DNA of 63,209 bases, filler included, from Desulfonatronovibrionaceae bacterium (GCA_046539845.1; 5 parts of 5 records of this genome joined end to end with filler, not necessarily neighbours in it); one strand, 5' to 3'. Counted from the whole stretch's first letter, positions 1 to 63,209 are shown. Made by a program: numbers and translations. The notes: a model not told the origin generated them from the sequence alone.

Positions 1-2
1 AG

Positions 3-281
3 GCTCTGGAGATCCGGCCTTTCCCGGGACTGAATTTCATGGAGCTGTATAAGGGGGATATAGACGCCTGGGCCTATGAAGAGAATGTGGCCATGTGGGT
101 GAGCGGAGTATACGGCTTTGACAGCTCGGACTATGTCCCGGTGTATACCCTGACCGAGGCAGAACTCTATTACGCCTTTAACCGCGATATAAAGGAGGAA
201 GTGGTGGCCGCATTGCAAGAGGCCTTGGACGAGGTCCGGGCCGAGGGCGGATACGAGGAGGTCATAAACCGGTACCGCTAG
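3..281 (+). CDS. ABC-type (family 3) substrate-binding domain protein, 5'-truncated at window edge
   Basis: Frame open from position 3; PBP family-3-like C-terminus GDIDAWAYEENVA...LYYAFNRD...LQEALDEVRAEGGYEEVINRY. Confidence 0.75.
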   Translation, partial: ALEIRPFPGLNFMELYKGDIDAWAYEENVAMWVSGVYGFDSSDYVPVYTLTEAELYYAFNRDIKEEVVAALQEALDEVRAEGGYEEVINRYR

Positions 282-298
282 ACAAACGCTTTGCATTC

Positions 299-421
299 GA
301 CATAAATAAGATAGCCGCGGACACGTCCAGCACAGTGGCTGAATCCCGAGAGGCAGTAAATGAACTCTCTGAGCTGACCCGGGATCTGGAAGGGATTATC
401 ACTGCGATGCGCCAGGTATAA
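299..421 (+). pseudogene. Orphan C-terminal tail of a methyl-accepting chemotaxis protein
   Basis: Manual translation DINKIAADTSSTVAESREAVNELSELTRDLEGIITAMRQV* resembles an MCP C-terminal methylation helix; no ATG ahead of it since the in-frame TAA at 179-181. Confidence 0.55.
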
Positions 422-451
422 ATACGGGCTAAAGACTGGCTGCTTGGATGA

Positions 452-486
452 TAAAGGCCGGGGATAAGTCCCGGCCTTTAGTTTTT
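452..486. terminator. Intrinsic terminator-like hairpin between convergent units
   Basis: TAAAGGCCGGG/CCCGGCCTTTA 11-bp stem followed by GTTTTT. Confidence 0.65.
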
Positions 487-488
487 GC

Positions 489-565
489 TGGTCGGGAAGC
501 CCGGATTCGAACCGGGGGCCCCCTGCTCCCAAGGCAGGTGCGCTACCAGGCTGCGCTACTTCCCG
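489..565 (-). tRNA. tRNA-Pro(TGG)
   Basis: Minus strand CGGGAAGTAGCGCAGCCTGGTAGCGCACCTGCCTTGGGAGCAGGGGGCCCCCGGTTCGAATCCGGGCTTCCCGACCA; cloverleaf, TTCGAA T-loop, anticodon TGG, encoded CCA. Confidence 0.97.
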
Positions 566-600
566 GAAACCAACTTTTGTATTCCCCGGGAAATAGGGTG

Positions 601-1404
601 TCAATCGTTTTTTGGCTCAGCCGTCCCGGGTGCGAGCAGCTCGGACATGGCCGGGTGCAGTCGGGAATTGGTGGCCAGAATATCCCAGTCTCCCGGGGTA
701 TAGGGCCTCCCGTCAAACCGGGACACCCGCCCGCCCGCTTCCTGGACCAAAAGCATCCCGGCCGCGATGTCCCAAGGCTTGAGCCCGATTTCATAGAACG
801 CGTCATAGCGCCCGCACGCAAGATAGGCCATGTCCAGGGCAGCAGCACCGGGCCGGCGCACCCCGCGGGCTGCTGTCAGTACCCGACCCAGGGGGGCTAA
901 AACCTCATCTATATCTTTGTCTATTGTATATGGGAACCCAGTGGCCACCAATGCGTCTTCCATCTCTGCGGTATTTGTGGTGTAAATCGGTTTTTGGTTC
1001 AAAAAGGCCCCTCCGCCGCGTACGGCGTGGAAGGTCTCTTTCAAAAGGGGCAGGTGGACCACGCCGATTCCGGGCCCAAAATCATCCCACAGCCCGATAG
1101 AAACAGCCACCATGGGGATGCGGTGGGCAAAATTGGTGGTCCCGTCCAAAGGATCGATTATCCACCGTAGGTGGGAATCCGTGCTACCCCCTCCCGCACT
1201 CTCCTCGGCCAAAAAATCCGCCTGCGGGAGGACCGCCCCTAGTTTTTCCTTCAAGAATTCCTCACAGAGGGTGTCTGTGTCCGTAACCAGATCGATCCGC
1301 CCTTTTTTGCGTATGTTCCGGTCTTCTCCCCATTTCTCCCGGATGATTTCCCCGGCCTGTTCAGTTATGCTTATTGTTTGTTCTGCAAGGCGACTGTAAT
1401 CCAT
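601..1404 (-). CDS. suhB: Inositol monophosphatase family protein
   Basis: Motifs DLVT, LAEES, WIIDPLDGTTNF, PWDIAAG; ATG at 1404. Confidence 0.92.
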   Translation of the reverse strand: MDYSRLAEQTISITEQAGEIIREKWGEDRNIRKKGRIDLVTDTDTLCEEFLKEKLGAVLPQADFLAEESAGGGSTDSHLRWIIDPLDGTTNFAHRIPMVAVSIGLWDDFGPGIGVVHLPLLKETFHAVRGGGAFLNQKPIYTTNTAEMEDALVATGFPYTIDKDIDEVLAPLGRVLTAARGVRRPGAAALDMAYLACGRYDAFYEIGLKPWDIAAGMLLVQEAGGRVSRFDGRPYTPGDWDILATNSRLHPAMSELLAPGTAEPKND

Positions 1405-1686
1405 ATTTTCCCCCTGGTTCAACTGGACTCCCCGCTGGCCTTTCAAGCAGGCTCGTTTACTGGGTTACCGCTTACCGGGCATTTGCATACCGGTCAACAC
1501 GGCTCCGGCCATCCCGCCCCTAAAAAAGGGTCCTTCAAGGAAAAAAGATTTTAAGAAGCAGAAAAAAATTCATATCAACACACCGAAATAAAAAACAATG
1601 TTAAAAAAGCCTTTCCCCGGGCTGATTCGCAGAATCAAAGATACGGGGCTTATCCCTGGGTTCCCGGACAAATATTTTCTTGACAA

Positions 1687-1706
1687 TTTGTTTATTTTTT
1701 CACAAA
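1687..1706. promoter_or_regulatory. Rex-type operator 1 upstream of sat, next to TTGACA (1680-1685)
   Basis: TTTGTTTATTTTTTCACAAA resembles the Rex palindrome TTGTGAA-n4-TTCACAA; Rex control of sat is known in Desulfovibrio. Confidence 0.7.
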
Positions 1707-1760
1707 GCTTGTTTGCCAGCAACAACATGGTCCGGGATAGTCTTGACAGGATGCCCCGGT

Positions 1761-1780
1761 CTTGTTACTTTTTGCACAAG
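1761..1780. promoter_or_regulatory. Rex-type operator 2 upstream of sat, downstream of TTGACA (1743-1748)
   Basis: CTTGTTACTTTTTGCACAAG, a 20-nt imperfect palindrome over the likely -10 region. Confidence 0.55.
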
Positions 1781-1869
1781 CAATTTGGGTGCAGGCGTTA
1801 GTGGGCCACGGACAATTTAAGGGGTCCGCAATATTTTGGTAGTAACGTCTAAAAGAAAGGAGACAGCAA

Positions 1870-3123
1870 ATGGCTGAAATTGGACACGGCGGCAAAGAAA
1901 TCAAAGAAAGGATTTTGCAGCCCAGTGAAGCGAAGGAAAAGATAAAGGGACTTACCCAGATCCCGGTCAACAGGCAGATAGCCAATGAGATCATCAATAT
2001 TTCCTATGGGTTTTTTACTCCCCTGGAAGGTTTCATGGGCAAGGATGACGTGGATTCCGTGGTCAAGAAGATGACCCTGGCCGACGGGACCATCTGGTCT
2101 ATTCCCATCCTGTTCGACCTCTCGGATCAGGAAATCAAGGATTACGGCGTAGAGCCCGGAAAGAGCGTTGTTATGACTTATCAGGGCAACCCCATGGCCC
2201 TTTTCGAGGTAAACGACGTATTCGAATACGACAAGTCCGAGATGAACAAATCTGTTTTCGGGGTCGATGAGATGAAGCACCCCGGATGCAAGCGGATTTA
2301 CGAAACCAAGGACAAATTTGTGGGTGGAAAGATCACTCTGCTCAAGGAGCCGACCATTAACGAACCCTTTGCTCCGTTTTTCCTGCCTCCGCTCAAGATG
2401 CGCCAGGTGATCAAGGAGAAGGGCTGGTCCCGTTCTGTTGCCCATCAGACCCGCAACGTTCCCCATACCGGCCACGAATGGCTGATGAAGGGCGCATTTT
2501 TCCAGACCCTGGGCGATCTTTCCGTGGAGAAGCCCGAAGTTGGGGTTGTGGTCAACGCGATCATCGGCGAAAAGAGAGTCAAGGACTATATTGATGAGGC
2601 CATCTTGCTCTGCCAGGACGAACTGGAAAAGGCAGGCTACTTTGGCCCGCATAATCACCTGACCTCTCTTACTTTCTGGGATATGCGGTATGCTGGTCCC
2701 AAGGAAGCCATCTTCCATGCCATCCTGCGGACCAACCTGGGCATCACCCATCACATGTACGGCCGTGACCACGCGGGTGTCGGGGATTACTACGGCGGAT
2801 ACGAGGCACACCATCTTTTGGACAGCGTACGAGGCAAGCTGGACATTACCCCGGTGTACTCCATGAACTGGCTGTACTGCCCGGTGTGCTCGGAAATCAC
2901 CAGTGAAGGTCTGTGCAACCACAAGGATAAGCAACAGAAATTCAGCGGCACCTTGATCCGCAGTATTGTTACCGATGGTGTCAAGCCTCCGCGCCTTATC
3001 ATTCGTCCGGAAGTCTTTGACAGGATCATGGAATGCGCCGAGAAATATGGAGAGGGTTCTCCGTTTGTCACTGAGGAGTATCTGGAAAAGAGAACGCCGG
3101 TCTTCAACATTGAAGCACTGTAG
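1870..3123 (+). CDS. sat: Sulfate adenylyltransferase (ATP sulfurylase)
   Basis: QTRNVPHTGH (QxRNxxHxxH), MRYAGPKEA, GRDHAGVGDYY, C-terminal CPVC...CNH; RBS AAGGAG; upstream of aprBA. Confidence 0.97.
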   Translation: MAEIGHGGKEIKERILQPSEAKEKIKGLTQIPVNRQIANEIINISYGFFTPLEGFMGKDDVDSVVKKMTLADGTIWSIPILFDLSDQEIKDYGVEPGKSVVMTYQGNPMALFEVNDVFEYDKSEMNKSVFGVDEMKHPGCKRIYETKDKFVGGKITLLKEPTINEPFAPFFLPPLKMRQVIKEKGWSRSVAHQTRNVPHTGHEWLMKGAFFQTLGDLSVEKPEVGVVVNAIIGEKRVKDYIDEAILLCQDELEKAGYFGPHNHLTSLTFWDMRYAGPKEAIFHAILRTNLGITHHMYGRDHAGVGDYYGGYEAHHLLDSVRGKLDITPVYSMNWLYCPVCSEITSEGLCNHKDKQQKFSGTLIRSIVTDGVKPPRLIIRPEVFDRIMECAEKYGEGSPFVTEEYLEKRTPVFNIEAL

Positions 3124-3146
3124 TCCAAAACTAGGAGGTTTAGAAT

Positions 3147-3443
3147 ATGGCAGCTAAGAATCCCATTTACGTTTGGGTAAATGAAGAGAGGTATAAGCAG
3201 CTGGAGGATGCCGGGCTGGCTGATCAAACCGAGGAAAGACTGGCGGGTCTGAAGGTGTTGGTCGTCAACGCCGACGACGAGCAGGCGGCGACCATGGTCA
3301 GGGAGTTCGGGGCCAAGCACGACACTTCCACGACCGGCAGCATCGAGCTGCTTCCGGCCAAGGTCAAGGACAAGATCTTTGAGAAAGTCGTGGAGAAGCA
3401 GAGCCTGGATGTTGTTGGCGACGTCCTGAAGGAATTGACATAG
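3147..3443 (+). CDS. Small protein of unknown function co-transcribed with sat (98 aa)
   Basis: Strong AGGAGG RBS, 23 nt after the sat stop, clean ORF followed by a hairpin. Confidence 0.85.
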   Translation: MAAKNPIYVWVNEERYKQLEDAGLADQTEERLAGLKVLVVNADDEQAATMVREFGAKHDTSTTGSIELLPAKVKDKIFEKVVEKQSLDVVGDVLKELT

Positions 3444-3447
3444 TTAC

Positions 3448-3480
3448 TTCCCGTGCCGGGGGAGAGCCCCGGCACGGGAA
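3448..3480. terminator. Hairpin after the sat operon
   Basis: TTCCCGTGCCGGGG/CCCCGGCACGGGAA 14-bp stem. Confidence 0.6.
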
Positions 3481-3663
3481 AAATATAAGCAGACTGCAAA
3501 CGCCCACCCGGCTGTTGAGGCCGTGCGATCTTGCCAAGTCTCCTGCCAGGGGCAAAGCCGGGTTCTGAGAATAGCTCGAAGCAGACCGGAGCAAGGCCAG
3601 AATACGGTCTGGCCCCGGAAAGAGAAAGCGTTTGCAGAGCTTGATACAAAATTCACTTTCTGC

Positions 3664-3693
3664 TTGACAAGGCTGAAACGGCCTTGCTAGCTT
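3664..3693 (+). promoter_or_regulatory. Sigma70 promoter of aprBA
   Basis: TTGACA (3664-3669), 18-nt spacer, TG-n-TAGCTT extended -10 (3688-3693). Confidence 0.55.
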
Positions 3694-3834
3694 TTGCAAT
3701 CCCCTACCATGAAAGTGCTTTAACTGGGAGTGAGGGGTGGAGCCCGTCTTTAAAGGGAGTCTTTTAGCGGCTCCCAGGCATAGTCGGGTTGGTTGAGGAC
3801 TGGAAATTTTAAAACTATTATTAGGAGGAACGTT

Positions 3835-4338
3835 ATGCCAACCTTTGTTAATCCGGAAAAGTGTGACGGCTGCAAGGGTGGAGACAAGACCGCATGCATG
3901 TACATCTGCCCTAATGACCTGATGATCCTCGATCCAGAGGAGATGAAGGCATACAATCAGGAGCCTGATGCCTGCTGGGAATGTTACTCGTGCGTGAAGA
4001 TCTGCCCCCAGGGCGCTATTGAAGCCCGTCCCTACGGTGATTTCGCCCCCATGGGCGGTACCAGTATCCCCCTGCGCAGTGCTTCGGACATTATGTGGAC
4101 CGTTCAGTTCAGGAACGGGAATATCAAGCGCTTTAAGTTTCCTATTCGGACGACCGAAGAGGGCTCCATCAAGCCTTTTGAGGGTAAGCCCGAAGGTGCG
4201 GATCTGGAAGACGAGAAGCTTTTTACCGAGACCGATCTCAAGCCACCGAAAGAAGTGTTGAATCAGAAGTTTGAGTGCGAAAATGCCGACGTGACCCAGT
4301 GCTGGTTTGATCCCGGCTGCGGCGGCGGTAATCGGTAA
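3835..4338 (+). CDS. aprB: Adenylylsulfate reductase beta subunit
   Basis: MPTFVNPEKCDGCKGGDKTACMYICP...CWECYSCVKICP; AGGAGG RBS before ATG 3835. Confidence 0.98.
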   Translation: MPTFVNPEKCDGCKGGDKTACMYICPNDLMILDPEEMKAYNQEPDACWECYSCVKICPQGAIEARPYGDFAPMGGTSIPLRSASDIMWTVQFRNGNIKRFKFPIRTTEEGSIKPFEGKPEGADLEDEKLFTETDLKPPKEVLNQKFECENADVTQCWFDPGCGGGNR

Positions 4339-4371
4339 AACAAGCAAATAAATCTTTTTAAGGAGGATATT

Positions 4372-6399
4372 ATGGCTCAGATTCCCTCTAAAGGACAACA
4401 TATCGGCATTCCCCTGGCCGAGCCCGAAGTAAAGGAGATCACTACCGATCTTCTTCTCATCGGTGGTGGTATGGGTTGCTGCGGAGCAGCCTTTGAAGCT
4501 CAGCGTTGGGCCGAGCCCCGGGGATTGAAGACCCTGATGGTGGACAAGGCCGCGCTGGAGCGCTCCGGTGCTGTGGCTCAGGGTCTTTCCGCTATCAACA
4601 CCTATCTCGGCGACAACGATCCCGACGACTATGTGCGCATGGTCCGCACCGACCTGATGGGCATAGTTCGCGAAGACCTGATCTTTGATCTCGGCCGTCA
4701 CGTCGACGATTCCGTCCATCTCTTTGAAGAGTGGGGCCTGCCCTGCTGGATCAAGGACGAAAACGGCAAGAACCTGGACGGCGCGACCGCGAAGAAAAAG
4801 GGCAAGTCCCTGCGCAACGGCGACTCCCCGGTACGTTCCGGTCGCTGGCAGATGATGATCAACGGCGAGTCCTACAAAAACATCGTGGCTGAAGCCGCCA
4901 AGAACGCAATCGGCGAGTACCGCGAGGAAGGCGGCAAGGCCCAGGGCTACCTGGAAAGGATTTTCATCGTTAAGCTGCTCATGGACGCCAACGAGCCCAA
5001 TCGGGTTGCCGGTGCGGTTGGTTTCTCCGCTCGGGACAACGAAGTATACATCTTTAAGTCCAACGCCATGCTCGTGGCCTGCGGCGGCGCGGTCAATGTG
5101 TACCGTCCCCGGTCCACCGGTGAGGGCATGGGCCGTGCCTGGTACCCGGTATGGAACGCCGGTTCCACCTACACCATGTGTGCCCAGGTCGGCGCAGAGA
5201 TGACCATGATGGAAAACCGCTTTGTCCCCGCCCGTTTTAAGGACGGCTACGGCCCGGTCGGCGCGTGGTTCCTGCTGTTTAAGGCCAAGGCTACCAACGC
5301 CAAGGGCGAGGACTATTGCGTAACCAATAAGGACATGCTTAAAGAGTACGAGGACAAGGGCTACGTGTCCGGTCCGGTTATTCCCACCTGCCTGCGTAAC
5401 CATATGATGCTGGAAGAGATGCGCAAGGGCAACGGTCCGATCTTCATGGACACGGCCACCGCGCTGCAGACCACTTTCGAGCAGCTGAGCAAAAAAGAGC
5501 AGAAGCATCTGGAATCCGAAGCCTGGGAAGACTTCCTGGACATGTGCGTTGGTCAGGCCAACCTGTGGGCGGCCATGAACATCGAGCCGGAAAAGTCCGG
5601 TTCCGAGATCATGCCCACCGAGCCCTACCTGCTCGGCTCCCATTCCGGCTGCTGCGGCATCTGGGTTTCCGGTCCGGACGAGGACTGGGTACCTGACGAG
5701 TACAAGATCAAGGCGGACAACGGCAAGGTCTACAACCGCATGACCACTGTAAACGGCCTGTGGACCTGCGCTGACGGTGTTGGTGCCTCCGGGCATAAGT
5801 TCTCCTCCGGTTCTCACGCCGAGGGACGTATGGCCGCCAAGCAGATGGTCCGCTGGTGCGTGGATCACGCCGATTACACCCCGGCCCTGAAGGAAGACGC
5901 CGAGACTTTGAAGAATATGGTTTACCAGCCCTGGTACACTTATGAAGAGAACAAGGACGTCTCCACTGCTCCGGATATCAATCCGAAGTACATCACCCCG
6001 CGTAACTTCATGATGCGTCTGTGTAAGACCACTGACGAGTATGGCGGCGGCTGTGCTACATACTACAACACTTCCAAGGCCATGCTGGAGACCTGCGAGC
6101 ATCTTCTGGACATGCTGGAAGAAGATGCGGGTAAGCTGTGCGCCCGTGATCTGCACGAACTCCTTCGCGCCTGGGAGAACTACCATCGTCTGTTCACGGT
6201 TCGTTTGCATGTTCTGCACATCAAGTTCCGTGAAGAGACCCGCTATCCCGGATTCTACTACCGTACTGACTTCCCCGGCCTTAATGACAAGGAGTGGAAG
6301 TGCTTTACCAATTCCGTATACAATCCGGAGTCTGGCGAGACCAAGTTCTTTAAGAAGCCTTACATTCAGGTCATCCCTGATCCCAAGGCTCCGCAATAA
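4372..6399 (+). CDS. aprA: Adenylylsulfate reductase alpha subunit
   Basis: FAD motif IGGGMGCCG, RSGAVAQGLSAIN, WQMMINGESY, GHKFSSGSHAEG. Confidence 0.98.
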   Translation: MAQIPSKGQHIGIPLAEPEVKEITTDLLLIGGGMGCCGAAFEAQRWAEPRGLKTLMVDKAALERSGAVAQGLSAINTYLGDNDPDDYVRMVRTDLMGIVREDLIFDLGRHVDDSVHLFEEWGLPCWIKDENGKNLDGATAKKKGKSLRNGDSPVRSGRWQMMINGESYKNIVAEAAKNAIGEYREEGGKAQGYLERIFIVKLLMDANEPNRVAGAVGFSARDNEVYIFKSNAMLVACGGAVNVYRPRSTGEGMGRAWYPVWNAGSTYTMCAQVGAEMTMMENRFVPARFKDGYGPVGAWFLLFKAKATNAKGEDYCVTNKDMLKEYEDKGYVSGPVIPTCLRNHMMLEEMRKGNGPIFMDTATALQTTFEQLSKKEQKHLESEAWEDFLDMCVGQANLWAAMNIEPEKSGSEIMPTEPYLLGSHSGCCGIWVSGPDEDWVPDEYKIKADNGKVYNRMTTVNGLWTCADGVGASGHKFSSGSHAEGRMAAKQMVRWCVDHADYTPALKEDAETLKNMVYQPWYTYEENKDVSTAPDINPKYITPRNFMMRLCKTTDEYGGGCATYYNTSKAMLETCEHLLDMLEEDAGKLCARDLHELLRAWENYHRLFTVRLHVLHIKFREETRYPGFYYRTDFPGLNDKEWKCFTNSVYNPESGETKFFKKPYIQVIPDPKAPQ

Positions 6400-6408
6400 A
6401 GAGCACCG

Positions 6409-6441
6409 GGCTGCGGGCCGAAAGGCCCGCAGCCTATTTTT
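6409..6441 (+). terminator. Hairpin between aprA and qmoA
   Basis: GGCTGCGGGCC-GAAA-GGCCCGCAGCC followed by TATTTTT. Confidence 0.65.
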
Positions 6442-6543
6442 AACTATGGATGGTCTAAGCCAAAGCCGGCCCAAAGGAGGGGCTTGTTTGGGCTTAGGCC
6501 ATTTTCGCATAGTGTATCAGGCTACTTAATGAGGGAGGAAAAT

Positions 6544-7788
6544 ATGTCCAATAGTATTCTGGTTGTCGGCGGCGGTTTCAGCGGTATTACAGCCGCGCTG
6601 GAGGCAGCTGAAGTCGGTTACGAGGTGTATATTGTCGAAAAAGAGGCGTATCTAGGAGGGCGGGTAACACAGCTGAAGCACTATTTCCCTAAGCTCTGTC
6701 CTCCCACCTGCGGGCTGGAGATCAACTTTCAGCGCATCAAGAAGAATCCCCGGGTCAAATTTTTTACCATGTCCGAGGTGGTGTCGCTCCAGGGTGAGCC
6801 GGGGAACTATGAGGCCAAGCTGAAAATCAGGCCCAGATACGTAAACACTAATTGTACGGCCTGCGGTAAATGCGTGGAGGCCTGTCCGGTAACAAGGAAA
6901 AGCGAGTTCGATTTCGGCCTGAGCGAGACCAAGGCCATTTATGAACCCCATCCCATGGCACTGCCCCTACGCTATGTGATAGACGACAGCGTATGTCAGG
7001 GTTCCTCCTGTGCCAAATGCGTGGAGGCCTGCCCGTACGAGGCCATTGATCTTGAAGAGAAAGAAAAGGAGATGACCCTGAATGTGGGCTCTGTTGTCTG
7101 GGCCACCGGCTGGAAACCATATGATGTCACCAATTTGACCAATCTGGGCGCCGGAGAGATCAAAAACGTTATCAGTAACATGCAGATGGAGCGTTTGGCT
7201 GCGCCAAACGGACCGACCGAGGGCAAGGTCCTCCGACCTTCGGACGATAAAGAGCCGCAAAAGATTGCTTTTGTCCAGTGCGCCGGTTCCCGGGATCAGA
7301 ACCATCTCAATTATTGTTCCTATATCTGCTGCATGGCTTCTTTGAAACAATGCACCTATATCCGTGAACAGTATCCGGATGCAGAGGTCGTGATCTACTA
7401 CATAGATTTGCGGGCTCCCGGCCGGTATGAGAAGTTTCTGCAAAACATCCAGGATGACGAAAAAGTTAAAATGGTTAAGGGCAAGGTGGCCAAGGTGGAA
7501 GAGGACAAGGCCAGCGGCGATGTAGTAGTCACTGTTGAGGATATAGTCGCCGGCCTGAAGAAGGAAGAGAAATTTGATATGGTCGTTCTGGCCACCGGCA
7601 TGCAGCCGTGCGCAGCTGGTGAGACATTGCCTGTTCAGGCCGATGTGGATGAGGAAGGTTTTGTAATCGGTGGAAAGGAGAACGGCATCTATGCGGCCGG
7701 ATGCGCCAAGATGCCGCTGGATGTTGTTACTTCAGCTGAAACAGCAACCGGGGCGGCCTTGAAAGCTATCCAAAAGGTGAGGAGGTAG
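6544..7788 (+). CDS. qmoA: QmoA (HdrA-like flavoprotein)
   Basis: GGGFSG FAD motif, YFPKLCPPTCG, FVQCAGSRD..CSYICC; position after aprA; ATG 6544 after GGAGG. Confidence 0.95.
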   Translation: MSNSILVVGGGFSGITAALEAAEVGYEVYIVEKEAYLGGRVTQLKHYFPKLCPPTCGLEINFQRIKKNPRVKFFTMSEVVSLQGEPGNYEAKLKIRPRYVNTNCTACGKCVEACPVTRKSEFDFGLSETKAIYEPHPMALPLRYVIDDSVCQGSSCAKCVEACPYEAIDLEEKEKEMTLNVGSVVWATGWKPYDVTNLTNLGAGEIKNVISNMQMERLAAPNGPTEGKVLRPSDDKEPQKIAFVQCAGSRDQNHLNYCSYICCMASLKQCTYIREQYPDAEVVIYYIDLRAPGRYEKFLQNIQDDEKVKMVKGKVAKVEEDKASGDVVVTVEDIVAGLKKEEKFDMVVLATGMQPCAAGETLPVQADVDEEGFVIGGKENGIYAAGCAKMPLDVVTSAETATGAALKAIQKVRR

Positions 7789-7793
7789 TCACA

Positions 7794-9998
7794 ATGCCTG
7801 AGAAGATCGGAGTATATATCTGCACTGGTTGTGACATCGGTGAGCAGGACATAGATTTTGAGCAGCTCAAGGAGCACGTGGATGACGAGGTCAGCCCGGC
7901 TTTGATCAAGGAACTTCCTTTTTTGTGCGGCAACGAAGGAGTGGCCGAGATCAAAAAGGATATAGAAGAGGGCAATATCGACGGGGTGTGTGTGGCCGCT
8001 TGTTCGCCTCGGGTGATGTGGGATGTTTTTGATTTTGGGCTGGAGATCCCTGTGGAGCGGGTCAATATCCGCGAGCTGGCCGTATGGTCGTTTAAAGAGC
8101 CCGAAGGTCTGCCCCCGCTGGAGGAGACCGATCTGGAGGCCAACGCCCTGACCATGATGCTTCAGGATTATATTAAGATGGGCGTTACCAGGCTGGAAAA
8201 GACTGCTCCCCCGGAACCGGACATCCCAGAGGTAAGCAAGGCCATTCTGGTTCTCGGCGGCGGGCATACCGGACTGAATGCCGCCCAGGACGCTGCCTCC
8301 ATGGGCTACGATGTGGTCCTGGTGGAAAAGGAAGACAAACTCGGCGGATTTGCGGCCCGGATGTACAAACAGCTTCCGTACAAATTCCCGTACACCGAGC
8401 CCCAGACCCCGCAGATAAACGAATTGATCTCCGCGGTGGAGAACAACGATAAGATAAAGGTCTTGACCGGATCCGAACTGGAAAGCCTTTCCGGATCCCC
8501 GGCCATGTATAAGGCGGTGGTCAAATCCGGAGAGGAGCAGCAAGAGTTGGATGTGGGTGCAGTTGTTCTGGCCACCGGCTGGAAACCATACGACGCCAGC
8601 AAGCTGGACAGTCTGGGCTATGGTAAACTCAAGAACGTGGTGACTAATATTCAGTTCGAGGAAATGGCCGCCGCCGGTTCCATCAAGCGGCCCTCGGACG
8701 ACGCCCCGGCCCGAAGCGTGGCCTTTATCCAGTGCGCCGGACAGCGCGATCCCGAGCATCTGCCCTATTGCTCCTCGGTATGCTGCATGACATCGCTCAA
8801 GCAGGCCGGATACATCCGGGAAAAGGATCCCGAGGCCAAGGCGTACATCTTTTATAAAGACATGCGCACACCGGGCGTATATGAGAGCTATTACCAGGCC
8901 GCCCAGGACGATCCGGGCATCTTTTTGACCAAATCAGAGGTGCGCGAGGTAAGTGAGGGCGAAGACGGCAAGGTCCGCGTTCAGGTAAGCGACACCCTTC
9001 TGGGCGACGAGGATCTGGAGGTTGAGGTGGATATCCTGGTGCTCACTGTGGGCATGGTCCCCACGACTGCCGAGGACACCTTTGAAGACGGGGTTTTAAA
9101 ACTCGGCTACCGTCAGGGCCAGCAGCTTCCGGAGCTGGAGCTCTTCAACGGGTTTGCAGATTCCAACTATATCTGCTTTCCGTATGAGACCAGAAGAACT
9201 GGCATTTATAGTGCAGGCTGTGTCCGCCAGCCCATGAATCTGGCTACTGCGGAGGATGACGCAGCCGGTGCGGCGTTGAAGGCAGTACAGTGTTTGGAGA
9301 GCACGAACAGGGGGATGGCCGTGCACCCCCGCTCAGGGGACCTGACTTATCCCAAGTTCAATATGGTCCGCTGCACGCAGTGTAAGCGGTGCACGGAAGA
9401 GTGCCCCTTTGGCGCCCTGGACGAGGATGAAAAGGGAACACCGCTGCCTAACCCCACTCGGTGCCGCAGGTGCGGGACATGCATGGGCGCCTGTCCGGAA
9501 CGGGTTATCTCCTTTGATAACTACTCCGTGTCCATGCTCAACGAGATGATCGGCCAGATCGAGGTGCCGGAGGACGAGGAGGAAGGCGGATACCGCTTTC
9601 TGGTCCTGGTCTGTGAGAACGACGCCTATCCGGCCTTGGACATGGCCGCCATGCGCAAGCGCAGCTGGTCTTCGTACGTGCGCTTCATCCCGGTCCGCTG
9701 CCTGGGTTCGGTGAACACGCAGTGGATAGCTGAAGCTATGTCCAAGGGCATTGACGGTGTGCTCCTCCTCGGCTGTAAATTTGGTGACGATTATCAGTGT
9801 CACTTTATGAAGGGCAGTGAGCTTTGCAGTCAGAGGATGGCCAATATAGGCGAAACACTGGAGCGTCTGCAGGTTGAGGCGGAGAGAGTGCATCAGGAAG
9901 AAGTGGCCATAGACGATTATAACAGAATCCCGGACATTATTGATGACTTTATCGCGAAAATTGAAGATTTTGGTCCAAACCCGTACAAGGGCTTCTAG
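7794..9998 (+). CDS. qmoB: QmoB (HdrA-like with C-terminal MvhD/FlpD domain)
   Basis: ACSPR, QCAGQRD..CSSVCC, two 4Fe-4S motifs, CENDAYPA and GCKFGDDYQCHF. Confidence 0.95.
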   Translation: MPEKIGVYICTGCDIGEQDIDFEQLKEHVDDEVSPALIKELPFLCGNEGVAEIKKDIEEGNIDGVCVAACSPRVMWDVFDFGLEIPVERVNIRELAVWSFKEPEGLPPLEETDLEANALTMMLQDYIKMGVTRLEKTAPPEPDIPEVSKAILVLGGGHTGLNAAQDAASMGYDVVLVEKEDKLGGFAARMYKQLPYKFPYTEPQTPQINELISAVENNDKIKVLTGSELESLSGSPAMYKAVVKSGEEQQELDVGAVVLATGWKPYDASKLDSLGYGKLKNVVTNIQFEEMAAAGSIKRPSDDAPARSVAFIQCAGQRDPEHLPYCSSVCCMTSLKQAGYIREKDPEAKAYIFYKDMRTPGVYESYYQAAQDDPGIFLTKSEVREVSEGEDGKVRVQVSDTLLGDEDLEVEVDILVLTVGMVPTTAEDTFEDGVLKLGYRQGQQLPELELFNGFADSNYICFPYETRRTGIYSAGCVRQPMNLATAEDDAAGAALKAVQCLESTNRGMAVHPRSGDLTYPKFNMVRCTQCKRCTEECPFGALDEDEKGTPLPNPTRCRRCGTCMGACPERVISFDNYSVSMLNEMIGQIEVPEDEEEGGYRFLVLVCENDAYPALDMAAMRKRSWSSYVRFIPVRCLGSVNTQWIAEAMSKGIDGVLLLGCKFGDDYQCHFMKGSELCSQRMANIGETLERLQVEAERVHQEEVAIDDYNRIPDIIDDFIAKIEDFGPNPYKGF

Positions 9999-10010
9999 GA
10001 GGATTATTAA

Positions 10011-11156
10011 ATGGCTGCAATAAAAGTAGATCCGAATGTAAAATTCATTGAGGAGCTACAGGCCTCTGGTGGTGACTCTCTTAAAAAGTGCTATCAGTGC
10101 GCTACCTGTAGCGTGGTGTGCCCGCTCTCCCCGGAAGAGAAACCATTTCCGCGCAAGGAAATGATCTGGGCCCAATGGGGTATGGAAAACAAGCTGGTTA
10201 ATGATATCGATATCTGGTTGTGTCACAACTGTGGAGAATGCTCGGATTTGTGCCCCCGGGGGGCAAACCCCGGCGATGTCCTGGCCTCGCTTCGGAACAT
10301 GGCCTACAGGTCTCTGGCCAGGCCTGCCGTATTCGGCAAGTGGATGAGTTCCTCCAAGTATCTACCCATCCTCTTTGCTATACCGGCCTTGATTTATCTC
10401 ATCATCTGGGGATTTACCACCGGGCTTTCCATTCCCGGGGGCGAGGTCATATACGGTAAGGTCTTTCCCGGGGACTACACTATTGACCCGGTGTTCGGTC
10501 TGGTGGCTATATTCGTCATATTCTCCTTTTTAAGCGCCATCGCCAAGCTATTGCGCTCTTTTAAGGAGGCCGGGCAGGTTCCGGGCGAGGATGCCCCGAA
10601 CATTTGGGTGTCTCTTTATACGGTGATCAAGGACCAGATCGTAACTCATTCCAAATTCAAGGACTGCGAGTCGAACAAGGAGAGATATTCGGGCCATCTC
10701 TGGCTTTTCTACGGCTTTATCGCCCTGTTCGTGGTCACCAGCATCGTTGCTGTCGGGCATTGGGGCGGAAAACTGATCGGACATCAGATGCATACTCCCA
10801 TGGCCCTGTGGAACCCGGTAAAAATACTGGCCAATCTCGGGGCTATAGCCCTGGTTGTCGGCCTGACTCTCGTAACCAAAATGCGCCTCAATCTGGATCC
10901 CTCCAAGCAGCGCAGTTCGTTCTATGATTGGTATCTGCTGGGCGTGATCTGGGCCGTGGGCATTACTGGGATTTTGTGCGAGATTCTCAGGCTGGCCGCT
11001 TTGCCGGCGATCGCCTATCCCATGTATTATCTGCACCTGGTTACCGTGTTTATGCTTATCGCCTACCTGCCCTGGAGCAAGCTGGCCCATCTGGTTTATC
11101 GTACCGTGGCCTTGGCCTATGCGCATCAGCTCGGCCGCAAAGGGCTCGGCGAATAA
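10011..11156 (+). CDS. qmoC: QmoC (HdrC-like Fe-S plus heme b membrane subunit)
   Basis: KKCYQCATCSVVCP, WLCHNCGECSDLCPR, several TM helices, LPWSKLAH. Confidence 0.95.
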   Translation: MAAIKVDPNVKFIEELQASGGDSLKKCYQCATCSVVCPLSPEEKPFPRKEMIWAQWGMENKLVNDIDIWLCHNCGECSDLCPRGANPGDVLASLRNMAYRSLARPAVFGKWMSSSKYLPILFAIPALIYLIIWGFTTGLSIPGGEVIYGKVFPGDYTIDPVFGLVAIFVIFSFLSAIAKLLRSFKEAGQVPGEDAPNIWVSLYTVIKDQIVTHSKFKDCESNKERYSGHLWLFYGFIALFVVTSIVAVGHWGGKLIGHQMHTPMALWNPVKILANLGAIALVVGLTLVTKMRLNLDPSKQRSSFYDWYLLGVIWAVGITGILCEILRLAALPAIAYPMYYLHLVTVFMLIAYLPWSKLAHLVYRTVALAYAHQLGRKGLGE

Positions 11157-11186
11157 ACCGTTTACAGTTGCATACCTGTGCAGATT

Positions 11187-11218
11187 AAAAGGCCCGCCTC
11201 TCCCGGCGGGCCTTTTTT
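11187..11218 (+). terminator. Rho-independent terminator after qmoC
   Basis: AAAAGGCCCGCC-loop-GGCGGGCCTTTTTT. Confidence 0.85.
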
Positions 11219-11452
11219 ATACCACCTTGATGCGCCAGGTACAGGCCATGTCCTGTCCGGCAAAATTTAGGTGCCTATCGACCCTGCGGCTTGCTTCCAC
11301 TATTTTGCCGTTGCTTTGAGACTTGAATTTGTATATAGAAACGTTTCGACTAGTATAAGGTGTGTCTTAATTGACCGGCAATCTCTTGGTTTTTGGTTCA
11401 CGCCGCGCCTGATGTCCCGTAACAGCAAATTTTGCTAGCAAGGAGGAGGAAG

Positions 11453-12589
11453 ATGCTTAGAAAAATTATTCGACTGGTAACCCTTGGGGCGTTTGTTTTG
11501 GCTTTTGCGGCCTCTGCGGCCTGGGCCGGGCCTATCAAAATCGGCCTTATGTGTCCGTTAACTGGTTCCTGGGCCAGCGAGGGGCAGGATATGGAAAAGA
11601 TAGTTAAACTCCTGGCCGAGGATATAAACAAAAAGGGTGGTCTGTTGGGCCAGGAGGTGGAGATCGTGGTCGAGGATGACGGCGGGGACCCGCGCACTGC
11701 TGCCTTGGCCGCACAGCGTCTGTCCACCAGGGATATAGTGGCGGTCATCGGGACCTACGGTTCCTCGGTTACCGAGGCCACGCAAAATACCTACGATGAA
11801 GCCGGGATCATCCAGCTGGCCAACGGCTCCACCGCCATCCGACTCACCCAGAAGGGCCTGGACAAATTTTTCCGTACCTGCCCCAGGGACGATGAGCAAG
11901 GCAAGGTGGCGGTAAAGACGATTGACGATATGGGCTTCGATCAGGTGGCTATCCTGCATGACAATACCACCTATGCCAAGGGGCTGGCAGACGAGGCCAA
12001 GAAGCTATTGTCCAAGCAGGGCGATGCGGATGTGGTCTTTTTTGACGCCCTTACTCCCGGCGAGAGGGACTACAGTACCCTCTTGACCAAAATGAAGTCC
12101 AACAAGCCAGACGTGGTATTTTTTACCGGCTACTACCCCGAGGCGGGCAGGCTTTTACGCCAGAAAAAGGAAATGAATTGGAATGTGCCCTTTATCGGCG
12201 GGGACGCAACCAACAACCCGGATCTGGTTAAGATAGCCGGCAATGATGCTGCCAAAGATTTTTACTTCCTGAGCCCGCCTGTTCCCCAGGACCTTTTCAC
12301 CCCGCAGGCCGAAGAGTTTTTGGACAGCTACAAGGAAGAGCACGGTTCTGTTCCCGGCTCGGTGTGGGCGGTTTTGTCCGGGGACTGCTTTCTGGCGATA
12401 ACCACCGCCATCAAAGAGACCGAATCCACTGATCCGGATGTCCTGGCCAAATATCTGCACACCGAACTAAAGGACATGCCCGGGTTGACCGGCAAGATAT
12501 CCTTTAACCAGGACGGTGACCGCACCGGCGACCTCTACCGTCTGTATCAGGTAAATTCCCAGGGGGAATTTATCCTGCAGACCGACTAG
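11453..12589 (+). CDS. livK: Branched-chain amino acid ABC transporter substrate-binding protein
   Basis: Signal peptide, IKIGLMCPLTG, EDDGGDP, FFRTCPRDD; AGGAGG RBS. Confidence 0.9.
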   Translation: MLRKIIRLVTLGAFVLAFAASAAWAGPIKIGLMCPLTGSWASEGQDMEKIVKLLAEDINKKGGLLGQEVEIVVEDDGGDPRTAALAAQRLSTRDIVAVIGTYGSSVTEATQNTYDEAGIIQLANGSTAIRLTQKGLDKFFRTCPRDDEQGKVAVKTIDDMGFDQVAILHDNTTYAKGLADEAKKLLSKQGDADVVFFDALTPGERDYSTLLTKMKSNKPDVVFFTGYYPEAGRLLRQKKEMNWNVPFIGGDATNNPDLVKIAGNDAAKDFYFLSPPVPQDLFTPQAEEFLDSYKEEHGSVPGSVWAVLSGDCFLAITTAIKETESTDPDVLAKYLHTELKDMPGLTGKISFNQDGDRTGDLYRLYQVNSQGEFILQTD

Positions 12590-12683
12590 TCTTGCTTTCG
12601 GCGCCGGATTCAGAAACGGATCCGGCGCTGATTCCGCAGGGGGAGTCCGTCCCTGTAAAATCTCCAGGACAGAGAGCAAAAAA

Positions 12684-13589
12684 ATGGAACTGTTTTTTCA
12701 GCAACTGACCAACGGGCTGGCCATCGGCGGGATATACGCGCTCATAGCCCTGGGCTACACCATGGTCTACGGGGTGTTGAAGCTGATCAACTTCGCCCAC
12801 GGAGATCTGTTTACCATCGGCGCCTACCTGGGTCTTACCCTGCTCACAGCCATGGGACTGACAGACAAGTTCGGACCCGTAGCGGGGATTTTGGTCCTGG
12901 CGGTGATGGTCATGGGCCTTGTGGCTGTGCTCGGCGTTATTCTGGAAAGAGTGGCCTACAAGCCGCTCCGGAATGCGGACCGGCTGGCTGCCGTGGTCTC
13001 CGCCCTAGGGGCGTCCATATTTTTTCAAAACGCGGTTATGCTCGTTTACGGGGCCAAATTCCGCGTCTATCCCCACGATATTTTGCCCAAAGTAGCGGTC
13101 AACATCCTGGGGCTGGAGATCCCGCTCATCCGGATCCTCATCCTGGCCGCCTCCATTGTCCTCATGGTCGCTTTGTTTTTATTTGTCCAGAAGACAAAGA
13201 CCGGAACAGCCATACGGGCCTCAGCCATTGATCAGGGCGCGGCTAAATTGATGGGCATAAACGTCAACCGGGTTATAAGCATTGTCTTTTTGATCGGTCC
13301 GGCCCTGGGCGGTGCAGCCGGACTAATGGTCGGTATGTATTACGGGCAGATAAATTTCGCCATGGGCTGGATGTTCGGGCTGAAGGCGTTTATTGCCGCT
13401 ATCCTGGGCGGGATCGGAAATATCCCCGGGGCCATGGTCGGCGGGTTACTTCTGGGGGTCATCGAGTCCATGGGTGCGGCCTACCTGTCCATAGCCTGGA
13501 AGGATGCCATAGCCTTCTTTGTTTTGATCCTGATCCTCATAGTCAGACCTACCGGGCTTTTGGGCGAACGGGTTGCGGAAAAGGTGTGA
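12684..13589 (+). CDS. livH: Branched-chain amino acid ABC transporter permease
   Basis: QQLTNGL..GGIYALIALGYTMVYGVLKLINFAHG; KAFIAAILGGIG. Confidence 0.93.
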   Translation: MELFFQQLTNGLAIGGIYALIALGYTMVYGVLKLINFAHGDLFTIGAYLGLTLLTAMGLTDKFGPVAGILVLAVMVMGLVAVLGVILERVAYKPLRNADRLAAVVSALGASIFFQNAVMLVYGAKFRVYPHDILPKVAVNILGLEIPLIRILILAASIVLMVALFLFVQKTKTGTAIRASAIDQGAAKLMGINVNRVISIVFLIGPALGGAAGLMVGMYYGQINFAMGWMFGLKAFIAAILGGIGNIPGAMVGGLLLGVIESMGAAYLSIAWKDAIAFFVLILILIVRPTGLLGERVAEKV

Positions 13590-13593
13590 GCCG

Positions 13594-14147
13594 ATGAACA
13601 AAAGCTATGTGATTTACGCCCTGTTTGCTGCGCTGATGGTTGTATGTCCTGCTTTTTTGAACCTGTACTGGGTGGATGTGCTGACCAATATCGGGATATA
13701 CGCGGTTTTGGGACTCAGTCTGAATTTTATCCTTGGGCACACCGGTCTCTTTCACATGGGACACGCTGCTTTTTTCGCCGTTGGGGCCTATGCGACTGCG
13801 ATTTTAAATACTTCTTTAGGCCTCCCGGTGCTGTGGCTGGTCCCGGTAAGCGGGGCAGTCGCCGCCCTGTTTGCGCTGGCAGTGGCCCGGCCCATTATCC
13901 ACCTTCGGGGGGACTATCTTTTGATTGTCACCATCGGGATTGTGGAAATCGTCCGCATTGCCCTGGTGAACAATATTTTTGGTCTCACCGGCGGGGCCAA
14001 CGGCATTTTCGGGATCAGCCGGCCGGACCTTTTTGGATTTACCCTGCGCCGGCCGGTCCATTTCTTTTATTACATCTGGATATTTTTGGCGGTTAGCGTG
14101 GTTTTGTTCCGAAAACTGGAGGACTCCAGGTTCGGGCGGGCGCTTAA
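13594..14147 (+). CDS. livM: Branched-chain amino acid ABC transporter permease, 3'-truncated by contig end
   Basis: LNFILGHTGLFHMGHAAFF, LRGDYL, SRFGRAL, then N linker. Confidence 0.9.
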
Positions 14148-14247
14148 NNNNNNNNNNNNNNNNNNNNNNNNNNNNNNNNNNNNNNNNNNNNTTAATTAAT
14201 TAANNNNNNNNNNNNNNNNNNNNNNNNNNNNNNNNNNNNNNNNNNNN
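14148..14247. other. Artificial contig linker
   Basis: N44-TTAATTAATTAA-N44, stops in all six frames. Confidence 0.98.
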
Positions 14248-14248
14248 T

Positions 14249-15712
14249 GAATCAATTTTTGGCTATTCCCTTGCTGAGATCAAGGGAATGAAGACCAATT
14301 ATATATATGAGAACGATACCCAATTTCAAGAGCTTGGTGCGGCTATAAAACAGCATGACCAGTCCTCCTCCTTTATAATGAATGTAAACTACAAGAAGAA
14401 AAACGGTCAGGTCTTTCCCGGGGAAACCGGGGTCTTTTATCTTCGAGACAAAACAGGCAGGATTATCAATTTTATTGGAGTAATACGGGATAGCACAGAG
14501 CGCACACGAACCCAGGCCGCCCTGGTAGAAGCAAAAAACGGAGCCGAAGCAGCCAACCGGGCCAAATCCGAATTCTTGGCCAACATGAGCCATGAGATAA
14601 GGACGCCGCTGAACGGCATATTGGGTATGCATCAGCTCCTGCAGACCACGGAACTGAACCCGGAACAGGCCGAATATGTGCAGATGGCCCGGCAGTCCAC
14701 GGAGCGGTTGACCCGCCTGTTAAGCGATATCCTGGATCTGTCCCGGATCGAGGCGGGCAAAATGGAGCTTATCGAGGAGGAATTCAGTCCGGCCCAGGTC
14801 CTGCGTTCGGCGGAGGACATGTTCGGACTCGCCTCCCGGGCAAACGGCAACTCCCTTGAGACCTGCCTGGAGGAGTCGGTTCCGGACTTGCTTCTGGGCG
14901 ACCATGTCCGGCTGACTCAAATCCTTTTCAATCTGGTGGGCAACGCGGTCAAGTATACCCGGCAGGGGGAAGTGCACGTGAACGCGTCACTGCTCCCCGG
15001 CCCGAATCCGGAATCCTGCCGGGTGTTTTTTGTGATTGAGGACAACGGCCAGGGTATTCCCGAGGAAAAGCTGGAACAGGTCCTGGAGACCTTCCGCCAG
15101 GCCGAGGACCGGGACTCGCCCTATACCCGGCAGCACGAAGGCGCTGGCCTGGGACTGCCTCTGGTCAAACGCCTCCTGCGCCTCATGCAGGGCAATGCCT
15201 GCATCGGGAGTCAAAAAGGCGCAGGGACAACTGTCTATGTCAGCCTGCCCTTCAAGATACCTGCCCCCTCCCGACAAAAAGACAACAAGGCGCAGCAGGA
15301 GAGTAATTGTGTTCTCAGCGGCAGGCATATTCTCCTGGTGGACGACGAGCAGACCACACACTTCTATATCCAGAGGCTGCTGCAGAGGTATGGGGCCCGG
15401 GTCAGCCCGGCAACAGACGGGGAACAGGCCCTGGCTATGCTGGCCAGGGAAAGCTTTGACTGTGTGCTCATGGACGTGCAGATGCCGGTTATGGACGGGG
15501 TGGAGGCCACCCGCCGCATCCGGGCCTTGCGATCCGATTCCAAGGACGTGCCCATCATCGCCCTTACGGCCTACGCCATGCTCGGGGACCGGGACAAATT
15601 CCTAAAGGCGGGGATGGACGACTACCTGGCCAAGCCGGTGGAAAAAGAGGAACTGCTGGCTGCACTAAAAAGAAATATGCGCGTGCAGGCTACAAGTGAG
15701 CAAGATCGCTAA
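14249..15712 (+). CDS. Hybrid sensor histidine kinase (PAS-HisKA-HATPase-REC), 5'-truncated
   Basis: Frame open to the contig edge ([16 protein letters not shown]); [47 protein letters not shown]. Confidence 0.92.
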
Positions 15713-15776
15713 GAACAGCTCCGGCGCAAAGCCGCTGCAAAAAACGGAACAGGGCCGAACCCGGAGCTGAATGGAG

Positions 15777-16505
15777 CTATTTTTCCCCCACCGGACAGGC
15801 GAATTCACACCCCCGGCACCAGTCGGTCACCAGGATGGGAGAACCTTCGGAATCCATTTGCCCGCTCTCAATAGGATGGGCCCGATCGGTATTGAGGCGC
15901 TGGATACAGGTCGGACGGTCATATCGCCCGGGGGCGAACGCGTCTTCAGGGCAGGCTTTGCGGCAGGGCACATCACAGCCCTGGCAGGGACGGAAATCTT
16001 CCAGCGGGCGTCCGGACGGAAGGCTTCCTTCGATCAATACCGCCCGAAGCCGCACTCTGGGTCCCCATTTCCGGTCCAGCAGCAGGTTATTTTCCCCCAC
16101 CACGCCCAGTCCTGCATACACTGCGGCATCTTTCAGATATACCCCGCCCTTTTCCACATGATAGGGCAGCGGCTGGGCGCGAACCCCGTGCGCCTTGGAC
16201 AGCCAGGCTGCTAACTCCTCAGATACCTCCGTCATGCGGCGGTTTCCCGCGGTATTGCCCCGGTCGAACCAGTCCAGCCGGGGGTCGTCTTCCGGATGAT
16301 GCATGGCCAACACCAGGAGAGAGCGGGCGTTTGGTAGCCACGGAGTGGGATTTTCCGAATGGTTGGTCTGCCAGCTTCCAACGGCTTCAGCCTTGTAGGA
16401 AGGTCCGGCCAACACTTCATTGACATCTGCAATCCCCGCTCGAAAACCGTCCCTTTTTTCGGCCTCGGCAAGCAGTTCCTCGGCCAATCTGCGCTGCTCA
16501 ATCAT
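15777..16505 (-). CDS. QueG/reductive dehalogenase-like cobalamin Fe-S protein
   Basis: KDAAVYAGLGVVGENNLLL..GPRVRL, CQGCDVPCRKACP, CRGCEFACP; GAGGA RBS before ATG 16505. Confidence 0.75.
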   Translation of the reverse strand: MIEQRRLAEELLAEAEKRDGFRAGIADVNEVLAGPSYKAEAVGSWQTNHSENPTPWLPNARSLLVLAMHHPEDDPRLDWFDRGNTAGNRRMTEVSEELAAWLSKAHGVRAQPLPYHVEKGGVYLKDAAVYAGLGVVGENNLLLDRKWGPRVRLRAVLIEGSLPSGRPLEDFRPCQGCDVPCRKACPEDAFAPGRYDRPTCIQRLNTDRAHPIESGQMDSEGSPILVTDWCRGCEFACPVGEK

Positions 16506-17143
16506 ATCCTCTCCATTTAAAGCCAAGCCAAGCAAGATAGGTCTGCAAATATTAGAAAGCAGAGATTAATGCCGCTTTTCTTGAATTTAATCATTTGATC
16601 TTTCAGCCGCCTGTTTTCTGGGTCTTGTCATCATGCGGCTGAAAAACACTTTTTGCAGCCGTATCCAGTAAGACCGTCAGAAGGATGCTTTGCACGATAG
16701 CGGTGGAAAAACAAATTTCGACCATGCTTCTTTCTTGAAATCAACCCCGGTGGTGGACAATTTCTGGTCGTTTATACGAGTTGACCCGCTAGTCACTTAC
16801 TCAGGAAACCCGATCGTAAAAGACAAAATTCCGGGGGCAAGCACCCCCCTTTGACAGGGCCTAAAACACACCAGGCCAGTAGTTTGGCACCCAAAATAGC
16901 AGACGGATAAAACTCACATCAAATGTCGAGGATACCAAAATTTTTGCTCAGGGACTAAAATGGCATGACCAAAGGGTCCGGATAGGTGGGTTAATGCCTT
17001 TGTATTGACATGGCCGCACCCGGGCATTACAGAATAAACTAAGATCTGTAAGGGGGAATTTGCATATTTTGCGGGGAAAAGCAACAATTTAAGCTGCTTT
17101 TGCGCTTAAAACACTTCTTTTCGTCCCAAAGGAGGTCGTAACC

Positions 17144-17614
17144 ATGCAAATAAGCACACAAGCATTCTCCGACAAGCAGGAAATACCGGTCAAATACTGC
17201 ATGCCCGGAGCCGGAGGGGACAACATCTCCCTGCCGGTTAAATGGTCTGAGACCCCGGAGGGAACCGAGTCCCTGGCCCTGACCGTGATCGATCCCCATC
17301 CGGTGGCCAACAACTGGATCCACTGGATGGTGATAAACATCCCCGCGGATACGGACTCGCTCCCGGAAGGGGCCTCCGGGAAAAGCATGCCCGCCGGGGC
17401 CAGGGAGCTTGCAAATTCGTTCGGAAAGTCTGGATACGGAGGGCCGCAGCCGCCCAAGGGAACCGGCGAGCATCCGTATGTCCTGACCGTGTACGCCCTG
17501 GACACAAAAGGACTTTCCCTGCCGGAGGACGCCGGGCTGGAGGAGTTTTACCGGGCCATTGACGGTCATGTCCTGGACAAGGCTCAAACTACCGGCATAT
17601 TCGAGCAAAAATAA
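17144..17614 (+). CDS. YbhB/YbcL (PEBP, Raf kinase inhibitor-like) protein
   Basis: NISLPVKWS, DPHP..WIHW, YGGPQPPKGTGEHPY..VYALD. Confidence 0.92.
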   Translation: MQISTQAFSDKQEIPVKYCMPGAGGDNISLPVKWSETPEGTESLALTVIDPHPVANNWIHWMVINIPADTDSLPEGASGKSMPAGARELANSFGKSGYGGPQPPKGTGEHPYVLTVYALDTKGLSLPEDAGLEEFYRAIDGHVLDKAQTTGIFEQK

Positions 17615-17683
17615 AAACTGTCCGCAGATACCGTGGATAAATTTTGTCTTTAACCCCCAACCAAGAAAAAGCTGTACGTAAAA

Positions 17684-18670
17684 ATGCCGGTTTTACCCGA
17701 ACCTGAATACAGTCCTTTGCTCCCGTTCAGAAACGGCCACGTGCACACTATTTATCCCACCTTGTTCCGGCCGGAACCGAGCACTGCGCCCGTGCGGGAG
17801 CGCATAGACACCCCGGACAGGGACTTTCTGGACATAGACTGGCATCTGACCGGGCAGCCTGGAAACAGGACCGCGGCCATAATCAATCACGGTCTGGAAG
17901 GGAACTCGCGCAAGAAATACCCCCTGGGCATGGCCAGACGCATGAACCAGATCGGACTGGACGCGGTGTGTCTGAATTTCCGGTGCTGCTCAGACACGCC
18001 CAACCGCCTGCCCCGGCTGTATCACAGCGGGGTGACCGATGACCTGGACACGGTTATCCGCCATGTCATCCGCCAGGGCTACGAGTGTATTTTCCCCATC
18101 GGATTCAGTATCGGGGGCAATCAGGTCCTCAAATATCTGGGTGAGGATCCGGACCTGGTCCCGGACCAAGTCCGGGGGGCAGTAGCCTTTTCCGTTCCCT
18201 GCGATTTATCCGGATCTGCGGCCAGACTGGACAGCAGCGCCAACCGCTTTTACCTCCCGTATTTCATGCGCGGGCTTAGGCAAAAAATCCGACTGAAGGC
18301 GGAGATGTTCCCCTCAGTGATCGAGGCAAAAAATCTGAACAAGACATGGACCTTTCACGAGTTTGACAACCGCTTCACCGCGCCCATGTATGGTTTTAGG
18401 GATGCAGAGGATTACTATGCCCGGGCCTCCTGCAGGCAATTCTTGAAAAACATCCGCGTCCCCTCGCTTGTCGTCCAGGCTGAGGACGATCCGTTTTTAT
18501 GCCCTTCCTGCTATCCGTTCCAAGAAGCAATGGACAACCCGCATATATTCCTGGAAACACCACGTTACGGCGGACACGTGGGATTCCATCTCCCCGGGAA
18601 GGATAACGTATACTGGTCCGAATACCGGGCCGGGGAGTTTGTGCTCAGTTTTTCCTTTAGGGCGAATTAG
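17684..18670 (+). CDS. YheT-family alpha/beta hydrolase
   Basis: NGHVHT, HGLEGNS, GFSIGG nucleophile elbow, DDPF, GGHVGF. Confidence 0.9.
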   Translation: MPVLPEPEYSPLLPFRNGHVHTIYPTLFRPEPSTAPVRERIDTPDRDFLDIDWHLTGQPGNRTAAIINHGLEGNSRKKYPLGMARRMNQIGLDAVCLNFRCCSDTPNRLPRLYHSGVTDDLDTVIRHVIRQGYECIFPIGFSIGGNQVLKYLGEDPDLVPDQVRGAVAFSVPCDLSGSAARLDSSANRFYLPYFMRGLRQKIRLKAEMFPSVIEAKNLNKTWTFHEFDNRFTAPMYGFRDAEDYYARASCRQFLKNIRVPSLVVQAEDDPFLCPSCYPFQEAMDNPHIFLETPRYGGHVGFHLPGKDNVYWSEYRAGEFVLSFSFRAN

Positions 18671-18769
18671 CCGCAAAATATGCACTGCTTTTTTCCAAAT
18701 AAAAGTCTTTGACTGTTTAAGATATCCCCGCCATTATTTGAATTAAGAAGATAAAAAAGGAGGAAGAAC

Positions 18770-19129
18770 ATGAAATGTCTGTACATGCTCACCAAGGGCT
18801 TTGAGAAATCCGGTGGGGCCACCCGGGCCATTCAGTTTGCCGCCCTGTCCGCCAAGGCCGAAAACCATGTCGAGGTCGCTTTGATCGACGACGCCATCCA
18901 CTGGGCCCAGCTGGGCATGGCCGACGGTATCCGCTCCACCACCGGCGAGGACATGAGCGAGATGATAAGGATGCTTATCGACAACGGCGGTCAGCTCCAC
19001 GTATGCAAGGCGTGTGCGGACAAACGCTATGTAGGTCCGGACGATATCATCCACGGATCCAGGATAACGGACGGACCGGAAATAGTCGCCCTCATGACCG
19101 ATCCGGAATACCGGGTGTTTGTCTTTTAG
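18770..19129 (+). CDS. DsrE-family protein
   Basis: DsrE pattern VEVALIDDAI...VCKACADKR; AGGAGG RBS. Confidence 0.75.
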   Translation: MKCLYMLTKGFEKSGGATRAIQFAALSAKAENHVEVALIDDAIHWAQLGMADGIRSTTGEDMSEMIRMLIDNGGQLHVCKACADKRYVGPDDIIHGSRITDGPEIVALMTDPEYRVFVF

Positions 19130-19352
19130 GACAAGACCTTAAAGGCTATAGGCACGCTATTTGGCCCGCCAATTCTTCACCACCGGAAAACAGTGGTCCA
19201 GACGGTAGCGGGCATAGCGCTTCCGGGCCAGATTCCAATACGCACCCGCCCCTCCCCGGATGTTTGCGTAATCCTCTTGCCAGTGCCTGGCACACAATCC
19301 GCATCCCGGGCTGCCTGTTGAGGACACCCCCGGCTTTTGCTACACTGCCTGT

Positions 19353-20177
19353 ATGAATATATATCCAGGAAAAAAACCGCTTTATACTAAAGGCCCTTTC
19401 TTTGCCCTTTTCCTTGCTCTTGTTCTGGCCGCGGGCTGCGCCACCGCCCCGCACACGCAGCGCTCCCAGTTCATCATGGTCCCCGAAGCCCGGATCCTGG
19501 CCATGAGCCAAGAGGCGGCCCGGGAAATCAAGGAAAAGGAGCCCTTGTCCGAGGACCCGGAGCTGGTGGACCGCGTCCAAAACGTGGGAAAGCACATTGC
19601 CGCGCACACGGACAAGGATTACCAATGGGAATTCAATGTGGTGGACAAGGACGTCTTAAACGCCTTTGCCCTGCCCGGGGGCAAGGTCTTTATTTACCGC
19701 GGTCTTCTGGAAATAATGGACACCGATGCCCAGCTGGCCACGGTTATTGCCCATGAGATCGCCCATGTGGTGGCCAGACACGGTGCGGAACGGGTGTCCA
19801 TGCAACTCGGTACCGCCCTGGTCGGCCAGGCCGCGGGCATTGTCCTGGATATGAGCAATCCCACTGCAGCCCGGGTCTTTCAGCAGGCCTACGGCATATC
19901 TGCCCAGCTGGGAGTGATTCTGCCCTACAGCCGGACCCAGGAATACGAGGCCGACCACATTGGGCTCATCCTCATGGCCAAGGCCGGTTATGCTCCCGAG
20001 GCGGCCTTGTCTTTCTGGCAAAAGATGATGCAGGAAAACAAAGACGAGAAAAAGCCCCCGGTATGGCTCTCCACCCATCCTTTGAGCGAGAGCCGGCTGA
20101 AGGCGTTGGAGAGAGATATCCCCAAGATCAAGGATAAATATTATAGCCAACAGGGGAGGGCAAACCCTGATAGTTGA
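19353..20177 (+). CDS. M48-family metallopeptidase lipoprotein
   Basis: Lipobox LAAGC, NAFALPGG, HEIAH, YSRTQEYEAD, LSTHP. Confidence 0.92.
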   Translation: MNIYPGKKPLYTKGPFFALFLALVLAAGCATAPHTQRSQFIMVPEARILAMSQEAAREIKEKEPLSEDPELVDRVQNVGKHIAAHTDKDYQWEFNVVDKDVLNAFALPGGKVFIYRGLLEIMDTDAQLATVIAHEIAHVVARHGAERVSMQLGTALVGQAAGIVLDMSNPTAARVFQQAYGISAQLGVILPYSRTQEYEADHIGLILMAKAGYAPEAALSFWQKMMQENKDEKKPPVWLSTHPLSESRLKALERDIPKIKDKYYSQQGRANPDS

Positions 20178-20189
20178 ACTTGGAAGGCC

Positions 20190-21140
20190 ATGATCACCCT
20201 GGGACTTACCACCTACAGACAGGAAAGCCTCCTGCTGGCCGCGGATATGATGCGCTCCAGGGACATGGTTGTCCTCGAGGAACCGCAGACCCCTGGATTC
20301 AAGGACATGCTCCGGGGGTCGCTGGCCATCGACACCTATCTCCAGCTTACTGATTTTGGATTCCCCGGATACGCTAAACAGAGCTGCAAAGCCATGCGCG
20401 AAATGTTCGACAGGGGCATTGAATTCCGCCAGATAGACCCCTTCATGGATGAGCTGGTTCTTATCCACGAATTCTTCGCTTCCGGGGGGACCCCGCAGGA
20501 GATCCAAAAAGAGCCGGGTAAAAGCGTTTACAACGCCGAGCACGTGTGGACCAGGGAGCTTTTGGCCTTTTACCGCGCAAGTACGAAAAGGGACTTTTCC
20601 GGTCTGGTACGGGCAGTGCAGGATTTCGCCCGTGCGGACGCGAGCCGGGGCGCACTTCGGGACAGAATGCGGGCCGAAGCCTTACAGGAAATAAACTGCG
20701 AAGGCAAAAACATTTACATTGAAGCCGGATACCTCCATCTGGCCCTGATAAAGAACCTGCTTCAACTGGGGATCAAACCGCGGGTCAGGTACGTGCTGGA
20801 GCCGGTGTATAAGGAGCTGTGCGGCAGGCGCCAGCCCTTAAGCCCGGGCGATAGGCTGACCTGGCTGTATTATCGCCGACCCCGGACCAGCGGTCCAAAA
20901 CCGGACCGGCTGGCCGCCCAGGCCCTGATTTACAACAAACTGATCACCAAGGACGAGATGGCCGCCACCAAAGGCGATTTCCCCCACGCAACAGACGAGG
21001 TACAGGTCATCAGCCTGGTCGAGGATCTGGATTTTGCGGTCTGTAGGGATGTGTTGGAAAGGATTCGGGGACTGTCCACCCGGCAGGCCAGGGCCGAGAT
21101 CGCTCAAGTCTTGGGGCGGGCCGGCATTGGCTCGGCCTGA
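20190..21140 (+). CDS. Hypothetical protein, possibly TraB/ChaN/EreA-like fold
   Basis: 316-aa ORF in an apparent operon with the M48 gene; VVLEEP, RDRMRA and EAGYLH motifs. Confidence 0.7.
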   Translation: MITLGLTTYRQESLLLAADMMRSRDMVVLEEPQTPGFKDMLRGSLAIDTYLQLTDFGFPGYAKQSCKAMREMFDRGIEFRQIDPFMDELVLIHEFFASGGTPQEIQKEPGKSVYNAEHVWTRELLAFYRASTKRDFSGLVRAVQDFARADASRGALRDRMRAEALQEINCEGKNIYIEAGYLHLALIKNLLQLGIKPRVRYVLEPVYKELCGRRQPLSPGDRLTWLYYRRPRTSGPKPDRLAAQALIYNKLITKDEMAATKGDFPHATDEVQVISLVEDLDFAVCRDVLERIRGLSTRQARAEIAQVLGRAGIGSA

Positions 21141-21184
21141 GCCGAGACCACGGAAGCGGCAAGAACGGGATGGAAAAAAACCTT

Positions 21185-21895
21185 TTAGCCTCGCTCGGAA
21201 AGCGCCTGGCGTATTACCACGTACGCCCGCCAGTAATTAAAGACTCCACCTATAAAAAACAGGGTGCTCCCCACCAGGTATTGCCAAGCCATGAACTTGT
21301 TCAGGATCAGATAATCCGCGGAAGACTCAAAATCCCACAGATAGGGCACGGAAGCGAGGGTAAAAAGCACCGAACCCACCACAAAGGCCACCGCAGTCAG
21401 ATTCATAAGATGCAGGGTAAGCATGGAATCCGCTCTGGCTATCTGCAAAACATTTATGCACGCCCCGACCACGAAAAGAAAGCTGCCCCAAACAAAAAAC
21501 CAGGCCCCGGTAAGGTCCCTGGCCACAAAGGAAAGGAAAAAGACGCTCCCCACGGTAAAAAGGACCGTACCCAGGACATAGCTCGCAGCCGCCGCGTACT
21601 CCAGCTTGGCCCAGCGGTCGTGCCTGTCTGTACTTTTCCAGTTGCGCAGCACTTCGGCCAGGTCATGCACTGTGACCACAAGGTAGAGCACGGATCCGGC
21701 GAAAAATATCCAGCAACCCAGATCGCGGTGCGCGTCCATGGCGGGAAAAAAGAGAATGCTCCCGGCAATAAAAACCGCTCCACCGAGCTTGTAGATGACC
21801 GCGTTTATGGTCTCCCAGCGGAATTGTTTTTTAATGTCCTCCCGGTCCCCGGTCAGGTCTAGCAGGCGGGGACGGTTGGTGAATATATGGGGCAT
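21185..21895 (-). CDS. YrhK-family membrane protein
   Basis: Repeated GxxxFxxGSxLF TM motifs; GGAG RBS before ATG 21895. Confidence 0.8.
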   Translation of the reverse strand: MPHIFTNRPRLLDLTGDREDIKKQFRWETINAVIYKLGGAVFIAGSILFFPAMDAHRDLGCWIFFAGSVLYLVVTVHDLAEVLRNWKSTDRHDRWAKLEYAAAASYVLGTVLFTVGSVFFLSFVARDLTGAWFFVWGSFLFVVGACINVLQIARADSMLTLHLMNLTAVAFVVGSVLFTLASVPYLWDFESSADYLILNKFMAWQYLVGSTLFFIGGVFNYWRAYVVIRQALSERG

Positions 21896-22210
21896 GGGCA
21901 CTCCGAAGACGTTCAGGATCAGATTAAATTCCGCTTAATCCTCGACCAGATCAAGATAAAAATCAAGCAGGTCCTTTGCTGCCGGGACAGGCAGCGGCTT
22001 CTCCCTGATGGACCGGTTTTGGTTTACAAACCCTAAAACAGCAATTAATGCCTAGTGGCTTGCAAACGCTTCTATATTGCCTCCGGGAGCCGGGTTCGTG
22101 TTCCTCAGCTTCCGGGCCTGCCGCGCCGGAAGCAACAAAGCATTTGATAACCCAACTTATTTCTGCAAGGATTAAAGAGCCTGCGCACATTATTGCCCCC
22201 GGTTTCACAT

Positions 22211-25150
22211 ATGCCAAAAATAATTTTTATATTTTCCCTTTTCTCTTTATTTGTCTTACCCCTTGCCTGTCCGGGGAACGGAGCGGCAGAAGATGCCAAT
22301 TCTGCGAATGTGTCCGTGCGGGAAGATCTAGGGCTGACCCAGGAAGAGCTCGATTTCCTGCGCGAAAACCCGGTCATCCGGGTGGGCAACGAGGAGGACT
22401 GGGCCCCGTTTGATTTCAGCAGGCACGGCAAACCCTCCGGCTACGCCATCGACCACCTCGAGCTTTTGGGCCGCAAACTGGGCATCTCCTTTGAATATAT
22501 TAACGGCTACACCTGGGCCGAACTTTTAAAACTCTTCAAAAACAACGAGATAGACCTCTTGCCCTCTTTGTGGATATCCGAGAGCCGCAAAGATTACATG
22601 CTCTTTACCGAGCCCTTTTTGGAGCTGCCGTATATTCTGGTCACGAAAAAGGACAGCCCGGAGATCAGCGACTTCCAGGATCTCCAGGGCAAAACCGTGG
22701 CCGTGCCCAAAAGCTACAAGCAGGAAGAGGTCCTGGAAAACGACTACCCGGAGATTGATCTGTACCGGGTCAAAGGGGTGCTGGACGGCTTAAAGGCGGT
22801 CAACTACGGTCGGGCGGACGCCTATATCGGCTACCGGGGCACAGTGGACTATCTCATAGCCACCCGGTTTCTGACCGACCTGGAGATCAAGGGCGAGATC
22901 GAAGTGCCCCAGCTTGGACCGCAGGGGCTGTATATCGCGGTGCAAAAGGATATGGCACCGCTTAGAAGCGCGCTGCAAAAGGCCATGGATCAGGTCCCGA
23001 ACCAGGAAAAGGTCCGCCTGGCCCGAAAATGGATCACCATAGACCGATCCCCGGCCCCTTCTTTGACCGACAAGGAAAAAAAGTTTCTGGAGGATAATCC
23101 GGTCCTGCGGGTGGACAGCATGAGCTGGTGGCCGCCGTTCAATTTCCGGGAGAACGAGAAGCCAAAGGGATTCAGCATCGATTATATGCGGCTTTTGGCC
23201 GAGAAGCTGGATATAGATCTCCAATTTGTCACCGCAGACTCCTGGCGCGACTATCTAAGCATGCTCCAAAACAGGGACCTGGATATCCTCTGTGACGTGG
23301 TGGAGACAACCGAGCGCGGGGAATATATCGACTTTACCCGGCCATATTTCATGGTCTTTACCGGAATAGTCACCAAAAAAGAAAGTAATGACTTCCGCGA
23401 CCTGGACTCCCTGGCCGGAAAAAAGGTGGCGGTCCCGGAGGGCTTTTACCACGAGGAGATACTCAGAAAACAATACCCGAAAATAGACGTGGTCACCCGA
23501 AAAAACACCCTGGAGTGTCTGAAGAGCGTCTCCTCCGGGCGGACAGCAGCAGCGTTGGCGGAAAAACCGGTGTTCGACTATCTCATAAACAAACACTTCC
23601 TGATGGACCTGCAGAGTGTACCAGTCCTGGATAACCCGCATTTCGAGAATACCCCGGTGTCCATGGGGGTGAAAAAGGGCCAGACCACTCTTCGAAACAT
23701 CCTGCAAAAGACCATGGACGTGGTTACAGAAGAGGAAGCGGTCAAGCTCAAGGCCAAATGGCTGGGCACGGAGACAGAAAGGGATCTCGGTTCGGGGATC
23801 GCCTTTAGTGCTGAAGAAAGGCAGTACCTGGCAAAAAACAAGGATGTCCACCTTTGCGTGCAGCCCGAACAGATGCCTCTGGAGGGCATGGATGAAAACG
23901 GGCACTACCGCGGCATTATAGCCGATATCGCCTCACTTTTGGGCGAGCGCAGCGGGATCGATTTTATTCCGGTCCCGGCGGAAAGCCGGGAGCAATGCGC
24001 CCGCAAAGTCACGTCCGGGGAGTGCTCAGCAGTTTCAGACTTGAGCAAAAATCCGGACACTGCCGAAGACTTTTTGTTCACCAAGCCGTACATGCACTCC
24101 ACCCGGGTCATAGTTGTTCCGGACAGGGAGAGCTACATCCCGGATATGGCCTCCCTGCAGGGCAAAAAGGTCAGCGTAATCCGCAACGACCCGGTCATTG
24201 AGTATATCAACAGCAACCACCCGGATATAGAGATAGTTCTGGCTGAAAACACGGAACAGCTGCTGCGTTATATTGATCAAGGCCAGGTGGACGCAGGCAT
24301 AGGCGGTCTGCAGATAACCGGCTACAAGATCCAAGAACTCGGGCTGTATAGCCTGAAAATCACCGGGCAGACTCCGTTCAAGAGATTCTTTCGCATGGGT
24401 GTCTCCCGGGATGAGCCCAGGCTGCATTCCATCTTGAACAAGGCCATAGACTCGGTGTCCGAACGGGATATAAACCGCATCAAACAAAACTGGCTGAGCG
24501 TCAAGTACGAACCCGGATTCGACTATCAGCTCATATGGAAGATCACGGCCCTGGCCGCGGCAATTTTCGTGGGCATTTTATTGTGGAACCGCAAGCTGTC
24601 CAGGCTGAACCGGGAGATCGCCCGGGCCCACGAGGAGCTGGGCGAAAAAAACAAAGAATTGGAAAGGCTGTCCACCACGGACAAATTGACCGGAACCTGC
24701 AACCGGCTGCGCCTGGAGGAGGTCTTGGACAAAGAATGCGAGAGGAGCAGGCGCTACGGAGAGCCTTTGTCCATCATCCTGGCCGATATTGATGATTTCA
24801 AGGACGTGAACGACCTGCACGGCCATCAGCGCGGGGATCAGGTCCTGCAGGAGGTGGCCGCCTGCCTGTGCACCAATATCCGCCGCTCGGACACAGCCGG
24901 GCGCTGGGGTGGCGAGGAGTTCTTGATCGTCTGTCCGGAGACCGATTCTTCCGGGGCCGCCGCTCTGGCGGAAAAACTGAGGGAGAGGGTGGAAGATCTG
25001 GACTTGCAAGAGGTCAGCGGGGTGACCTGCAGCTTCGGAGTGGTGGAGATAAGAAAAAACGAGAGTTCGGACAGCCTCATGAGCCGAGTGGACAGGCTTT
25101 TATATAAGGCCAAGGGCCGGGGCAAAAACAGGGTGGTCTGCGCCGCCTAG
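22211..25150 (+). CDS. Diguanylate cyclase with three periplasmic substrate-binding domains
   Basis: Signal/TM, three PBP repeats (WAPFDF, WPPFNF, QMPLE), TM, TDKLTG, RRSD I-site, GGEEF. Confidence 0.93.
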   Translation: MPKIIFIFSLFSLFVLPLACPGNGAAEDANSANVSVREDLGLTQEELDFLRENPVIRVGNEEDWAPFDFSRHGKPSGYAIDHLELLGRKLGISFEYINGYTWAELLKLFKNNEIDLLPSLWISESRKDYMLFTEPFLELPYILVTKKDSPEISDFQDLQGKTVAVPKSYKQEEVLENDYPEIDLYRVKGVLDGLKAVNYGRADAYIGYRGTVDYLIATRFLTDLEIKGEIEVPQLGPQGLYIAVQKDMAPLRSALQKAMDQVPNQEKVRLARKWITIDRSPAPSLTDKEKKFLEDNPVLRVDSMSWWPPFNFRENEKPKGFSIDYMRLLAEKLDIDLQFVTADSWRDYLSMLQNRDLDILCDVVETTERGEYIDFTRPYFMVFTGIVTKKESNDFRDLDSLAGKKVAVPEGFYHEEILRKQYPKIDVVTRKNTLECLKSVSSGRTAAALAEKPVFDYLINKHFLMDLQSVPVLDNPHFENTPVSMGVKKGQTTLRNILQKTMDVVTEEEAVKLKAKWLGTETERDLGSGIAFSAEERQYLAKNKDVHLCVQPEQMPLEGMDENGHYRGIIADIASLLGERSGIDFIPVPAESREQCARKVTSGECSAVSDLSKNPDTAEDFLFTKPYMHSTRVIVVPDRESYIPDMASLQGKKVSVIRNDPVIEYINSNHPDIEIVLAENTEQLLRYIDQGQVDAGIGGLQITGYKIQELGLYSLKITGQTPFKRFFRMGVSRDEPRLHSILNKAIDSVSERDINRIKQNWLSVKYEPGFDYQLIWKITALAAAIFVGILLWNRKLSRLNREIARAHEELGEKNKELERLSTTDKLTGTCNRLRLEEVLDKECERSRRYGEPLSIILADIDDFKDVNDLHGHQRGDQVLQEVAACLCTNIRRSDTAGRWGGEEFLIVCPETDSSGAAALAEKLRERVEDLDLQEVSGVTCSFGVVEIRKNESSDSLMSRVDRLLYKAKGRGKNRVVCAA

Positions 25151-25172
25151 ACTCCCCCTTGGATTTTAAGAC

Positions 25173-25205
25173 CCGGCCGCCGGATCTAAACACTCCGGCG
25201 GCCGG
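25173..25205. terminator. Hairpin between convergent genes
   Basis: CCGGCCGCCGGA/TCCGGCGGCCGG 12-bp stem. Confidence 0.55.
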
Positions 25206-25299
25206 ATCCTTCCCTAACCGACTACTGAAAAAATCCCTGCCGCTTTACCGGCATTAAAGGATTTAAAGCCGGGCTGCTAAAGCAAGCCCGTACTCCTGC

Positions 25300-25947
25300 C
25301 TAAAGCACCCGGCAGGTTATATAGTGGATCATGATCTCGTCCGCATACTCCTCATGCTCCGGGAGATAAGGTTTGGGCTCGCTTATATCCAGTACTTCCC
25401 ATCTCCCTTCCGAGGCGATTTCGTTTACAGTGGCCCGGAAGTCGCGCTCCTCGAAGATATCGTTTCTCTGGGTCAAAACAATGGTCCCCCCGGACCGGAC
25501 CACGCGGCAAAACTCGCGCAAAAGATCTTTGCTCTCCGGGACATAGGTGAGCACCCCTATACATTCCAGCCCCTGGTATGCGTTGTCTTCAGCCGGCAGA
25601 GGCAATTCCTGCAGATTCACCTGCTTAAGGGAGCGGTACACCCCGTATTTCCGGGCCGTCTGCAGGGATTTTTCCGAGAGGTCCATCCCGTCGATCACCT
25701 TGAATCCGGCTGCTGCCAGGGCCTTGCCGGTCAATCCGGTACCACATCCAGCATCCAAGATGGCCGCATCCGGACCCAGATGGCGGGTCAATATATTCGC
25801 CGCCCGGTCCGGGGCCTGGTACCTCCAGCTCTGCAGGTCACGGTCATAATCTTCAGCCCATTGGTCGTAATACTTTTCGATCTCGCTGCTATCGCTTGCG
25901 GCCAGTCCGCTCAATCCCTGATGGCCGGACTGCTGCTTGCCTTTCAT
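25300..25947 (-). CDS. Class I SAM-dependent methyltransferase
   Basis: YDQWAEDYD, ILDAGCGTGL, GMDLS; AGGAGG RBS. Confidence 0.9.
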   Translation of the reverse strand: MKGKQQSGHQGLSGLAASDSSEIEKYYDQWAEDYDRDLQSWRYQAPDRAANILTRHLGPDAAILDAGCGTGLTGKALAAAGFKVIDGMDLSEKSLQTARKYGVYRSLKQVNLQELPLPAEDNAYQGLECIGVLTYVPESKDLLREFCRVVRSGGTIVLTQRNDIFEERDFRATVNEIASEGRWEVLDISEPKPYLPEHEEYADEIMIHYITCRVL

Positions 25948-26146
25948 GCAATTCCTCCTTGGTTAAAGATTGTCCACGCAGTCAAAAGGGGCTAAGCCCC
26001 AAAAACTGCCTCTATGCAGAAAGGCCAAGGCATACCCGGGAGGAAACAACAAAGCAAGCCGGCAGGCAATAAGCTGATATAACTGTTAATTTCTTAAGGG
26101 TTCGGGCTCATTCGCTTAAAGTATACTTTTTTTGCCGGCCCAACAC

Positions 26147-26398
26147 TCAGAGCTTCTTAACCAGACCGACTACAAATAACAAAATAACAGCCCCAATAGT
26201 GGCCATAATTATAGAGCCTAACAACCCGCCTGTTGTTACGCCCAGAAAACCGAACACAAATCCACCCAATACTGCCCCGACAATACCCACAATGATATTG
26301 CCTATGAGGCCAAATCCCCTGCCCTTCATTATGAGGCCGGCAAGCCATCCGGCCAGAGCACCAACGGCTAAGAATATTAGTAAGCTAATGATGTCCAT
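26147..26398 (-). CDS. GlsB/YeaQ/YmgE-family stress-response membrane protein
   Basis: GALAGWLAG..GFGLIGNIIVGIVGAVLGG; GGAGG RBS before ATG 26398. Confidence 0.88.
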   Translation of the reverse strand: MDIISLLIFLAVGALAGWLAGLIMKGRGFGLIGNIIVGIVGAVLGGFVFGFLGVTTGGLLGSIIMATIGAVILLFVVGLVKKL

Positions 26399-26411
26399 GT
26401 TACCTCCTTTG

Positions 26412-26603
26412 CTATTTTTTAACCAAAAGGTATATGCCAAGAACAAAACTGACGGCGCCAGTAATATAGAGAAGCATTACTTTATCTGTAGCCGAACCTG
26501 TAAGAGCCTGTGTTATTTGCGAACCGACAGAGCCAGACAATTGATAGCCCCATATTGCCATACCAATGCCTGCAACCATGAGGATGATCCCGATTATTTT
26601 CAT
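26412..26603 (-). CDS. Small membrane protein (DUF3185-like)
   Basis: KIIGIILMVAGIGMAIWG..SVGSQITQALTGS.TDK. Confidence 0.7.
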   Translation of the reverse strand: MKIIGIILMVAGIGMAIWGYQLSGSVGSQITQALTGSATDKVMLLYITGAVSFVLGIYLLVKK

Positions 26604-26701
26604 AACACTTTTTGACTTCCTAGGTACGTTAACATCCTGTAATCTAATAAAATTAGAAATTATATTCTTCAGCCCATCCCGTCCCTGCCAGAAGGAAAGG
26701 A

Positions 26702-27325
26702 CTACCGGAAGACTACCTCCACATCCAGCCTGTCGCTAACCAAATCAGAAAACTCATTGAGTCGGGTCACAATTCGGGCGCGCTCAGGAATAAGATCTTC
26801 TTCGCGCAGGTATGAATAGGTGGCTTCCTTGAATTGCGAACGCAACTCCGCCTCTTGATCCCGGTCCAGGGCCCAATCCTTCAGAGTCTGAAGTCTGGAG
26901 CGTTTGGTCAGATAGCGTATGGAATCGATCTCAACCGTAAAATCCAGCTCTTCGGGCTCTGGGATAGTGATGACCATCCTGGTGCCCTCACGGCTTATCC
27001 TGTCCTTGGATAGCTTGCTCAAATCCACCCCATAATAGAGCTTGGCTTTCGCTACCAGATAACCTTCCCGGCTGCCCAGGAGTAAGCTGCTTTCATGCGA
27101 CTCCACCACGACCTGGGTCACCACGCGATCGGTAACCAGGAAAAGCAGCTCTTCCCGCTGCAAAACCTGCAGTGCTTGATCCTGTACCTGACGCCAAGCA
27201 AAAAGACTCTTGGTTACTGAATAGAGACGCGGTCCAACCGCAAACAGGACAATGACGATAAGTATGAATGCAGTGTATCGTATTGCCTGCCGCAAGGTTA
27301 TTTTCCTGGGATCAAACTTGCTCAT
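26702..27325 (-). CDS. Membrane-anchored protein (DUF4230-like)
   Basis: N-terminal TM; AKLYYGVDLSKL and ITIPEPE motifs. Confidence 0.7.
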   Translation of the reverse strand: MSKFDPRKITLRQAIRYTAFILIVIVLFAVGPRLYSVTKSLFAWRQVQDQALQVLQREELLFLVTDRVVTQVVVESHESSLLLGSREGYLVAKAKLYYGVDLSKLSKDRISREGTRMVITIPEPEELDFTVEIDSIRYLTKRSRLQTLKDWALDRDQEAELRSQFKEATYSYLREEDLIPERARIVTRLNEFSDLVSDRLDVEVVFR

Positions 27326-27358
27326 GACTTGGCCGGCCCGTTCCCCTATCGCTTTGGA

Positions 27359-27433
27359 TCAGCAGGATGTGGTGCGCAGGACCAAGTAAACAAGCACGAT
27401 CAGCACAAGAACAATGCCGATTGCCTTTCCCAT
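27359..27433 (-). CDS. Putative 24-aa single-TM small protein
   Basis: MGKAIGIVLVLIVLVYLVLRTTSC*, AGGAG RBS 5 nt upstream; too short for the ORF track. Confidence 0.55.
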   Translation of the reverse strand: MGKAIGIVLVLIVLVYLVLRTTSC

Positions 27434-27944
27434 GGCCACTCCTAATAATGTTTCGGTCTTTTTTCCTATGTTCCCCAATCCCAGCCTAATCGACTACTCT
27501 CGGGGCAGGTTACACTCTACCGGCGACTTTGTTCTAGTATTAGAAACTATTTCACTATCCACCCTAATCCAAAAATAAGACCTTGCAAAGGGGTATCTAT
27601 AGGGATATCGGTTCCGGTCTAGAACTTTGAATAAGAGCCGGCCCGGGCCATATATTGGCTCTCTGTGGATAAATGTTGCCCAGCCTCTTCGGCAATGGCT
27701 GTCTTAGAATAGCCATACCCATGAAAGGTCTGGTTGACTGGGAAGGGAAAGAAGTCGGCAGGGATTCGGACAGAGGCGGCCGATCCGCGTAATGTGGCTA
27801 CCTCACGCTATGTTTCATCTCTAACAACCCGGGAGCAATCCGCTTTCCAATGTTAGGCTAAAGCTCACCTAGGCTATCATCTATTTTTTATAGTTTACTA
27901 ATAATTATCGCGCCATGGTATTTTGGGAACCGGATAAGGCTGTC

Positions 27945-28044
27945 NNNNNNNNNNNNNNNNNNNNNNNNNNNNNNNNNNNNNNNNNNNNTTAATTAATTAA
28001 NNNNNNNNNNNNNNNNNNNNNNNNNNNNNNNNNNNNNNNNNNNN
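27945..28044. other. Artificial contig linker
   Basis: N-run with TTAATTAATTAA. Confidence 0.97.
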
Positions 28045-28472
28045 GTTATTACTGCTTATATCCGGAAAATCTGTAGCAAAAGGTGAAAGTGCTGTTAGAT
28101 ACTTTGTGGCGGGTGAAAATTTCAGATCAAGGACATAGGCTGCTTTTACGGCAAAAAATGCTGAACAATAGAGGATCGCTTCCCTGCGGATTTTTGAAAA
28201 CGATTTTGCGCTCACAGCAAATGATTCCTTTTGATTACTTAGCAACCAGGTGGTTAGGGTTAGAGAGCTAGACAAAGAAACTGTTTTGCCGATATCGATG
28301 TAAGATAAAAGTCCCGGAATTTTTCGCTCCAGCCGGATTCGGGGTCCTGGATGTCTTTGTTGACGATACGCAAAGGCATGGATAAACTCCCAACCTTGTC
28401 CCGGATCGAAATAATCCTATGGATTTATCTGATCCGGAATATAAACGGCCATTATACCCAGCGGAGAGGATT

Positions 28473-29906
28473 ATGCCCGAGCACGAGAGCGTCATCGGCC
28501 TTGAGGTCCATGCCCAGCTCAAGACCGAGACCAAGATATTCTGTTCCTGTTCCACCGCTTTCGGCAGAGAGCCGAATTATAATACCTGTCCGGTGTGTAC
28601 CGGAATGCCCGGAGTGCTTCCGGTATTAAACGCCCGGGCCGTAGAATATGCAGCCAAGATGGCCTTGGCCATTGACTGCCGGATAAACGAAAAATCAATT
28701 TTTGCCCGCAAGAATTATTTTTACCCGGATCTGCCCAAGGGTTATCAGATCTCACAGTACGAGCTCCCCTTGGCTGAACACGGCCGGATTAATATCCGCA
28801 CCGAGGCATACGGCCAGAAGGCAATCGGGGTCACCCGGATCCACATGGAGGAAGACGCCGGAAAATCCATCCATTCCCGAAGCGAGAACTTAAGCTATGT
28901 GGATTTCAACCGTACCGGTGTCCCCTTGATCGAAATTGTCTCCGAGCCGGACATCCGTCATCCGGAAGAGGCGGTGGCCTATCTCAAGTCCCTGCGCAGC
29001 ATCCTCATGTATCTGGACATATGCAACGGGAACATGGAGGAAGGCAGTTTCCGCTGTGACGCGAACGTTTCAGTCCGGCCCAAAGACAGGGAGGAATTCG
29101 GCACGCGCACGGAGGTAAAGAACCTCAACTCCTTTCGGCACGTGCAAAAGGCTCTGGAGTATGAGATCGAAAGACAGCTGGACGTGCTCCTGGACGGTGA
29201 GGAAGTGATCCAGGAGACCAGACTGTACGACATGGACAAAGGAATAACCAAGTCCATGCGCGGCAAGGAGGAGGCGCACGACTACCGTTATTTCCCGGAC
29301 CCGGATCTGGTCCCTGTGGTCTTGAAAAATAAGGACCTCGAGAGGTGGAAAAAGGAGTTGCCCGAGCTACCCGCGGAAAAGGAAAAACGATTTGTCCGCG
29401 AGTACAGTCTGCCGGAATATGACGCCTCGGTTCTGATCTCTGAAAAGGAACTGGCCGACTTTTTCGAGGAAGCCGCAACCCAATGCATGCAGCCCAAACA
29501 GGTGAGCAACTGGATAATGACCGAGGTCCTGCGCGAGCTGAATGAGAAGCATTGCCGCCTCTCAGAGAGTGCCTTGACTCCCGGCATCCTGTCCGCACTC
29601 ATCCATATTATTGATCAAGGCCTTATAAGTAATAAGATAGGCCGACAGATATTCCCGGAGCTGTTTTCGACCGGGGCTGACCCGGAGACATTGGTCCGAG
29701 ATAAGGGCCTGGTCCAGATCTCGGACACCTCTAGTCTGGAAAAAATAGTTGAAGAGGTACTTGAAGAATGTCCAGGCGAGGTAGAAAAATACAAGAGCGG
29801 ACATAAAAAAGTCATGGGCTTTTTTGTCGGCCAGGTCATGAAAAAGACCAAGGGCCAGGCCAACCCCGGAGTGGTGAACAAGCTCTTGCAGGAAAAGCTG
29901 GGATGA
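28473..29906 (+). CDS. gatB: Asp/Glu-tRNA amidotransferase subunit B
   Basis: [45 protein letters not shown]. Confidence 0.97.
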
Positions 29907-30937
29907 GGGGGCATATCCATTTCGATCCTCAAAAGGACTCTCTTTTCCTCCTGGATCAACGCTTCCTCCCAAGAGAAGAAAAATGGTTTGAGTGCACCAC
30001 TGTCCGGGAGGTTATCTTTGCCCTACAGGAGATGGTTGTCCGCGGGGCCCCGGCCATAGGGATAACCGCGGCCTTTGGCTGCTACCTGGCCGCCTGCGAG
30101 CAAAACGCGGGAGGTTCGCCGGACTGGCCACAGCGTTTGCAGGCGGATCTGGAGCAGCTTTCCCGGGCTCGGCCAACTGCCGTGAATTTGAACTGGGCCG
30201 TGGAGCACATGCTTGCCCTATGGCCCGGCAGAGATACTTCCCTGGCAAGGCTCAAGGACAGATGGCTGGAGGCGGCCCGGGAGCTGCTACGCACGGACCG
30301 GGAAATAAACCGTCGAATGGGAGAACTGGGCCAGACCCTGCTGCAGTCCGGAGACCGGATCATGACCCATTGCAACGCCGGTGCCCTGGCCACCGGGGGA
30401 TACGGGACCGCTCTTGGTGTGATTCGGGCCGCGGTGGAAAACAGAAAAAAAATCTCCGTAGTGGCCAACGAGACCCGGCCTTTTTTGCAGGGGGCCAGGC
30501 TGACCGCTTATGAACTGCAAAAGGCTGGTATCGAAGTGGAAGTGGCCTGCGATAATGCCTGTGGGTTTCTCATGCGCCAAGGGCTAGTGGACAGGGTGGT
30601 AGTCGGAGCGGACCGCATCGCGGCCAACGGAGACGTGGCCAACAAGATCGGGACCTATACCGTCGCGGTTGTGGCCCGGGAGCATGATATTCCCTTTTAC
30701 GTGGCCGCCCCGTCTTATTCATTTGATCCGCACTGTCCATCCGGGGAAGAGATAACAATAGAAAGGAGGCCGGCCCAAGAAATCTCTCACATACAGGGGA
30801 CTGAAATGACCCCCCCCGGGGTCGGGGTGTGCAACTTCGCCTTTGACATCACTCCGGCCGAATATGTGACCGCGTTTATCACCGAAAAAGGTATCTTCTA
30901 TCCCCGGTATGATTTTACCCGTCTGCAGGAGCTGTAA
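29903..30937 (+). CDS. mtnA: Methylthioribose-1-phosphate isomerase
   Basis: [45 protein letters not shown]. Confidence 0.93.
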
Positions 30938-31129
30938 AAACAGTTCTTGCCACGGACAAGCCTCTTGATGGGGCTTCAAAACGGTAGAAATCGTCGCGGC
31001 TACGCCTATAAGCGGAAAAAAATCGGATGGGCTTTATTCTTAAAATACTGCCCGGGCCGAGCCACAGCAGTAGTATGGAACCCAAAAAATGACCTGGACA
31101 TTAAGAAAAGAAAAAACAGGAGATTATAA

Positions 31130-31930
31130 ATGGCTTTGGAAGAGAAAATTATAACCGAGGCTATCGCCGAAAGGTATTTTGAGAAATTCCGAAATTGTCT
31201 GGACCTGGATGTGGCCATTGTCGGCGGCGGCCCCTCGGGCATGACCGCCGGATACAAGCTGGCCGGGCAGGGCTATCGGGTGGCCATGTTCGAACGTAAG
31301 CTGTCCCTGGGCGGCGGCATGTGGGGCGGGGGTATGACCTTTAACTTTATAGTGGTTCAGCAGGAAGGCAGGCGACTTCTGGAGGAAATCGGACTGGAAC
31401 TCAGGGAGTACCGGCCCGGATATTTTACAGCAGACGCGGTGACCGCTACCACCACCCTGGCTTCAGCCGCCTGTCGGGCCGGACTGCAGGTATTCAATTG
31501 CGTGAGTGTCGAGGATACGGTCATCCGGCATGAAGGCAGCCAAAAAAAGGTGAGCGGACTGGTCATTAATTACAGCCCGGTGGAGATCGCCGGTCTGCAT
31601 GTGGACCCGCTCATGGTCAAGAGCAAATTCGTTATCGAGGCCACCGGCCACGATACCGAACTATTGCACACCCTGGTCCGCAAAAACGACATAAAATTAA
31701 ACACCCCCTCGGGAAATATCGAGGGCGAGCAATCCATGTGGGTGGAACAGGCAGAAAGCAATACCGTGAAAAACACCAAAGAAGTCTTTCCCGGGGTGTA
31801 TGTCACCGGCATGGCCGCCAATGCCTGTTTCGGCTCCTATCGTATGGGCCCGATTTTCGGGGGCATGCTCCTTTCCGGGGAAAAGGCCGCTCAGGAGATA
31901 TCCAAGCGCCTCAAAAACGAAGACTACTGA
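31130..31930 (+). CDS. thi4: Sulfide-dependent thiazole synthase (Thi4, non-Cys type)
   Basis: GGGPSG, GGGMWGGG, LHVDP, EATGHD, RMGPIFGGMLLSG. Confidence 0.93.
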   Translation: MALEEKIITEAIAERYFEKFRNCLDLDVAIVGGGPSGMTAGYKLAGQGYRVAMFERKLSLGGGMWGGGMTFNFIVVQQEGRRLLEEIGLELREYRPGYFTADAVTATTTLASAACRAGLQVFNCVSVEDTVIRHEGSQKKVSGLVINYSPVEIAGLHVDPLMVKSKFVIEATGHDTELLHTLVRKNDIKLNTPSGNIEGEQSMWVEQAESNTVKNTKEVFPGVYVTGMAANACFGSYRMGPIFGGMLLSGEKAAQEISKRLKNEDY

Positions 31931-31933
31931 GCT

Positions 31934-33250
31934 ATGCAACCCCTGGCGGTTATTGTCGGGCGCCCCAACGTGGGCAAGTCCACCCTTTTCAATCGGCTCA
32001 TCCGCAAAAACAGGGCCCTGACCCACAATCGTCCCGGGGTGACCCGGGACCGGATCTACGGGGAGGTACGTAGCGTGGAGCCCGGATTCGCCCTGGTGGA
32101 TACCGGCGGGCTGGTCCCGGAGTCAGAAAGCAAGATCGAGTCCGAGATATTTGATCAGACCCGGGAGGCTATAGAAGAAGCGGATGTGGTTTTATTCGTG
32201 GTCAACGGTCGAGAGGGGCCTGCTCCGGCGGATCTGGAACTGGCCGGGATGCTCAGGCAAAGCAATAAACCTGTTGTCTTCGCTGTTAACAAGCTGGACG
32301 GAGAGGAGCAGGCCTTGGCTATGAACACTGATTTTTACGGGCTGGGGTTTGATCCGCTCCCGATATCCGCGGAACACGGTTACAACATTCCCGAGCTTTT
32401 GGACTCTATTTCCGGTTTGCTCCCGGAAAAAACAGAACCAAAAGATCGAGAACAGGAAACCGGGCTCAGGATCTCCCTCCTGGGGCGCCCCAATGTGGGC
32501 AAATCGTCGCTTATTAACACCCTGGCCGATGAAAAGCGTCAGATTGTGCATTCCGAGGCCGGCACCACCAGAGATAGTGTGGATGTGACCATCAGCAGGA
32601 ACAACCGGATGTATACATTTGTGGATACAGCCGGAGTCAGAAGAAAGAGCCGGATAAGCGATTCCCTGGAGCGCTTCAGTATCCTGCGCTCGTTGAAGAG
32701 TAGCAAAAGGGCGGAAGTGGTTTTTCTGGTCCTGGATGCATTACAGGGGGTATTGTCCCAGGATAAAAAACTATTATCCTTTCTGGAGAGAGAAAAGATC
32801 CCGTTCGTAGTTCTGGTGAACAAGGTGGACCAGGTGTCCAAGCCGCAGATGGGAAAGATGAAAAAATACTTCCAAAACGAGCTGCGTTTTTGTCCATTTG
32901 CCCCGGTGGTGTACACCTCCGCGATCACAAAAGCCGGTCTTGGAGGCCTTATGCCTTTGGCCGAAAAATTGTGGAACCAGGCCCGGCAAAGAGTGACAAC
33001 CGGAGAGTTGAACCGTTTGATCCGGGAGGCAATACTCCGGCACCAACCCCCTATGGTCAAGGGCAGGCGGGCCAAGCTGTATTATTTGACCCAGACGGAC
33101 GTGAATCCGCCGGAGTTTATATTTTTTGTCAACAACGCCTCCCTAGTCAAACCCGCTTATGCCCGGTATCTGGAAAAACAGATCCGCAAGGCGTTCGGTC
33201 TGGATATGACCCCGGTCAAGATGTATTTCCGCAACCGGGACAAGAAATGA
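31934..33250 (+). CDS. der: Ribosome biogenesis GTPase Der
   Basis: Two GRPNVGKS P-loops, DTGG/DTAG, NKLD/NKVD. Confidence 0.97.
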   Translation: MQPLAVIVGRPNVGKSTLFNRLIRKNRALTHNRPGVTRDRIYGEVRSVEPGFALVDTGGLVPESESKIESEIFDQTREAIEEADVVLFVVNGREGPAPADLELAGMLRQSNKPVVFAVNKLDGEEQALAMNTDFYGLGFDPLPISAEHGYNIPELLDSISGLLPEKTEPKDREQETGLRISLLGRPNVGKSSLINTLADEKRQIVHSEAGTTRDSVDVTISRNNRMYTFVDTAGVRRKSRISDSLERFSILRSLKSSKRAEVVFLVLDALQGVLSQDKKLLSFLEREKIPFVVLVNKVDQVSKPQMGKMKKYFQNELRFCPFAPVVYTSAITKAGLGGLMPLAEKLWNQARQRVTTGELNRLIREAILRHQPPMVKGRRAKLYYLTQTDVNPPEFIFFVNNASLVKPAYARYLEKQIRKAFGLDMTPVKMYFRNRDKK

Positions 33251-33396
33251 GTGTACAGGACCAGTCCATGGTATACGCCGCCTGGAAAACGATTCGCCGG
33301 CTGAGCCTGCTCATGGCGGGGCCTGGAGATATTCAGTCCGTATTCGGAACAACATGGGTTGTTTTCAATTTTAATACCTGATTCAGGAGGAGATTT

Positions 33397-34320
33397 ATGG
33401 TTCAGAAGGCGGAGTACATCTGGTTCGACGGGGAGCTGGTCCCCTGGGATGAGGCTCGGGTCCATGTTTTGACCCATACTTTGCACTACGGACTCGGCGT
33501 GTTCGAAGGAATCCGCTGCTATCAGTGCAAAGACGGATCTTCCGCGGTGTTTCGGCTCAAAGAGCATGTGGACCGCTTCTTTGATTCGGCGCGTATCATG
33601 AACATGGAGATACCGTTTTCCAGGCAGGCGATTTCCGAGGCCATACTCAACACTCTGGAGAGAAACGGCCTAAAGGAAGGCTATATCCGGCCCCTGGCCT
33701 TTATCGGGGATGGGGTCATGGGAGTGCATCCCGGGGACAATCCGGTGCGGACAACGATTGTCACCTGGCCCTGGGGGGCTTATCTCGGGGACGAGGCCTT
33801 GAACAAAGGCATCCGGGTGCGGACCTCATCTTTTTCCCGACACCATGTGAACGTGATGATGACCAAGGCCAAGGTGTGCGGGAACTACGTCAATTCCATT
33901 CTAGCCAAAAGAGAAGCGGTCGCGGACGGTTATGACGAGGCCTTGATGCTTGACGTGGACGGCTATGTATCCGAGGCAACCGGGGAGAATATCTTTCTGG
34001 TCAAAAACGGGGTGCTCAAGACTCCGCCTTTGGGGTCTATACTGGGCGGGATCACCCGGGATACCCTGATCACCATGGCCCGGGATATGGAGTATACTGT
34101 AAAGGAACACCGCTTCACCCGCGATGAATTGTACGCGGCTGACGAGGCCTTTTTCTGCGGGACCGCTGCAGAGGTCACCCCCATAAGGGAGATCGACCGC
34201 CGGGTTATCGGGCAGGGGCAGGCCGGTCCGTTGACTAAGATCCTGCAGTCGGAGTACTTCGGGGTCGTGCACGGGGAGAACCTCAAATACGCCGGATGGC
34301 TCGAGCATTACTCGGCCTAG
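33397..34320 (+). CDS. ilvE: Branched-chain amino acid aminotransferase
   Basis: [36 protein letters not shown]. Confidence 0.96.
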
Positions 34321-34438
34321 CTAAAGCCTGGCCAACAGCGCACCGGCAAGTGATCCGGTCTATTCTTCCCCGACCGCTTGTTGGCCAGGATACGGAAAAA
34401 ACCGCGGCAAAGTCCGCCCATACAGGATGCAATAACTA

Positions 34439-36064
34439 ATGACCAGGGACAACCTCACTGCCAGGTACAGACCACAGACCTTTGCCCAAGTCGCAGGTCA
34501 GGGGTTTATCAAAAAGATTTTGTCCCGGGCCTGTGCCAGGGACAAAATCGCCCCGGCATATATCTTCAGCGGCACCCGCGGGGTGGGCAAGACCTCTCTG
34601 GCCAGGGTCATGGCCAAAGGCATAAACTGCCTCCAGGGCCCGGATGAGGAACCCTGTAATCAGTGTCGCAACTGCCGGCAGATTACTGCCGGGACCTGCA
34701 CGGACGTCATGGAAATAGACGCCGCCTCCTATACCGGGGTGGACAATGTCCGCCGCCTGCGGGAGGAGGTTTTTTACTCACCGCTGGGGTGCAGGTTCAA
34801 AGTGGTCATAATCGACGAAGTGCACATGCTCTCCAGGTCCGCGTTTAATGCCTTACTCAAGACCATAGAAGAGCCTCCAAAACACTGCGTGTTCATAATG
34901 GCCACCACCGAGCCGAAAAAGATCCCGGCCACGATTATCAGCAGGTGTCAACATTTTGTGTTCAAAAACCTCCCCCGGACAGAACTGGAAGGGCATTTAA
35001 AGCACGTCCTGGAGGCGGAAGGACAGGACTTTGAACCCAAGGCAGTGGAAATCCTGGCCAAAAGGGCGGACGGTAGTGTGCGGGACAGCATGTCCCTGGT
35101 GAGCCAGGTCCTGGCTTTGGGCGGGGAAAAGCTTACCGAGGCAGATGTGCGAAGCGTTTTGGGTCTAGCCGGGCAGGAGTTTTTTTTGAACCTTGTTTGC
35201 GCCGTCCGGGACCAAGACCTGCCTGCTCTGGAAGGCCTGATCGACGATCTCTTGGACCAGGGGCTGGACCTGGGATTCTTTCTGCGAGAATTCGCTCAGT
35301 GCTGGCGGAATATGTTCCTTATCCGCCAGGCCGGGGACCAGGCCGCACAGCTCTTGGACATGGACCAGGAGCTGGCCGGACAGTGGCGGGAGCTCGCAGC
35401 CGGGCTGCCGGTACAGTTTATCCATGCCGCCTGGCAGATGGTTTTAGAGTCGCAGTATGGCATCCTGAAGAGCCTGGAGCCGGGCCAGGCTCTGGAACTC
35501 TTATTACTCAACCTGGCCTATCTCCCGCATCTCCTTCCGGTTTCCGAGCTGAACACCGGTGCCGAGGACCGGAAGATCCCGATCCCTGACGAACAAAATC
35601 CCGGGGAGAAAAAAAAAAGCGGTGAGGCAGACCCAAAGCAGGAAAAGGCCGAACCAGAACAGGGCGGAGAAGGCCAAATCCCGGATAATGAGGAGTGGAA
35701 AAAGGATTTTTCCGGATTTATATCATATTGTGCCGCACACTCCAGACCGGAGGAGGTGGGGCTGAACACCTTGAAGAAGACCAGCGCTTATCGCCCGGAA
35801 CCCGGCAGGCTGGTCATCTCCTGTACGCATATATCTCAAGGGGAGATCCTTAAAAAAAACGGCAAATACGAAAAATTGCAAAAACTTTGCCGCGATTTCT
35901 TCGGTCCGGATACCGAACTCGAACTGGAGCTGCCGGAGAAAAAAGAGTTCCCCTCCAAGAACGAGCTGCGGGAAAAGGCCCTGCAGCATCCCGGAGTGAA
36001 AAAAGTTTTGCAGAGATTTAACGCCAGGGTGCTCGATGTCCGGAGCCTGGAAAACAATTACTGA
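34439..36064 (+). CDS. dnaX: DNA polymerase III subunit tau/gamma
   Basis: RYRPQTF, GTRGVGKTS, zinc motif, IIDEVHML, SRC. Confidence 0.96.
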   Translation: MTRDNLTARYRPQTFAQVAGQGFIKKILSRACARDKIAPAYIFSGTRGVGKTSLARVMAKGINCLQGPDEEPCNQCRNCRQITAGTCTDVMEIDAASYTGVDNVRRLREEVFYSPLGCRFKVVIIDEVHMLSRSAFNALLKTIEEPPKHCVFIMATTEPKKIPATIISRCQHFVFKNLPRTELEGHLKHVLEAEGQDFEPKAVEILAKRADGSVRDSMSLVSQVLALGGEKLTEADVRSVLGLAGQEFFLNLVCAVRDQDLPALEGLIDDLLDQGLDLGFFLREFAQCWRNMFLIRQAGDQAAQLLDMDQELAGQWRELAAGLPVQFIHAAWQMVLESQYGILKSLEPGQALELLLLNLAYLPHLLPVSELNTGAEDRKIPIPDEQNPGEKKKSGEADPKQEKAEPEQGGEGQIPDNEEWKKDFSGFISYCAAHSRPEEVGLNTLKKTSAYRPEPGRLVISCTHISQGEILKKNGKYEKLQKLCRDFFGPDTELELELPEKKEFPSKNELREKALQHPGVKKVLQRFNARVLDVRSLENNY

Positions 36065-36155
36065 CCGGATCCCCGCCTGGATTTTCTTGCCGGGATTTCC
36101 GAAAATAACAGACATTGAACCGAAATCGCTTTAAATAAAAATCAGGAGTTGTCTC

Positions 36156-36458
36156 ATGAACGATCTTATTCGTCAGGCCCAACAGATGCAGAAGAAAATG
36201 GCCAAGATGCAGGAGGAGCTCAACCAGAAAGAGGTCGAGGCCACTTCCGGCGGAGGGATGGTCCGGGTCCGGGTCAACGGAGCCAAGGAAGTCCTGGAAA
36301 TAGCCATAGATCCCTCGGTGGTGGACGCCGAGGAGGTGGAAATGCTCCAGGATCTGGTTACGGCCGCAGTTAACGAGGCTTTGAAAAAGGCCGGGGATAT
36401 GGTCCAGTCCGAGATGTCCCAGCTAACCGGGGGCATGAACATCCCGGGGATGTTCTAA
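36156..36458 (+). CDS. ybaB: YbaB/EbfC nucleoid-associated protein
   Basis: [26 protein letters not shown]; lies between dnaX and recR. Confidence 0.95.
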
Positions 36459-36471
36459 ACGGGGTGCGGAC

Positions 36472-37080
36472 TTGAGTAATACACTGCCCGGCCCGCTCCG
36501 GGATCTGGTGGAGCAGTTCTCTTCCTTCCCCGGGGTAGGGCCCAAAAGCGCGCTCAGGATGGCCATGACTTTGCTGAAGTGGCCGGAGGAAAAGACCAGG
36601 GACCTCGGCCGCCGCATCCAGAAGTTGCGGGACTCTCTGTGCATCTGCAGCCAATGCCGCACCCTTTCCGACTCTGATCCGTGCACCATCTGTCTCGATC
36701 CGGGCCGGAGCAACGGCCAGCTGTGTATTGTGGCTGAGTGGGATTCACTTCTGAGCATGGAGGAAGCAGGTTTTTTTCGGGGCAGATATTTTGTCTTGGG
36801 CGGCCTTTTGTCCCCGCTTGAGGGTGTCTCCTCCCGGAATCTGGAGATAGACGCCCTGCATGACAGGCTCGGCCGCGGGGATATAAACGAGGTCATTCTG
36901 GCCCTGGGGACCATCATGGAGGCAGAGAACACCGGGTCCTTTCTGCGGGACATGCTGGAAAAAAAATTCCCCCACATCACCCTGACCAGACTGGCCCAGG
37001 GGATCCCCTTGGGTTCGGAGCTCAAATACATTGACCGGGACACGCTTCGCCAGTCCCTGGAATACAGACAGAACTTTTAA
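36472..37080 (+). CDS. recR: Recombination mediator RecR
   Basis: PGVGPKSA, C4 zinc finger, Toprim, RLAQGIPLGSEL; TTG start. Confidence 0.95.
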   Translation: MSNTLPGPLRDLVEQFSSFPGVGPKSALRMAMTLLKWPEEKTRDLGRRIQKLRDSLCICSQCRTLSDSDPCTICLDPGRSNGQLCIVAEWDSLLSMEEAGFFRGRYFVLGGLLSPLEGVSSRNLEIDALHDRLGRGDINEVILALGTIMEAENTGSFLRDMLEKKFPHITLTRLAQGIPLGSELKYIDRDTLRQSLEYRQNF

Positions 37081-37215
37081 ACCGCTGCCCCGGGTCGGGC
37101 AGGGAGATCGAAATATTTACGGATAGAACCGGTTTCGGGCTTAAACGGCCCTGAAACCGGAGTAGTCACCCTTTTATATCCCAACCAAGCAAAGGCTTGA
37201 GCCAAGGAGGACCTT

Positions 37216-37761
37216 ATGCAGGAGATCAGAATTCATGGACGCGGAGGACAGGGCGGAGTGACTTCAGCCGAACTTCTGGCCCGCGGGGCCATCAACAAAG
37301 GCAAGCATGGCCAGGCCTTCCCTAGTTTTGGACCGGAGCGCCGCGGCGCCCCGGTACAGGCCTTTGTCCGGGTCTCGGACGGGGAGATCCGTTTGCGGGA
37401 AAAAATTTACGAGCCGGACATAGTTATGGTTCTCGATCCCAGTCTTTTGGAGATCGCCAAGGTGGCCGAGGGACTCAAAGAAAACGGCCTGGTGGTGATA
37501 AATTCCCATGAGTCGGCAAAAACAATAAAAGACAAATATGACTTCCCCAAGGTGGCCCGGGTGGATGCCACCAGCATCGCCATAGAGGAACTTGGCGTAC
37601 CCATCACCAATACCACCATGCTCGGCGCCCTGCTCAGCGCCTCCGGAATCATGAAGATTAAGGACATGGAGGATGTGGTCATGGAGCGTTTCGGGTCCAA
37701 ACTGGGACCCAAAAACTTTAAGGCCATGCACAGGGCTTTCGAGGAGATGGAAACCACCTGA
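37216..37761 (+). CDS. 2-oxoacid:ferredoxin oxidoreductase gamma subunit (stand-alone)
   Basis: EIRIHGRGGQG, FGPERRGAP, NTTMLGA. Confidence 0.9.
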   Translation: MQEIRIHGRGGQGGVTSAELLARGAINKGKHGQAFPSFGPERRGAPVQAFVRVSDGEIRLREKIYEPDIVMVLDPSLLEIAKVAEGLKENGLVVINSHESAKTIKDKYDFPKVARVDATSIAIEELGVPITNTTMLGALLSASGIMKIKDMEDVVMERFGSKLGPKNFKAMHRAFEEMETT

Positions 37762-37764
37762 ACC

Positions 37765-37787
37765 GCCCCGCCCCTGCGGGGCTTTTT
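37765..37787 (+). terminator. Terminator after the gamma-subunit gene
   Basis: GCCCCGC-CCCT-GCGGGGC-TTTTT. Confidence 0.6.
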
Positions 37788-37799
37788 AAGGCCCGGAAT

Positions 37800-40046
37800 A
37801 TGGAACAGCTCAAGGCCGAAGTCCGAAATATAGTGTTCGCCTCCGAGGACAACGGGTATACAGTGGCCCGGGTCCGGGCGAAAAGTGAGCCCGGGGAGGT
37901 AACTATCTGCGGTTATCTGGGGACTATTGTCCCCGGCGAGATCCTGGATATGTCCGGGCACTGGAAGGAGCACCCCAAATTCGGACGCCAATTCCAGGTT
38001 CAGAATTATTCCCAGATCCTGCCGGCCACGGAAAACGGCATCAAGCGTTATCTGAGTTCGAATATGATCAAGGGCATCGGTCCGGTGACCGCGGAGCGCC
38101 TGGTCAATTCCTTTGGTGCCGGGGTGCTGGACATCCTGGATCAAAACCCGGACCGGCTTTTGGAAGTGGAGGGGATCGGTCCTGGCAAACTCAAGACCAT
38201 TGTCAACTCCTGGGAAGAACAAAGGGAAATCCGCTCTTTGATGCTCTTTTTGCAGAGCCATGCGGTATCCCCAACCTTTGCCTCCCGCATATTCTCCAGA
38301 TATGGACAGGAGGCGATCGAACGCCTGAAGTCTGATCCGTACGATCTGGCCTATGATATCCACGGCATAGGTTTTCGCACTGCGGACAGCATGGCCCTCA
38401 AACTCGGATTCGAGCCGGACAGTCCGGCCCGCCTGCAGGCCGCGGTTGTTTATGTTTTGTTCAAAATGAGCGAGCAGGGGCATCTATTTTACCCCCGGGA
38501 TATGCTTTTGCGCAAAGTCCTGGACACCCTGGGCGGGGATATCGACATGGACCAGGTCGAACTTGCCCTAGATCGGCTGCAGGAAAAAAAACGGGTGCAC
38601 ATCTGCCCCCTTCCGGAACAGGGTATAAGTGAGGCGGTGTATCTGGCCTATTTTTTCCGGGTGGAAAAGGAACTCGCCTCCCGCCTTTATTTCATGCAAT
38701 CCCACCCGGCTGCGGTCTCAGAGGAAAAAATCCTGGAGATCATGCCCGAGATTGAGAGAAAGGAAATGCTCGCCTTGAGCGAACAGCAAAAAGAGGCGGT
38801 CCTTGCCGCATGCCTGAACAAGGTGTGCGTGATCACTGGGGGCCCGGGGACCGGGAAGACCACCATTACCAGATTCATAGTCCATACCCTGGCCGGTTTC
38901 GGGTTGAATATAAAATTGGCCGCGCCTACGGGCAGGGCGGCCAAAAGGCTTTCCGAAGCTACGGACTGGGAGGCCAGCACCATCCACAGGCTCCTTAGAT
39001 ACGCCCCGGGGAGCGGATTCGAACACTGTGAGGCCAATAAACTCAAGGTGGACGTACTGATCGTGGATGAGGTATCCATGCTGGACTGTCCTTTGTGTCT
39101 AAGCCTGCTGCAGGCCCTGCCGGTCACCAGCCGGATTGTCTTTATCGGGGACGTGAACCAGCTGCCTTCGGTCGGGCCCGGCAACGTGCTTCAGGACATT
39201 CTGCAGAGCGAAACCATCCCGGCCAGGCGACTGACAGAGATCTTTCGCCAGGCCCGGGAGAGCATGATCGTGGTCAACGCCCACCGCATAAACGAAGGCA
39301 AATTCCCTGTAGGCAGCGACAAAAAGCCGCCTAAGGCGGATTTTTTCTGGGTTGTCAGGGAGGATCTAGACAAGACCAGGGATCTGATCCTGAAAATGGT
39401 CTGCGAGCGCATCCCTGAGGCCTTTGGTCTGGATCCGCTGCGCGACGTGCAGATATTGACCCCCATGCACAAGGGAGAGGTAGGAACGGCCAGGCTGAAC
39501 ACCCTTTTACAGGAAAGTCTGAATCCAAAAGGCAGGGAAATGCGCCGCGGGGAAAGGGTATTCCGGGTGGGAGACCGCATCCTGCAGACCAGAAACAACT
39601 ATGACAAGGACGTATACAACGGGGATCTGGGCTGGATAACAGACATAAGTTTTGAAGACTTTGAACTGCTGATCGATTACGAGGGCCGGGAAGTGGCCTA
39701 TGGATTCGATGAGCTGGACGAGATAACCTTAGCCTATGCGGTCAGTGTGCATAAGTCCCAGGGCAGTGAATATCCGGCGGTGATCATGCCGGTGGTCACC
39801 CAGCACTACATGCTTTTGCAGCGCAATCTGATCTATACCGGACTTACCCGGGCTCGCAGGTTAGCGGTTTTGATCGGGACGAACAAGGCGCTGGGGATGG
39901 GGCTGAAAAACAGCAGCTCCGGCCGGAGATTTACTCATCTGCGCTACAGGCTTCAGGAAATGTTTAATTTTGCAAAAACAGATCAAGGATTCGAGGTAAT
40001 TAATGCAGGAAACAGCCAAGAGCAATTTTATTCGGGAGATAATTGA
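37800..40046 (+). CDS. recD2: RecD2-like SF1B helicase
   Basis: Hh[50 protein letters not shown]. Confidence 0.95.
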
Positions 40047-41694
40047 AGCCGACCTTGCAAGTGGAAAGCATAAAACCGTTGTCACCCGCTTTCCTCCGGA
40101 ACCCAACGGATATCTGCATATAGGCCACGCCAAGGCTATCTGCCTCAATTTTGGGATTGCCCGGGACTATGGAGGCAGGTGCCATCTCCGTTTTGATGAT
40201 ACCAACCCCCTGAAGGAAAACCCGGAGTTCGTGCAATCCATCAAGGACGATGTCCGTTGGCTGGGTTATGAATGGGACGGAGAAGCTAGGTTTGCCTCGG
40301 ATTATTTCCATAACCTATACACTTTCGCGGTCTCCCTGATAGAGCAGGGCAAGGCCTATGTCTGCAGCCTGACTCCGGAAGAAATCCGCAGCTACCGGGG
40401 CACCCTGACCCAGCCTGGCCGGGACAGTCCATACCGGGATCGGAGTATCGAGGAAAATCTGGATCTGTTCACCCGTATGCGCAAAGGCAAATTCCGGGAC
40501 GGAGAGCATGTTCTCAGGGCCAGAATAGATATGTCCTCTCCAAATATGAACATGCGCGATCCGGTGCTGTACCGTATCCTGCATGCCGCTCACCATCGGA
40601 CCGGAGACAAATGGTGCATCTATCCCACCTATGATTTCACCCACTGCCTTTCGGACGCCTTGGAAGGAATCACCCATTCTTTGTGCTCCCTGGAGTTCCA
40701 GGATCACCGTCCGCTCTACGACTGGATCCTAAAACAGCTGAATGTGCCCTGTCACCCGCAGCAGATCGAATTCGCCCGCCTGAATCTCAACTACACCATA
40801 ACCAGCAAGCGCAGACTGTCCCGGCTGGTGGACGAAGGTTATGTGGAAGGGTGGGACGACCCCCGCATGCCCACCATATCCGGTTTGAAAAGACGCGGCA
40901 TCCCCCCGGCAGCGGTGCGCGACTTCTGCGAACGCATCGGGGTGGCCAAAAGCGACAATATCGTGGACATGGCCCTTTTAGAACACTGTGTGCGCGAATA
41001 TCTTAACCAGACTGCCCCCCGGGTGATGGGAGTCCTGGATCCGCTAAAGGTGGTAATCACCAATTATCCGCATCAAACCGAGGACCTGGAGGCGGTCAAC
41101 AACCCGGAGGACCCGGAAATGGGAAGCAGAAAGGTCCCGTTCAGTCGGGAGATCTATATTGAACGCGACGATTTCCGCGAGGATCCACCACGCAAATTTT
41201 TTCGTCTGGCCCCGGGCCGGGAGGTCAGGCTCCGCTATGCCTATTTCATCACTTGCACGGGTGTGATCAAGGATGAAGAAGGAGAACCGGTCGAACTCCG
41301 CTGTACCTATGATCCCGAGAGCAGGGGGGGGCAGTCCCCGGACGGACGCAAGGTGAAAGGGACCCTGCATTGGGTGTCGGCCGCACATGGCCTGCCTGCC
41401 AAAGTCCGCCTCTACGATCGCTTGTTCAAACACCCCAACCCGGTGGGAGAGGGAAAGAACGACACCCCGTTTACCGAGTATATCAACCCCGAATCTTTGC
41501 AGGTTAAAAAGGGGTGCGTGATCGAGCCCGGCCTGGCGGAAAAAGGGCCCGGCTATACCTGCCAGTTCGAACGCAAGGGCTATTTCCGCATGGATGAAAG
41601 CAGCTCCAGAGAGAGGCCGATATTCAACCGTACAGCCACTCTCCGGGACTCATGGGCCAAGATAGAAAAGCAATTGCAACAGGGCAAAAAATAA
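40003..41694 (+). CDS. glnS: Glutamine--tRNA ligase
   Basis: [18 protein letters not shown] (KMSKS-like), FERKGYF. Confidence 0.96.
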
Positions 41695-41710
41695 AAGCTC
41701 ATATTTTAAT

Positions 41711-41810
41711 NNNNNNNNNNNNNNNNNNNNNNNNNNNNNNNNNNNNNNNNNNNNTTAATTAATTAANNNNNNNNNNNNNNNNNNNNNNNNNNNNNNNNNN
41801 NNNNNNNNNN
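41711..41810. other. Artificial contig linker
   Basis: N44-TTAATTAATTAA-N44. Confidence 0.98.
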
Positions 41811-41884
41811 TCGTGTTACTCGACAAAGAATAAATTACAACTGAATAAAAATCGCTCGTTTTAGGCCTTATAAAACAAAAAGAT

Positions 41885-43006
41885 ATGCATACTGATAATA
41901 ACAGGCCTATAGCCTTTTTCATTCCGGCCTTAAACGGCGGCGGGGCGCAAAAGGTCGTGGTCAATTTGGTCAATGCCTTGCCTGAACTGACCGATCATCC
42001 GTTACACGTTGTATTGGCCCGCAAGGAAGGTGAGTTTCTTGATGAGTTGAGGACGGAAGTCCAGGTGATTGATCTGGGAACCAACAGGGCGTCGCGCTCT
42101 GTTTGGGCCCTGGTCAAGTATATGCGCAGATACAAGCCTCAGGTGCTGATGTCCAGCATGAGTTATGTGAATATTATTTGCATGCTGGCTGTTCTGTTGG
42201 CCGGACGCCCCTGCCGTACTATCCTGCGGGAGGCAAATGTTGTGCTTCCGCAGTCTGGCAGTTTATTTATGCGCCTGCAAAAAAAATGGCTCATATATTT
42301 GATGAGAATTATTTATCCCTTAGCGGATGTTGTTATAGCTAATTCCCAGGAAACTTTGAATAGTATGGAACAGGCAGGAATCAGGGTCAGAAACAAGGCG
42401 GCTGTATTCAGCAACCCCATTACAATTCCCCCGCTAGATTCTGAGCCGATATCTTTAGAGTGGCTGCCTGAGCCGCGTCCTCCCTATATATGCTCAGTGG
42501 GGCGGCTGGCTACGCAAAAAGGCTTTGATATCCTGTTATCCGCTTTTGCCAGGCTGGAGGATACTAAGATTCATCTGGTTATTCTGGGTGAAGGAGAGCT
42601 ACGCGAGTCTTTGACTAGGCAGGCTGAGGGGCTGGGCATCAAGGACCGGGTACATATGCCTGGCTTTGTGCAAAACCCCATGGCAGTGGTGCGCCAGTCC
42701 AAGGTCTTTGTCCTCTCCACCAGGTGGGAGGGATTTGGCAATGTTTTGGTGGAAGCTCTGGCTACAGGCGTGCCTGTGGTGTCCACAGACTGCCCTGGCG
42801 CACCCGGAGATATCCTGGAAAATGGGGTGCATGGTTATTTGGTGCCTTATGATGATCCTGGGGCTTTGGCGAACGGAATAGTTAGGGCTTTGATAACACC
42901 GGCAGGGACACCGGAAGGGAGGAAGGCCAGGGCGGAGGATTTCTCGGCGGAGAAGATTGCCAGAAAGTATTTGGAAGAAGCTCTGCTTCCGGATGAGCAA
43001 GATTAA
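41885..43006 (+). CDS. Glycosyltransferase family 4
   Basis: GGAQKV, GRLATQKG, EGFGNVLVEA. Confidence 0.92.
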   Translation: MHTDNNRPIAFFIPALNGGGAQKVVVNLVNALPELTDHPLHVVLARKEGEFLDELRTEVQVIDLGTNRASRSVWALVKYMRRYKPQVLMSSMSYVNIICMLAVLLAGRPCRTILREANVVLPQSGSLFMRLQKKWLIYLMRIIYPLADVVIANSQETLNSMEQAGIRVRNKAAVFSNPITIPPLDSEPISLEWLPEPRPPYICSVGRLATQKGFDILLSAFARLEDTKIHLVILGEGELRESLTRQAEGLGIKDRVHMPGFVQNPMAVVRQSKVFVLSTRWEGFGNVLVEALATGVPVVSTDCPGAPGDILENGVHGYLVPYDDPGALANGIVRALITPAGTPEGRKARAEDFSAEKIARKYLEEALLPDEQD

Positions 43007-43007
43007 A

Positions 43008-44165
43008 ATGAATAACGAATTGAAACTCCTGCACATCATAACCGGCCTCTCCACTGGCGGCGCAGAGACCATGCTCTACAAGCTGCTCTCACGTATGGAT
43101 AAGGGTCTTTATGCCAGTCAGGCTGTTTCTTTATTGGGCAAAGGACCTATGGCTGAGAGAATCGAGGCTTTGGGAGTTCCGGTGCAAGCGGTCAATATGT
43201 CAAGAGGAGTACCCGATCCCCGGGGGATATGGAGGCTTAGCCGGCTGATTCGTAATTACGATCCGGATGTTATTCAAACCTGGATGTATCACGCTGATTT
43301 AATAGGCGGATTGGCTGCAAAAATGGCCGGAAATTATCCGGTGGTCTGGAACATCCGGCACAGCAATCTGCATCCCAGGGAAAACAAAAAGACCACTATC
43401 TGGACTGCTAAGGCATGCGCCTTGCTTTCGCGCTGGATTCCCAAAAAGATTGTCTGTTGCTCGGAAGAATCCAGGCGGGTGCATGCCAGCCTGGGATATG
43501 ACCAAGACAGGATGCTGGTCATACCCAACGGCTTTGATTTGGAGGCATTTGGCCCAAACAAGGAAGCCAGGAGGTCACTGCGTAGTGAACTCGGGCTGGG
43601 ACAAGACGCCTTACTTATAGGCATGGCAGCCAGATTCAATCCGCAAAAAGATCACTTCAACTTGGTTCAGGCGAGCAAGCACTTGAAAGACCAAGGGTTA
43701 GAAGTTTATTTTATGTTCTGCGGCCCGGGCATGGACCGGGAAAACGAAGAGCTTTGCGGCTGGATTAAAGAGATCGGTCTTGAAGACCGGTTTTTTCTTT
43801 TGGGACCCAAAAGTGATATGCCCAGAATAACTGCCGCACTGGATGTGGCCTGCCTTTCTTCCGCTTATGGCGAAGGATTCCCCAATGTTCTGGGCGAGGC
43901 TATGGCCTGCGAGGTACCCTGCGTGGCCACGAATGTGGGGGATTCTGCTGAGATAGTGGGAGATACCGGTCGGGTTGTCCCGCCCAGGGATCCGGAGACA
44001 CTGGCTATGGCAATTAAGGAGCTGATCGATATGGAGACTGAAGGCCGGACCGAGTTGGGTAAAAGGGCTAGGCAGAGGGTTGAAGAGAGATTTGAGCTGG
44101 GTAAGGTTGTCAGGCAGTATGAGGATATGTATCGCCTAGTCTGCGAGGCAAAGAATGCTGAATAG
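43008..44165 (+). CDS. Glycosyltransferase family 4
   Basis: GGAETML, QTWMYHAD, IPNGFD, EGFPNVLGEA. Confidence 0.92.
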   Translation: MNNELKLLHIITGLSTGGAETMLYKLLSRMDKGLYASQAVSLLGKGPMAERIEALGVPVQAVNMSRGVPDPRGIWRLSRLIRNYDPDVIQTWMYHADLIGGLAAKMAGNYPVVWNIRHSNLHPRENKKTTIWTAKACALLSRWIPKKIVCCSEESRRVHASLGYDQDRMLVIPNGFDLEAFGPNKEARRSLRSELGLGQDALLIGMAARFNPQKDHFNLVQASKHLKDQGLEVYFMFCGPGMDRENEELCGWIKEIGLEDRFFLLGPKSDMPRITAALDVACLSSAYGEGFPNVLGEAMACEVPCVATNVGDSAEIVGDTGRVVPPRDPETLAMAIKELIDMETEGRTELGKRARQRVEERFELGKVVRQYEDMYRLVCEAKNAE

Positions 44166-44261
44166 CTTGGCTGCTTCCGTTTTTCTGGCATGCGACATGC
44201 GTTTTTATAGCGTAGAGAAGTGGGGCAAGGAAGGACAGGCAAAAGCCAAAAGAAGTTTTGT

Positions 44262-45377
44262 ATGCGGATAATGATAGCAGGCGGAGTTGCCAGGTCCTTG
44301 ATCAATTTCCGGGGGCCGCTTTTGAAGACCCTGGTGGAGAAAGGCCACGATATTGTGGCCTGTGCTCCAAATGCTGATCCGGAGATCAGAGATAAACTAT
44401 CCGGTATGGGTGTTCGCTATCACCATATCCCCATAGCCAGGGCAGGGCTCTCCCCTGTCTCGGATTTAAAGACGATTGCGGCTTTTAGAAACATCATCAG
44501 GTTGGAAAGACCGGATAAAATACTGGCCTATACTGTCAAGCCGGTGATCTACAGCCATCTGGCTGCAAGAAATTCCGGCAATACACAGGTCTACGGGATG
44601 ATCACCGGCTTGGGATATGCTTTCGGAAACGGTTCAATTAAACAAAAAGTTGTTGGCGGATTGGTCCGCAAACTATACCGCTATGCCCTTAAAAGCAGTT
44701 TTGGAGTACTGTTCCAGAATCCGGACGATAGGCATGTCTTTCAGAGGCAGCGCCTGTTGCCTGCCCATGTGCCGGTAATCCTGGTTAATGGCTCAGGAGT
44801 TGATTTGGACTGGTATATCTCCCGGCCTCTGCCAAAAGAACCTGTGTTTCTGCTCATAGCCAGACTGCTGGGAGAAAAGGGAATACGAGAATATTACCAG
44901 GCAGCCAAAAGGGTCAAGGAAAGGCATCCCCAGGCCAAGTTCCAGCTGGCCGGAAACTTGGATTCCAATCCGGACAGCATCAGTCAGGAGGAACTGGACA
45001 AATGGCAGAAGAAAGGTGTTATAGAATACTTGGGCCGACTCGAGGATGTCCGTCCGGCATTGCAAGACTGCAGGGTCTATGTCCTGCCTTCTTACTACAG
45101 GGAAGGAACGCCCAGGACTGTACTGGAAGCTATGGCCACGGGCAGGGCGGTAATAACCACTGATACCCCGGGCTGCCGAGAGACAGTGGTGGATGGAGAA
45201 AACGGCTTTTTGGTCCGGCCGAGGGACGTGCACAGCCTGGAGCAGGCTATGGAGAGGTTTATTCAGGCTCCGGAACTGGCGGAAAAAATGGGATGGGAGA
45301 GTTTGCGTATTGCGCGAAACAAGTATGATGTTCACAAGGTAAACGAGGCGATTATCAGGGCAATGGGGGGTAAATGA
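44262..45377 (+). CDS. Glycosyltransferase family 4 (PglA/WbpU-like)
   Basis: NFRGPL, YTVKPVIY, ITGLG, FQNPDD, GSGVD, YREGTPRTVLEA. Confidence 0.9.
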   Translation: MRIMIAGGVARSLINFRGPLLKTLVEKGHDIVACAPNADPEIRDKLSGMGVRYHHIPIARAGLSPVSDLKTIAAFRNIIRLERPDKILAYTVKPVIYSHLAARNSGNTQVYGMITGLGYAFGNGSIKQKVVGGLVRKLYRYALKSSFGVLFQNPDDRHVFQRQRLLPAHVPVILVNGSGVDLDWYISRPLPKEPVFLLIARLLGEKGIREYYQAAKRVKERHPQAKFQLAGNLDSNPDSISQEELDKWQKKGVIEYLGRLEDVRPALQDCRVYVLPSYYREGTPRTVLEAMATGRAVITTDTPGCRETVVDGENGFLVRPRDVHSLEQAMERFIQAPELAEKMGWESLRIARNKYDVHKVNEAIIRAMGGK

Positions 45378-45517
45378 AATGGATGGCCATTTTTTGTCCA
45401 GGATGGGACAAGCGAGTCTTTGATCTGTTTTCGGTCCGGATGGTGCTTTTGTCTGTGTCTCGTATTACCCTCCTGGTGCAAATTGATGCGAGCTTGAAGA
45501 CAAAAAGTCATGTTTGA
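45374..45517 (+). pseudogene. Remnant N-terminus of a priming sugar transferase
   Basis: 47-codon ORF overlapping the GT4 stop codon; contains KRVFDL plus a hydrophobic stretch, the usual start of Bac_transf proteins. Confidence 0.45.
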
Positions 45518-46340
45518 ATACAAAGGCATCTACTGGTTCATGCACCACGGCGTTCTCTTGCCTCTTACGCCTCCTCATGCGGAGATAGAACTCAACCGGA
45601 GTGAGCAAGAGGAGTTGTTAAAAAAAACAGGCGCCAGATTTATCCGCTGGACCAATCATTTTGACAAGGATGATTCCGCGTTCTGGTATATCATAAAGGA
45701 TTTCTTCGGCGGGCTGGAAGAGCTGAGCTCAAATACGAGGAGCAAGATCCGTCGCGGCCAAAAAAAGTTTGCCGCCGGTCCGGTCACCTTCAATCATTTG
45801 CGAACCGAAGGATATCAGACTTATATTAATGCCTTTCAACGCTTCTCCACCTTTGAACAGCCGGTAAACAAAATACAGTTTGAGAAGCATGTTTGCATGC
45901 TGGAAGAGTCCGGAGTTTACGAGATATGGGGGGTCTGGGATAAGCCGAGCAAGAGGCTGGCCGGATTCAGTGAAAATCTGATACTCGGCCCTACCTGCTT
46001 TTACGAGACCATCTATTTTGATCCTTCCTACTTGAAAAATTATTCCAGCTATACCCTGTTCTACGAAATGAACCACCATTACCTGCAGGCAAAGGGATTC
46101 AGGTATGTGCATGACGGCAGCCGGAGCCTGTCTCATGATACCAATATCCATGATTTCCTTATAGACAAGTTCAAATTTCGGAAAGCCTATTGTGATCTGC
46201 ATATTGCCTATAGATTTGATGTTGCCATGCTGGCAAGAATCTTATTCCCGCTGCGGCGATTTTTGTATACAAGGAGAGGCCCAATAGGAAAGAGACTGTC
46301 TGTTCTCCTGCGGCATGAAGAAATCAGAAGGTGTTCATAA
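45510..46340 (+). CDS. Hypothetical GNAT/FemAB-like acyltransferase
   Basis: LEELSSNTRSKIRRG (FemAB/GNAT-like helix), YSSYTLFY, FKFRKAY. Confidence 0.6.
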   Translation: MFEYKGIYWFMHHGVLLPLTPPHAEIELNRSEQEELLKKTGARFIRWTNHFDKDDSAFWYIIKDFFGGLEELSSNTRSKIRRGQKKFAAGPVTFNHLRTEGYQTYINAFQRFSTFEQPVNKIQFEKHVCMLEESGVYEIWGVWDKPSKRLAGFSENLILGPTCFYETIYFDPSYLKNYSSYTLFYEMNHHYLQAKGFRYVHDGSRSLSHDTNIHDFLIDKFKFRKAYCDLHIAYRFDVAMLARILFPLRRFLYTRRGPIGKRLSVLLRHEEIRRCS

Positions 46341-47242
46341 TGCGCAGAGACTCGGCTTTGATGCCGGTACTGCGGTTTTTGCAGGAAAAGTACAAGTACT
46401 TTGGTTTCCTTGACCGTCTTGTCCGTCCTTTTTTAAACAGGCAAGGCGATATTGGTCTGGTATGCATTTTGGCCCCTCCAAGAAGCGGCTCCACCCTTAC
46501 TTACCAGGTACTTTCTTCTGCTTTCCGCGGTTACAGCCTGAGAAACATATCCAATTTTTTGTATGCAACTCCTGTAATAGGTTATTTGGCCACGAGAAAA
46601 CTTTGTGGGCATTATGAAAGTACCTTCTGCTCCAATCATGGTTTTGTGTCCGGTATGTGCGGTGAGGCAGAGGGATTGAGGTTCTGGCGGCACTGGCTTG
46701 GTCAGGGCTTGGAGCAAAATTCAGAGCTGCTGGCTCCCGAAAAGCTCCGGGAGCTGAAGCAGGCGTTGGACAGGACCGGTGCGGACTTTATGATAACCGG
46801 CTATCTTGGGCATGTTTTCGCCATCTCCGTTCTGAGAGAGGTCTTTCCCAGAGTTTTGTTTATCCACTTACAAAGAGATCTTTTGTCTAATGCTTATTCC
46901 CTCCTGAAATTGACCCCGGAGTCTGCACCATTTTCTATATGCCCCGCCGGGTTGAAAACAGTGGCTTGCGATAGCAGGCACCGTTTGGTGGTGGACCAGG
47001 TACGCGGCATACACGAGCTTATTTTTTCTGAATATGGTTATGACATGCTGACGGTCAACTATGAGGATTTATGCGCTGATGTCCGCGGGACCTTAAGCCG
47101 GATCGAGCGCAAGGCCGGGAGCCTGGGGATGCCCCTGTGCAGAAGAGACAGCGTGCCGGATTCGTTTCCTAAGCAGATGGTAGAGCCCGATCAGGATGAA
47201 GATGCTGCGCTTTTAAAGCGAATAATTTCTAAAGAGGAGTGA
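46340..47242 (+). CDS. Sulfotransferase family protein
   Basis: 5'-PSB loop APPRSGSTL, 3'-PB motif HLQRD...NAYS, VNYEDL; TAATG coupling to the upstream gene. Confidence 0.8.
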   Translation: MRRDSALMPVLRFLQEKYKYFGFLDRLVRPFLNRQGDIGLVCILAPPRSGSTLTYQVLSSAFRGYSLRNISNFLYATPVIGYLATRKLCGHYESTFCSNHGFVSGMCGEAEGLRFWRHWLGQGLEQNSELLAPEKLRELKQALDRTGADFMITGYLGHVFAISVLREVFPRVLFIHLQRDLLSNAYSLLKLTPESAPFSICPAGLKTVACDSRHRLVVDQVRGIHELIFSEYGYDMLTVNYEDLCADVRGTLSRIERKAGSLGMPLCRRDSVPDSFPKQMVEPDQDEDAALLKRIISKEE

Positions 47243-47271
47243 GAGGCAGGGGGGTAAATTTTGGGAGGGGA

Positions 47272-47299
47272 CCCGCGAATCACGCGAATAGCCGCGAAT
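47272..47299 (+). repeat. Heptamer-triplet repeat, forward copy 1
   Basis: CC-CGCGAAT-CA-CGCGAAT-AGC-CGCGAAT. Confidence 0.9.
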
Positions 47300-47394
47300 T
47301 GAATATCTTTAACCTGCCGCAGCAATGGCTGGCAGACTAAAGCTCTTACCTCCGAGTGACCGGGGGACGGGGCCTAAGTTATAGAGATATTCTT

Positions 47395-47420
47395 ATCAGC
47401 GCCAACCTGCGTAATCAGCG
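47395..47420 (-). repeat. Heptamer-triplet repeat, reverse copy 1
   Basis: Minus strand CGCTGAT-TA-CGCAGGT-TGG-CGCTGAT. Confidence 0.75.
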
Positions 47421-47470
47421 CTTTAATATCCAAACGAGGATATTAGCGGAGTGAAAAGAGAAGATGAATT

Positions 47471-47500
47471 GGCCCGCGAATTACGCGAATCTAAGCGAAT
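47471..47500 (+). repeat. Heptamer-triplet repeat, forward copy 2
   Basis: GGCC-CGCGAAT-TA-CGCGAAT-CTA-AGCGAAT. Confidence 0.9.
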
Positions 47501-47538
47501 GGTGGATAAAAGGGGCCTGAAGCCTGGTTGGGAACAAA

Positions 47539-48159
47539 ATGGTTGAAAGCACTCATGGACTTGGCCTTGGTCAGAGATTTGCCAAGCGCGGCTTGGATCT
47601 GCTGGGGGCTGCTTTGGGTCTGGCCTTTACCTTGTGGATCATTTTGCCTGCTTGGCTTTTGGCCAGTCTGGATACGCGCAAAAACGGATTTTTCACCCAA
47701 GATCGGGTGGGCAGGGACGGTCGTGTTTTCCGGGTCATAAAGATCCGGACCATGCGGGATGTGCCCGGGATGGACACTACAGTGACCACCGGCACGGACC
47801 GGCGGATAACAAGGCTTGGCCGCTTGTGGAGAAAAACCAAGATTGATGAACTCCCGCAATTGATAAATGTGCTCAAGGGGGATATGAGTTTTGTCGGTCC
47901 CAGGCCGGATGTGCCCGGATACGCGGATCGGCTTGAGGGTGAGGACAGGATTGTCTTGAGTGTCCGTCCGGGCATTACCGGACCGGCGACCCTTAAATAC
48001 CGCAATGAGGAAAAACTGCTCGCAGAGCAGGAAAATCCCCGGCAGTACAACGATGAGGTGCTCTGGCCGGACAAGGTGCGGTTGAACCGGGAATATGTCC
48101 GGAACTGGTCGTTTGGAACGGATCTTAGATACATATGGAAAACGATTGTCAGCGGATGA
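47539..48159 (+). CDS. Priming phosphoglycosyltransferase (PglC-like)
   Basis: KRGLDL, KIRTM, KIDELPQLINVLKGDMSFVGPRP, RPGITG. Confidence 0.93.
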   Translation: MVESTHGLGLGQRFAKRGLDLLGAALGLAFTLWIILPAWLLASLDTRKNGFFTQDRVGRDGRVFRVIKIRTMRDVPGMDTTVTTGTDRRITRLGRLWRKTKIDELPQLINVLKGDMSFVGPRPDVPGYADRLEGEDRIVLSVRPGITGPATLKYRNEEKLLAEQENPRQYNDEVLWPDKVRLNREYVRNWSFGTDLRYIWKTIVSG

Positions 48160-48183
48160 CAGTGATCGCTTCAAGGGGATTAT

Positions 48184-50424
48184 ATGGGTAAGAAAAGCCG
48201 TAGAAAGGCGCAGGATAAGACTCAGGCCGAAGAAAAAACCGGAGGAAAAGGCGGACCGGAGGACTCCTTTGCCCCGGCTGCAGCGCCGCAGATGCCAAAA
48301 CCAGGCAAGGCAGCCGGGCAGATACTTATGCTCTGCATTCTGGTCTATGCACTCAATCTGGTCTTCAGGCTCTTTGAGCTTCCGGGCTGGAGTGCTCCGG
48401 GGATGCAGTTTAACGGCGAGTATCTCATGGCCACCCATGATGCCTACGCCTGGCTGGCCGGGGCGGAAGGGATCAATCGTAAGACCGGTTCTGCCCTGAG
48501 CGGGCTGCTCAAGCTGCTGCACGGAATTTTCGGGTTCAAGACAGCCAATATTGGTTTTTGGCTGCCGGTGATTATCGCCCCCCTGGCCGCTTTACCCCCG
48601 GCCCTTTTGGCCTGGAAAAAGAAACAGCCTGAAGCCGGTCTTGTCTCCGGAGTAATGGCTGCCGGCTGTCTGGGCTATCTTCTGCGCACCAGGCTGGGGT
48701 TTTTGGATACGGACATAGTGGCTCTTTTTTTCCCCCTGGCCATTGCTTGCTCACTTGTCCTTTGGCTCTCCGGCATTTGCCGGAGGGAATGGAAAAGGGA
48801 TAAATTCGAGTCCGCGGCGAGCTTGAATCCGCTTTTGTTCCTCCTCGGGGCGGTGGGCATCGGACTCCTTATATACGGGTACGACTGGTTTTATAAGCCC
48901 CAGGTGGCCCTGGCCCTGGCCGGGACTGCTTTTGCCCTCGGATTGGTTTTAGCCCCGGTTAAAAAATACAGGCTTTTTATCTGCGGGGGCTGTATCCTTT
49001 TTATCTGCGGATTCGGGGGTGTTCTCGGGCTTGCAGCCGGATTGGCCGCCTGCGGGGTGTTTGTTTATCGACCGGATTTTCTGGATAAATGGTCCGGTAT
49101 CGGGGTCCTGGGGGCAGTAACCTTGATATTGGCCGGACCGGACATGTTTTCTGCTTTATTCAGCGCCGTATACAAGGTACTCGGGTATGCCAAGCTCACA
49201 CCGGCCGAGTCCGTGGGCAATGCCTCCCTGGATCTGCCGGCTATCGCCCAGAGCGTGCGCGAGGCTCAGAATGTGAATTGGGGAGCCATGTTCTCCCGCA
49301 CCGCAGGCGGATGGTGGATATTCTGGCCCGCTTTGGCCGGGTATGTGTATCTGGTCTGGAAAAGACCGCTGTTTATAGTTTTTTTGCCCCTTTTGGGACT
49401 AAGCATAGCCAGTGTAAAGCTCGGCAACCGTTTTGCCATGTTCGGGGGCGGGGCCCTGGGGATCGGCCTGGCCTTCGGTGTGAACCGCCTTCTTCTGGAT
49501 TTTGGGCAGTCCCGCCTCAGGCGCTGGCTGGCCCAGATCATTCTGGCCCTTCTGGTTACCTGGCCGCTTTTGAATGTCTCTCTTAATTTGAAGCCTTCGC
49601 CGATTCTGCCCCCGGCCTACGCCAAAACTTTTGCCCAAGTTGGGGAAAAGGCGGGGCCGGACGCCCAGCTCTGGCAGTGGTGGGATTATGGATACGCCGG
49701 GCAGTACTATGCCCAAAGACGCGTCTTCGGAGACGGTGGGCAGCATGGAGGCAAGTTCCTCTACCCCCTGGCCCGGGTGCATACCACGGATTCGCCGTTG
49801 CAGGCGGCGCAGCTGATGAAATTCACCCTGCATGCCCAGCTTAGGCAGTATAAGGAGATGGAGGAAAACGGCACTTTACCTGTGCAGCGGGGTGAGGCCC
49901 AAAATTATCCTGGAGATCCGGTGAAACCGCTTCGGGAGATGGGTAGGGAAAAGGCCCGGGAGTATGTAGAATCCATGAAGAACAAACGTTACTCCTGGCC
50001 AGAGCTGCCCGAGCAGTACCTGGTCCTTTCCTGGGATAATATCCGTCTTTCCTATTGGATCAGTTTCTACGGGACCTGGGATCTGGTCTCCGGAAACACC
50101 TTTCCGGGCCGGTTGCAGCGGGTGACCTCGGACATCCGCCTGGATTCAGGCCAGGGAGTTTTGCATCTCAGGGATGGGAGGACCGTGCCCCTTAAAAGCA
50201 TTGATTATCTGACCGAGCAGGGTAATCAGAAAAAAACATGGACAAATGCCGGAGGGGTGCATGCGGTCTTCAATACCAAAAGGCGGGAGCTGTTTCTCAT
50301 GGATGATAAGATTTATGATTCCCTTATGGTCAGAATGCTGATTGGCGATCCGGGGAGATTCGAAGAGCATTTTGAGCTGGTGGTGGATAACTTCCCCCAC
50401 AATCGGGCTTACAGGGTGAAGTGA
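48184..50424 (+). CDS. pglB: Oligosaccharyltransferase STT3/PglB
   Basis: Multi-TM; THDAY, GFLDTD, SVRE (TIxE/SVxE), WWDYG, DGGQH. Confidence 0.9.
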   Translation: MGKKSRRKAQDKTQAEEKTGGKGGPEDSFAPAAAPQMPKPGKAAGQILMLCILVYALNLVFRLFELPGWSAPGMQFNGEYLMATHDAYAWLAGAEGINRKTGSALSGLLKLLHGIFGFKTANIGFWLPVIIAPLAALPPALLAWKKKQPEAGLVSGVMAAGCLGYLLRTRLGFLDTDIVALFFPLAIACSLVLWLSGICRREWKRDKFESAASLNPLLFLLGAVGIGLLIYGYDWFYKPQVALALAGTAFALGLVLAPVKKYRLFICGGCILFICGFGGVLGLAAGLAACGVFVYRPDFLDKWSGIGVLGAVTLILAGPDMFSALFSAVYKVLGYAKLTPAESVGNASLDLPAIAQSVREAQNVNWGAMFSRTAGGWWIFWPALAGYVYLVWKRPLFIVFLPLLGLSIASVKLGNRFAMFGGGALGIGLAFGVNRLLLDFGQSRLRRWLAQIILALLVTWPLLNVSLNLKPSPILPPAYAKTFAQVGEKAGPDAQLWQWWDYGYAGQYYAQRRVFGDGGQHGGKFLYPLARVHTTDSPLQAAQLMKFTLHAQLRQYKEMEENGTLPVQRGEAQNYPGDPVKPLREMGREKAREYVESMKNKRYSWPELPEQYLVLSWDNIRLSYWISFYGTWDLVSGNTFPGRLQRVTSDIRLDSGQGVLHLRDGRTVPLKSIDYLTEQGNQKKTWTNAGGVHAVFNTKRRELFLMDDKIYDSLMVRMLIGDPGRFEEHFELVVDNFPHNRAYRVK

Positions 50425-50453
50425 GGCCGCGGATTACGCGAATGGCCGCGAAT
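50425..50453 (+). repeat. Heptamer-triplet repeat, forward copy 3
   Basis: GGC-CGCGGAT-TA-CGCGAAT-GGC-CGCGAAT directly after the pglB TGA. Confidence 0.9.
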
Positions 50454-50472
50454 GAAGAGGGGGCCTCACCGC

Positions 50473-50505
50473 CCGGGACGAGAGCGGAATGTCCCGGAGT
50501 TTTTT
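50473..50505 (+). terminator. Terminator-like hairpin before the TA promoter
   Basis: CCGGGAC...GTCCCGG-AGTTTTTT. Confidence 0.55.
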
Positions 50506-50521
50506 CATTAGTTATTTGTCC

Positions 50522-50566
50522 TTGACATTAGTGTTATTTTGTACAATATTTTTGTACAAAATAACA
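50522..50566 (+). promoter_or_regulatory. TA promoter/operator
   Basis: TTGACA (50522-50527); perfect 15-bp inverted repeat TGTTATTTTGTACAA-n5-TTGTACAAAATAACA with two TGTACA cores, as in YefM-type operators. Confidence 0.75.
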
Positions 50567-50584
50567 ATCGCAAGGAGCAAGGTT

Positions 50585-50818
50585 ATGAAAGCAATGAATA
50601 TTTCCGAAGCCCGGCAACGCCTTCCCAGCTTGATATCTGAACTGGTGGTCTCAGGGGAGGAAGTGACTATCATTAAGCATGGGAAACCGGTTGCCAAGCT
50701 GGTAATCTACACTCCGGAAGAAGAGCAAAATAATTACCCCCTCCGTGGCCTCACATTTCAAGTGCATGGTGATTTTGACGCTCCGCTTCCAGATATGTGG
50801 GAGGCTCTGGAGGAATGA
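50585..50818 (+). CDS. Phd/YefM-family antitoxin
   Basis: MNISEARQRLPSLI..GEEVTIIKHGKPVAKL; AAGGAG RBS. Confidence 0.9.
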   Translation: MKAMNISEARQRLPSLISELVVSGEEVTIIKHGKPVAKLVIYTPEEEQNNYPLRGLTFQVHGDFDAPLPDMWEALEE

Positions 50819-51210
50819 TTGTCCTTGATACTCATGTGTGGCTTTGGTGGCTGCACAATCCTGATCATCTCTCTGCATCCGCCCAAGAAAAAATCGCTCA
50901 TGAAGAAAAGCTGCACGGTCTAAAGCTATCTGTTATTTCGGTTTGGGAGGTGGCAATCAAGGTCCATATCGGGAAACTTATCTTGCCCATGGACTTTGAT
51001 TCCTGGTATGCTGCCGCTCAGTCCTATCCAGGTATTAACGTCGAGCCCCTGTACCCCTTTGATGCCATAGAAAGCACGCGCCTTCCTGGTACTTTCCATA
51101 AAGACCCTGCTGATAGAATTATTGTAGCCCTGGCTCGGCGCTATGGGGCCCCTTTGGTGACCTGCGACCGGAAAATTCGGGAGTACAACCATGTCCAGAC
51201 TGTCTGGTAA
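50815..51210 (+). CDS. vapC: VapC-family PIN-domain toxin
   Basis: IVLDTHVWLW, SVISVWE, HKDPADRII, LVTCD; ATGA overlap with the antitoxin. Confidence 0.92.
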   Translation: MIVLDTHVWLWWLHNPDHLSASAQEKIAHEEKLHGLKLSVISVWEVAIKVHIGKLILPMDFDSWYAAAQSYPGINVEPLYPFDAIESTRLPGTFHKDPADRIIVALARRYGAPLVTCDRKIREYNHVQTVW

Positions 51211-51212
51211 AT

Positions 51213-51240
51213 ATTAGCGTTGATTAGCGTTATTAGCGGG
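51213..51240 (-). repeat. Heptamer-triplet repeat, reverse copy 2
   Basis: Minus strand CC-CGCTAAT-AA-CGCTAAT-CAA-CGCTAAT, starting 2 nt after the vapC TAA. Confidence 0.88.
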
Positions 51241-51260
51241 AAGAAAAAGAGTAGAAGAGT

Positions 51261-51290
51261 GGCCCGCGAATTGCGCGAATAAGCGCGAAT
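51261..51290 (+). repeat. Heptamer-triplet repeat, forward copy 4
   Basis: GGCC-CGCGAAT-TG-CGCGAAT-AAG-CGCGAAT. Confidence 0.9.
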
Positions 51291-51304
51291 GAAGAAGGAA
51301 ATCT

Positions 51305-52483
51305 TTGGTTATAAATAAAAGAATATATCTTTCCCCTCCGCATATGTCCGGGGAGGAGCAAAAGTTTGTCTCCGAGGCCTTTGCCTCGAACATGATTGCT
51401 CCACTCGGTCCGCAAGTGGATGCCTTTGAGCGCGAATTCGCCGAATTTACCGGCTGGAAGCACTGCCTAGCCCTTTCTTCCGGAACAGCGGCCATGCATC
51501 TGGTGCTCAGGCATTTGGGGATCAGGCCCGGGGACGAAGTCCTGGCCTCCACATTGACCTTTATCGGCAGCGTTTCCCCGGCTGTAATCGAAGGCGGAGG
51601 ACTGGTATTTATTGATTGTGATCAGCACACCTGGAATATGCACCCCGGTCTGCTCGAAGCGGAGCTTAACAGGCTGGCTGAGAGGGGGCAGCTTCCCCGG
51701 GCCGTGATTCCCACGGATTTGTATGGTCAGTGCTGTGATTATGATGCGCTTTTCGATGTCTGCCAAGGGCATGGAGTTCCGGTCATTATTGATGCGGCCG
51801 AGTCTCTGGGGGCCGAATACCGCGGCCGCAAAGGCACGCTTGCCGCAGGCCGGGCCGGATATGCCGCGGTGTATTCTTTTAACGGCAATAAGATCCTGAC
51901 CACCTCTGGCGGGGGGATGTTGGCCTCGAACGACAGGGAGCTTATAGACCATGCCCGCAAGCTCTCCCAGCAGGCCCGGGAGCCTCTCCCTTATTACGAA
52001 CACACCGAACTTGGCTTCAATTACCGCATGAGCAATATCCTGGCCGGAGTCGGCCGGGGGCAGATGCGGGTGGTGCCGGAGCGGGTGGCAAAGAAGAGGG
52101 AGATTTTCAGCTACTATAAGGAAAAATTGGCCGGAGTCCCGGGGATCGATTTTATGCCGGAAGCAAAATACAATAGATGCAGCCGGTGGCTGAGTGTCAT
52201 CCTTGTGGACCGGGAGGAATTCGGAGCCGGGCCCGAGGATATCCGCCTGGCCCTGGAAAAAGAAAACATCGAGTCCAGGCCGGTGTGGAAGCCCATGCAT
52301 CTGCAGCCGGTGTTTGGGAAAAAAGGGGCCCGGGCCAGGCCGGTGGGCGGAGAGAACTCGGAGCTACTTTTCCAACGCGGTCTTTGCCTGCCTTCGGGCA
52401 CGCAATTAACTTTTGCGGACCTTGAGCGAATATCCGCAATAATCAGATCCTGCTGTCCCAAATCCCGGATTGTCGATTCATGA
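51305..52483 (+). CDS. DegT/DnrJ/EryC1/StrS aminotransferase (PglE-like)
   Basis: IYLSPPHM, SSGTAA, DAAESLG, SFNGNKILTTSGGG, GFNYRMSN; TTG start uncertain. Confidence 0.92.
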   Translation: MVINKRIYLSPPHMSGEEQKFVSEAFASNMIAPLGPQVDAFEREFAEFTGWKHCLALSSGTAAMHLVLRHLGIRPGDEVLASTLTFIGSVSPAVIEGGGLVFIDCDQHTWNMHPGLLEAELNRLAERGQLPRAVIPTDLYGQCCDYDALFDVCQGHGVPVIIDAAESLGAEYRGRKGTLAAGRAGYAAVYSFNGNKILTTSGGGMLASNDRELIDHARKLSQQAREPLPYYEHTELGFNYRMSNILAGVGRGQMRVVPERVAKKREIFSYYKEKLAGVPGIDFMPEAKYNRCSRWLSVILVDREEFGAGPEDIRLALEKENIESRPVWKPMHLQPVFGKKGARARPVGGENSELLFQRGLCLPSGTQLTFADLERISAIIRSCCPKSRIVDS

Positions 52484-54384
52484 ACACAATACGCTCTCAG
52501 CTGGCCAACCCCAAATTCTATATAATGCTTTTAAGCGACGCCCTGTTGGTGGCGGCGGCCTTGATGTTCGCATATCTGCTGCGTTTTGATTTCGTGCCCG
52601 GCCGGTATATGCACCAGGCACTGGTCCTTGTCCCCTTTGCGGTCACAGCCAAGGCCTTTTTCTTTTTCGTATTCGGTCTGTACCGCGGTATGTGGAGGTA
52701 TACCAGCCTGGAAGACCTGGTCCGCCTTTTTCTGGCCTCACTTCTCGGAGAGACCCTGCTTATCGCCGGCATAGCTTATTTATTCCGCTTTTATGGTTTT
52801 CCCCGCTCAGTTTTCGGGATTGATTTCTTTTTGACCCTTTTTCTGTGCGGGGGGCTGCGGGTGGCCATAAGGAGCTACTTTGCCTGGCGCAGAGGGGCTT
52901 TGGTCCCGTCCAGCCTGAGGATGCCTTTTATGCCTGCCTCAAGAGGGGGGCAGCCGGTCTTGATAGTCGGGGCCGGGAATGCCGGGGAAAAGGTGTGCCG
53001 GGAGATCCTGGAGCGCAAGGACACGGGCTTGAGCCTGGTCGGCTTTGTGGATGACGATCCGGATAAGATCAACCGTTTGATTCATGGAATCCCGGTATTG
53101 GGTGCGGTGCATGAATTATTGGATATTTGCGCCTCCTATCAAATTCGGGAGGTCTTTATTGCCCTTCCTTCCGCATCCGGGCAAAAGATCCGGCTGATTG
53201 TGGAGACATGCGAGGCGGCCGGGGTCAGATATAAGATATTGCCTGGTATTGGGGAGCTCATGGAGGGCAAAGTCAGTGTGAAGCATCTTCGGGATGTGAA
53301 TTACACAGACTTGCTCGGGCGTCCGGAGGTGGAATTGGATGACCGGGAAATAGCCGCATATATCGCCGGGAAAACGATCCTGGTTTCCGGGGCCGGCGGC
53401 TCGATAGGATCCGAGCTTTGCCGCCAGATTTTGCAGTTCAATCCGGGACATATAGTGCTTTTGGATTCCTCGGAGGCCAAGTTGTATTCCATTCAGATGG
53501 AACTGTGGCACGAGCGCTCTTTTCATGAGCTGACCCCGGTTTTGGGGCAGTGCCAGGACAAGGACCTTGTCGAGGATGTTTTTGCCCGGATAAAGCCGGA
53601 GGTGGTATTTCACGCTGCGGCCTACAAGCATGTTCCCCTGTTGGAGGAAAATCCCTGGCAGGCGGTGGAAAACAATATCCGGGGGACCTTTGTCCTTATG
53701 CAGGCTGCATGGGACGCCGAAGTGGAACGTTTCGTGGTTGTCTCCACGGACAAGGCGGTTCGTCCGACCAATGTCATGGGGGCAAGCAAAAGGGTGACCG
53801 AACTCCTGATGCATGCCTTTCCCGGGGGGGGCACCCGTTTTATGGCTGTTCGTTTCGGCAATGTCCTGGGCTCCTCGGGCTCGGTCGTTCCCCTTTTTCG
53901 CCGTCAGATAGAGCACGGCGGGCCGGTGACCGTAACCCATCCGGAGGTGACCAGATATTTCATGACCGTGGAAGAGGCCACTCAGCTGATCCTCCAGGCC
54001 GGGTCCATGGGCAGGGGAGGGGAGATATTTATTCTCAAGATGGGTGTGCCAATTAAAATAGCGGATATGGCCCGGGACTTGATCCGTCTTTCCGGAAAAG
54101 AGCCGGAAAGAGATATAGATATTGTCTTTACCGGGCTAAGACCGGGCGAAAAATTGTATGAGGAGCTTATCACCGAAGGAGAGGGCATTGTTCAGACCAT
54201 GCATGAAAAGATCATGGTCCTGGAGTCGGAAAAGGATTCCCTTGTTCGGGGTGACGGTTTTCAGGAAAAAATGTGCCGGGCTGTCAGTGACCTGGAGGAT
54301 TGCGCCCGGGCCAGGGACAAGAAGACAATCCAAGCTAAATTCTTAGAAGTTGTGCCTGAGTATAGGCCGGGTGGTGAAGAGTGA
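52480..54384 (+). CDS. UDP-GlcNAc 4,6-dehydratase (PglF/CapD-like)
   Basis: Four N-terminal TMs, GAGGSIGSE, FHAAAYKHVP, STDKAVRPTNVMGASK, RFGNVLGSSGSV. Confidence 0.94.
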   Translation: MNTIRSQLANPKFYIMLLSDALLVAAALMFAYLLRFDFVPGRYMHQALVLVPFAVTAKAFFFFVFGLYRGMWRYTSLEDLVRLFLASLLGETLLIAGIAYLFRFYGFPRSVFGIDFFLTLFLCGGLRVAIRSYFAWRRGALVPSSLRMPFMPASRGGQPVLIVGAGNAGEKVCREILERKDTGLSLVGFVDDDPDKINRLIHGIPVLGAVHELLDICASYQIREVFIALPSASGQKIRLIVETCEAAGVRYKILPGIGELMEGKVSVKHLRDVNYTDLLGRPEVELDDREIAAYIAGKTILVSGAGGSIGSELCRQILQFNPGHIVLLDSSEAKLYSIQMELWHERSFHELTPVLGQCQDKDLVEDVFARIKPEVVFHAAAYKHVPLLEENPWQAVENNIRGTFVLMQAAWDAEVERFVVVSTDKAVRPTNVMGASKRVTELLMHAFPGGGTRFMAVRFGNVLGSSGSVVPLFRRQIEHGGPVTVTHPEVTRYFMTVEEATQLILQAGSMGRGGEIFILKMGVPIKIADMARDLIRLSGKEPERDIDIVFTGLRPGEKLYEELITEGEGIVQTMHEKIMVLESEKDSLVRGDGFQEKMCRAVSDLEDCARARDKKTIQAKFLEVVPEYRPGGEE

Positions 54385-54405
54385 GAAAGACAAGAGCTTT
54401 CTGGA

Positions 54406-54431
54406 GGCTGATCGCGTTGATTTGCGCCGAT
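54406..54431 (+). repeat. Heptamer-triplet repeat, forward copy 5 (degenerate)
   Basis: GGCTGAT-CG-CGTTGAT-TTG-CGCCGAT, same 7-2-7-3-7 spacing, 21 nt after the PglF-like stop. Confidence 0.65.
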
Positions 54432-54582
54432 CAAAAATAGGGATTAACAGGCCGCTCTTAAGTTTCCAGATTGAGACGTTGCTACAGTAAGTGTAAATTT
54501 TTGCCTACGGATAGCTGTGTAGCCTTGCCCTTGTCGATTTTTGAGGGCCTTCCGGTTAAGCCAAATCATAAAACGCTTTAGT

Positions 54583-54767
54583 CTCTCGCCCCCTCGAGGA
54601 CTCGGTAGAGCCGCCAAGGAAGAGTGGAGAGAAGACAGTTTTTCCTCTTGTTCCTTCGGAACATGAGGAAAAGTTCTCCGCGCGGGGCGCGGGGAAGATG
54701 ATTTTTTCTCCTCTCTTTCTCCTGCCTTTGCTCTGTGCCTTGAGCGACCCTTGGGAGCGGGCGTGAG
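54583..54767. repeat. Palindromic MITE-like intergenic element
   Basis: Imperfect terminal IR CTCTCGCCCCCTC / GAGCGGGCGTGAG; central hairpin TTTTCCTC.TGTTCC-TTC-GGAACA.GAGGAAAA. Confidence 0.5.
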
Positions 54768-54803
54768 CTTTTCTTTCTTTGCCTCTCGCCTCCGGCACTC
54801 AGA

Positions 54804-54903
54804 NNNNNNNNNNNNNNNNNNNNNNNNNNNNNNNNNNNNNNNNNNNNTTAATTAATTAANNNNNNNNNNNNNNNNNNNNNNNNNNNNNNNNNNNNNNNNN
54901 NNN
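54804..54903. other. Artificial contig linker
   Basis: N44-TTAATTAATTAA-N44. Confidence 0.98.
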
Positions 54904-54913
54904 TAGGTATTAT

Positions 54914-54927
54914 TTGACCTATATCAA
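54914..54927. promoter_or_regulatory. HcpR/Dnr-type box before the cupin gene
   Basis: TTGA-CCTATA-TCAA. Confidence 0.7.
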
Positions 54928-54980
54928 GGCGGATGTTTTAATTTTTGTCCAGTATTACTTCAAACAATAAGGAGGAAGAG

Positions 54981-55298
54981 ATGCAACAAATCAATTTATT
55001 TGAAGAAAACGGCTTCAGTGAAAAAGGTATGAAAAAACTGCTGGTCCACGACTCCCCGTATTTCAAGATCCTCAACTTCAATTTCCGGGCCGGGCAGGAA
55101 TTGCCCCTGCATTCCCATGACATCGAGGGACAGCTGTGCATCACCGTTTTGGAAGGCGAAGGGGAATTTCTGGGTGAAAACGGGGCCACTCTGCCGGCGA
55201 AAACAGGGGATGTTCTGGTCGCGGACATAGCCGAACCGCACGGGATCCGGGCCGTTAAGGATTTGCGCGTCCTGGTGACTATCGCCCCGCCCATATAA
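54981..55298 (+). CDS. Cupin-domain protein
   Basis: GQELPLHSH, VLEGEG, PHGIRA; AGGAGG RBS. Confidence 0.88.
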   Translation: MQQINLFEENGFSEKGMKKLLVHDSPYFKILNFNFRAGQELPLHSHDIEGQLCITVLEGEGEFLGENGATLPAKTGDVLVADIAEPHGIRAVKDLRVLVTIAPPI

Positions 55299-55320
55299 AA
55301 ACGAGATCGATTCATCGGCC

Positions 55321-55644
55321 ATGAAAAGATTGTCCCTACTCTTCCCGGTTTTGAGTTTCGCCCTGCTTGCGGCGCATTCCCTCCGGGCCGGGGACAATTT
55401 CCTTTTTATCGGCTGGCTGGGCATGGCGGTCTCGGTCTTCTTCCTGCGCACGGACAGAGGCCGGCATGCCGCAGCAGCCGCTCTCTGCCTGGGCGGGCTC
55501 ATGTGGCTGGACAGATCAGTTAGTCTTATCTCCTTCCGTCTGGCAGCGGATGAGCCCCTTTTGCGCCTGACAGGAATCCTGGCTGCTGTTTTGGCTTTGA
55601 TTCTGTTTTCCGTGTGGATCCTCTTAAAAAACAGATGGAATTAA
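55321..55644 (+). CDS. Small membrane protein
   Basis: Four hydrophobic segments, LLAAHSLR. Confidence 0.65.
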   Translation: MKRLSLLFPVLSFALLAAHSLRAGDNFLFIGWLGMAVSVFFLRTDRGRHAAAAALCLGGLMWLDRSVSLISFRLAADEPLLRLTGILAAVLALILFSVWILLKNRWN

Positions 55645-55725
55645 AGCCAGTTGGCTGCAACATTGAACAGTTGCCCCTAGGCAAACAATTCAGGGGCCTT
55701 GACATTGGATGTGGATCTTATCCAC

Positions 55726-56430
55726 CTAGCGCACGGCTATTTCCTCCTTGATCCGCCCGCTCAGATCCAAAATCACGTTTATAACCGGCAGATCCGCACC
55801 GGCATCCTCCATACCCTCGAGGACAATCCTTAAAAGACCCTTGCAGCAGGGCACTTCCATGGAAAGCACGGTTACGCTTTTAATGTCCCCGCGGGAGAAT
55901 ACTGCCCTGAACTTATCCCGGTAAGCGGCCTGGTCGTCGAATTTAGGACAGCCGAGCAGGGCCACTTTGCCCGGAAGGAGCTCGGAGTGATAAAGCGAAG
56001 AGGCCGCGGGTGCGCAGTCCGCGGTTATCAAAAGATCCGCTCCGGCCAGAAAATCCATTTCCGGGCGAATCAGATTGATCTGAACCGGCCAATGCTTAAG
56101 AGCACTCTTTTCTCCCTGTGTACCCGGGGATTTTTCCAATACGGACAGGGCAAATACGCCCGGACACCCCGCGGCCCCCGGCCCATCTTGACCGGACCGG
56201 GGACTGTTTTGCACGGCCTGGGCATCAAAGGGCTCGGCCTCGCGCTCAATCACCTTTATGGCCCCGCTAGGGCAGTTGCCCAGGCAATGCCCCAGCCCGT
56301 CGCAATATTTATCCCCTATCAGTCGGGCCTTGCCATTTATTATTTTTATCGCCCCTTCCTCGCAGGCTGGAATGCACAGCCCGCATCCGTCGCAGAGTTC
56401 CTCGTCGATTTCCACTATCGGTCTTTTCAT
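55726..56430 (-). CDS. 4Fe-4S ferredoxin-domain protein (hcp-associated type)
   Basis: CDGCGLCIPACEEGAI, CDGLGHC, WPVQI, ADC, GCPKFD, MEVPCC; AAGGAG RBS before ATG 56430. Confidence 0.88.
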   Translation of the reverse strand: MKRPIVEIDEELCDGCGLCIPACEEGAIKIINGKARLIGDKYCDGLGHCLGNCPSGAIKVIEREAEPFDAQAVQNSPRSGQDGPGAAGCPGVFALSVLEKSPGTQGEKSALKHWPVQINLIRPEMDFLAGADLLITADCAPAASSLYHSELLPGKVALLGCPKFDDQAAYRDKFRAVFSRGDIKSVTVLSMEVPCCKGLLRIVLEGMEDAGADLPVINVILDLSGRIKEEIAVR

Positions 56431-56582
56431 GTCCGTCTCCTTTATTTTGAACCTCAAGCCGCCCCGGCGGGACCCGGATATTAAAAAGATTTGATTGCGG
56501 CAAAAAACCGAAGTGCAGCATATAACCAATGTCTGCCGCCTCAAAACTCCCTGGCCGAATGTAACCTATCACAGGGTTAACT

Positions 56583-56788
56583 AATCAAGCTGAGGTCCGG
56601 TTTCCCGGTGTAAGCGAGTTTGGCTGCCGCCGACACAGGACGTGCAGAAGGCGGCAGCCACCTCGGAGGCGGCCAGGACGGCCGCCGAGAATGATCGACA
56701 CCGGGTGCCGGACGCCCCCATCCCGTGAATGCGGCCGAATCGCTTTTGCGGCGGCCGGATCTGAGCCGGTTCCGGCTTCAGCTTGCTT
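56583..56788. repeat. Highly structured GC-rich palindromic element
   Basis: Terminal IR CAAGCTGA/TCAGCTTG enclosing nested stems. Confidence 0.55.
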
Positions 56789-56814
56789 TTTGAATCAAAT
56801 TGGCTAAAACTGCT

Positions 56815-56828
56815 TTGACTTGGATCAA
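56815..56828. promoter_or_regulatory. HcpR/Dnr-type box next to the hcpR RBS
   Basis: TTGA-CTTGGA-TCAA. Confidence 0.65.
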
Positions 56829-56839
56829 AAGGAGCGCAA

Positions 56840-57523
56840 ATGACCGAAACTCTTTCCTTGCAGGATGTCTTTCTTTTTCAGGGACAGTCCCCGGAACAGG
56901 TGGAGAACCTGAAAAAAATAAGCAGCAAAATCGATCTGCCGGCGAAGCGGGAGATTTTCGTCCAAGGGGAGAAAGCAAACGGATTCTATCTGATCCTCTC
57001 CGGGCGGGTGAAGGTATACAAAATGTCCCCGGAGGGCCGGGAGCAGATCCTGCACATCTTTACCTCCGGGGAACCCATAGGCGAAGTCCCGGTATTTTCC
57101 GGGGGCACTTTTCCGGCCAGTGCGGAGACCCTGGAAGAGTGCACGCTTTTGTTCTTCCCCCGGGAAAGACTGCGTTCCCTGTTTACCACTGATCCATCCA
57201 TGGCCATGAACATGCTCGCGGTCCTGGCCGGCAGATTGCGGGAATTCACCCGGACCATAGAGAGCCTGTCCTTGAAAAACCTCGCTTCCAGGCTGGCCTC
57301 CTATCTTGTGCACACCCATTCCCCGGGGCAGGGAACAGTAATCGACCTGGGGATCCCCAAAGGAGTATTGGCCAATATCCTGGGTACCTCCCAGGAGGCC
57401 CTGTCCCGGACATTCAGGCGTATGAACGAGGCCGGGATCATAAGGGTTAACGGCAGGAGAATAGAAATCCTGGATCCGGAACGGCTGTCCAGGATCGCGG
57501 AGGCCCTGGAGGAATTGGCGTAA
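56840..57523 (+). CDS. hcpR: Crp/Fnr-family regulator, HcpR-type
   Basis: cNMP-binding fold (GREQIL, GEPIGE), HTH GTSQEALSR; adjacent to hcp. Confidence 0.8.
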   Translation: MTETLSLQDVFLFQGQSPEQVENLKKISSKIDLPAKREIFVQGEKANGFYLILSGRVKVYKMSPEGREQILHIFTSGEPIGEVPVFSGGTFPASAETLEECTLLFFPRERLRSLFTTDPSMAMNMLAVLAGRLREFTRTIESLSLKNLASRLASYLVHTHSPGQGTVIDLGIPKGVLANILGTSQEALSRTFRRMNEAGIIRVNGRRIEILDPERLSRIAEALEELA

Positions 57524-57680
57524 TCATGTGTCCCTTTTGGGTTCCTCGACCTTGGATGTGGCTTGTATCTATAACTGGCCGCCCCCATGGCTGCAACATG
57601 AACATTTTTTGCGCCTTGCCCTTTTCGATTTTAAAGCGACCTGCGTTATAAGGAATTTGTAGGCAACCAGATAAATTTTC

Positions 57681-57913
57681 TTATTGCCTGCCCTCGGCCA
57701 CAGCGTATACATCTTTTCGGTGACGGATGCACAAGATCACCACTACATCTTCATTTATCTTGTATTTGACCCGGTAGTCTCCAACCCTTAGTTTCCAGTA
57801 CCTTTTAAGTGTCTTTCTAAGAGGCAGACCATACTCAGCAGGGGCCGCAAGGATACGTTCCTCGATGGCCCTTTTTCCAGGACCACGTTGATTCTGGGAT
57901 TTTTTGTCGGCAT
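57681..57913 (-). pseudogene. Internally deleted RHH antitoxin-RelE toxin pair
   Basis: Antitoxin start MPTKNPRINVVLEK (AGGAGG RBS) joined out of frame to a RelE C-terminus KRAIEERIL..YGLPLRKTLKRYWKLRVGDYRV..IRHRKDVY. Confidence 0.8.
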
Positions 57914-58006
57914 CTTAACTTTCCTCCTTATTCCAAGTGTCTCGCTTGTGACCCACCAAGCCAAGTACAAACCACCTAGCGGCATCTCTAACCTGTAAGA
58001 TAACAC

Positions 58007-58045
58007 AAAAAAAGGCTGCCGACCTTTATAAGGATGCGGCAGCCC
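58007..58045 (-). terminator. Terminator of hcp
   Basis: Minus strand GGGCTGCCG...CGGCAGCCTTTTTTT. Confidence 0.75.
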
Positions 58046-58071
58046 TCAGTTAGGATCAGTGTTTTCTCCGG

Positions 58072-59718
58072 CTATTTCCCGGCCATCATGGCCTCAATAT
58101 CCTCTTTGACCGAGCCGATGGGTTTGATGTCAAACTTGTCCACCAAAACCTGGACAACGTTCGGAGACAGAAACGCGGGCAGGGTCGGTCCCAGGCGGAT
58201 GCCCTGAACGCCCAGGCTCAACAGGGCCAAAAGCACGGCCACCGCCTTTTGCTCATACCAGGCGATATCATAGGATATGGGCAGATCGTTGATGCTCTCC
58301 AGCCCGAAGGCCTCTTTCAGTTTCAGGGCGATCACGGCCAGGGAATAGGAATCATTGCACTGCCCGGCGTCCAGAACCCGGGGAATGCCGCCTATATCGC
58401 CCAGATCCAGCTTGTTGTAGCGATACTTGGCGCACCCGGCGGTAAGGATCACCGTATCCTGGGGCAGATTCTCGGCCACTTGCGTGTAATAATTGCGTGT
58501 CTTGTGCCTACCGTCGCATCCGGCCATGACCACAAAGCGCTTGATGGCCCCGGACTTTACCGCCTCGACCACCTTGTCCGCCAACGCCAGGACCTGATTA
58601 TGGGCGAAACCGCCCACTATCTTTCCGGATTCGATCTCCTGCGGTGCCTGGCACTTCTTGGCCATCTCGATTACCGGGGAAAAATCCTTTTCCCCGCCTT
58701 CGGGCCGGTCCTGGATATGCCCGGCCCCGGCATAATTGACCACACCCGTGGTAAACAGCCTGTCCAGATAGGTATTTTTGTTCTTCACCGGGATCAGGCA
58801 GTTGGTGGTCAGGATGATCGGTCCGTTAAAGGATTCGAACTCATCGTTTTGTTGCCACCAGGAGCCGCCGTAATTGCCCACGAAATGCTCATACTTCTTG
58901 AGCTCCGGATAATAATTGGCCGGGAGCATCTCCCCGTGGGTGTATACATCCACGCCGCTGCCCTCGGTCTGTTTCAAGAGCTCTTCCATGTCTTTCAAAT
59001 CATGCCCGCTGATCAATATCCCGGGATTGTCCCGGACCCCGATATTTACCTCGGATATTTCCGGATGACCGTAGGCCGAGGTATTGGCCTCGTCCAAAAG
59101 GGCCATGGTGTTCACCGCGTTGTCCCCGGCCCGCATGACCATATTGACCATCTCGTCCACGGAGAGATCTTTGGTGGTCGAGGCCAGGGCGTGCATGATA
59201 AATCCGTAGATATCGTCCTTTCCCTTGCCCAGGATGGCGGCGTGATCGGCATAGGCGGCGATGCCCTTGCAGCCGATAACCAGGAGTTCCCGCAGGGAAC
59301 GTACATCTTCATTTTCCACCGCGGTAATGCGCACCTCGTCGGACAAGGCCTTGGCCTTGATCTCCTCCTTGTCTCCGGAAGACCACACAGCACAGTCCGG
59401 AAGCGGGTCGGGCAGATCCCCGTTCAGCTTTTCCTTGACCGCCTCCCGGACCCGGAGACCCTGCTTTATGCGCTCGACAATCACATCGTCATCCCAGGCC
59501 ACATTGGTAATGGTGGTGAAAAGGGCCTTGCACACGAAGTTGCCCGCGTCCCGGTCCACGGTGCCCTTTTCCTGCAGCTTGTCCCCGTAGACCGAAATAC
59601 CCTTGGTCACATAAATAAGCAGATCCTGAAGATCAGCGGTCTCTTCGGGTTTGCCGCACATTCCCTTGACTGTGCAGCCCTGATTCTTGGCCGTTTCCTG
59701 ACATTGAAAACAAAACAT
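58072..59718 (-). CDS. hcp: Hybrid cluster protein
   Basis: [49 protein letters not shown]. Confidence 0.97.
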
Positions 59719-59806
59719 GCTGCTCCCTCCTGTTTGGTTTATGTTGTGAAATATAAAATTCAATCCGCGTTTGAAAACAACCTAGACCATGGCCTTGACC
59801 ATTTCT

Positions 59807-59820
59807 TTGATGCACATCAA
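59807..59820. promoter_or_regulatory. HcpR/Dnr-type box upstream of hcp
   Basis: Perfect TTGAT-GCAC-ATCAA. Confidence 0.8.
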
Positions 59821-60034
59821 ATAAGCCAAAGCGATTTTACAGCCCGGTCAGGGAGTCATGAAAAACCAAGCTACTGCAAATCCAAAGCAAAAGCATCTCG
59901 CTCCCGGACCAGACTAACAATATTGGAGCCCAGAATAAAAACTTCAAAAAGTTTTCAAATCCTTCTTTTGTCTTCTTGATCTTGTACACGTTTTCTGTAT
60001 ATAAACAAAATTAGACTAGAGGAGGGAATAATTT

Positions 60035-60592
60035 ATGCGCAGGTATCTAAAACCGATCCTGTTTATTGCGCTTGGACTTTTGCTAGCCTTTCCCCTGTTC
60101 AGTATGACCTATTACACCATGGTCCGAACCTCCTCCCCGCAGTTCTGCTCCTCCTGCCATGAGATCGAAGACGCCTACGACACCTGGAAAACATCCTCGC
60201 ACGCCAACAATCCCAAGGGGTTTGTTGCCGACTGTATGGACTGCCATCTGCCCGCTCCGCACAACACTTTTGAATTCTTCTATTCCAAAACATACCACGG
60301 ACTAAAGGACATTATAAAACACTTTACCATGGATACCTCCAAATACGATCACGCCAAGAACAGGCAAAAGGCATACGAAAGCTTTAAAAACGAGCAATGC
60401 CGCAAATGCCATCGAAATCTCCTGGAGATGCCCTACAAGAGGGGGGCAATGCTGGCCCATAAAAAGGTGCTCTATCCCGGTGAGGGCTCGAAAAAAAAAT
60501 GCGTGGACTGCCATAATCATCTGGTCCATTTCCCAAAAGAGACATACACCTATGAACAAAGCGTCCGGGACCCGAAATCGTCCGGTCTGTAA
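60035..60592 (+). CDS. NapC/NirT-family tetraheme cytochrome c
   Basis: N-terminal TM; four CxxCH (CSSCH, CMDCH, CRKCH, CVDCH). Confidence 0.92.
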   Translation: MRRYLKPILFIALGLLLAFPLFSMTYYTMVRTSSPQFCSSCHEIEDAYDTWKTSSHANNPKGFVADCMDCHLPAPHNTFEFFYSKTYHGLKDIIKHFTMDTSKYDHAKNRQKAYESFKNEQCRKCHRNLLEMPYKRGAMLAHKKVLYPGEGSKKKCVDCHNHLVHFPKETYTYEQSVRDPKSSGL

Positions 60593-60627
60593 CTGAAACG
60601 CAAAATCGCCTTAAAAGGAGGTATACC

Positions 60628-62019
60628 ATGCGCGCTAAAGACTGCTTGGCGGTATTAATCGCCGGTTTTTTTCTAATCCTGGCGGCTCGCCAGGCCGAGG
60701 CCGAACGCCAGCCGGACATGGACAAACAAAAGGAATTTAGGATTGAACGGGGTATGTCCAAGGAGGCCCGGGCGTGCATCCAATGCCATAAACAGGAGAA
60801 CCCGGCCCTTTTTGTGGACTGGGCCAATAGCGGGCATGCCTCCTCGAACATCACCTGTCTGGACTGCCACCAGGCGGAGAAGCACGACAAGGACGTTTCC
60901 AAAAAGCACTTTGAGCAGTATAAGAGGTCGGACAACAAATGGGGCACCCAGGAGTACCGAACCCCGATTTCCGCAGTGGTCACGCCCAAGGACTGTTCCC
61001 GCTGCCACCCGGACGAAGCCGAACAATACGCCAAGAGCAAGCACGCCAACACCCTGGAGATTATCTGGAAAATCGACCCTTGGCTGAACGACGGGATGAA
61101 CTCGGACTGGGAAAGGACCTCCGGCTGCTACTACTGCCACGGGACGATCCTGAAAAAGGACAAGGACGGCAACCTGGATCCGCAGACCTGGCCCAATACC
61201 GGGGTTGGCCGCCTGAACCTGGACGGCAGCAAGGGCAGCTGCACTTCCTGCCATACCAGACACGAATTCTCTGTAGAGGAGGCCAGAAAACCTGAAGCCT
61301 GCGGGCAGTGCCATCTCGGACCAGACCACCCCCAGATCGAGATATACACTGAGTCCAAACACGGGGCTATTTATGATATGTCCGGAGACAATTACAATTG
61401 GGACAGCGCCCCCGGCACCTGGACCCCGGGAGTGGACTACCGGGCCCCGACCTGCGCCTCCTGCCACATGTCCGGGGTCTCCGATCTGCAGACCACACAT
61501 GACGTGACCAGGCGCCTCTCCTGGGAGATCCAGGCCCCGCTCACGGTCCGCCCGTCAGAGTTCACCGCCTTTCCTGCGGACACAAACTGGAAAGAAGAAC
61601 GTGAGGACATGAAGACTGTTTGTCTGCAGTGTCACGGGGACACCTGGGTGGATGACCACTATGCCAAGCTGGACAAAAGCGTGCAGGAATACAACGAAGT
61701 GTATTACAAGCCGGCTAAAAAGATGCTGGACAAGTTATATGACAAGGGGCTTTTGGATGACTCCAAATTCTTTGACGAGAAATTGGAGGTGGAGTTCTAT
61801 GAGCTATGGCATCACGAGGGCAGGCGGGCCAGAATGGGAACAGCCATGATGGCCCCGGATTATTCCTGGTGGCACGGCTTCTACGAATGCAAAAACCGCT
61901 TCAACGAATTCATGGCCGAGGCCAAGCACCTGCTCAAGACCGGGGAAAAGGCGCATAAATACGAGGGCTTCCCCAATGCGGACGGGAATACCACAAGGCC
62001 TCCGGAACTGTTTGAATAA
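60628..62019 (+). CDS. Octaheme hydroxylamine-oxidoreductase-family cytochrome c (epsilon-Hao-like)
   Basis: Signal peptide; eight CxxCH; CHTRHEFS, CHLGPDHPQIEIY, APDYSWWHGFYE. Confidence 0.88.
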   Translation: MRAKDCLAVLIAGFFLILAARQAEAERQPDMDKQKEFRIERGMSKEARACIQCHKQENPALFVDWANSGHASSNITCLDCHQAEKHDKDVSKKHFEQYKRSDNKWGTQEYRTPISAVVTPKDCSRCHPDEAEQYAKSKHANTLEIIWKIDPWLNDGMNSDWERTSGCYYCHGTILKKDKDGNLDPQTWPNTGVGRLNLDGSKGSCTSCHTRHEFSVEEARKPEACGQCHLGPDHPQIEIYTESKHGAIYDMSGDNYNWDSAPGTWTPGVDYRAPTCASCHMSGVSDLQTTHDVTRRLSWEIQAPLTVRPSEFTAFPADTNWKEEREDMKTVCLQCHGDTWVDDHYAKLDKSVQEYNEVYYKPAKKMLDKLYDKGLLDDSKFFDEKLEVEFYELWHHEGRRARMGTAMMAPDYSWWHGFYECKNRFNEFMAEAKHLLKTGEKAHKYEGFPNADGNTTRPPELFE

Positions 62020-62033
62020 AAAAACACGGCAAC

Positions 62034-62075
62034 AAAAAAATGCCCATCCCCGGCAAACCGGGGATGGGCATTTTT
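62034..62075. terminator. Bidirectional terminator
   Basis: A7-TGCCCATCCCCGG-CAAA-CCGGGGATGGGCA-T5. Confidence 0.88.
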
Positions 62076-62076
62076 A

Positions 62077-62403
62077 TTAAAAAACAAAATAGCGCAGAAA
62101 GGCTACCACCCCCATCCCGGCCAGAATAGATCCAACAAAGCTGCCGGTGATCCGGGCCAGGGCTAGAGTAAAAAGCGAGGCCCAGACAAAGGGATTGGCC
62201 GCACTTACGTTCAGCTCTCCATTTTCCACCAAAATGGCCGGGGCTAGAAGCGCGGCCAGAACCGAGGCCGGAACCAGCTCCAGCCACCGGACCAGCCAGG
62301 GGGCGAGGGATCGGGAGGAAAGAGTGGCTATGGGCAATACCCGGGGGATATAAGTAACCACCACCATCCCCACTATGGTCCAGAATACTACCTTTTGATC
62401 CAT
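62077..62403 (-). CDS. azlD: AzlD-family branched-chain amino acid exporter small subunit
   Basis: GMVVVTYIPRVLP, LELVPASVLAAL. Confidence 0.85.
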   Translation of the reverse strand: MDQKVVFWTIVGMVVVTYIPRVLPIATLSSRSLAPWLVRWLELVPASVLAALLAPAILVENGELNVSAANPFVWASLFTLALARITGSFVGSILAGMGVVAFLRYFVF

Positions 62404-63092
62404 TGCATGATTCCCAGGCCAAGACTGGCGGCCAGCAAAGTGGCCAAAAGAACACTCAACTGCCCTGCCCCAAGCAGAATAAAAGCAATCGAACTCACTG
62501 CGGCCAAAGTAGCGGTCAAGAATTTAACAAAAGAATCCAGCTGCCAAACCAAAAGGACCGCGAACATGGCCGGCAAAGCAAAATCCAAACCAATGGGTTT
62601 TACGTCCGTTACCAGGGACCCGGCCACAAGCCCGAGAGCAGACCCGGCAATCCAGGCACTTTGGGCTATCGCATTGACTGTAAAAACTTCCGGTCTGTAC
62701 ACCCCTTTTTGGGAAAAACTGCGCATATGCAGAGCAAAAGTCTCATCGGTGAGCTGGAAGGCAAACCAGTATTTCTGCACCCGAGTCCAGCCCTTGAGAT
62801 AAGGGGCCAGAGCCGCAGACATAAGGAGGTGGCGCAGATTGACAATAAAAGTGGTCAAAATAACCGTGGCCGGGCCCACGCCGGAGGCAAAAAGGCCCAC
62901 AGCAACCAGCTGGGCGGAACCGGCAAAGACAATTACGGACATAAACACGGTATTGAAATCGGACAGACCGCTCTTCTGGGCCAAGACCCCGTAGGCAAAG
63001 CCCACCGAAAGATAGCCGAGGATGACCGGGAGGGTCCTATAAAAGGCGCGGATAAATGTGTCTAGGCTGTCTGCATCCGTTTTCTTATCCAC
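62388..63092 (-). CDS. azlC: AzlC-family branched-chain amino acid exporter
   Basis: FAGSAQL, VNLRHLLM, LTDETFA, LDFALPAMF. Confidence 0.9.
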   Translation of the reverse strand: MDKKTDADSLDTFIRAFYRTLPVILGYLSVGFAYGVLAQKSGLSDFNTVFMSVIVFAGSAQLVAVGLFASGVGPATVILTTFIVNLRHLLMSAALAPYLKGWTRVQKYWFAFQLTDETFALHMRSFSQKGVYRPEVFTVNAIAQSAWIAGSALGLVAGSLVTDVKPIGLDFALPAMFAVLLVWQLDSFVKFLTATLAAVSSIAFILLGAGQLSVLLATLLAASLGLGIMQWIKR

Positions 63093-63165
63093 CGTCTAGT
63101 TGTCCTTGATAAGTACATAGATATAGGCAAAGGGCAGCAACTTGAGGCAAATACATAAAAAAAGT

Positions 63166-63209
63166 CCTGGCGACGACCTACTTTCCCGCTCTTAGAAGAG
63201 AAGTATCAT
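63166..63209 (-). rRNA. rrf: 5S rRNA, 3' part only (truncated by window end)
   Basis: Minus strand ...GATACT...GGGAAAGTAGGTCGTCGCCAGG, the conserved 5S 3' half. Confidence 0.85.

Follow-up and report, generated by a model that had tools for sequence, protein, structure and literature searches.

Phased heptamer triplets of a bacterial N-glycosylation locus as candidate leftover ends of GxxExxY nuclease elements

MITEs with an autonomous IS partner are characterized by terminal inverted repeats, by the coexistence of full and gene-less forms and by cargo carried between the ends, and integron sites are recognized by the attC core RYYYAAC...GTTRRRY. In the REP/BIME/REPIN systems, as far as the accessible parts of their descriptions go, the RAYT gene has inverted repeats on both sides, with which the enzyme co-varies, gene-less hairpin doublets are scattered over intergenic DNA, and RAYTs themselves are single-copy and vertically inherited (PMC2817692, PMC8049555). 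Tandem heptamers of the TAACTGA type are, in the available part of their account, intergenic and patchy across phyla, with mobility discussed; their period is 7 without spacers, unlike the arms considered here, and neither "four helix" nor "endonuclease" occurs in the main text (PMC4679880). The GxxExxY proteins (PF13366/TIGR04256) have a function listed as "Unknown", multiple transfers and mixed clades, and the accessible part of that account draws no tie to repeats or mobility (PMC3424549). For the spaced heptamer triplets described below, no published description was found in the literature covered (main texts without supplements, mostly outside subscription journals).

The analysed window is a stretch of 63,209 nucleotides from a Desulfonatronovibrionaceae bacterium (GCA_046539845.1, below G000), composed of five pieces with N linkers, where the pgl locus corresponds to the 13-kb contig C54. 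Seven triplets had been proposed in it, and all of them were recovered at the same positions and in the same orientations, all intergenic, with nothing else in the window at four or fewer mismatches. Relative to a slightly widened consensus, the copies beginning at 47274, 50428 and 51265 on the plus strand and at 51213 on the minus strand have no mismatches, those at 47475 (+) and 47395 (-) have one each, and that at 54406 (+) has three; the strict heptamer pattern of the original prediction is exact in four triplets, but the other three deviate. Since 30 third-order Markov simulations of the whole window gave on average 0.0 triplets at one mismatch or fewer and 0.1 at three or fewer, six copies are certainly not due to chance, and the seventh has probably decayed. 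Each arm is built of three direct heptamers, and the single repeat is not a palindrome. The 7-2-7-3-7 geometry, originally taken as invariant, holds for one subfamily, but other arm types have periods of 8/8, 8/9, 9/9 or 10/10.

Upstream of the glycosylation genes, a sulfotransferase ORF (46331..47242, plus strand, PF13469) stops 31 bp before arm F1 (47274..47299, +, CGCGAAT type); arms are absent from the orthologous 47-bp junction of the relative G003. A non-coding loop of 95 bp (47300..47394) separates F1 from arm R1 (47395..47420, -, CGCTGAT type). By alignment and BLAST, the close relative L243 diverges from this loop at about 47341-47344, with other repeat DNA upstream there, and the contigs of run X5 break inside it at 47344-47348. 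A single-heptamer scan revealed a lone reverse CGCTAAT (47442..47448), overlooked earlier, which is likely a remnant of a reverse arm and lies 26 bp before arm F2 (47475..47500, +), a spacing identical to that of R2-F4. Thirty-eight bp downstream of F2 begins the gene of a PglC-like bacterial sugar transferase (47539..48159, +, PF02397), followed by a PglB/STT3-type oligosaccharyltransferase (48184..50424, +, PF21436 and PF02516), and arm F3 (50428..50453, +) lies 3 bp past the pglB stop. Next come a sigma-70-like promoter match (50522..50550, +; consensus scan only, 10/12), whose TTGACA region is common to homologues of the following toxin-antitoxin (TA) pair, a Phd/YefM antitoxin (50585..50818, +, PF02604) and a PIN-domain, VapC-like toxin (50815..51210, +, PF01850), constituting a type II pair. 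Arm R2 (51213..51238, -, CGCTAAT type), 2 bp past the toxin stop, faces F3 over 759 bp and stands back-to-back with arm F4 (51265..51290, +) across a purine-rich spacer of 26 bp (51239..51264); F4 is followed by GAAGAAGGA just before the start of a DegT-family sugar aminotransferase (51305..52483, +, PF01041), and a PglF-like nucleotide-sugar dehydratase (52480..54384, +, PF02719) precedes the decayed arm F5 (54406..54431, +). The order forward arm, insert, reverse arm, short spacer, forward arm does occur twice, as was predicted, but the first instance carries three caveats: its "cargo" is the non-coding loop, its two arms are of differing heptamer types, and the overlooked heptamer intervenes before F2. 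The R2-F4 unit recurs on five other contigs and at F2 with 76-82% identity.

Beyond this locus, G000 holds 18 triplets over seven contigs, and triplets extend over many phyla, where most of them stand among genes with no relation to each other. The supposed specificity for glycan loci was not borne out: seven of the 18 sites of this genome are in such loci, and in a sample of 73 loci from across bacteria 4 adjoin a surface-glycan transferase, a lower bound because ORF calls were crude and roughly half of the ORFs could be assigned to no family at threshold. The majority of bacterial sites have no small cargo next to them. In the assembly of 65 contigs, 11 of the 18 sites lie less than 2 kb from a contig end, versus 11% of bases. 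Viral contigs gave 12 exact triplet matches with no GxxExxY gene beside any of them; plasmid DNA searched with part of the element at the acidobacterial locus L129 gave no match, and a metagenome scan with the PglB C-terminus yielded three loci, none extending past pglB in a close strain.

Bracketing by the arms is specific to GxxExxY genes. Of 46 such genes, 35 have a triplet no more than 250 bp away and 23 have one on each side, this arrangement being seen in relatives and not in the window. An earlier, stricter flank detector reported arms at just 15 of 51 genes because it admitted the 9/10 period only; the detector widened afterwards was positive at 40 of 52 GxxExxY genes versus 1 of 105 control ORFs. 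While this link had been anticipated, the one anticipated for four-helix-bundle genes failed, with a triplet at 3 of 30 and on both sides of none; these genes go instead with a separate period-7 family, tandems of which stand at 22 of 30 of them versus 0 of 46 GxxExxY genes, and they were rejected as arm partners. The suggested co-occurrence with a nuclease family is also seen at the level of genomes: among 251 sampled from this phylum GxxExxY is present in 87, comprising 40 of 55 triplet-positive versus 47 of 196 triplet-negative genomes, and the association persists within four-helix-bundle-positive genomes (31/39 vs 38/90), p-values being overstated because the genomes are related. Fifteen of the 55 triplet-positive genomes are without a GxxExxY match, one of them with 62 triplets.

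Arm type, moreover, follows protein clade. Labelled by arm type, a tree of 77 proteins shows 17 changes of label versus a shuffled mean of 34.7, with none of 200 shufflings as low. The labels were assigned automatically, with "none" for 14 of the 77 and a few dependent on weak doublets, and nine closely related Geothrix rows increase the clustering; one genome can hold several GxxExxY clades, each with different arms. At locus L129, arms of the window's CGCGAAT/CGCTAAT 9/10 type, the types of F3 and R2, face inward around a PF13366/TIGR04256 gene, and the arms of the window belong to the GxxExxY-associated family as defined here, sharing with L129 the heptamer, the 9/10 period and the leading C. 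The sole GxxExxY gene of this genome, on contig C57, is of a clade with other arms, and a search of the assembly found no further gene or cognate remnant; the window's arms therefore look orphaned.

The protein of about 125 aa has the PD-(D/E)XK fold (PDDEXK_3). In 21 sequences its catalytic-type E, D, K and Q are invariant, and the ExK glutamate has a conservation of 90% or more. The fold search returned PD-(D/E)XK neighbours only, including Hjc resolvases and Cas4/lambda-type nucleases (best Z 7.9; all scores below 8, no subfamily singled out), and Foldseek gave no match at E<=0.001. Full elements have no gene other than GxxExxY between their arms, and its product does not fall into the DDE, HUH, serine or tyrosine classes of transposase.

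Units with a single GxxExxY gene between inward-facing arms measure about 470 bp, extend over many bacterial phyla and are present as near-identical copies at unrelated loci, three of them 96-97% identical over 464-473 bp and further pairs 88-98%, which together with the terminal inverted repeats agrees with the MITE-like part of the original prediction. As expected, orthologous junctions in relatives differ at the arms through gain, loss and exchange of content: the same junction may contain a full element, a gene-less arm-loop-arm hairpin, another arm type, nested arms or nothing. At the Geothrix queC-dut junction (12 loci with that gene order) there are seven full elements, four gene-less hairpins and one empty site, and at another Geothrix junction 24 of 30 loci have arm hairpins of six heptamer types and 6 an ordinary GC hairpin. 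Arms of one type replace or nest within those of another at orthologous sites. No target-site duplication was found at the junctions and copies compared (75-93% identity), nor a consistent terminus, the shared sequence extending 3-25 bp beyond the arms and, in the best set of three copies, stopping at an outer repeat of another family.

Taken together, these data are best explained, with a probability of about 0.6, by the window triplets being gene-less leftover ends of GxxExxY elements, which the nuclease, bound to the phased heptamers, would mobilise through DNA cleavage. Binding would involve double-stranded DNA, since the spacer bases are free; cleavage would take place near the element ends, and new copies would land at gene junctions, preferentially inside or beside existing hairpins, so that arrays may build up and collapse. 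The junctions of the pgl operon might have accumulated arms in this way. F3 and R2 would then bracket the TA pair in place of the nuclease gene of a full element, and the pair could be exchangeable, although it is more likely a passenger, with arms gained and lost around it. Between pglB and degT, where the TA pair stands here, G003 has an ATPase enclosed by repeated arms that are of other types, and capture of cassettes at this locus is no more than plausible because none of five homologues of the pair carries these arms; thus the predicted insertion and removal of small cargo is correct in that junction content changes at arms, but an arm-bounded TA cassette is unsupported. Against the preferred reading stand the comparisons in which no target-site duplication or consistent terminus was found, the triplet-positive genomes without a GxxExxY match, the other clade of this genome's sole GxxExxY gene and the arm-free TA homologues. 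In addition, a GxxExxY gene lies within 3 kb of just 4 of 80 sampled triplet loci, and co-variation of arm and gene would also be expected if the two were simply linked and a different enzyme moved the unit.

The integron identity proposed initially implies that back-to-back R-F pairs are hairpin recombination sites at which an unknown recombinase moves cassettes, possibly as circles. CGCGAAT/CGCTAAT-type pairs have indeed a narrow spacer of 21-26 bp (7 cases, three genomes of this family), folding of the R2-F4 unit gives an imperfect hairpin (z -3.78), sites in direct repeat lie between TA pairs on contig C44 of G000 and in the arrays of G003 and G001, and X5 contigs join 51240 to 50427 over 22 intervening letters, a joint that is ambiguous in that it may be another genomic R-F pair. 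Nevertheless, the best TIGR02249 (IntI) match in G000 is 82 of 265 bits, below cut-off, the R2-F4 unit by inspection has no attC core, TA homologues are without arms, and across bacteria most sites have no small cargo beside them. The spacer bases within the arms of R-F pairs do not pair from one arm to the other, with an identity of 0.14-0.40 at or below shuffled values; in the spacer test, based on 66 F-R pairs no more than 150 bp apart, selection for perfect hairpins was rejected, identities of 0.61, 0.38, 0.50, 0.39 and 0.32 versus shuffled 0.37, 0.33, 0.34, 0.27 and 0.30 being far from 1. We consider an integron-like system very improbable. Hardly better is the possibility that the hairpins are host-kept RNA elements (terminators, stabilisers or translation signals) spread by another trans-acting enzyme, such as an HUH transposase, with GxxExxY as the most frequent passenger. 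Between convergent genes, arm hairpins do occupy the place of the relatives' terminator-like hairpin, and strong folding as DNA is seen for one of them (z -10.65); in 7 loci of Geothrix the stop codon of queC comes from an arm flank, and G000 has two Y1_Tnp matches; yet a passenger would not be expected to match its arms clade by clade or to dissociate so cleanly from four-helix-bundle repeats, the spacers are free of pairing constraint, and an Rfam search gave two chance-level matches and no family for the triplets.

Somewhat more credible, but still unlikely, is a homing-like process in which the nuclease cuts existing arm hairpins or cruciforms and the host, in repairing the double-strand break, inserts a copy of the gene or of other DNA with the arms as homology, the arms being targets and homology patches and not transposon ends. 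It accounts for target-site duplications not having been found, for insertions that nest in loops and replace resident content, and for a junction where the gene region is almost identical in two species versus 92% for the whole locus, and it agrees with Hjc and Cas4/lambda-type fold neighbours, although these matches are non-specific. Homing alone leaves unexplained how arms arrive at new unrelated sites, or at junctions that in relatives contain an ordinary terminator-like hairpin or no spacer. Extending the preferred reading of mobilised GxxExxY elements, one may propose, tentatively and with more doubt than confidence, that these proteins constitute a new class of stand-alone PD-(D/E)XK mobilising enzymes, each clade reading its own phased heptamer arms and inserting into hairpins or junctions without target duplication, while abutted R-F ends are the junctions at which TA pairs, ATPases and other small genes are shuffled in the form of cassettes within variable loci, this N-glycosylation operon among them, and four-helix-bundle genes with period-7 repeats represent a parallel system with another enzyme.

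Compared with REP/RAYT as described in the accessible parts of its accounts, GxxExxY elements are similar in having an enzyme gene flanked by two inverted repeats, gene-less hairpin doublets, alternating-orientation arrays reminiscent of BIMEs (L055, L054 and the window) and co-variation of repeat and enzyme with more repeats where the gene is present, the genomes being related and kin not independent. They differ in the arm, which is a phased direct-repeat triplet where the REP repeat is a palindrome, in the occurrence of several copies and clades per genome, and in the enzyme, whose PD-(D/E)XK fold is not that of IS200/IS605-related tyrosine (HUH) transposases; the system is not RAYT-based. 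Terminal inverted repeats, full and gene-less forms, cargo between the ends and near-identical copies at unrelated loci are shared with MITE/IS pairs, unlike which the elements have no DDE, HUH, serine or tyrosine enzyme and no target-site duplication found, and show frequent nesting and in-place replacement. Integron arrays may be resembled in this lineage by putative imperfect-hairpin sites directly repeated between small genes, often TA pairs, but IntI, the attC core and co-varying spacers are lacking and most sites stand beside ordinary genes.

The arms thus give GxxExxY a candidate cognate DNA substrate and a clade-to-sequence code, and therefore binding, cleavage and mobility become directly testable with a protein of 125 aa and a site of 26 bp. 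If GxxExxY mobilises the elements, a repeat ecology of REP/RAYT style would have arisen with an unrelated enzyme fold. Such mobility would account for intergenic repeats that lack annotation and for assembly breaks, which form a large class in environmental bacteria, as well as for some of the small-gene turnover in surface-glycan and defence loci, and a large uncharacterised protein family would gain a testable job.

All seven 26-bp units of the original prediction, each consisting of three phased heptamers (7-2-7-3-7; hereafter triplets or arms), were recovered at their places, six with at most one mismatch to a slightly widened consensus: none for F1 (47274+), F3 (50428+), R2 (51213-) and F4 (51265+) and one for R1 (47395-) and F2 (47475+), while F5 (54406+), probably a decayed copy, carries three. 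In Markov simulations of the window (n = 30), matches averaged 0.0 when ≤1 mismatch was allowed and 0.1 when ≤3 were; the triplet family is real. Its host locus, on the 13-kb contig C54, is a pgl-type N-glycosylation cluster encoding glycosyltransferases, a sulfotransferase, PglC-like and PglB/STT3 proteins, a Phd-PIN toxin-antitoxin (TA) pair, DegT aminotransferase and PglF-like dehydratase. Between F1 and R1, which differ in heptamer type, lie 95 non-coding bp, and a single reverse heptamer precedes F2 by 26 bp, the same spacing as between R2 and F4. Since the window is five contigs artificially joined by N-TTAATTAATTAA-N linkers (14148-14247, 27945-28044, 41711-41810 and 54804-54903), neighbourhood across linkers is meaningless. 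Repeats of other types occupy 54580-54803 up to the contig end; they have copies on contigs C12 and C22 and in relatives, and their contig depth is high in other metagenomes.

Allowing ≤2 mismatches, the source genome holds 18 triplet sites on 7 of 65 contigs, 11 of them less than 2 kb from a contig end (zones comprising 11% of bases). The pattern occurs in 24 of 41 related genomes, its reversed control giving 0 matches, and, slightly widened, in 55 of the 251 genomes examined from the phylum. Scanning of species genomes revealed at least 126 triplet loci, 80 with flanks, mainly intergenic and frequently directly 3′ of a stop codon, with Verrucomicrobia, Chloroflexi, Planctomycetes, Acidobacteria, Bacteroidota, Proteobacteria, Spirochaetia and others among the matches listed. 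Proposed enrichment in glycan loci was not borne out: seven of the 18 source-genome sites lie in such loci (C54 and C22), the rest adjoining TA genes, a thioesterase, a WYL-domain cluster and other genes, and a surface-glycan transferase neighbours, by crude ORF calls, 4 of 73 scanned loci (the 80 less 5 overlapping or duplicate and 2 without usable ORF), with rpoB-rpoC, aspS, groEL and nuo genes among the other neighbours. Of 23 loci from relatives in the order, one has a sugar epimerase beside it and about a third have small variable genes, whether TA, restriction-type or other. Glycan specificity is thus unsupported, though sites are crowded in the locus of the window itself.

Of the two partners named in the original prediction, GxxExxY (PF13366/TIGR04256, a PD-(D/E)XK-fold protein) was upheld and four-helix-bundle genes were not. 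GxxExxY is associated with the arms: 35 of 46 such genes (56 minus 6 that had been located through the triplet and 4 whose flanks were short) have triplets of period 8-10 no more than 250 bp away, facing inward on both flanks in 23, and the smallest element, arm-gene-arm, spans about 450-500 bp. The first, stricter flank detector gave 15 of 51 GxxExxY genes against 0 of 231; a looser one found arms at 40 of 52 and, among 105 ordinary ORFs, at 1. Triplets accompany 3 of 30 four-helix-bundle genes (0 on both sides), which instead have inverted period-7 tandem heptamers on at least one side in 22 of 30 (GxxExxY genes, 0 of 46) and on both in 14 (L349-L378), apparently a parallel system built around a different protein. 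The source genome's four-helix-bundle copy (C37 12241-12552; locus L015 6140-6590) has an internal stop, and the orthologous site in genome G001 holds a TA-like gene pair between matching flanks. Across the 251 genomes of the phylum, in which kin are not independent, GxxExxY occurs in 40 of 55 triplet-positive versus 47 of 196 triplet-negative and four-helix-bundle genes in 39 versus 90, the latter link disappearing among GxxExxY-positive genomes. No GxxExxY match was found in 15 of the 55, and of 80 sampled triplet loci just 4 have the gene within 3 kb; arms thus mostly stand without it. At L082 and similar loci the upstream arm overlaps the GxxExxY frame start, encoding its first residues, which could provide autoregulation.

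These elements move as units. In a set of 31 GxxExxY regions, three copies lying at unrelated loci share 96-97% identity over 464-473 bp (further pairs, 88-98%), similarity stopping 3-25 bp beyond the arms, in the three-copy set at an outer repeat that belongs to a different family. At the Geothrix queC-dut junction, 12 loci of that gene order carry the full element (7), a gene-less arm-loop-arm hairpin (4) or neither (1), the arm flank providing the queC stop codon in 7. A second junction in Geothrix carries arm hairpins in 24 of 30 orthologues, of six heptamer types when classed by eye and one of them decayed, and an ordinary GC hairpin in the other 6; two further junctions exchange full and gene-less forms. 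Elements also nest: at one site in genus g33, one species has a CGCAGAT-type element and two others a different element inside CGCAGAT-type arms, intact or decayed, and nested arms occur in other phyla. No target-site duplication was detected in compared copies and orthologous junctions. Within a histidine-kinase-like gene (L250 ~1110-1145 and orthologues), an in-frame C-run/G-run hairpin is present in three g33 species, longer in one, and missing in two.

Arm type co-varies with the protein. When 77 GxxExxY proteins are placed on a tree (labels assigned automatically, 14 proteins without one, nine closely related Geothrix rows included), heptamer endings group by clade across phyla, with 17 changes versus a shuffled mean of 34.7 and 0 of 200 shuffles as low. 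Arm period differs among subfamilies, so 7-2-7-3-7 is the geometry of one subfamily. Window-type CGCGAAT/CGCTAAT arms surround a GxxExxY gene in an acidobacterium (L129); the sole GxxExxY of the source genome (C57) sits in the clade whose arms are of other types, and that genome yielded no cognate remnant. The C57 gene (L022) follows a pilC-like gene and is flanked by a ~55 bp direct repeat (1348-1400 and 1860-1915), within whose second copy the contig stops. The protein retains catalytic-type residues, and its structure model (pLDDT 94.7) matches PD-(D/E)XK nucleases including Cas4, lambda-type exonucleases and Hjc, none of which stands out.

In relatives, the sulfotransferase-pglC junction of genome G003 is devoid of arms, its pglC-pglB junction has arms where the source genome has none, and at pglB-degT directly repeated composite arms (~125 bp) enclose a gene judged ATPase-like by eye from a Walker A motif, without match in an NCBIfam search. 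R1 and F2 are also present in a close metagenomic relative, which diverges within the F1-R1 loop, and in a contig of run X4 a similar TA pair is followed by 477 letters before degT versus 96 in the window. Homologues of the TA pair lying between F3 and R2 have window-type arms in 0 of 5 cases (200 genomes of the order), the closest (85%) residing in a pgl locus amid repeats of another kind. Thus, the predicted exchange of small cargo stands as turnover of junction content and is unsupported as regards a TA pair moving with its arms; arms seem to change around it rather than travel with it. Elsewhere in the order, pglB-adjacent junctions (L228-L241) hold small genes differing by species, which by eye and from their motifs we take to be TA pairs, one four-helix-bundle-like and one RAYT-like gene, and nucleotidyltransferase-like pairs. 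Back-to-back R-F pairs of window type, whose spacer measures 21-26 bp in seven cases from three genomes of this family, recur in the source genome. The spacer corresponds to approximately two 12-bp conserved outer flanks; judging from this arrangement, a pair may be where two ends meet in a tandem or circular form. Contigs of run X5 contain such a joint, of ambiguous source site.

We consider it probable (about 60%) that GxxExxY drives a selfish element system in which the arms serve as cis ends; the protein would bind their phased heptamers and then cut DNA, new copies landing at gene junctions and inside existing hairpins; this binding and cutting, as well as cargo capture, we infer. A homing-and-repair variant, sharing the enzyme, appears unlikely. 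Still more doubtful is an origin as RNA hairpins that the host keeps and a different enzyme spreads: paired arms have few spacer bases in common, more in keeping with protein sites on double-stranded DNA than with selection for a perfect hairpin. Integron-like cassettes, one identity initially suggested, are the least probable, as integron membership fails. The MITE-like alternative was closer, near-identical copies at unrelated loci resembling a MITE/IS pair, but without known transposase class.

As far as the available parts of PMC2817692 and PMC8049555 go, REP/RAYT works alike but differs in enzyme class and repeat structure, and membership fails on both. PF13366 function is given as Unknown in the part of PMC3424549 available, and the GxxExxY passage in the accessible portion of bioRxiv 10.1101/2021.01.26.428298 concerns reverse-transcriptase annotation; no description of GxxExxY-associated arm repeats was found in searches of the main texts of openly accessible literature. 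Genome G204, 97% complete, bears 62 triplets and no GxxExxY match, and thus offers a case for probing gene loss or another mobiliser.
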